DNA of 28,203 nt, from positions 1 to 28,203 of the forward strand of contig WLTJ01000001.1 in assembly GCA_009705435.1 (NCBI GenBank), read 5' to 3'. Source of the stretch: Actinomycetota bacterium. GTDB lineage: Bacteria; Actinomycetota; Acidimicrobiia; Acidimicrobiales; Ilumatobacteraceae. Shown piece after piece: positions 1 to 28,203 of this stretch (within the stretch, counting starts at the first letter, position 1; each line of letters opens with the position of its first letter). The position numbers were made by a program, and so were the translations under genes. Below the pieces are notes generated by a model that made no database searches, was not told the DNA's origin, and worked only from the letters and a program-made list of their open reading frames with translations.

Positions 1-156
1 CACGCGCTACCCATTCATCGTTCTGATAACACGCCGTACCAAACCGATGCCGAACTTGGCACTCGTCTATCTGGTGGCTGTCAACGCCAAGCCAATCTTG
101 ACGCCGACTTCACATGGGACTTTGCCCAAATCGGCACACCCGTCATTGTTATCTAA
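1..156 (+). CDS. L,D-transpeptidase (YkuD-family) C-terminal fragment, 5' truncated by the window edge
   Basis: Frame 1 is open from base 1 to TAA at 154-156. It translates to HALPIHRSDNTPYQTDAELGTRLSGGCQRQANLDADFTWDFAQIGTPVIVI*, which matches the YkuD H...S(H/G)GC motif and the typical 'GTPVxV' ending. Absent from the ORF track because its start lies outside the window. Confidence 0.8.
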   Translation, partial: HALPIHRSDNTPYQTDAELGTRLSGGCQRQANLDADFTWDFAQIGTPVIVI

Positions 157-168
157 CAAATTTTTTCG

Positions 169-993
169 TCAGCGCGTGATCAATTTCGACATACTTGCTT
201 CGGCTGCTGAGAGATCATCACGCTCACTGTTGACGATTGAACTCAAGTAGCTCACCGCAACATAACCATCAGCGACCATTCCACCATCAGTATCTTGTGG
301 AAGTTCAGCAGCTTCACCCCACGCCATGCGCACGTAATAACCGCCCTCGTGACCGACCTTTGGTTCCAAAGTGGCGGTACTCATTCGGCGTGGTGGTTCA
401 TGACCGAGGCGAGCCGACTTCCAGCCTTTGATATCCGCCAAATCAGTGTTCGGCACATTGATGTTGACTACCACTGGTGTCTTCGGCATGTTGGCTACCA
501 AACCTTCAACAAATGATGCCGCTACGCTCGCTGCGGTCTCCCACTTTTGCCCGACCAACATCTCGTCCCAGCCCTGACCTTCAACACCGAAACCTGTCAC
601 GGACTGACTCACAGCGATTCCCGAAACCAGTCCATTACGGGCGGTGAGCGCAGCTCCGACGGTACCAGAGTGATACACCGAACGACCCACATTCGCCCCG
701 GGATTAATGCCTGCTACTACTAAATCAAATGGCGGGCCAAAGGCACCGAGGCGTGAGAACATCACACACAACGCTGGTGGTCCGGTGATTGCCCATGCTT
801 CATCGATCCCTTCAACATGAGCTTTGTGGACTTCTGGCTGAATGAGGTGAAGAGCACCCAAAGCTGCACCAGCGCCGGAGAATTCACGATCAGGCGCCAC
901 GATGACCACTTCACCAAAGGGGCGCATGGCGCGCGCTAGGACATGCAAACCAACTGAGTCGATACCGTCATCATTTGTCAACAAAATACGCAT
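169..993 (-). CDS. surE: 5'/3'-nucleotidase SurE
   Basis: N-terminal ILLTNDDGIDS, VAPDREFSG, GINPGANVG and SGTVGAA motifs; 274 aa. Confidence 0.95.
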   Translation of the reverse strand: MRILLTNDDGIDSVGLHVLARAMRPFGEVVIVAPDREFSGAGAALGALHLIQPEVHKAHVEGIDEAWAITGPPALCVMFSRLGAFGPPFDLVVAGINPGANVGRSVYHSGTVGAALTARNGLVSGIAVSQSVTGFGVEGQGWDEMLVGQKWETAASVAASFVEGLVANMPKTPVVVNINVPNTDLADIKGWKSARLGHEPPRRMSTATLEPKVGHEGGYYVRMAWGEAAELPQDTDGGMVADGYVAVSYLSSIVNSERDDLSAAEASMSKLITR

Positions 994-1050
994 AGGTACA
1001 TCGTTGCCGATGGACGCGAGCTCTCCAGCATCCTGGAAGTGACGCTGTGC

Positions 1051-1845
1051 TTAACGTCCAGTGAAATGTGGCGGTCGTCGCTCCAAGAACGAAGCCACTC
1101 CCTCACGATGATCTTCGCTCTTGAAACTCGCCGACATCGCTGCAGTGTGTCGCTCCATATGCTCGGGGACTGAGGCTGTCAAAGCGTCGTAGGTCAAGTT
1201 TTTAATCAGTTTCAAACTGTGAGGAGAACCCGCAGCGATTTTCGCGGCCACTTCATAGGCTCGTGGCAAAAGCGCATCTGGCTCCACAACTTCAAGTACA
1301 TAACCGAGGCTGAGAGCCTCATTCGCGAGAACCATGTCGCCGGTGTATGTCAGTCGCAACGCATTTTGCAGACCAACAATCCGCGGTAGAAGCCACGTTC
1401 CTGCTCCCGTGTCAGGAACCAAACCACGGTGCACAAAGTTCCAAGAAAAACGTGCATTCGTGGATGCCAGACGAATATCACACTGAGACGTGAATTCGGC
1501 ACCCATGCCCATCGCTGGTCCGTCAATGGCACAGATCGTTGGCTTTGGGCATTGCACAATTGGCCACCATTTCTCCGTTTCTTCGGCACTACCGCGCAGT
1601 CCACGTTGCGCACCTGGAATCGTTGCTAGGTCGGCGAGATCGGTTCCCGCACAAAATGACCCAGCGACTCCAGTGATCACCAAGACAGATACGTCGTCAT
1701 CCGATCCAGCATGCTCAACTGTGGCAATGAAGTCAGCCAACATTGCAAATGTCATGGCATTCTTTTTTGCTGGACGATCAATAGTGATCGTCCCGATGTG
1801 ATTTTCAGAGGTGTAGTGAATGAATTCGTCCATCATCCATCTCAC
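1051..1845 (-). CDS. Enoyl-CoA hydratase/isomerase (crotonase) family protein with a PaaG-like PD motif
   Basis: FCAGTDL oxyanion loop, AMGMGAEF, RGLVPDTG and C-terminal FLERR. The GTG start overlaps the upstream TGA (GTGA). In-frame ATG at 1836 is an alternative start. Confidence 0.92.
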   Translation of the reverse strand: MRWMMDEFIHYTSENHIGTITIDRPAKKNAMTFAMLADFIATVEHAGSDDDVSVLVITGVAGSFCAGTDLADLATIPGAQRGLRGSAEETEKWWPIVQCPKPTICAIDGPAMGMGAEFTSQCDIRLASTNARFSWNFVHRGLVPDTGAGTWLLPRIVGLQNALRLTYTGDMVLANEALSLGYVLEVVEPDALLPRAYEVAAKIAAGSPHSLKLIKNLTYDALTASVPEHMERHTAAMSASFKSEDHREGVASFLERRPPHFTGR

Positions 1846-3776
1846 TTTCTGACAAGGGTGTAATCATCCGCACGCGGCTCACGGGTTTGTTCCCAAAATT
1901 CTAGAACACTGAATGGCCAGTTCTGTGCAGTGCGCCCATGAGCATTCTTATACCAACTACTCACCGAGGAAAATCCCCATGTGCGCAACTTGTTGGCGGC
2001 ATCAATACGTTCGTTGTACTCGTCGTGTACATCTTGACGCGGATCAAGTGAACCATTCTTCGTTTCTAGCAACAGTCGCACACATTCGACGAGGTAATAC
2101 ACCTCGCACTCGCTGAAATAAATAATCGATCCATTGGCCACGATGTTTGTGTTCGGACCGTAGAGACAAAAGAAATTCGGGAAGTTTGGAATGACAACTC
2201 CGAGGTATGCCCGAGCATTACCTGCCCACTGCTCGTGGAGATCGGTGCCATTAATACCCGTCACTTTCATCGGCGTCAAAAATTGGCTGGCCTTAAAACC
2301 AGTGCCGTAAATAATCACATCAACATCGAAGAATTGTCCATCCGCTGTGCGAATTCCACCTGCTTCAATGGACTCAATTGACTCAGTCACCAAATGCACA
2401 TGAGGCTGACGCAAGGTCAGAGCGAACGAACCATCATCAACAATGAATCGCTTCGATAGCGGTGGATAATTGGGAGTGAGTTGACGCCGCAGTGTCTCAT
2501 CCCCTTCAGTGAGCGCATTCGTCCATTCCATCAACATCTGGCGCATCATCTCATTCATCAGACCCACGGCTTTTTCTGTGGGCGGATATTCGGGGTCAAC
2601 TGTGGCTGCGGGCAACATTCCTTCGGCCATACGCCAAAACATTGAGAAGCGATACCACTCGGCATAAAACGGAACATGAGCCAACATCCAGTTGAATCCG
2701 TTGGGTACCTCCTCGTGATATCGCGGTGCTGGAATCATCCACGGAGTCGTGCGCTGGAAAACAAAAAGTTCCCCAGCCTCTTTAGCGACTTGTGGAATAA
2801 ATTGGCAAGCACTTGCGCCCGTGCCAATGACTGCGACTCTCTTACCTGTGAGCTTGATGCTTTGATCCCATTGCGCAGAATGGAAAGCATCACCAGCGTA
2901 AGATTCGCGCCCAGCGATGTCGGGATAATTCGGACGATTCAGTTGTCCGACAGCAGACACCAAAATATTCGCCCGATCCATCTGTCGCCGACCCGCGTCG
3001 TCAATGGATGTCACGACCCATTGCTGAGTCAATTCTTCCCACACCGCAGACTCAACTTCGGTATTGAACTTGATGATCGGAAGCAGGTCAAATTGCTCAG
3101 CGCAGTCGCGAAAATATTGGTGCAGTACCTGCTGCGGACTAAAAAAGTATGGCCAGTCATGACGCTGGGCGAAACTGTAGCTATACATGTGATTTTGAAT
3201 ATCCACGCGACAGCCTGGGTATTTGTTTTCTAGCCAGGTGCCGCCGACATCTTCGTTCTTTTCCAAAACCGTGACAGAGATACCCGCTTGACGCAGACGA
3301 TGAGCCGCGGCGATACCTGACATGCCCGCCCCAATGACGATGGCATTGAACTCACGCTCAGCGTCAATCGAATCCTTAGTCCACTGCGGGGCACGCAACT
3401 GATCGCCGTCGATAGCGAGTTCTTCAAGCAGCAATGGCACATAGCGTTCACTCACTGGTTCGGCAGCGATGAACTGCATGATGGCGCGCAGATCGTCGGG
3501 CGAAGGACGCACCGGAATCTGTTGCTGCTCATCGCGAAACTTTCGTAGACCGCGCAAAATGATCTCACGAGCGAGAGTTTGTTGTTCCTCGTCGTAGCCG
3601 CTCTGTGGATCACGGAGTTTCAGTAAATCAGGAATCAAACGCGGGTCAAGAAGCGACAAATCACCGGTCAGATGGGCCACTGTGCTCACCAAGGCAAGCA
3701 ACTCTGCCTCCGATAGATGTTTGACGATCTCGGCATCACTTTCGGGCAAAGGCGTGATCTGTGTATTCGTCCCCAT
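1842..3776 (-). CDS. Type I Baeyer-Villiger / flavin-containing monooxygenase, 4-hydroxyacetophenone monooxygenase-like
   Basis: Two Rossmann motifs (GAGMSG, GTGASA), BVMO fingerprints GGTWLENKYPGCRVD and YAGDAFHSAQWD, and a KR motif (PPLSKR). It also has a ~140-aa N-terminal extension and 644-aa length, as in HAPMO-type enzymes. Confidence 0.9.
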   Translation of the reverse strand: MGTNTQITPLPESDAEIVKHLSEAELLALVSTVAHLTGDLSLLDPRLIPDLLKLRDPQSGYDEEQQTLAREIILRGLRKFRDEQQQIPVRPSPDDLRAIMQFIAAEPVSERYVPLLLEELAIDGDQLRAPQWTKDSIDAEREFNAIVIGAGMSGIAAAHRLRQAGISVTVLEKNEDVGGTWLENKYPGCRVDIQNHMYSYSFAQRHDWPYFFSPQQVLHQYFRDCAEQFDLLPIIKFNTEVESAVWEELTQQWVVTSIDDAGRRQMDRANILVSAVGQLNRPNYPDIAGRESYAGDAFHSAQWDQSIKLTGKRVAVIGTGASACQFIPQVAKEAGELFVFQRTTPWMIPAPRYHEEVPNGFNWMLAHVPFYAEWYRFSMFWRMAEGMLPAATVDPEYPPTEKAVGLMNEMMRQMLMEWTNALTEGDETLRRQLTPNYPPLSKRFIVDDGSFALTLRQPHVHLVTESIESIEAGGIRTADGQFFDVDVIIYGTGFKASQFLTPMKVTGINGTDLHEQWAGNARAYLGVVIPNFPNFFCLYGPNTNIVANGSIIYFSECEVYYLVECVRLLLETKNGSLDPRQDVHDEYNERIDAANKLRTWGFSSVSSWYKNAHGRTAQNWPFSVLEFWEQTREPRADDYTLVRK

Positions 3777-3782
3777 GTTCAG

Positions 3783-3788
3783 AGCGTA
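3783..3788 (-). promoter_or_regulatory. -10 element (TACGCT) of a probable leaderless BVMO-crotonase transcript
   Basis: Minus strand reads TACGCT-CTGAAC-ATG: a TANNNT hexamer 6 nt before the start, with no SD. Confidence 0.6.
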
Positions 3789-3833
3789 TTCGCCTCTCGC
3801 TAAGGGTCTCTCAGCGGGGGCAAGTAAAACGCC

Positions 3834-4250
3834 TCAAACTTCGAGTTGAAAGGAGGCGAGAAGTTCAAGAACGAGATCATTGATCCGATCACGGATTGGG
3901 CGGACTGCGTCAACGCCTTGACCGGCCGGGTCATCAAGCTTCCAGTCCAGGTATGTCTTGCCGGGATAAAACGGGCAACTGTCACCGCAGCCCATGGTGA
4001 TCACGACATCACTTACTTGTACCGCTTCATCAGTCAACTTTTTGGGAGATGCCCCATTGGCATGAAGATCAATGCCAAGTTCAGCCATCGCCTCCACAAC
4101 CGCACTGTTAATGGAATCAGCGGGGGCCGTGCCAGCAGAGCGGACAAGAACCGAGTCCCCTGCGTGATGTTGCAAAAGTGCCGCCGCCATCTGTGAGCGA
4201 CCGGCATTGTGGACGCAGACGAAGAGAACTTCAGGTCGGGACTGAGTCAT
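3834..4250 (-). CDS. arsC: Arsenate reductase ArsC, LMW-PTPase fold (thioredoxin-coupled type)
   Basis: P-loop VCVHNAGRSQM (CX5R), resolving Cys pair in ITMGCGDSCP, and WKLDDPAG. Confidence 0.92.
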   Translation of the reverse strand: MTQSRPEVLFVCVHNAGRSQMAAALLQHHAGDSVLVRSAGTAPADSINSAVVEAMAELGIDLHANGASPKKLTDEAVQVSDVVITMGCGDSCPFYPGKTYLDWKLDDPAGQGVDAVRPIRDRINDLVLELLASFQLEV

Positions 4251-4252
4251 TG

Positions 4253-4948
4253 TTATTTGGCTTCTTCGTCACGAGCAACGGGATAGAGGACTTTTACCAA
4301 GACATATGCCAATAGACCTCCAATAATCTGAGCAATCAAGAATCCCGGAATGGAGGATGGTTTGATGCCAGCGAAGGAGTCTGACAACGAACGGGCGAAG
4401 TCAACGGCAGGATTGGCAAAACTTGTTGATGAAGTGAACCAATAGGCGCCACCAATCCAGACACCCACGGCATAGGGAACTGCCGAAGCACGACCACTAC
4501 GAACGATGCAAAAAATAATTAGGACCAAACCGATCGTGGCGATTACCTCAGAAAACCACAGTGCTCCCGATGAGCGGTCTTTGGTCGAGAGATTGACGAC
4601 ATCCAATTCAAACATCACGTTGGCAATCATCGCCCCGATGCATCCGCCAGCAATTTGTACGAGTGAATAGAGAATCGTGTCGCGTGTTGACAAACCGCCG
4701 AATAAACGCGTGACCATTGAGATGACTGGGTTGAAATGGGCTCCAGAAACTGGCCCAAGAGCCAAGATCAAGGCGATCAGGGCGCCAGTGGTGGCAGCGG
4801 CATTTTCTAGCAGTTGCAGACCCACATCATCGGGCGAGAGCCGCTGGGCCATGATGCCCGATCCGACGACCGTGGCCACCAATAAGGCCGTACCCACTGC
4901 TTCGGCCGTTAGTCGAGCGATGAGTGTGGGCTGGGGGGTCTGTGTCAC
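4253..4948 (-). CDS. MIP/aquaporin-family channel, AqpS-like (arsenite-conducting aquaglyceroporin)
   Basis: Six hydrophobic segments with HFNPV and FANPAV loops. The gene ends 2 nt before arsC starts. Confidence 0.88.
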   Translation of the reverse strand: MTQTPQPTLIARLTAEAVGTALLVATVVGSGIMAQRLSPDDVGLQLLENAAATTGALIALILALGPVSGAHFNPVISMVTRLFGGLSTRDTILYSLVQIAGGCIGAMIANVMFELDVVNLSTKDRSSGALWFSEVIATIGLVLIIFCIVRSGRASAVPYAVGVWIGGAYWFTSSTSFANPAVDFARSLSDSFAGIKPSSIPGFLIAQIIGGLLAYVLVKVLYPVARDEEAK

Positions 4949-4954
4949 TCGGCA

Positions 4955-4978
4955 AGTATGCCAAAAATCCTGACGTAC
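4955..4978 (-). promoter_or_regulatory. -10 (CATACT, 4960-4955) of the aquaporin-arsC operon, overlapped by an imperfect inverted repeat (candidate operator)
   Basis: Minus strand CATACT-TGCCGA-GTG. Plus strand GTATGCCA-aaaatcc-TGACGTAC has arms matching at 6 of 8 positions. Confidence 0.45.
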
Positions 4979-5069
4979 CTACGGTTTATTGAGCAGGAGT
5001 AAGTGAACGAAGGGTTAAAACGGGACTAACAGTTGTATCTCCCGCGTGCGTATCTGAGAGACTGAGACC

Positions 5070-5981
5070 GTGAGCGATTCAAAAGTCTCTGATATTTTCG
5101 ATCCAACAGCATGGCGCCAAGTACCAGACTTTGATTTCACCGATATCACCTATCACCGCTCGGTTGAGCACGGCACGGTACGCGTCGCTTTCAACCGCCC
5201 AGAGATCCGCAATGCATTTCGCCCACACACCGTGGACGAACTCTTTTCTGCTCTCGAGCATGCCCGCCAGAGCACCGATGTCGGGTGCATTTTGCTGACA
5301 GGCAATGGGCCCTCAGCAAAAGATGGCGGATGGGCTTTTTGCAGCGGAGGTGACCAACGAATTCGCGGGCGCGACGGATACCGCTACGCCGACGGTGAAA
5401 CTGCTGAAAGTATCAATCCAGCCAAGAGTGGGCGCCTGCACATTTTGGAGGTTCAGCGACTCATTCGCTTCATGCCCAAGATTGTGATTTGCGTCGTACC
5501 AGGTTGGGCAGCAGGTGGCGGACACAGTCTGCATGTTGTCAGTGATCTTACATTGGCTAGTCAAGAACATGCGCGGTTTAAGCAGACTGACGCTGATGTG
5601 GCAAGTTTCGATGGTGGTTTTGGTTCGGCGTATCTAGCGCGGCAAGTGGGGCAAAAGTTTGCTCGTGAGATTTTCTTCTTGGGGCGTGAGTACAGCGCTG
5701 ATGAGGCCCACCGAATGGGCATGGTCAATGCGGTGGTCCCCCATCGCGAACTTGAGGCCACAGCGTTGCAGTGGGCCAAGGAAATCAACGCCAAGAGTCC
5801 AATGGCGCAACGAATGCTCAAGTTTTCCTTCAACATGATTGATGATGGTCTCGTTGGACAACAGATTTTCGCTGGAGAAGCAACACGTCTGGCATACATG
5901 ACCGATGAGGCTCAAGAAGGGCGAGAGTCTTTCTTGGAAAAGCGGGATCCCGATTGGGCGCCTTACCCGTGGTATTACTGA
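5070..5981 (+). CDS. menB: 1,4-dihydroxy-2-naphthoyl-CoA synthase
   Basis: FCSGGDQ, AGGGHSLHVV, FKQTDADVASFDGG and GQKFAREIFF motifs, closely resembling actinobacterial MenB. Confidence 0.97.
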   Translation: MSDSKVSDIFDPTAWRQVPDFDFTDITYHRSVEHGTVRVAFNRPEIRNAFRPHTVDELFSALEHARQSTDVGCILLTGNGPSAKDGGWAFCSGGDQRIRGRDGYRYADGETAESINPAKSGRLHILEVQRLIRFMPKIVICVVPGWAAGGGHSLHVVSDLTLASQEHARFKQTDADVASFDGGFGSAYLARQVGQKFAREIFFLGREYSADEAHRMGMVNAVVPHRELEATALQWAKEINAKSPMAQRMLKFSFNMIDDGLVGQQIFAGEATRLAYMTDEAQEGRESFLEKRDPDWAPYPWYY

Positions 5982-6006
5982 TCACCTCGCGCTCTGCGGT
6001 TACACG

Positions 6007-6864
6007 ATGACACGCCAACTTATTTTTGTTGACGACCCTGAGGATCCACGACTGAGTCGCTTTCGCTTACGAGAGAGAGAACTTCGTCCACGCCATATCC
6101 CATCTCGAGTTTTCAAAAGTATGCAAATGGGTGAGGTTGAGAAAATTACCCTCGGGATGTTCGTAGCTGAAGGCGACTTAGTTGTTGAGCGCGCATTGGC
6201 GGCAGGATGCGTGATGGTTGAGGCACTCACCGATGCCACTACTCCGACGGCCGTCGTTGAGAACATTGATCCAGCAGTGCCGGTGTACGCGGCAACTCCT
6301 GAAGTGCGCAAGACATTAACCGGACTCGGTGTAGCACTTGACATCATTGCCTTATTTGAGCGTCCCGCGCCACTCACACTTGATGAGTTATTGTCAACGG
6401 CGCATCATGTGCTGGTCGTTGAAGATGTCGACAACCCAACCAACATCGGAGCGATCGTACGCAGCGCTGCGGCATTCGGTGTGGACGGATTGATTCTCGA
6501 TCGCAACAGCGCCGATCCCCTGGCACGACGCGCTTTACGAGTATCAATGGGCACGGCGTTTACTATGCGCTATTGCCGTGTTGATGATGCTTCAAGTGTG
6601 CTCACGCAGTTGCGCAATGCAGGATGCGTGGTATGCGGTTTGACACCACGTGCCGATGCTATTGATATTCGTGAGATCGGCAATCAATTGCCAAACGATG
6701 CACGGGTAGCGATTGTCCTTGGATCGGAGAGGACAGGGCTCTCCGATGCCGCTCTTGACGCGGTGAGCCACATGGTACGTATTCCGATGGCGCCCGAGAT
6801 TGATTCATTAAATGTTGCAGCAGCCGCAGCTGTGGCCTGCCATGCTCTCATCCGTCGCTATTAA
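6007..6864 (+). CDS. SpoU/TrmH-family RNA methyltransferase
   Basis: SPOUT motifs EDVDNPTNIGAIVRSA, LGSERTGL and IPMAPEIDSLNVAAA. The start is moved from 5905 to ATG 6007 to remove a 77-nt overlap with menB. Confidence 0.9.
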   Translation: MTRQLIFVDDPEDPRLSRFRLRERELRPRHIPSRVFKSMQMGEVEKITLGMFVAEGDLVVERALAAGCVMVEALTDATTPTAVVENIDPAVPVYAATPEVRKTLTGLGVALDIIALFERPAPLTLDELLSTAHHVLVVEDVDNPTNIGAIVRSAAAFGVDGLILDRNSADPLARRALRVSMGTAFTMRYCRVDDASSVLTQLRNAGCVVCGLTPRADAIDIREIGNQLPNDARVAIVLGSERTGLSDAALDAVSHMVRIPMAPEIDSLNVAAAAAVACHALIRRY

Positions 6865-6931
6865 GGACGTCAGCCAGGACTGTTTTGCCTCACGTGCGCT
6901 TCTATGGGTCGCAAATGCTCGCGTTTCACGG

Positions 6932-6937
6932 CAAACT
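6932..6937 (+). promoter_or_regulatory. -10 element (CAAACT) of probable leaderless purU
   Basis: CAAACT-TAAAGA-GTG, 6-nt spacer, no SD. Confidence 0.45.
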
Positions 6938-6943
6938 TAAAGA

Positions 6944-7798
6944 GTGACCGCGACAGCCGTACTCCTCCTTTCGTGCCCCGACCAGCGTGGAGTGGTCGCT
7001 GCGGTGGCCGATTTCATCGCTGTCAACGGCGGAAACATCGTCCATGCTGAGCAACACACCGATGATGTTGAGCAAGTGTTCTTCCAACGTGTCGAATTTG
7101 AACTTGACGGCTTTTCTCTTGCGCGAGAAGAAATTCTTCCAGCCTTCGCCCAGATTTCTTCGAAGTTCGCAATGCACGCTGATCTTCGTTTCACCGACCA
7201 TAAACCACGAGTAGCAATTCTGGCCAGCAAACAATCGCACTGCTTGTTTGATCTCCTCAGTCGTTGGCATTCAGGCGAACTCCCTGCAGAGATTGTGGCC
7301 GTGATCAACAATCACCCGGATCATGCCAGTTTGGTCGAACACATGGGTGTCCCCTATTTACATCTCCCGGTGACACCAGAAACGAAAACCACGCAAGAGC
7401 AAGCAGTGTTACACGCACTCAATGAGCAGCAAGTAGATCTCGTTGTCCTAGCGCGCTATATGCAGATCCTCTCACCGGCATTAGTCAACGCCTATCAATC
7501 ACGGATCATCAATATTCATCACTCTTTCTTGCCCGCCTTCATCGGAGCTAATCCGTATCGTCAAGCCCACGATCGCGGTGTCAAGATCATCGGCGCTACT
7601 GCGCACTATGTCACCGAAGAACTAGATGAGGGTCCGATCCTCGATCAAGAGGTATCTCGCGTGACACACCGCGACTCAGTCGCCGATCTCACACGTAAGG
7701 GTCGCGATTTGGAAACGATTGTTCTCGCTCGCGCAGTGCGTGCCCATCTTGAACATCGCGTCTTGGTCTACGGACGTAAGACTGTTGTTTTTAGTTAG
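6944..7798 (+). CDS. purU: Formyltetrahydrofolate deformylase
   Basis: N-terminal ACT domain (SCPDQRGVVAAV), LARYMQIL, INIHHSFLPAF and GATAHYVTEELDEGPI. Confidence 0.97.
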   Translation: MTATAVLLLSCPDQRGVVAAVADFIAVNGGNIVHAEQHTDDVEQVFFQRVEFELDGFSLAREEILPAFAQISSKFAMHADLRFTDHKPRVAILASKQSHCLFDLLSRWHSGELPAEIVAVINNHPDHASLVEHMGVPYLHLPVTPETKTTQEQAVLHALNEQQVDLVVLARYMQILSPALVNAYQSRIINIHHSFLPAFIGANPYRQAHDRGVKIIGATAHYVTEELDEGPILDQEVSRVTHRDSVADLTRKGRDLETIVLARAVRAHLEHRVLVYGRKTVVFS

Positions 7799-8210
7799 GT
7801 CGAGACGAACTAATCGGCAGGCCTGTGTCATTGCGTAAATGTTCGGCAGCAGGCACAAAATAAGCAGTTAGCTCTGCTCGTATCGTGGCGTCCGTTGTCG
7901 TGGCTTCAATAGCTGCCGCCATATGCACCAACCAGCGATCACGTTCTAGTGGTCCAATATGAAAGGGCATATGCCGTAAGCGCAATTTCGGATGCCCACG
8001 TTCTTGATTGTAGGTATCAGGACCTCCCCAATATTGTCCCAAGAACAACGCCAGACGATGCTTGGCTCCCACGAGGTCGCTTTGGTCGGGATATAGCGAC
8101 CACAAGACTTCATCACGAACCACCCCCTCGTAGAAGTGGTCAACAAGCGAGACGAAGAACTCCATCCCGCCAACTCGTTCAAACAACGTTGTCTCATCCG
8201 TATTGCTCAC
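7791..8210 (-). CDS. glbO: Group II truncated hemoglobin (trHbO)
   Basis: FERVGG, HFY (Tyr B10), LYP (Tyr CD1), YWGGP, HPKLRLRH (proximal His F8) and RWL (Trp G8). Confidence 0.92.
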   Translation of the reverse strand: MSNTDETTLFERVGGMEFFVSLVDHFYEGVVRDEVLWSLYPDQSDLVGAKHRLALFLGQYWGGPDTYNQERGHPKLRLRHMPFHIGPLERDRWLVHMAAAIEATTTDATIRAELTAYFVPAAEHLRNDTGLPISSSRPN

Positions 8211-8216
8211 ACTGTC

Positions 8217-8222
8217 AGCCTA
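8217..8222 (-). promoter_or_regulatory. -10 element (TAGGCT) of leaderless globin
   Basis: TAGGCT-GACAGT-GTG, 6-nt spacer. Confidence 0.65.
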
Positions 8223-8298
8223 CGAAGCGATTCCCGTGAGCGGAAAGTTTGTTGGGGAATATGACTCCCATATCTACGGTGATATCGCACCCAATGCA

Positions 8299-9159
8299 TT
8301 AGGAGAAGGTGGGGTCGACCCAATCCGGAAACACATCAGGTAATCCGTCGCTGACTTTGACGGGGAAGTTCGCTGGCCGTTTCTCTAAGAAACTCATCAC
8401 GCCTTCTTTGGCATCCGCGCTGGCCCCACGTGAATTGATTGCCCGCGAATCCATCCGATGAGCATCCATGGGATGATCGGCGCCGAGCATGCGCCACAAC
8501 ATCTGGCGACTCAACGCCACCGAGACTGGGGCCGTATTTTCAGCGATCTCACGCCCAATGGCCCGCGCCGCGCCCAGTAAATCACTGGCCTCATGCACAC
8601 TGCGCACCAAGCGACCTTCCTTGGCCTCAGCGGCGCTGATCATTCGCCCCGTGAAACACCATTCAGCGGCTTGCGAAATGCCGACAATCCTCGGCAAGAA
8701 CCAACTACTAGCTGCCTCTGGAACAATCCCTCGCTTGGCAAACACAAAACCGAATTTCGCTTGATCACTAGCCAATCGAATATCCATCGGCAGAGTCATC
8801 GTCACGCCGACTCCTACTGCTGCCCCGTTGATGGCTCCAATAACTGGTTTCTTGCTCTCAAAGATTCGCAGCGAAACCAAACCTCCACCATCGCGCATGA
8901 CTCCCGATTTGGCTTTGACATCGCTGCCACCTTTAGCGAAAGTCTCTCCACCACTTGATAAGTCGGCACCTGCACAAAAAGCGCGACCTGCACCGGTGAC
9001 GATTACCGCCCGAACGTTGTCATCGGCATCAGTCTCGTCGAAAGCCGAAATGATTTCTTTGAGCATTCGATTAGTAAACGCGTTTAACTTCTCGGGGCGA
9101 TTGAGAGTGATCGTCGCAATCTGCTCGGAAACCTCGTAGATGATCTCTTGATAAGCCAT
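8299..9159 (-). CDS. Crotonase/enoyl-CoA hydratase family protein
   Basis: TLNRPEKLNA, FCAGADL, AVGVGVTM, RGIVPEAA and C-terminal FLEKR. Confidence 0.92.
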   Translation of the reverse strand: MAYQEIIYEVSEQIATITLNRPEKLNAFTNRMLKEIISAFDETDADDNVRAVIVTGAGRAFCAGADLSSGGETFAKGGSDVKAKSGVMRDGGGLVSLRIFESKKPVIGAINGAAVGVGVTMTLPMDIRLASDQAKFGFVFAKRGIVPEAASSWFLPRIVGISQAAEWCFTGRMISAAEAKEGRLVRSVHEASDLLGAARAIGREIAENTAPVSVALSRQMLWRMLGADHPMDAHRMDSRAINSRGASADAKEGVMSFLEKRPANFPVKVSDGLPDVFPDWVDPTFS

Positions 9160-9165
9160 TCTGTC

Positions 9166-9171
9166 ACCCTA
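9166..9171 (-). promoter_or_regulatory. -10 element (TAGGGT) of the leaderless crotonase, internal to the ftsX-crotonase gap
   Basis: TAGGGT-GACAGA-ATG, 6-nt spacer. Confidence 0.65.
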
Positions 9172-9179
9172 ATCGGGCG

Positions 9180-10082
9180 TCAGACGTCGAGGAAACGTGA
9201 AGCAGCAATGCCTGAGCCCACGGCACCGGCAATCGCTCCGATGAGCAACAAAATGACCATCACAAATCGCATATATCCATCTGTGACAACCAAAGCTGCC
9301 AACTCGGTGTCATTGAAATCTGCAACTGCCCCAGACCACGCCGTGTTCAATCCCCACAGCCCGAGGCACGATAAAACACCACCGATCACACCTTGCAGAA
9401 GACCTTCAAGCATGAACGGAATACGAATAAACCAGTTCGTTGCACCCACTAACTTCATCACTTCAATCTCTCGACGGCGGGCGAACATGGCAGTCCGTAC
9501 GGTATTCCAGATCAACCCCACCGCAACAACTAAAAGCACGATGGACATCACCGTTGTGGCCACACGAATAAATTGCGAGACGCGGGCCACCACATCAAAG
9601 ACATCTTGGGCGTAGGCCACTTCACGAACACCTGGAATATTGCGGAATTGTTCACCAAGTTCACGAATCAAATTTGAGTCCTGCGAAACAGGTACGACTT
9701 TAAATTGCGAAGGAATATTCGCTGGAGTCAACAGTCGTAATGTGCCGGGATCTCCAGCAAACAACTTCTCGGCCTCGGCGTAACTCTCAGCCTGATTGAG
9801 GTAGCGCAATTTCGCAACATCAATAATTGAGGCTTGAGATTCCAACGCCCCTTTGATGACTTCAATCTGTGTGGCATCAGCATCTGATCGGACATACACG
9901 ATGAGTTCAACATCGCCTTTCCAACGAGTCAGCAAGTTATCAAAAGCGCGCTGAATGAGAAACGTTGAACCAACGAGCAAGAGTGACACGGCAGATGTCA
10001 CCACAGCGGCTCCAGTGAGGGTGATATTGCGCCTGAAACTCACCCATGTCTCCCGCAATGCATAGCTAATTCGCGTCAACAT
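9180..10082 (-). CDS. ftsX: Cell-division permease FtsX
   Basis: SFRRN N-terminus, four TM segments, extracellular loop and ARRREIEVMKLVGAT motif; coupled to ftsE by a TGATG overlap. Confidence 0.95.
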   Translation of the reverse strand: MLTRISYALRETWVSFRRNITLTGAAVVTSAVSLLLVGSTFLIQRAFDNLLTRWKGDVELIVYVRSDADATQIEVIKGALESQASIIDVAKLRYLNQAESYAEAEKLFAGDPGTLRLLTPANIPSQFKVVPVSQDSNLIRELGEQFRNIPGVREVAYAQDVFDVVARVSQFIRVATTVMSIVLLVVAVGLIWNTVRTAMFARRREIEVMKLVGATNWFIRIPFMLEGLLQGVIGGVLSCLGLWGLNTAWSGAVADFNDTELAALVVTDGYMRFVMVILLLIGAIAGAVGSGIAASRFLDV

Positions 10083-10759
10083 CAGTCGTACACCCCACGC
10101 TCTTGGTCGCGCACAATGACACCGCGATCTAACTGCACAACTCGACGGCGCATCATATTCACGATGCGCTGATCATGTGTCGCCATCACCACAGTTGTGC
10201 CCGTGGTATTGATGCGCTCGAGTAGCCGCATAATCCCTTCGCCCGTGGCGGGGTCAAGGTTTCCAGTCGGCTCATCAGCTAACAAAATCAAGGGCCGATT
10301 CACAAAGGCACGCGCAATGGACACTCGTTGTTGTTCTCCACCCGACAGCTGGTGCGGGAAGCGATCACCTTTGTCGGCCAAACCGACAAGATCAAGAACA
10401 GCAGGAACCTGCTGGGCAATCACATGCTTGGGACGGCCAATCACTTCAAGGGCGAAAGCCACATTCTCCGAAACGGTTTTGTTTAACAGCAATTTGTAAT
10501 CCTGAAAGATATTTCCGAGGTTGCGGCGCAAATATGGGACCTTTGATTCAGCAATCTCATTGATATTTTGCCCCGCAACCCACACCGCTCCGCGTTCGGG
10601 CTGTTCTTGGCGGTTGATCAGGCGCAACAAAGTGGACTTTCCCGAGCCAGACGGACCCACCATGAATATGAATTCGCCCTTGGCGATCTCAAAAGATGCA
10701 TCGCGAACCGCAGGTGCTTCCGATCCATAAGTTTTGGTGACATTATCTAAACGAATCAT
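10082..10759 (-). CDS. ftsE: Cell-division ATP-binding protein FtsE
   Basis: Walker A GPSGSGKS, signature LSGGEQQR and [17 protein letters not shown] at 10769-10764. Confidence 0.97.
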
Positions 10760-10834
10760 CTGACTCCTTGAGCTAGCGAGGGCTCAAACATCGGTCCTTC
10801 TATGGCAAGTAGACAGATTACCAGCGCGCTTGGT

Positions 10835-11938
10835 CTAGGTCTCGTCACCCGAACGACGCCAACGCAAGTAACCAACCATAAATTCATCGAGATCGCCATC
10901 CAGAACTGACTCAACACTGCTGGATTCGATATTTGTCCGCAGATCTTTCACCATCTGATATGGCTGCAAGACATAACTGCGAATCTGACTGCCCCAGCCC
11001 ACCGTGGCCTGCTTGCCAGCAATGCGCGCCAATTCCTCTTGATGTTCTTCTTCAATCTTGGCTGCAACCATTGCCTTGAGGCGATTCATCGCTTTTTCAC
11101 GGTTCTGCAACTGACTGCGTTCTTCTTGGGACGATGAAACCAATCCCGTCGGCTCATGGATCAGTCGTACAGCAGATGATGTTTTGTTGACATGTTGCCC
11201 ACCCGCACCCGAGGCACGAAATACTTCCATGCGCACGTCAGTCTCATCAATCTCAATATCTGGGTTTTCCATCGCCGGCCACACTTGCACTGCAGAAAAA
11301 CTTGTTTGACGGCGGCCCTGATTATCAAAAGGGCTAATCCGTACCAGACGATGGGTACCGCGCTCTGAGGTCATCAGGCCGTAGGCATAGCGGCCTTTAA
11401 GAGTGAACTCAACAGACATGATGCCAGCTTCAGTCCCGGCTGAGATGTCATCTATTTCAAAGCCCAGACCACGACGTTCCGCCCATCGTTGATACATCCG
11501 TAAGAGAATTTCACTCCAGTCCTGAGCATCAACACCACCGTCTTTGGTATTGATGTGCACGATGCAATCCAATTCATCATGCTCTCCCGTAAAGAGGCTG
11601 CGCATCTCCAGACCACTTAACTGCTCTGCGATGGTTTTAACTCCCGCTTCAATCTCATTTTCTTGAGAGGCATCATCCACCTCACGAGCCATCTCATGAA
11701 GAACCTCAACATCCTCAAGTTGGCGCGCCAAAACATCGTAAATCTCAATATCGCCCTTGGTATTGGAATATTCAGTATTCAGTTTCTTGGCCAAATTTTG
11801 GTCATCCCAGAGACCAGGTTTAGATACTTCAATTTCAAGTTCCCGAAAGCGCTCACGCTGAGCTTCAATTTTGAGATAGACATTGGCTTCAGAAAGCCGG
11901 CGGCTGACGTCGCGCAAATCGTCCGTAAAATCGCGCAT
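10835..11938 (-). CDS. prfB: Peptide chain release factor 2
   Basis: SPF anticodon-mimic (ISPFD) and GGQ (GAGGQHVN). Single uninterrupted frame. Confidence 0.97.
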   Translation of the reverse strand: MRDFTDDLRDVSRRLSEANVYLKIEAQRERFRELEIEVSKPGLWDDQNLAKKLNTEYSNTKGDIEIYDVLARQLEDVEVLHEMAREVDDASQENEIEAGVKTIAEQLSGLEMRSLFTGEHDELDCIVHINTKDGGVDAQDWSEILLRMYQRWAERRGLGFEIDDISAGTEAGIMSVEFTLKGRYAYGLMTSERGTHRLVRISPFDNQGRRQTSFSAVQVWPAMENPDIEIDETDVRMEVFRASGAGGQHVNKTSSAVRLIHEPTGLVSSSQEERSQLQNREKAMNRLKAMVAAKIEEEHQEELARIAGKQATVGWGSQIRSYVLQPYQMVKDLRTNIESSSVESVLDGDLDEFMVGYLRWRRSGDET

Positions 11939-11944
11939 CAGAAT

Positions 11945-14704
11945 TCAGTTCTTGCCGTGGCACATTTTGAATTTTTTACCCGAGCCACACGGGCATACGG
12001 CGTTACGCGGAGTCTTTGACCAACCCTCATTAACAATTGGTTGTTGTTTTACTGGAGCACTTGGTTGCGGCCCATCCACACCGAGATTGGCGGCCTGGTC
12101 TGCAGCAGCCGAAGGAGCCTCAGATTTCAACTGCTGAATATTCTGCACAATCGGCGCAGGCTGATCATTTTGAACAACTTGTACATGCATCACATATTTC
12201 ACGAAATCTTGGGCAATTCCCTTGATCATTGAGCCAAACATCTCATAGCCCTCACGCTGCCATTCTGAAAGCGGATCTTTTTGACCCATGGCCCGCAGAT
12301 TGATTCCTTCTTGCAAATAATCCATTTCCTCGAGATGTTCGCGCCAACGCTGGTCGATAATTCGCAACATCACTTGACGCTCAACATCGCGCATGACAAC
12401 CGGTGTCAGTTCCACTTCGCGCTGTTCGTAGTACGCCGTGGCATTGATCATCACAATGTCATACATCTTGTTCGTTGAATCGCACTGAGCCAAGTCATTG
12501 AGGCTTAACTCATTGGGCCAATAGGTCTTGAGCTCTTTACTGAGACCTTCGAGGTCCCATTCGTCATCAACCTCGCTCACGCAGTATGTCTCAATCAGCG
12601 AGTCGACGGCTTCGGCCATGTATTCAAGAGCCTCAACCTTAAGATCTGCACCATCAAGAATTTGATCACGGCGCATGTAAATAACTTTGCGCTGCTCGTT
12701 CATGACTTCGTCATACTTCAAAACATTTTTTCGAATTTCAGCGTTACGAGTTTCAACCGTGCCCTGCGCGCGCTCAATCGCCTTGGTCACCATTTTGTGT
12801 TCAATTGCTTCATCCTCGGGGAGGGCGCGACCCATGACCCAACTCAAGGCACCAGTGGCAAACAAACGCATTAATTCATCTTCAAGACTGAGGTAGAAAC
12901 GTGTTGATCCCGGGTCGCCTTGGCGACCAGAACGACCGCGCAATTGGTTGTCAATACGACGGCTTTCATGTCGTTCTGAACCAATCACATACAAGCCACC
13001 GGCAGCACGAACTTGCTCACCTTCCGCTTGGCAACGAGCTGAAATTTCTTTGAGCAACACCTCGTAGCGCGACTGCGCCACCTGTCGTGCCGTGCGATAC
13101 TCCTCGGGCATGTCTGCTAGCGGCAGCGGCAAAGAAAATTCGTCAGCCAAAGTATCCGCAGCATGACCTTCACTGAGAACAGCAACACGTGTAAGTCCTT
13201 CTGGATTACCGCCCAAAATAATGTCCACTCCACGACCAGCCATGTTGGTAGCAACGGTCACTGCTCCTAATCGACCTGCCTGAGTCACGATTTCGGCCTC
13301 ACGTGTGTGCTGCTTAGCGTTGAGGACCTCATGCTTGACCCCATTTTTGGTGAGTATTCGTGCGAGGTGCTCACTCTTTGCAACGCTGACGGTTCCAATC
13401 AGAACTGGTTGGCCATTGGCATTACGTTCAATGATGTCCTCGACGACCGCATTGAATTTTGCCTCTTCTGATTTGAAAATAAGGTCAGCGGCATCTTCAC
13501 GTACGACGACACGGTTTGTCGGGATTGGCACCACCTGCAGGTCGTAGGTGTTCATCAACTCGGCCGCTTCAGTCTGCGCAGTTCCGGTCATACCCGACAA
13601 CTTGGTGTACATACGGAAATAGTTCTGCAGAGTAATCGTCGCCAGGGTTTGATTCTCTTCTTTAATCTTGACGCCTTCTTTGGCTTCCACCGCCTGGTGA
13701 ATACCTTCGCTCCAACGACGACCTTCGAGAATGCGGCCCGTAAATTCATCGACGATCTTCACTTCGCCACCCTGAATGATGTAGTCCTTATCGCGGCGGT
13801 ACAACTCTTTGGCCTTCAATGCCACCTGCAATTGGTGAACAAGATTGCGTTGCACTTCGTCATAGAGATTTTCTAAACCAAGTTCGGCTTCAACCCGCTC
13901 AATACCTGCCTCAGTGGGCATGACAATGCGCTTATCTTCTTCAACCTCGTAATCAACATCGCGCTTCAGAGCACGCACTATGGATGCAAAGCGATAGTAC
14001 AAGTTGGCGGCATCGGCCACTCGACCAGAAATGATCAACGGAGTACGTGCTTCGTCAATCAGAATTGAGTCCACTTCGTCAACGATGGCGAAGGAATGCC
14101 CGCGTTGAACTTTGTTGGCTTTAGTGGGCGCCATATTGTCGCGCAGATAGTCAAAACCAAATTCGTTGTTTGTTCCGTATGTGATGTCGGCGGCGTAGTC
14201 GGCGCGCTTTTGCGCTGGTTGCTCCCGATGACCAGGCACGACTAATCCGACACTGAGACCGAGCCAGCGGTGAATGCGACCCATCCACTCAGAGTCACGA
14301 CGAGCGAGATAATCGTTGACTGTGATGAGGTGTACACCCTGACCAGAAAGTCCATTGAGATAAGCGGGCAAAGTTGAGACAAGCGTCTTACCTTCACCTG
14401 TTTTCATTTCCGCGACCCAACCGAAGTGCAGAGCCGCTCCACCCATCATTTGGACGTCGTAGTGGCGTTGACCGATGACTCGATCTGCCCCTTCGCGGAC
14501 CACGGCAAAGGCCTCCGTCAAAAGATCGTCCAGCGATTCGCCGCGCTCCAAGCGGGAGCGAAACTCCCCTGTTTTTGCTTTCAGGTCATCGTCGGACAAG
14601 GACTTGAAAGCGTCGGCGTAGGCGTTGATATCAGGAACTAGACCCTCAAGGGCCTTGAGCTTCTTGCCTTCACCGGCCCGCAGGATGCGATCGAGGATTC
14701 CCAT
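11945..14704 (-). CDS. secA: Preprotein translocase ATPase SecA
   Basis: MKTGEGKT, DEVDSILIDEARTP, ATNMAGRG, QLRGRSGRQG and C-terminal SEC-C motif CPCGSGKKFKMCHG. Confidence 0.99.
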   Translation of the reverse strand: MGILDRILRAGEGKKLKALEGLVPDINAYADAFKSLSDDDLKAKTGEFRSRLERGESLDDLLTEAFAVVREGADRVIGQRHYDVQMMGGAALHFGWVAEMKTGEGKTLVSTLPAYLNGLSGQGVHLITVNDYLARRDSEWMGRIHRWLGLSVGLVVPGHREQPAQKRADYAADITYGTNNEFGFDYLRDNMAPTKANKVQRGHSFAIVDEVDSILIDEARTPLIISGRVADAANLYYRFASIVRALKRDVDYEVEEDKRIVMPTEAGIERVEAELGLENLYDEVQRNLVHQLQVALKAKELYRRDKDYIIQGGEVKIVDEFTGRILEGRRWSEGIHQAVEAKEGVKIKEENQTLATITLQNYFRMYTKLSGMTGTAQTEAAELMNTYDLQVVPIPTNRVVVREDAADLIFKSEEAKFNAVVEDIIERNANGQPVLIGTVSVAKSEHLARILTKNGVKHEVLNAKQHTREAEIVTQAGRLGAVTVATNMAGRGVDIILGGNPEGLTRVAVLSEGHAADTLADEFSLPLPLADMPEEYRTARQVAQSRYEVLLKEISARCQAEGEQVRAAGGLYVIGSERHESRRIDNQLRGRSGRQGDPGSTRFYLSLEDELMRLFATGALSWVMGRALPEDEAIEHKMVTKAIERAQGTVETRNAEIRKNVLKYDEVMNEQRKVIYMRRDQILDGADLKVEALEYMAEAVDSLIETYCVSEVDDEWDLEGLSKELKTYWPNELSLNDLAQCDSTNKMYDIVMINATAYYEQREVELTPVVMRDVERQVMLRIIDQRWREHLEEMDYLQEGINLRAMGQKDPLSEWQREGYEMFGSMIKGIAQDFVKYVMHVQVVQNDQPAPIVQNIQQLKSEAPSAAADQAANLGVDGPQPSAPVKQQPIVNEGWSKTPRNAVCPCGSGKKFKMCHGKN

Positions 14705-14740
14705 GCAGGTATAGAGCCTACCGTCGGGTAGCCCGAGCCT

Positions 14741-14786
14741 AGGGGTCGCCTAAAATTCACCGAAGAATGCTTTATCAGCGACCCTT
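14741..14786. repeat. Inverted repeat in the secA/HAD divergent intergenic region
   Basis: AGGGGTCGC (14741-14749) and GCGACCCTT (14778-14786): 7-bp perfect core GGGTCGC/GCGACCC with a 28-nt spacer. Confidence 0.45.
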
Positions 14787-14792
14787 ATTCGG

Positions 14793-14798
14793 CAGACT
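14793..14798 (+). promoter_or_regulatory. -10 element (CAGACT) of the leaderless HAD gene
   Basis: CAGACT-CTACGG-GTG supports GTG 14805 over ATG 14847 as the start. Confidence 0.5.
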
Positions 14799-14804
14799 CT
14801 ACGG

Positions 14805-15485
14805 GTGACATTGCCCTCAGAAAAGCCAGTTCCCGCCACCGACCGCATGATTGACGCCGTGATTTTTGATTTCGGCGGGGTTTTGGCCAGTAATGGACGG
14901 CCATCCGATGTCATTAAACGTTTCCCCAATGATCCACCTGACAAAGTCTTGAAGGTCATGATGGGCGATTATGGTCAAGACACTGATCATCCGTGGCATC
15001 GCCTTGAGCGCGGCGAGATCACGATGTCGCAATATCGCACGGATTTGGGAGTTCTAGTTCTTGAGGCTGGATTGCAACCGATTCAGCTTCCACCCGATAC
15101 CGGAAAATCAACATTTATTGGGATTACCTTTGAGCCCTGTGAGCCGATTATCACCTTGGTCCATGAACTCAAAACAGCTGGATTCCGTTTGGGCGTACTC
15201 ACTAACAATGTTCGTGAATTGCGCAGTGTGTGGTGGCCAATGATGGACTTCAATAATATTTTTGACGATGTTGTGGACAGTCATGAAGTGGGAATGCGTA
15301 AGCCAAACGGCGCCATTTATCGTCTCGCCCTTGAACGACTTGGTGCCGTCGCCGAGCGCACCGCCTTTTTAGATGATGCCCAATCCAATGTGGACGCAGC
15401 CAGTGCTGTTGGGTTGCACGGTGTATGGGTTGAAGAAGACCCAACTTCTGCTGTACGGACATTGCGCAGCCTCGCAGGTCTTTAG
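14805..15485 (+). CDS. HAD-superfamily phosphatase (subfamily IA, epoxide-hydrolase N-terminal-like)
   Basis: Motif I AVIFDFGGV, II VLTNN, III GMRKP and IV FLDD. Confidence 0.92.
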   Translation: MTLPSEKPVPATDRMIDAVIFDFGGVLASNGRPSDVIKRFPNDPPDKVLKVMMGDYGQDTDHPWHRLERGEITMSQYRTDLGVLVLEAGLQPIQLPPDTGKSTFIGITFEPCEPIITLVHELKTAGFRLGVLTNNVRELRSVWWPMMDFNNIFDDVVDSHEVGMRKPNGAIYRLALERLGAVAERTAFLDDAQSNVDAASAVGLHGVWVEEDPTSAVRTLRSLAGL

Positions 15486-16117
15486 CCGTTTCTCCGCTCG
15501 GGCGTAGCTGCGACAGCGAATAAGCCAACTTGATGTGCTCCCGCCAATTCAAGGGCGTGTGCTGCCGCTTTCAGGGTGCTACCAGTTGTCACCACATCGT
15601 CAATGACTAATACGCTCACCGCTCGACGTAATGGACGGGCTCGAAATAATGGTCCATGCAGACGCTCTTCACGATTTCGCCCCGTCTGGGGCCGACTGTG
15701 ATCGCGATACAACAGTCGGCGACAGGGAATGCCTAATTGACGAGCCACTGCGCGCGCTAAAAGTTCGGACTGATCGTAGCCACGTCGTCTGCGTCGCGAT
15801 GATGACGTGGGCGCCCATGTGACAACCTCGAAAGTCAGAGCATCTGGATCATCGCGGACTGACTTCACTAACTGTCGTGCGAGGATCGTTACTGCACGCC
15901 GTTGATTGCGATATTTCAAACCACGAATGAGTTCTTGCGTCTGCCCATCAAGAAGATCTGATGCTGTAATCCCCGCTGCTGTGGTCGTGGCACTCTGATG
16001 ATCAACTTGACAAGACTCACACAGCCGAACCAGATGACCCGTTTGGTCACGCTTGAAGCCTGCGGGGGCGATCCGAAAGAGTTGACGACATGAGGTGCAG
16101 GCAAGAGCGGTGAACAT
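15482..16117 (-). CDS. comF: ComF-family phosphoribosyltransferase with N-terminal zinc ribbon
   Basis: CTSC...CESC, LKY, RRRGYDQS and PRPP-binding VLVIDDVVTTGSTL. Confidence 0.9.
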   Translation of the reverse strand: MFTALACTSCRQLFRIAPAGFKRDQTGHLVRLCESCQVDHQSATTTAAGITASDLLDGQTQELIRGLKYRNQRRAVTILARQLVKSVRDDPDALTFEVVTWAPTSSSRRRRRGYDQSELLARAVARQLGIPCRRLLYRDHSRPQTGRNREERLHGPLFRARPLRRAVSVLVIDDVVTTGSTLKAAAHALELAGAHQVGLFAVAATPERRNG

Positions 16118-16157
16118 GAAGCCATTTCATCATGGGGGTATGGCAGAGCTCGGGAAA

Positions 16158-16769
16158 TCAGGCGTGTTGAGACTGGCGAACCGAAACCAACGGCAATAAG
16201 AACTGCACCAAAGGCCCAATACCGAACATAAACACCACGGTCCCGATACCGACCTTACCCCCAAGCAATTGACCTGCTACGAGGACTGTTACTTCGATCA
16301 AGGTGCGCGCCAGGCGAATACTCAGGAACCGTCCAAAAAATTTCCGCTTAGTCATTCCGAGCATGATCCCATCGCGTGGCCCCGAACCCAAATCTGATCC
16401 GAGATACATCGCTGTTCCGATGCCCACGACAACGAGTCCGGCCAGTACCAGCAAAAGTCGCACGGCGAGATTATTCGTTTCACCGAAGAACTGCTTGCTG
16501 ACATTCACCATCAGCCCGATTTCAAGAGCGTTCAAAATCGTTCCTAAACCTGGTTTTTGACGCAAAGGAATCCACAACAGCAAGAGCAATAAACCTGTTC
16601 CGACAATCACAATGCCCACTGAAATATCGAGGCGTTCGGCAACACCCGTATGAAAAATATCCCACGGTGCCAAACCAAGATCAGCGCGAATAAATAATGT
16701 GATCCCGATACCGAAAAGAGCCAATCCGGTTACACACCGAAGCAACTTCTCAGCAAAAAGTTTTGTCAT
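16158..16769 (-). CDS. YczE/YyaS/YitT-family membrane protein
   Basis: LGLAPWDIFH, PGLGTILN, LGSGPRDGIM and GGKVGIGTV signature motifs. The start overlaps the ahcY stop (TGATG). Confidence 0.88.
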   Translation of the reverse strand: MTKLFAEKLLRCVTGLALFGIGITLFIRADLGLAPWDIFHTGVAERLDISVGIVIVGTGLLLLLLWIPLRQKPGLGTILNALEIGLMVNVSKQFFGETNNLAVRLLLVLAGLVVVGIGTAMYLGSDLGSGPRDGIMLGMTKRKFFGRFLSIRLARTLIEVTVLVAGQLLGGKVGIGTVVFMFGIGPLVQFLLPLVSVRQSQHA

Positions 16770-18220
16770 CAGTAGCGGTAACGCTCAGACTTAAATGGAC
16801 CCGATGGAGCGACGCCCAAATACTCGGCCTGCTCATCTGTGAGTTTTGTCAACTTTACACCTAAGGCGCCGAGGTGCAGTGAAGCTACCTTCTCGTCAAG
16901 ATGCTTAGGTAACACGTACACACCTAACGGATATGCCGCGAGATTAGTGAACAATTCGATTTGGGCGATGACCTGATTAGAGAATGAACAACTCATCACG
17001 AAACTTGGGTGACCAGTAGCGCAACCGAGGTTCACTAAGCGTCCTTCAGCCAAAACGATGATCGCATGCCCATCAGGGAATGACCAGAGGTCGGTGCCAG
17101 GCTTCAGTTCATCGCGGGTCGCTCCGCTACGTGCCAGACCAGCCATGTCAATTTCTGAGTCAAAGTGCCCAATATTGCAGACGATTGCGTTGTGCTTCAT
17201 TTTTGCCATGTGCTCAACAGTGATGATGTGATCGTTGCCTGTCGCGGAAACAAAAATATCTATTTCGTGAATCACATCTTCAAGAGTGGTTACTTGGTAA
17301 CCCTCCATCGCTGCCTGCAAAGCGTTGATCGGATCAACTTCGGTGATGATCACTCGTGCACCTTGACCACGCAGTGCCTGAGCACAACCCTTGCCGACAT
17401 CTCCATAACCACAGACAACGGCAACCTTGCCAGCGATCATCACATCGGTGGCCCGGCAGATGGCGTCAATGAGCGAATGGCGACAGCCGTACAAGTTGTC
17501 AAACTTCGACTTCGTCACCGAGTCGTTGACGTTGATCGCTGGGAACAACAACTCGTTGCGCTCCGCCATTTTGTAGAGGCGCATAACTCCAGTCGTTGTC
17601 TCTTCGGTGACACCCTTCACTCCAGCGGCCATCCGAGTCCATTTGTTGGGTTCGGTCTTGAGGCCGCGCTGCAATAAACCGAGCACGATGGCAAGTTCCG
17701 GATTGGAAGCCGATGTTGGATCTGGAACTACGCCAGTCTTTTCGTACTCCACACCCTTATGCAACAAGAATGTGGCATCACCGCCATCGTCAAGAATCAT
17801 GTTCGGACCATCACCATCAGGCCATGTCATCATTTGCTCGGTGCACCACCAGTACTCCTCGAGGGTTTCACCTTTCCAGGCAAAAACTGGCACGCCATCG
17901 GGACTATCCAAAGTTCCGTGAGGACCAACCGCAATGGCGGCAGCGGCGTGATCTTGGGTTGAGAAAATATTGCAGGATGCCCAACGAACTTCCGCTCCCA
18001 ATTCGACCAAAGTCTCAATAAGGACTGCCGTCTGAATGGTCATATGCAATGAACCAGAGATACGCGCACCCTTGAGTGGCTTAGTTGCTCCATACTCTTT
18101 GCGCAAAGCGCGAAGACCGGGCATCTCATGCTCGGCAAGATGAATCTCCTTGCGCCCAAAAGGGGCCATAGAAAGATCGGCGACGCGGAAGTCTTTACGT
18201 TCGGCAAATGAAGATGACAT
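16769..18220 (-). CDS. ahcY: Adenosylhomocysteinase (SAH hydrolase)
   Basis: [39 protein letters not shown] and GYGDVGKG. The start is revised from 18274 to ATG 18220, which has SD AAGGAG (18232-18227) 6 nt upstream. Confidence 0.98.
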
Positions 18221-18258
18221 GTGGGGCTCCTTGATAGAAATCTGACAACGGGTGAGAC

Positions 18259-18287
18259 AAAAACAAGCCATCACGTGATGGCTCGCT
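18259..18287 (-). terminator. Intrinsic-terminator-like hairpin with U-tract, ~40 nt upstream of the ahcY start
   Basis: Minus strand CGAGCCATC-ACGT-GATGGCTTG-TTTTT-GTCTC: a 9-bp stem (one G-U), extendable to 11 bp, followed by five U. Confidence 0.75.
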
Positions 18288-18339
18288 GCTTGCTCTATCC
18301 CGGGCAGGGGCCTACTGGCACCAATCAGACAGCCCGATT
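18259..18339 (-). ncRNA. Candidate structured leader (riboswitch/attenuator) or ~80-nt small RNA upstream of ahcY
   Basis: Bounded by a TAGACT -10 box (18350-18345) and the terminator, and contains several alternative helices. I could not match it to a riboswitch class I recognise. Confidence 0.4.
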
Positions 18340-18366
18340 GTCCCAGTCTAGGCAGTAACTCGCGCT

Positions 18367-18390
18367 CTCTCGGGACATAGTCGCCGAGAG
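18367..18390 (-). terminator. GC-rich hairpin immediately after the Trm112 stop (no U-tract)
   Basis: Minus strand CTCTCGG-C-GAC-TAT-GTC-CCGAGAG begins 4 nt after the TAG stop. Confidence 0.5.
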
Positions 18391-18394
18391 CAAG

Positions 18395-18634
18395 CTATTT
18401 TGAGCGACCGGTGGTCTTAATCCCGCCAGCAGCAATCTTGGCCATGATGCGCTCGTGCTCTTGAGCCGAGACAACTTCTGACTCATCTACCAGCATCACT
18501 GCGATGGAGTCACGCACGGTATAGCGACGCTGCAAACGAGTGTTATACAAAGAGTTCTCATCCTCCAAGATGTGCAAAACCCCCTTGTCAACTGGACAGG
18601 CAAGCACTGAGGCAAGTTCGGGATCAATAGGCAT
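18395..18634 (-). CDS. Trm112-family protein
   Basis: LACPVDKG...LYNTRLQRRYTVRDSIAVMLVDE. The start is revised to ATG 18634, with SD AAGGAG at 18646-18641; 79 aa. Confidence 0.9.
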   Translation of the reverse strand: MPIDPELASVLACPVDKGVLHILEDENSLYNTRLQRRYTVRDSIAVMLVDESEVVSAQEHERIMAKIAAGGIKTTGRSK

Positions 18635-18648
18635 GTGAATCTCCTTTT

Positions 18649-20013
18649 TCAGACTGAGGTAATTGCTGCAAGTAATTCGGCCACCCGATGATCGCATTGA
18701 TTGCGATCGGGCGCCTCAAGATTGAGTCGCAACAAAGGTTCGGTATTTGATGGGCGTAAATTAAACCACCATTCCCCGCAGTCTACGGTCAGTCCATCGA
18801 CGCGATCCTGAGGGAATGCAGAGAACTTTGCCGATACCGACTCAATGACGTGCGATGGGTCATCAACCTGAGTGTTGATCTCACCGCTGAGGGAATAACG
18901 CTCATAGGCCCGGCGTATCTCCGAAAGAGGTTCACCGACACGACTCATTTCTTCCAGCATCAACATTGTGGCGATCAGTCCGCTATCAGCGCGGTAATTA
19001 TCTTTGAAGTAGTAATGAGCAGAGTGTTCTCCGCCGAAAACAGCGCCAGTCTCGGCCATCAATTGTTTGATGTACGAGTGACCAACTTTTGTGCGCACCG
19101 GATTGCCACCGTGTTCACGAATGATTTCTGGCACTGCTCGGCTACAAATCAGATTGTGCAAAATCGTTGCACCCGGAAACTTGCGCAACATGCTGGTCGC
19201 TAAAATACCCGTTGTCGTTGAACCAGATAATCCACGACCCAATTCATCAACAACGAAGACGCGATCGGCATCACCGTCAAAAGCCAAACCAATATCAAAA
19301 GCACCAGAACTGACTCGCGCTTGCAGGTCACGTTGATTCACCGACTGCAAAGGGTCTGCAGGATGATTAGGAAAACTTCCATCAAGTTCGCCATACATCA
19401 CTTCGAGTTCAAGACGCGGTAGCCGATCAAAAACTGCCGGCACGACTAGCCCACCCATGCCATTGGCCGTATCGGCAACCACTCGCATCGGACGTAACGC
19501 CGAAGGGTCAATGAATGACACCACATGATCAACGAAGGCCGACAACAAATCCCGTTCGGTCGTTCGACCGGGGCGTGCAACAGGCTTTAGTCGAACTCCA
19601 TCAAGAACTTGCTGAGCAAAAACTTTGACATCGTTGAGGCCAGTACTTTCGCCGACTGGACGCGCCCCCGACAAACAAAGTTTGATGCCGTTGTACTGCG
19701 CTGGATTATGTGAAGCAGTAAACATTGCCCCAGGAGCATCCAACTTGCCAGCGGCGAAATATAAGAGGTCCGTTGAAGCCAAGCCAATGTCAATGACATC
19801 GATACCTTGTTCCATCAAACCGCGTGAAAATGCGTCAGCCAATTCTGGTCCAGTGGGCCGCATGTCTCGCCCAACGATCACCACTTGTGCTTTCGTGAAT
19901 TGGGCGAATCCAATTCCTAAGGCGTAGGCCACATCAACATCAAGTTGATCGGGAACCGTGCCTCGGATGTCATAGGCCTTCACAATCTGATCAAGAGCCG
20001 AGGGGGAAGCCAT
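18649..20013 (-). CDS. manB: Phosphomannomutase/phosphoglucomutase
   Basis: KAYDIRG, phosphoserine loop TASHNP, metal loop FDGDADR, GGEHSAHYYF and RPSNTEP. Confidence 0.95.
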   Translation of the reverse strand: MASPSALDQIVKAYDIRGTVPDQLDVDVAYALGIGFAQFTKAQVVIVGRDMRPTGPELADAFSRGLMEQGIDVIDIGLASTDLLYFAAGKLDAPGAMFTASHNPAQYNGIKLCLSGARPVGESTGLNDVKVFAQQVLDGVRLKPVARPGRTTERDLLSAFVDHVVSFIDPSALRPMRVVADTANGMGGLVVPAVFDRLPRLELEVMYGELDGSFPNHPADPLQSVNQRDLQARVSSGAFDIGLAFDGDADRVFVVDELGRGLSGSTTTGILATSMLRKFPGATILHNLICSRAVPEIIREHGGNPVRTKVGHSYIKQLMAETGAVFGGEHSAHYYFKDNYRADSGLIATMLMLEEMSRVGEPLSEIRRAYERYSLSGEINTQVDDPSHVIESVSAKFSAFPQDRVDGLTVDCGEWWFNLRPSNTEPLLRLNLEAPDRNQCDHRVAELLAAITSV

Positions 20014-20041
20014 GCGAGACAGAACCCTATCGGTGGACTAC

Positions 20042-22552
20042 TCAGGCTGGCGAGGGCTTTGAGACCTCGCTCGACACAGTCACCTCTGTGGGACCCTGCG
20101 GCTCAGCCCCAATTCCCCCTACTACCTGCCCCTTTGCACGCCGATTCTGGCGCCACATGAGAAGCACAGCAAGGATTCCTAATCCCGATAAGAGATAGGC
20201 AAGGCGGTCAATAAGACTCGGCTTGAAGTTCATTGAAACCTCTTGCGAGGTTGGGATGACGACCATCATGTTTGGCGCTACGCGATATGGACCGTCGGCA
20301 CCACTGACCTCCCAGTTAGGGAAGTAACTCACTCGCACCAGAACCGGAACACCGATTTTATCAACCGAGAAGGACACCGATTCTTCACCGATGACGACAT
20401 CCGAAACGACAGCAGGAGAAATACTGAGAGGTTCGATGGCTGGCGTCGGCCTCACAACGTCCACCTTGCGCGAATCGGATCCAGGTTCGCCTTCTCGACG
20501 CTCGAGGTCAATGACGGCTTGCACTCTTTGCCATTCGTCTGGACCATCATCGGCTGGTATCGCCGTCCATTCAGACGGATTTTGCAACCAACTTGTTCCA
20601 ACTTCTAACCAACGCTCTCGTTGGTCCCCCGAACGCTCGGTCACAACAACGGGTTGCACTGTCAGTGGCGTCACAATCTCTGATCCTGCAACGGCATAAA
20701 TATGCCATGGGCCAGACTGCGTCATCGCGCTCAAGCCACCACCACTGGCCACGTTCTCTTCAGCCTTGGCGATGGCTTCGGGGGTGACAGCCATGTAGTA
20801 ATTCACGCCGAGGGCCTGCAAATACGAAACACCGACGTCTGGGTTGTTGTTGATATACCGCAACTCGCGCACAGGGTTAGAACTTTGTTTGGACATCGCC
20901 CCTGCGGCCAAAAAGTGATACGGCGTAGTCCCTGAGGCTTCGAAGAACAAACCTTCACTTGAACCGATGCATCCATCCGTCCAAAAGGGCAACAACATCA
21001 AGGCCATTGTCGTTCCATATTTGTCGTTACCGCTGAAGTTCTCCCACAGTGCTCGACCACAGCCACGAGTTTCGCCAATGTCTTTCATCGCTTGCACCAC
21101 GTTGTAGTACTCGCCGTAGGAAGAGCGGCCTTCGTAGCCCGAGAAGTTCCAGCGAGCCCAACCATCAACGAACCCCTTGCTGGCTGCAGGTCCTTCAAAG
21201 GGCCCCCATGTGTACTCCGCTCCTTTGCCTTCGTCAATGACATTGCCAAATGGCAGGACTTGGAAACGAAATCCAAGCACCAGCAGGGTCAGAACGGATG
21301 CGACAATGGCTGTGATCGTGCGTGTTCGAAACTGTTCGGCCTTAACCAATTTATTCTCTTTGAAAACTTTTCCTTGAAGATGGCTGCGTTGGTACTGACT
21401 GAGCCTCAGCAGCATCGAGACCAATTCAATAATGCCCACGGCGGCCAATAGATAACGGCACATATTGAACATCGGTAGCAAACGGGGATTCCATAGCAAG
21501 CCGATGATCGGCAAACTGTCGTTGAACAGAAAGACAAACATGGCAAACACAATTGCGCACATGCCCAACCAGATACCAGCAACATTTCGCTTGACCACCA
21601 TGGCCGCGAAACCAATCACCGAACAGGACAAAATAAAGACATTCCAAAACGGTGGAAGAGCAAAGAACATTCCCCAATAAGAAGTGAAGGAACCGTTACC
21701 TGGCTCACCTTTGTATTTCATGTCAGTCATGTAGGCGTGATTCAACAGGAAAGGACCGACCCAAAAAGCGGACAGCAGGGCACCTGTTCCCGCGGTAGTG
21801 ATGAACCACCGCAGTCGCCGCCGATCAAGCCACAACACAGCCATCAAGATCAACCCGACGGCTACATAAATCGCCACAATTCCGTGGCACAGAATCGCCA
21901 AGGCCATACACACCGCAGCCTTGATTCGATGCTTACCTGTCTGCATACCATTGGCAAAGAACCCGAAGGCCAACATTGCAAATGACAGAGCAATGGAAAA
22001 TGAAAATTCGCCAGCCATTGTCGAGGCAATGTTGCCTCCGTAGATGGTGTAACTCTCATCCAACAAATAAACCAACCCGACCATGGCGAACAATTCAGGA
22101 ATCGGATAGGCGAATCGCGCAAGTCGCCCAAAAATCCAACAGCAGACGGGCAAGGTCACAACGCCCATGACAGCAACCAACTTGAAGGCCATGCCGTATG
22201 GAAGGAGAACATCAAGGAGGACGATAAAGAAGGCTGGCACCACCATGTAGAAGCGATAAATCGGAAGACCTGAATACCAATCCATTGACCAGCCATTAAG
22301 TTTCCATGGCAAAAGGTGGTCTCTCAAAAAGGCGGGACCCCACACATGTGCACCCATATCGCCACCCGTTGGCGTTGAATCACTAAAAACCAATGTGGGC
22401 TGAATAACTTTGATGGCGACAAAAGTGCTCAGGCCAACCAAGGCCACGCGCACCCAGAAAATCGTGAAGCGTTGACGGCTCCACTGACCCATCGCCGTCT
22501 GATGGAACCATGCCATGGCCCCCGAATCAGTCACTACGTCCGAATCGTTCAT
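20042..22552 (-). CDS. Multi-pass membrane protein, PTPS-related/YfhO-like (probable GT-C fold glycosyltransferase)
   Basis: About a dozen TM segments and an acidic first-loop motif GGDMGAH, followed by WSMDWYSG.P.YRFY. It then has a large extracytoplasmic domain and a final TM with a basic tail (LLMWRQNRR). Family assignment comes from motif recall, not a search. Confidence 0.7.
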   Translation of the reverse strand: MNDSDVVTDSGAMAWFHQTAMGQWSRQRFTIFWVRVALVGLSTFVAIKVIQPTLVFSDSTPTGGDMGAHVWGPAFLRDHLLPWKLNGWSMDWYSGLPIYRFYMVVPAFFIVLLDVLLPYGMAFKLVAVMGVVTLPVCCWIFGRLARFAYPIPELFAMVGLVYLLDESYTIYGGNIASTMAGEFSFSIALSFAMLAFGFFANGMQTGKHRIKAAVCMALAILCHGIVAIYVAVGLILMAVLWLDRRRLRWFITTAGTGALLSAFWVGPFLLNHAYMTDMKYKGEPGNGSFTSYWGMFFALPPFWNVFILSCSVIGFAAMVVKRNVAGIWLGMCAIVFAMFVFLFNDSLPIIGLLWNPRLLPMFNMCRYLLAAVGIIELVSMLLRLSQYQRSHLQGKVFKENKLVKAEQFRTRTITAIVASVLTLLVLGFRFQVLPFGNVIDEGKGAEYTWGPFEGPAASKGFVDGWARWNFSGYEGRSSYGEYYNVVQAMKDIGETRGCGRALWENFSGNDKYGTTMALMLLPFWTDGCIGSSEGLFFEASGTTPYHFLAAGAMSKQSSNPVRELRYINNNPDVGVSYLQALGVNYYMAVTPEAIAKAEENVASGGGLSAMTQSGPWHIYAVAGSEIVTPLTVQPVVVTERSGDQRERWLEVGTSWLQNPSEWTAIPADDGPDEWQRVQAVIDLERREGEPGSDSRKVDVVRPTPAIEPLSISPAVVSDVVIGEESVSFSVDKIGVPVLVRVSYFPNWEVSGADGPYRVAPNMMVVIPTSQEVSMNFKPSLIDRLAYLLSGLGILAVLLMWRQNRRAKGQVVGGIGAEPQGPTEVTVSSEVSKPSPA

Positions 22553-22580
22553 ACGCTTCTATCCTGCCACCTCGATCCGC

Positions 22581-23306
22581 CTAGGACGCGAGCGCGAGAC
22601 CGATCAGAGCCGTGGCATTGAAGCCGATGTGCATCAAAATCGGCAGACTTAGCCTCCCCGAACGCTGAAAGCCGTAGCCCAAGAGCAAAGCAAAGGCGAA
22701 TAATCCAGGGAACTCAACTGGCTGAAGATGGATTGCCGCAAAGAAGGCTGCAGAGATGACCAATGCTAAATAGTTCTGTAGTCGACTCTGCAAGGCCTGC
22801 AGGACCAGACCGCGATACATCAATTCCTCAATGAGTGGGGCACCGATTGCGACCATCAGAAAAAGTCCCACGGCCCAACCGCCATCAGCCTTATCCCACA
22901 AGTCCTGGGCTCGCTGCTCGACTTTGTCGCCAGAAAAAGTCCCCGACCAAATTCGCTGCAATGGCCAATACACCGCTGGAACGAGAGCGAGTTGGCAGGC
23001 AACCCCGATGGGTAATCCCCAAAGATCTGCGATTCGAAAGCGGAGTTTGAAATCATCTATAAAACTTGATCCACCCCATCGCCGACTGACAATAATCACT
23101 GCTGCGAGCATCGGCATCCACAAACAGAAAAGAGAAACGATGGTAAACGATGTCGGCCACTGCTCACTTTTTTCACCACTGTGCCCAAACAATCCCTGAG
23201 CTATTGCCTGAATGGGTAACGCTCCCAGAGAGGCCAAAAACCAAGCACCAGCTGCGATAGCAACGCTAAAACGAGTGGCGTTCGTCGCCGGTCGAGCACG
23301 GTCCAC
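22581..23306 (-). CDS. CPBP (CAAX/Abi) family intramembrane glutamic endopeptidase
   Basis: EELMYRG (EExxxR), FAAIH (FxxxH) and MHIGFN (HxxxN) motifs in hydrophobic context. Confidence 0.93.
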   Translation of the reverse strand: MDRARPATNATRFSVAIAAGAWFLASLGALPIQAIAQGLFGHSGEKSEQWPTSFTIVSLFCLWMPMLAAVIIVSRRWGGSSFIDDFKLRFRIADLWGLPIGVACQLALVPAVYWPLQRIWSGTFSGDKVEQRAQDLWDKADGGWAVGLFLMVAIGAPLIEELMYRGLVLQALQSRLQNYLALVISAAFFAAIHLQPVEFPGLFAFALLLGYGFQRSGRLSLPILMHIGFNATALIGLALAS

Positions 23307-23314
23307 GAAAAGCT

Positions 23315-23542
23315 TCAGCCAGCCAGGCGATGAACAAAGGGCAAAACATCTGCCCGACGACGATCATCTAAGTTCCAGCCAGTGGGTGCGGCGAAACGCT
23401 GCCAATGCTTTGAGCACAGTTCGTAAATATGAGATTCGCGCTGATCGTGGAGATGATCAATCCAAATCACAGACGTGGCATATTGAAACGCCAGAGAAAT
23501 GTGAGCTTTTTCCTGACAACCACTCCGAGTACACGAACGCAT
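23315..23542 (-). CDS. DUF3499-family small Cys/His protein
   Basis: MRSCTRSGC...HIYELCSKHWQRFAAPTGW matches the actinobacterial DUF3499 pattern. The start is revised from 23776 to ATG 23542, preceded by TACATT-N6. Confidence 0.85.
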   Translation of the reverse strand: MRSCTRSGCQEKAHISLAFQYATSVIWIDHLHDQRESHIYELCSKHWQRFAAPTGWNLDDRRRADVLPFVHRLAG

Positions 23543-23548
23543 CGGCAA

Positions 23549-23554
23549 AATGTA
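23549..23554 (-). promoter_or_regulatory. -10 element (TACATT) of the leaderless DUF3499 operon
   Basis: TACATT-TTGCCG-ATG. Confidence 0.65.
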
Positions 23555-23684
23555 CGAGAAAAATGGTCTGCTTTGGTGGATATCTGAGTCCCGAGTTTGC
23601 CGTGCGCCATTGGCTGTGACCGAAACGGGGTCGTAGGTCCACACTGAAGCCGAGCCCGACCCAACGGGGCTTGATGAACGCCCG

Positions 23685-23690
23685 TAGGAT
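23685..23690 (+). promoter_or_regulatory. -10 element (TAGGAT) of leaderless ftsH
   Basis: TAGGAT-ATGTCCC-ATG (7-nt spacer to ATG 23698). Confidence 0.6.
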
Positions 23691-23697
23691 ATGTCCC

Positions 23698-25659
23698 ATG
23701 AGCGAGTCAACTCCTCCCCCTCCACCACCTCCACCCAGCGCTGGCCCACGCCGCACACCAAAGCGCGCTGGCGCACCCAAGAATCGCGCTCCGCAGGACC
23801 AGTCCTCGGACACCAAGACGACCGGTCGACCGTCGATGCCTAAATGGTCGCCATGGGTTCTGCTCGCTTTGATTCTTGCTCTGATATTCGGCCCGCAACT
23901 TCTACCTGGACCAGATCGCGAAAAACTGGGCTTTGAAGAGTTCATGACTCAGGTTGAGGGCGGACGAGTTGACGAAGTCAAACTAAATAACCTCACCTTG
24001 ACAATCACCGGCTCATTTACTGATGGCAGCGATTTCTCCACGACTGCCCCTCCAGGGTTCCCGAATGAACTTGATCGCGAACTACTGCGCACCAAGGGCG
24101 TGGACTTCAAACCGACTACCCCGCAAACCAGTTGGCTGATGAACTTGATCCCCTTGCTGTTGCCGTTCGTTTTGATTATCGGCTTCTTGGTATGGATGAA
24201 TAAGCGAGCTTCTGGACAGATGGGCAACATGATGTCCGTGGGCCGCAGTCGGGCTAAGACATTCAACCCAGATCGACCATCCACAACTTTCGCCGACATC
24301 GCCGGCTACGAGGGTGTCAAAACCGAAATCAAAGAAGTCGTTGATTTCTTGCGTATGCCAGAACGTTTTAAAGAAATCGGCGCCAAGGTCCCTAAGGGCA
24401 TGCTCTTAGTCGGCCCCCCTGGAACTGGAAAAACTCTCTTCGCCCGTGCCGTCGCAGGAGAAGCTGGCGTTGGATTTTTGTCAGTGACTGGTTCGGACTT
24501 CATGGAAATGTTCGTAGGCGTCGGAGCAAGTCGTGTTCGTGATCTTTTCCAGCAAGCTCGCAAAATGGGTAAAGCCATTATCTTTATTGATGAAATTGAT
24601 TCCATCGGTCGCAAACGCGGTGCTGGACTCGGTGGCGGTCATGACGAGCGCGAGCAGACTCTGAACCAGTTGCTCTCGGAGATGGATGGCTTTGAGACAT
24701 CTGAAGGGATCGTCATTTTGGCGGCCACCAACCGCCCCGATGTTTTGGATCCAGCGTTGTTGCGTCCAGGTCGTTTTGATCGCCAGATCGTTGTCCCGTT
24801 ACCGGAATTTGAAGAGCGCGCGGCGATTCTGCGAGTTCATAGTCGCGACAAGCGCATGGGACCCGACGTGGATCTCGATGTCATGGCCAAAGGAACTCCT
24901 GGAATGAGTGGTGCCGACTTGGCAAACCTCGTCAATGAATCTGCACTGTTTGCCGTGCGACGCGAAAGCGCTCAGATCGAACGAATCGACTTTGAATCAG
25001 CGCGCGATCGGATCATGATGGGTGCCCGTCGCGATTCTTTGATCTTGTCCGCTGAAGAAAAGCGAGTCACTGCTTACCACGAGGGTGGTCACGCAATCTT
25101 GGCAACAGTTCTCCCTAACGGTGATGCACTGCACAAGGTGACGATTTTGCCACGTGGCATGGCCCTCGGAGTCACTCAAACTTTGCCAGAAGAACGACAT
25201 AGTTTTTCCAAGAACTACATTTTGGATCGTATTTGCATGGCGTTAGGTGGACGTGTTGCTGAGCAACTTGTTTTTCAGCAACAAACGACGGGTGCCTCAA
25301 ATGACCTTGAAGTTGTGACTGGTCTAGCCCGACGCATGGTTCGCGAATGGGGTATGAGCGACAAGGTCGGCCCCATGGCGTGGCATAACCAGCAACAAGT
25401 TTTCCTTGGTGAGGACCTAATGACTGGCGGTCGTGAGTACAGCGATGATACGGCGCGGATGATGGACGAAGAGATCAACACGATTCTGCGACAAGAAGAG
25501 CGACGGGCAATCGAGATCTTAACGAAGCATCGTGCCGGACTCGACTTAGTCGCCCAAGCCCTTCTTGATAAAGAGACCATTGATGGCGCTCTGGTGTCTG
25601 CACTTGTGCAACAGGGTCTTGACGGAACAGTCACGACTCCAGTTGGCGCTCACGACTAG
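23698..25659 (+). CDS. ftsH: ATP-dependent zinc metalloprotease FtsH
   Basis: Two TM segments, Walker A GPPGTGKT, pore FMEMFVG, Walker [30 protein letters not shown], zinc motif HEGGH and GASND. The start is revised from 23671 to ATG 23698. Confidence 0.96.
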
Positions 25660-26105
25660 TCGGCGTTGACAGGCTCGCCCGTAGACGCCCCTGGCTCGCG
25701 AGCAGTCGCCATCGCTGCCCATAAATCAGTTGCGCTGAGCGGTCCCATGAATGACTTGTGAACAACACCGCTCACATCGCAGATGACAATTGTAGGAACT
25801 GCTTCAATGTTGTAGCGAGTGTGCAAATCACGTTGCATTTCGTACTCCACTTCAATCACAGCAACTTCACGAGTCGCCAGAACCTTTGCTTTGGCTGACA
25901 TGTCAGCACAGACATGACAGGAAGCAGACGTGAATACCACGACTAGCCATTCTTGAGATTGCGTAGCGAAATCTTTTCGATCAATTTGGGTTGGGGCAAC
26001 AAACAACTTTTGTGTGGGTGCATCGCTGACCCGACTCCGACGAATCACTAGGGCTGCGACAGCCACGATCACTGCGATCACTGCAGCAGTCAAAAGGCTA
26101 GTCAT
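25656..26105 (-). CDS. Membrane-anchored thioredoxin-fold protein
   Basis: N-terminal TM followed by RRSR, a CHVC redox motif and cis-Pro EAVPT. The start is revised to ATG 26105, 10 nt after the upstream stop. Confidence 0.82.
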   Translation of the reverse strand: MTSLLTAAVIAVIVAVAALVIRRSRVSDAPTQKLFVAPTQIDRKDFATQSQEWLVVVFTSASCHVCADMSAKAKVLATREVAVIEVEYEMQRDLHTRYNIEAVPTIVICDVSGVVHKSFMGPLSATDLWAAMATAREPGASTGEPVNAD

Positions 26106-26115
26106 CGTTCCTGCA

Positions 26116-27552
26116 TCATCCCGGAATCGCCAAAGACCCGCTGCGGCCGCCCAAGGTTGAAGTTCGTTCAAGTCGGCGCTCAACGAGAAGATTTTGAGTG
26201 CCCACAATCTCTAGCGCTCGGCCTAGAGCTAGATCATCAAGCAAATCAATGGAAATAATGCCATTTGCGACAAGGGTTATGTCAATCAAACCAGGGACTG
26301 GTTCCTCGCCACCAGGACCAACTGAAAAGACGGTCACAAGAGCGTCGGCGGAAGATGTATTGAGCACGACCAAGGCATCCTTCAGAGCGATTTTGATACT
26401 CGTAGGCACGCTCCATCTCATTGAGCGTGCGCCCTCTTGTCCACCAAGAACAACTGAGGTGACGACACTGGTTCCCGCAGGCCTAGTGAGAATTCGCTCC
26501 ACCACCAAGTTGTCTCCCGACTGACTCGAGATCACCGCACCATGAAGACCATCAGGCATCCCCACCAATGCCGACGTATTGAAGGCCACAACATCATGGG
26601 CAGGAATCGTCAGAGTTGTTGCTGGTGGATCGACGGCGTCCTCCAGTCCAAGAATCAGCACATTTGCTGAAACCTGTTCGTCCGAGGGATTGAAAATCAT
26701 TAAGGTCTCGGTCATCCCCGTTCCCTTTTCACCATCTGCAAACCACCACTGATCCGACATTGAAGGACTGCCGAGCGCAAGTACATAGCCCAGTCGCCCC
26801 GCTCCAAGGAAATGTTGCTCTTTGGCGGCAACGATTTGACCAGCAGTTGCATTGACGCTGATTGCCAAAATCTTTTCATCTCTGAACCCAGCATCTGCAA
26901 TATTCAAAACTCGAATTGACTGAGGGGGGATGACATATCCATCCAAGTTTTGCGGAGAGCGAAATCCTTTTTCCGTACTCACGCCAATATTAAGAATTGC
27001 TGGAGTCAGATATGGATTAGTTAAAAGGATTCGAAACTCTGAAGATTCAGCCGTGAATCCATCGGCGAAATACCACTCACTCGATGTGCTATTCGAACAT
27101 GGGGATACTGCCGAACCAGCCGGATGGATTGCCCGTTGCTCAACGCTCGCCGCAGAATCGCTCACTTCAACGTAACTACTGGCGTAACGGGCGCTGGCCA
27201 AAGCATCAATATCCACCGTCAACTGGCTTCGCGCCTCAACCACAATCTGCTCTCGCACGGGATCCTGTTCAGTTGTCAAGATCGTCACCACACCGGTAAT
27301 CGGAGCATCCGTTGGATTAGTGACGACAACTTCACCGCCATATTCGCCGTCGCTACTCGGGCCACTGGCGGCAGATCCAGCACACAACCACGTACGCGTG
27401 ATCACTCGCTCATCTTGACGAATTGACGGAGTTCCAAGACGCGTCGCAGCAGAAAAAGTCGGTGGTATATCCGCAGTGTTGTTGTTTGGTATGACAACTG
27501 CCGCTACACACGCGGCGATGATTATGAATATGACTGTGAGTCGCCGAATCAT
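26116..27552 (-). CDS. DUF5719-like exported/anchored protein with four internal repeats
   Basis: N-terminal signal/TM, TWLCAG...PC Cys pair and repeated W-x-F-A-D-G...NP units; ATGA-coupled to the upstream gene. Family name comes from motif and synteny recall. Confidence 0.7.
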   Translation of the reverse strand: MIRRLTVIFIIIAACVAAVVIPNNNTADIPPTFSAATRLGTPSIRQDERVITRTWLCAGSAASGPSSDGEYGGEVVVTNPTDAPITGVVTILTTEQDPVREQIVVEARSQLTVDIDALASARYASSYVEVSDSAASVEQRAIHPAGSAVSPCSNSTSSEWYFADGFTAESSEFRILLTNPYLTPAILNIGVSTEKGFRSPQNLDGYVIPPQSIRVLNIADAGFRDEKILAISVNATAGQIVAAKEQHFLGAGRLGYVLALGSPSMSDQWWFADGEKGTGMTETLMIFNPSDEQVSANVLILGLEDAVDPPATTLTIPAHDVVAFNTSALVGMPDGLHGAVISSQSGDNLVVERILTRPAGTSVVTSVVLGGQEGARSMRWSVPTSIKIALKDALVVLNTSSADALVTVFSVGPGGEEPVPGLIDITLVANGIISIDLLDDLALGRALEIVGTQNLLVERRLERTSTLGGRSGSLAIPG

Positions 27553-28203
27553 TGACTCATGTCCTCAAAGGAGACAACAGGTTCAAGCGATACGGGAATG
27601 ATACGGCGGCCAAAAAAGCGCGGTTGAAAGAGCGCCACGAGAACAATGACCCACAAAATCATTTGCAGCAAAACCCACAAATAACGCGTCACTGGATTGT
27701 CGTAGACAAGACGACCCGAGCCCGCGCTACTTTCAAATGTCATCACTGATCCGAACGAGGCCATCCCAACCACAGATTGACCCGCATTCTGAAGGCGCCA
27801 ACGAGAGTCAAATGGAGTGCCGATATGCAACTGTCCAGCAGGTATTTCCTCAGTGACTGAGCGCCAACTTGCTGTACCAACCAAGGCTGCACGTGAACCC
27901 GATACGTCATTGTCAACTAAGGCCGTGACACCACCAGCGTTTGTGCCTTGTTCGGCACTCAAACTCAACATTGCGGTCACGGGGATCCACTGCATGTTTT
28001 CAAAAATAACCATACTCGTCGGGCTATAGACGGAACGCAGGTCCAATTGAACCCCTAATGACTGTGTTAAACCGCTGGCCACAGGCAGCGGCGAAGCACT
28101 AGTTGACTGCACGCGATCGAGTATCGGTACAACGATGTAGCGAATGCCGAAGGGAGCCATCAGACGACCAACTCGATCTGTTGATCCTTGAGCGATGGCA
28201 TCA
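27549..28203 (-). CDS. C-terminal part of a large membrane protein, probably the GT2-family glycosyltransferase that precedes DUF5719; 5' truncated by the window edge
   Basis: The frame stays open upstream of ATG 28160 to the window end (…DAIAQGSTDRVGRLMAPFGIRYIVVP…) and has a C-terminal TM (YLWVLLQMILWVIVLVALF). GT2 identity is inferred from synteny; no catalytic motif is visible here. Confidence 0.6.
   Translation of the reverse strand, partial: DAIAQGSTDRVGRLMAPFGIRYIVVPILDRVQSTSASPLPVASGLTQSLGVQLDLRSVYSPTSMVIFENMQWIPVTAMLSLSAEQGTNAGGVTALVDNDVSGSRAALVGTASWRSVTEEIPAGQLHIGTPFDSRWRLQNAGQSVVGMASFGSVMTFESSAGSGRLVYDNPVTRYLWVLLQMILWVIVLVALFQPRFFGRRIIPVSLEPVVSFEDMSQ

Follow-up and report, generated by a model that had tools for sequence, protein, structure and literature searches.

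The window analysed here, the whole 28,203-nucleotide stretch of contig WLTJ01000001.1, belongs to the 1.8 Mb, 76%-complete genome of a freshwater member of the Acidimicrobiales. On its minus strand lies ahcY, the proposed controlled gene, which encodes S-adenosylhomocysteine (SAH) hydrolase (Pfam AdoHcyase, E 1e-145; NCBIfam ahcY, 638 bits) and is a classic target of expression-activating SAH riboswitches (Weinberg 2007, PMC1950547). The start of a gene for a yczE-family membrane protein (16769–16158) overlaps the ahcY stop codon (TGATG, 16771–16767). Upstream of ahcY, also on the minus strand, a Trm112-like ORF (18697–18395) ends with a TAG stop and leaves a spacer of 174 nt. The intergenic RNA, folded over 186 nt, is more stable than its shuffled versions (z −3.5). 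An in-frame GTG at 18274 is an annotation trap, from which gene callers can stretch ahcY across part of the leader. A preliminary description of this DNA had noted a TAGACT box (18350–18345), a hairpin followed by a U-run, a Shine–Dalgarno (SD) sequence AAGGAG (18232–18227) and the ahcY ATG at 18220, and all of these are present in the window. The features of the locus are as follows.

18345–18350, minus strand: −10 box TAGACT (TAnnnT type), read from the sequence
18298–18343, minus strand: full covariance-model match to the ahcY-leader motif, 46 nt (model R1, 52.3 bits, E 2e-7)
18330–18336, minus strand: 5' strand of stem P1, CGGGCUG (RNAalifold stem)
18323–18329, minus strand: J1/2, the 5'-side internal loop UCUGAUU, 7 nt, with a conserved GA
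18308–18322, minus strand: hairpin P2, GG-U-GCC / AGUA loop / GGCCC, 5 bp with a one-nucleotide bulge and an nGnn loop
18322–18317, minus strand: 5' strand of P2, GGUGCC
18316–18313, minus strand: loop of P2, AGUA
18312–18308, minus strand: 3' strand of P2, GGCCC
18301–18307, minus strand: 3' strand of P1, CUGCCCG, with a U.U mismatch opposite U18331
18259–18287, minus strand: clade-specific hairpin (18287–18262) and overlapping U5 (18263–18259), from a terminator scan and folding
18224–18232, minus strand: SD AAGGAG (18232–18227), then AGCCC (18228–18224)
16769–18220, minus strand: ahcY, S-adenosylhomocysteine hydrolase, 483 aa, ATG at 18220

The motif lies directly 3' of the −10 box. The UCGGGC/GCCCGG pairing proposed in the preliminary description proved to belong to the conserved stem P1; that description mentions neither the inner hairpin P2 nor the family-wide nature of the 5' ~46 nt. 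The U.U mismatch in P1 (CUGCCC) is common to this genome and its two closest relatives (L003 and L150). Because of this mismatch, the minimum free energy (MFE) fold of the isolated element in this genome is an alternative hairpin, CAAUCGG/CUGAUUG (18340–18322). In the isolated 5' segment, this hairpin is predicted at −14.6 kcal/mol, compared with −11.3 kcal/mol for the core consensus pairs alone. The local hairpin AAUCGG/CUGAUU suggested earlier is therefore real, in the sense that it forms the predicted MFE of the isolated 5' segment, where it is extended to CAAUCGG/CUGAUUG. In the MFE of the full-length leader, GGGCU of the P1 5' strand pairs with the AGCCC (18228–18224) right after the SD.

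Among 41 related genomes, ahcY could be located in 39, and inspection of the sequences upstream of it provided 29 usable ahcY 5' regions. The motif is present in 21 of these 29 regions as a conserved structured block of ~45 nt after a TAnnnT box, with the consensus cGGGCUG-A..yGAnn-GGuGYC-AGnn-GRCCC-CrGCCCg. The leaders L013, L015–L018, L021, L023 and L026 contained no convincing diverged copy, even with the search filters off. The leader of L018 has a hairpin of similar arrangement, for which homology could not be established. Within the window's own genome, covariance model R1 gives a single match (18343–18298). As the larger samples were searched with strict filters, their match rates are lower bounds: of 151 genomes sampled from the order, 18 have an R1 match, which in 16 of them immediately precedes ahcY; the two matches elsewhere are among the weakest. 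A 151-genome sample of the class yielded 15 genomes with a match, all of the order Acidimicrobiales, and all 11 new ones carry it upstream of ahcY. No R1 match was obtained under these strict filters in ~115 genomes from other families of the class.

A pattern scan blind to gene context was run over 185,579 species genomes, and the first 80 loci were inspected. The match lies directly upstream of ahcY at 71 of the 80 loci, and three more represent the same leader cut by a contig end (74/80); the other six are unrelated loci in Thermoleophilaceae, Desulfacinum, two Streptomyces, Thermoguttaceae and Devosia. By record name, carriers of the motif belong to Ilumatobacteraceae, Microthrixaceae including Candidatus Microthrix, Iamiaceae, Acidimicrobiaceae and Aldehydirespiratoraceae. 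The motif occurs at ahcY in more than 100 related genomes, with one copy per genome, and is retained across families whose ahcY sequences are only ~67–75% identical. It is always on the sense strand, 27–106 nt ahead of the ahcY start, with a median leader of 54 nt among 112 distinct leaders.

The preliminary description had stated that the leader fits none of the known SAH- or SAM-sensing consensuses, and the Rfam comparison agrees, with no match to SAH, SAM-I to SAM-VI or SAM-SAH. No Rfam family matched the whole window at gathering thresholds, nor positions 18150–18450 at E ≤ 10 with permissive filters, and no match over the motif was found at 20 homologous loci. A literature search whose coverage left out most subscription journals found no published description of the motif. 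The copies in relatives and the absence from Rfam bear out the earlier proposal of an unannotated conserved structured RNA at this site. The motif is a real, conserved and previously uncatalogued RNA in the ahcY leaders of Acidimicrobiales.

Like the SAH riboswitch RF01057, reportedly the subject of a 2008 study by Wang et al., the motif is a probably cis-acting leader directly upstream of ahcY and consists of P1, a 5'-side internal loop and the hairpin P2. The expected logic would also be alike, with ahcY turned on when SAH accumulates. In contrast to RF01057, the motif has no 3' tail and no pseudoknot and shows neither sequence nor covariance-model similarity to that family. It is smaller (~40 nt, compared with 78 model positions), is found only in Acidimicrobiales, whereas RF01057 occurs mainly in beta- and gamma-proteobacteria, and was found at ahcY alone, never at metH or metF. 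The same gene context and the loosely similar layout of P1, 5'-side internal loop and P2 would suit a highly diverged RF01057 riboswitch that the Rfam model misses. We consider this extremely unlikely, given that RF01057 gave no match at E ≤ 10 on the leader or at the 20 homologous loci and that the leader did not reach the RF01057 gathering threshold of 37 bits. The boxes GAGGAGC (J1/2) and AACGGCGCUC (3' tail; pseudoknot) are absent from the 127-nt leader, as is pairing of a 3' tail with J1/2. The best RF01057 match in the window's own genome, a weak one of 23.8 bits on contig C276, lies antisense inside the HPPK (folK) gene and is due to chance.

The nearest analogue in context is the SAM-Chlorobi motif, which lies in the leader of metK-ahcY operons. 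Preliminary in-line probing of it showed binding of neither SAM nor SAH (Weinberg et al. 2010, PMC2864571), a precedent that counts against ligand sensing by the present motif. Both elements are lineage-restricted, promoter-proximal and linked to an ahcY-containing operon, and a ligand is established for neither. They differ in phylum, SAM-Chlorobi being from Chlorobi, and in operon (metK-ahcY), and SAM-Chlorobi gave no match in the Rfam scan, in which we assume this family to be included. The SAM/SAH riboswitch is located upstream of metK in Rhodobacterales and has a pseudoknot that contains the SD. Both SAM/SAH and guanidine-II riboswitches have simple secondary structures (PMC5737381). The motif resembles SAM/SAH and other small riboswitches in its very small putative aptamer, simple fold and narrow phylogenetic range; it differs from them in consensus and by the lack of a match to their Rfam models. 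The existence of such small, simply folded riboswitches means that an element of ~40 nt can be a real riboswitch.

RNAalifold analysis of 16 distinct copies gave two stacked helices, P1 (GGGCUG/CrGCCC) and P2 (GG-n-GYC/GRCCC), which are separated only on the 5' side, by J1/2. The length of P1 is 6–9 bp across the family. In the 88-sequence alignment A3, 95.6% of cells are standard pairs, compared with 27–60% when the 3' partner is slid. Since the A3 rows were fitted to the model and 59 of them were retrieved with a pattern in which many positions are fixed, we put weight on the pattern-free positions and on changes along the ahcY protein tree. The stretch GGCUG does not vary among the 87 distinct aligned sequences, most of which were picked by a pattern requiring it, and in the GA of J1/2 the G is present in 76 and the A in 70 of the 87. 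The partner of U15 (U18331 here) is A in 65 sequences, G in 47, U in four and C in one, so that it is paired in 112 of 117, with at least six A/G switches on the ahcY tree. Pair 9-49 is G-C in 85 sequences, G.U in 19 and C-G in three (paired in 107/117), with 12 changes among paired states. The middle pair of P2 is C-G in 68, U-A in 48 and U.G in one (paired in 117/117), with three changes. J1/2 varies from 6 to 12 nt, with at least 21 length changes on the ahcY tree, and P1 is kept throughout. In the P2 loop, position 1 is mostly A and position 2 is always G; positions 3–4 are free, with 33 changes.

Pairing of the motif at the RNA level is supported by these aligned sequences. The compensatory evidence is thin because the middle P2 pair reflects only ~2–3 events, and most of the pairing support comes from wobble switches, not from independent double changes. 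The wobble states, the variable spacing and the asymmetric conservation of the loop argue for an RNA rather than a DNA operator. An operator for a transcription factor, spanning +1 to +45 of the ahcY promoter, would be in keeping with the position of the element immediately downstream of the −10 box and with inverted repeats that are conserved in sequence beyond complementarity. Repeated wobble switching (U-A in 65 sequences versus U.G in 47, and G-C in 85 versus G.U in 19) would nevertheless place mismatches in DNA, and a rigid DNA-protein interface would not tolerate an outer half-site spacing of 6–12 nt with 21 changes. Conservation of the loop is also asymmetric, with positions 1–2 kept and positions 3–4 free. 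We therefore regard the operator as highly improbable.

Folding of the isolated element gives the consensus structure as the MFE in 105 of 133 instances, and in a mutual-information scan for further covarying columns the P2 pair alone stands out. Three candidate extensions of the fold were rejected. Pairing between the 5' flank and J1/2, as a pseudoknot or alternative hairpin (CAAUC/GAUUG, here and in some Ilumatobacteraceae), is not a family feature because columns 6-27, 7-26 and 5-28 are paired in only 29–51% of the 87 sequences. Pairing of J1/2 with downstream sequence in the manner of the SAH class, striking in single lineages such as L035, L037 and L059, does not overall exceed that obtained with swapped (p 0.18) or shuffled J1/2 sequences. 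P1 does not extend outward either, since the 16-nt flanks did not differ from mismatched partners in duplex energy (p 0.07) and the mRNA probably begins a mere 1–7 nt ahead of this stem.

The predicted transcription start in this genome (~18339–18337) is 1–3 nt ahead of P1. Across the family, a TAnnnT box lies 7–15 nt upstream of the motif's GGCUG in 122 of 133 distinct leaders, compared with 17 of 133 shuffled upstream regions, and the position of this box places the start of the P1 stem 1–7 nt from the predicted mRNA 5' end. Such a position in nearly all leaders would suit a constitutive 5' stem-loop that senses nothing and that shields the mRNA against 5'-end-dependent RNases or defines a site of processing or pausing. 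The consensus fold being the MFE in 105 of 133 instances would fit this function, as would the shortness of many leaders (minimum 27 nt, median 54 nt), which leaves too little room for an obvious expression platform. Nevertheless, a stem of this kind would not need GGCUG, GA, nG and CCCC to be invariant across families whose flanks diverge, nor would its restriction to ahcY be expected. We consider the constitutive stem-loop quite improbable.

Four lake metatranscriptome runs carry near-identical sequence, as contigs only; such contigs are blind to transcript ends and strand, and DNA carry-over is possible. In contigs X1 (17934–18329) and X4 (18081–18312), ahcY, the downstream hairpin and part of the motif are joined without interruption, which is in keeping with transcription that begins upstream of the hairpin and continues across it. 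At most, the ends of these contigs at 18329, where adapter sequence follows, and at 18312 hint weakly at a 5' end close to the motif. The stretch 18330–18466 is covered by none of the runs, and gaps in contig coverage are uninformative. The alternative promoter considered in the preliminary description (18266–18239) is not favoured, in view of the TAnnnT box in 122 of 133 leaders and of the RNA-library contigs that span the hairpin into the motif.

The hairpin and U-run described earlier are present (11 bp, 18287–18262, with U5 at 18263–18259) and look like an intrinsic terminator in sequence. The hairpin lies within a longer stem closed by GGG (18300–18298) and CCC (18252–18250), and other members of the genus have a homologous long GGG/CCC-closed stem 3' of P1. 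The terminator scan alone is not above chance (two sites, versus 1.1 ± 1.1 in shuffles); L003 and L150 retain the hairpin and U-run, with G-C pairs replaced by G.U. The hairpin and U-run that the preliminary description read as an internal terminator are not a defining part of the element: no more than 6 of 112 distinct leaders have a hairpin with a U-run, which is accordingly a clade-specific add-on. The joint conservation of leader element, GC-rich hairpin and U-run expected of an intrinsic-terminator attenuator is not seen across the family. Simple antitermination is not evident because the terminator hairpin does not overlap the putative aptamer, and no convincing antiterminator was found in the window's leader. 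One candidate, UGAU-U-GG (J1/2-P2) with CCAUCA (5' arm of the terminator), was found by inspection only, in a comparison of three near-identical sequences, and was rejected as weak.

In the clade with this hairpin, the motif, hairpin and U5 might mainly constitute a stand-alone sRNA of ~80 nt ending at 18259, with ahcY expression depending on read-through or on a different start. Such an sRNA would suit the 11-bp hairpin and U5 that lie ~80 nt past the predicted start and are kept in L003 and L150. The rarity of the hairpin and U-run among the 112 leaders speaks against it, as does the constant sense-strand position of the motif 27–106 nt before ahcY. In addition, contigs X1 and X4 cross the hairpin from ahcY into the motif (with the reservation of DNA carry-over), and the internal promoter proposed for ahcY has a poor −10 box (CAGATT). 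This makes the sRNA very unlikely.

The set of competing helices in the preliminary description does not hold as a conserved structure, since its long-range helices are not conserved. The post-terminator helix GACAA-U-CGGG/CCCG-UUGUC can form here, yet it is broken without compensation in L003 and L150. The helix GAUAGAG/UUCUAUC is unchanged in L003 and keeps 6 of 7 pairs in L150, but it is absent from the next clade (L004). The helix GACAAUCGGG/CCCGUUGUC of the preliminary description was rejected, not being conserved in relatives. Sixteen of 104 leaders, most of them from Ilumatobacteraceae, have the sequence AGCCY close to their start codon, too few for AGCCY beside the SD to serve as a universal mimic of the P1 3' strand.

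From this evidence, the motif is very probably a cis-acting RNA element at the 5' end of the ahcY mRNA. A riboswitch is a reasonable candidate because the motif is consistently tied to ahcY, and this gene association points to SAH as the candidate ligand. The association is of the kind seen in riboswitch classes: a conserved structured 5' UTR element at a gene of one pathway, with variable downstream platforms (leaders of 27–106 nt, terminator-like hairpins in 6 of 112). The motif may thus be an SAH-type riboswitch, a candidate new class that turns ahcY on; this is our best reading, and we give it a little less than even weight. Slightly more tentatively, we propose a new riboswitch class for SAH, or for a different compound of the methyl cycle, for example adenosine or homocysteine, that is ~40 nt long, lies at the extreme 5' end and is confined to Acidimicrobiales; it would represent the second natural SAH-selective aptamer fold after RF01057.

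The simplicity of the hairpin, the location of the best-conserved nucleotides in the stems and the mostly variable J1/2 count against a ligand pocket. Such stem-centred conservation is equally compatible with recognition by a protein, with overlapping alternative pairings and with a pocket, and it makes a protein-bound leader the main and a serious rival. In this case, a regulatory protein that controls ahcY translation or decay would bind the hairpin; it could be a specialised RNA-binding regulator, or AhcY could act on its own mRNA in feedback. Recognition would depend on the conserved sequences of the stems and on the GA and nG loop, with no small-molecule pocket. Conservation concentrated in helices and a few loop or bulge nucleotides, with a J1/2 that varies in sequence and length, is compatible with this scheme, as are the small simple structure, the single site per genome at ahcY and the lack of a detected pseudoknot or tertiary contact. 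On the other hand, no candidate protein is linked to the motif, the neighbours being only the Trm112-like and yczE-family genes, and retention across families with ahcY ~67–75% identical and with variable platforms is also typical of riboswitches. We judge protein binding unlikely overall; the constitutive stem-loop, the stand-alone sRNA and the DNA operator are less likely than it.

We return to the candidate riboswitch, for which we infer ligand binding, the identity of SAH as ligand, the ON direction and specific alternative pairings. The ligand, presumably SAH, would lock P1–P2. Without it, the P1 5' strand and J1/2 would be free to pair elsewhere, in this genome as CAAUCGG/CUGAUUG or, in the full-length leader, as GGGCU with the AGCCC beside the SD, and these alternative pairings would reduce translation or destabilise the mRNA. 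In this clade, the downstream hairpin and U-run may add a layer of transcription termination. The alternative pairings predicted in the window would suit a switch and are features of its clade; no conserved switching helix or pseudoknot was found across the leaders. In a thermodynamic prediction with the aptamer favoured, SD accessibility rises in 30 leaders, the window's clade among them, falls in 18 and is unchanged in 64, the related sequences not being independent of each other. This trend would weakly fit an ON switch that acts mainly on translation or mRNA stability.

SAM-dependent methyltransferases are strongly inhibited by SAH. To our knowledge, one dedicated SAH riboswitch class is known, mainly from proteobacteria, besides the SAM/SAH class, which binds both compounds, and we are aware of little on SAH sensing in actinobacterial lineages. 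At 46 nt, and with over 100 natural variants, the motif is a well-defined and very small RNA for study. Its carriers are abundant Acidimicrobiales of freshwater, marine and wastewater habitats, some of them named for groups with cultured representatives (Ilumatobacter and Ca. Microthrix). Should the motif bind a protein, the methyl cycle would appear to have a post-transcriptional regulator that is still unknown. Should it bind SAH, this central metabolite would gain a new aptamer fold, and the RNA could serve as a compact scaffold for biosensors.

The conserved ahcY leader motif was repeatedly lost or gained, because it is absent from four species of the window's own genus (L013 and L015-L017) and its presence or absence changes 8 times on the ahcY tree. 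The spacer between the Trm112-like gene and ahcY is short in L015-L017, in which ahcY starts with GTG, and longer in L013, in which the start codon is ATG. The ahcY leader of L018, a genome from another family of Acidimicrobiales whose ahcY is 80% identical to that of the window, contains the following element:

L018 3006-3077, minus strand: ahcY-leader hairpin, GGUCG/CGACC around UCCCG-UGAG-CGGGA, located 3' of a TACACT box

This hairpin is similar to the motif in layout but different in sequence, and receives no score from the covariance model built from the leaders of relatives. It could be a diverged variant of the motif or an unrelated structure.

The Acidimicrobiales ahcY leader is also carried by several lake-metagenome MAG records named "Bifidobacterium breve" or "uncultured Bifidobacterium sp." (L074, L076, L087, L089, L102, L103, L111, L133, L150, L154, and L175). 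The ahcY genes in these records, leaving out L150, L154, and L175, share 78-93% identity with that of the window, and the organism names look wrong.

A match of 23.8 bits to the SAH riboswitch model was found in L051, a locus of the window's own genome (1501-1556, corresponding to G000:C276:3744-3799, minus strand). Its GAGG.GC and AACGGCGCUC boxes are good, but its P2 has 8 nt. The match lies antisense within an HPPK (folK) coding region and was rejected as a chance hit.

Further features of the window are:

18357-18394, minus strand: long GC-rich hairpin, core CUCUCGG/CCGAGAG, immediately 3' of the stop codon TAG (18397-18395) of the Trm112-like gene
18274, minus strand: in-frame GTG in the loop of the terminator-like hairpin (18287-18262), opening a 501-aa ORF (16769-18274)
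16767-16771, minus strand: overlap of the ahcY stop and the yczE-family start, TGATG
16769-16158, minus strand: yczE-family membrane-protein gene (NCBIfam NF052291, 216 bits)

The hairpin at 18357-18394 has no U-run and is kept only in part in the two closest relatives (L003 and L150); it may be a U-less terminator for the upstream manB/Trm112-like operon. The ATG start codon at 18220 follows AAGGAG by 6 nt and agrees with the AhcY N-termini of relatives. Gene callers that pick the GTG at 18274 would make ahcY 18 codons longer, extending it across the 3' arm of the terminator-like hairpin and the Shine-Dalgarno sequence and hiding part of the leader. At the other end of the gene, a yczE homologue is present in 49 of the fetched loci, and ahcY and the yczE-family gene are probably translationally coupled and share one common leader.
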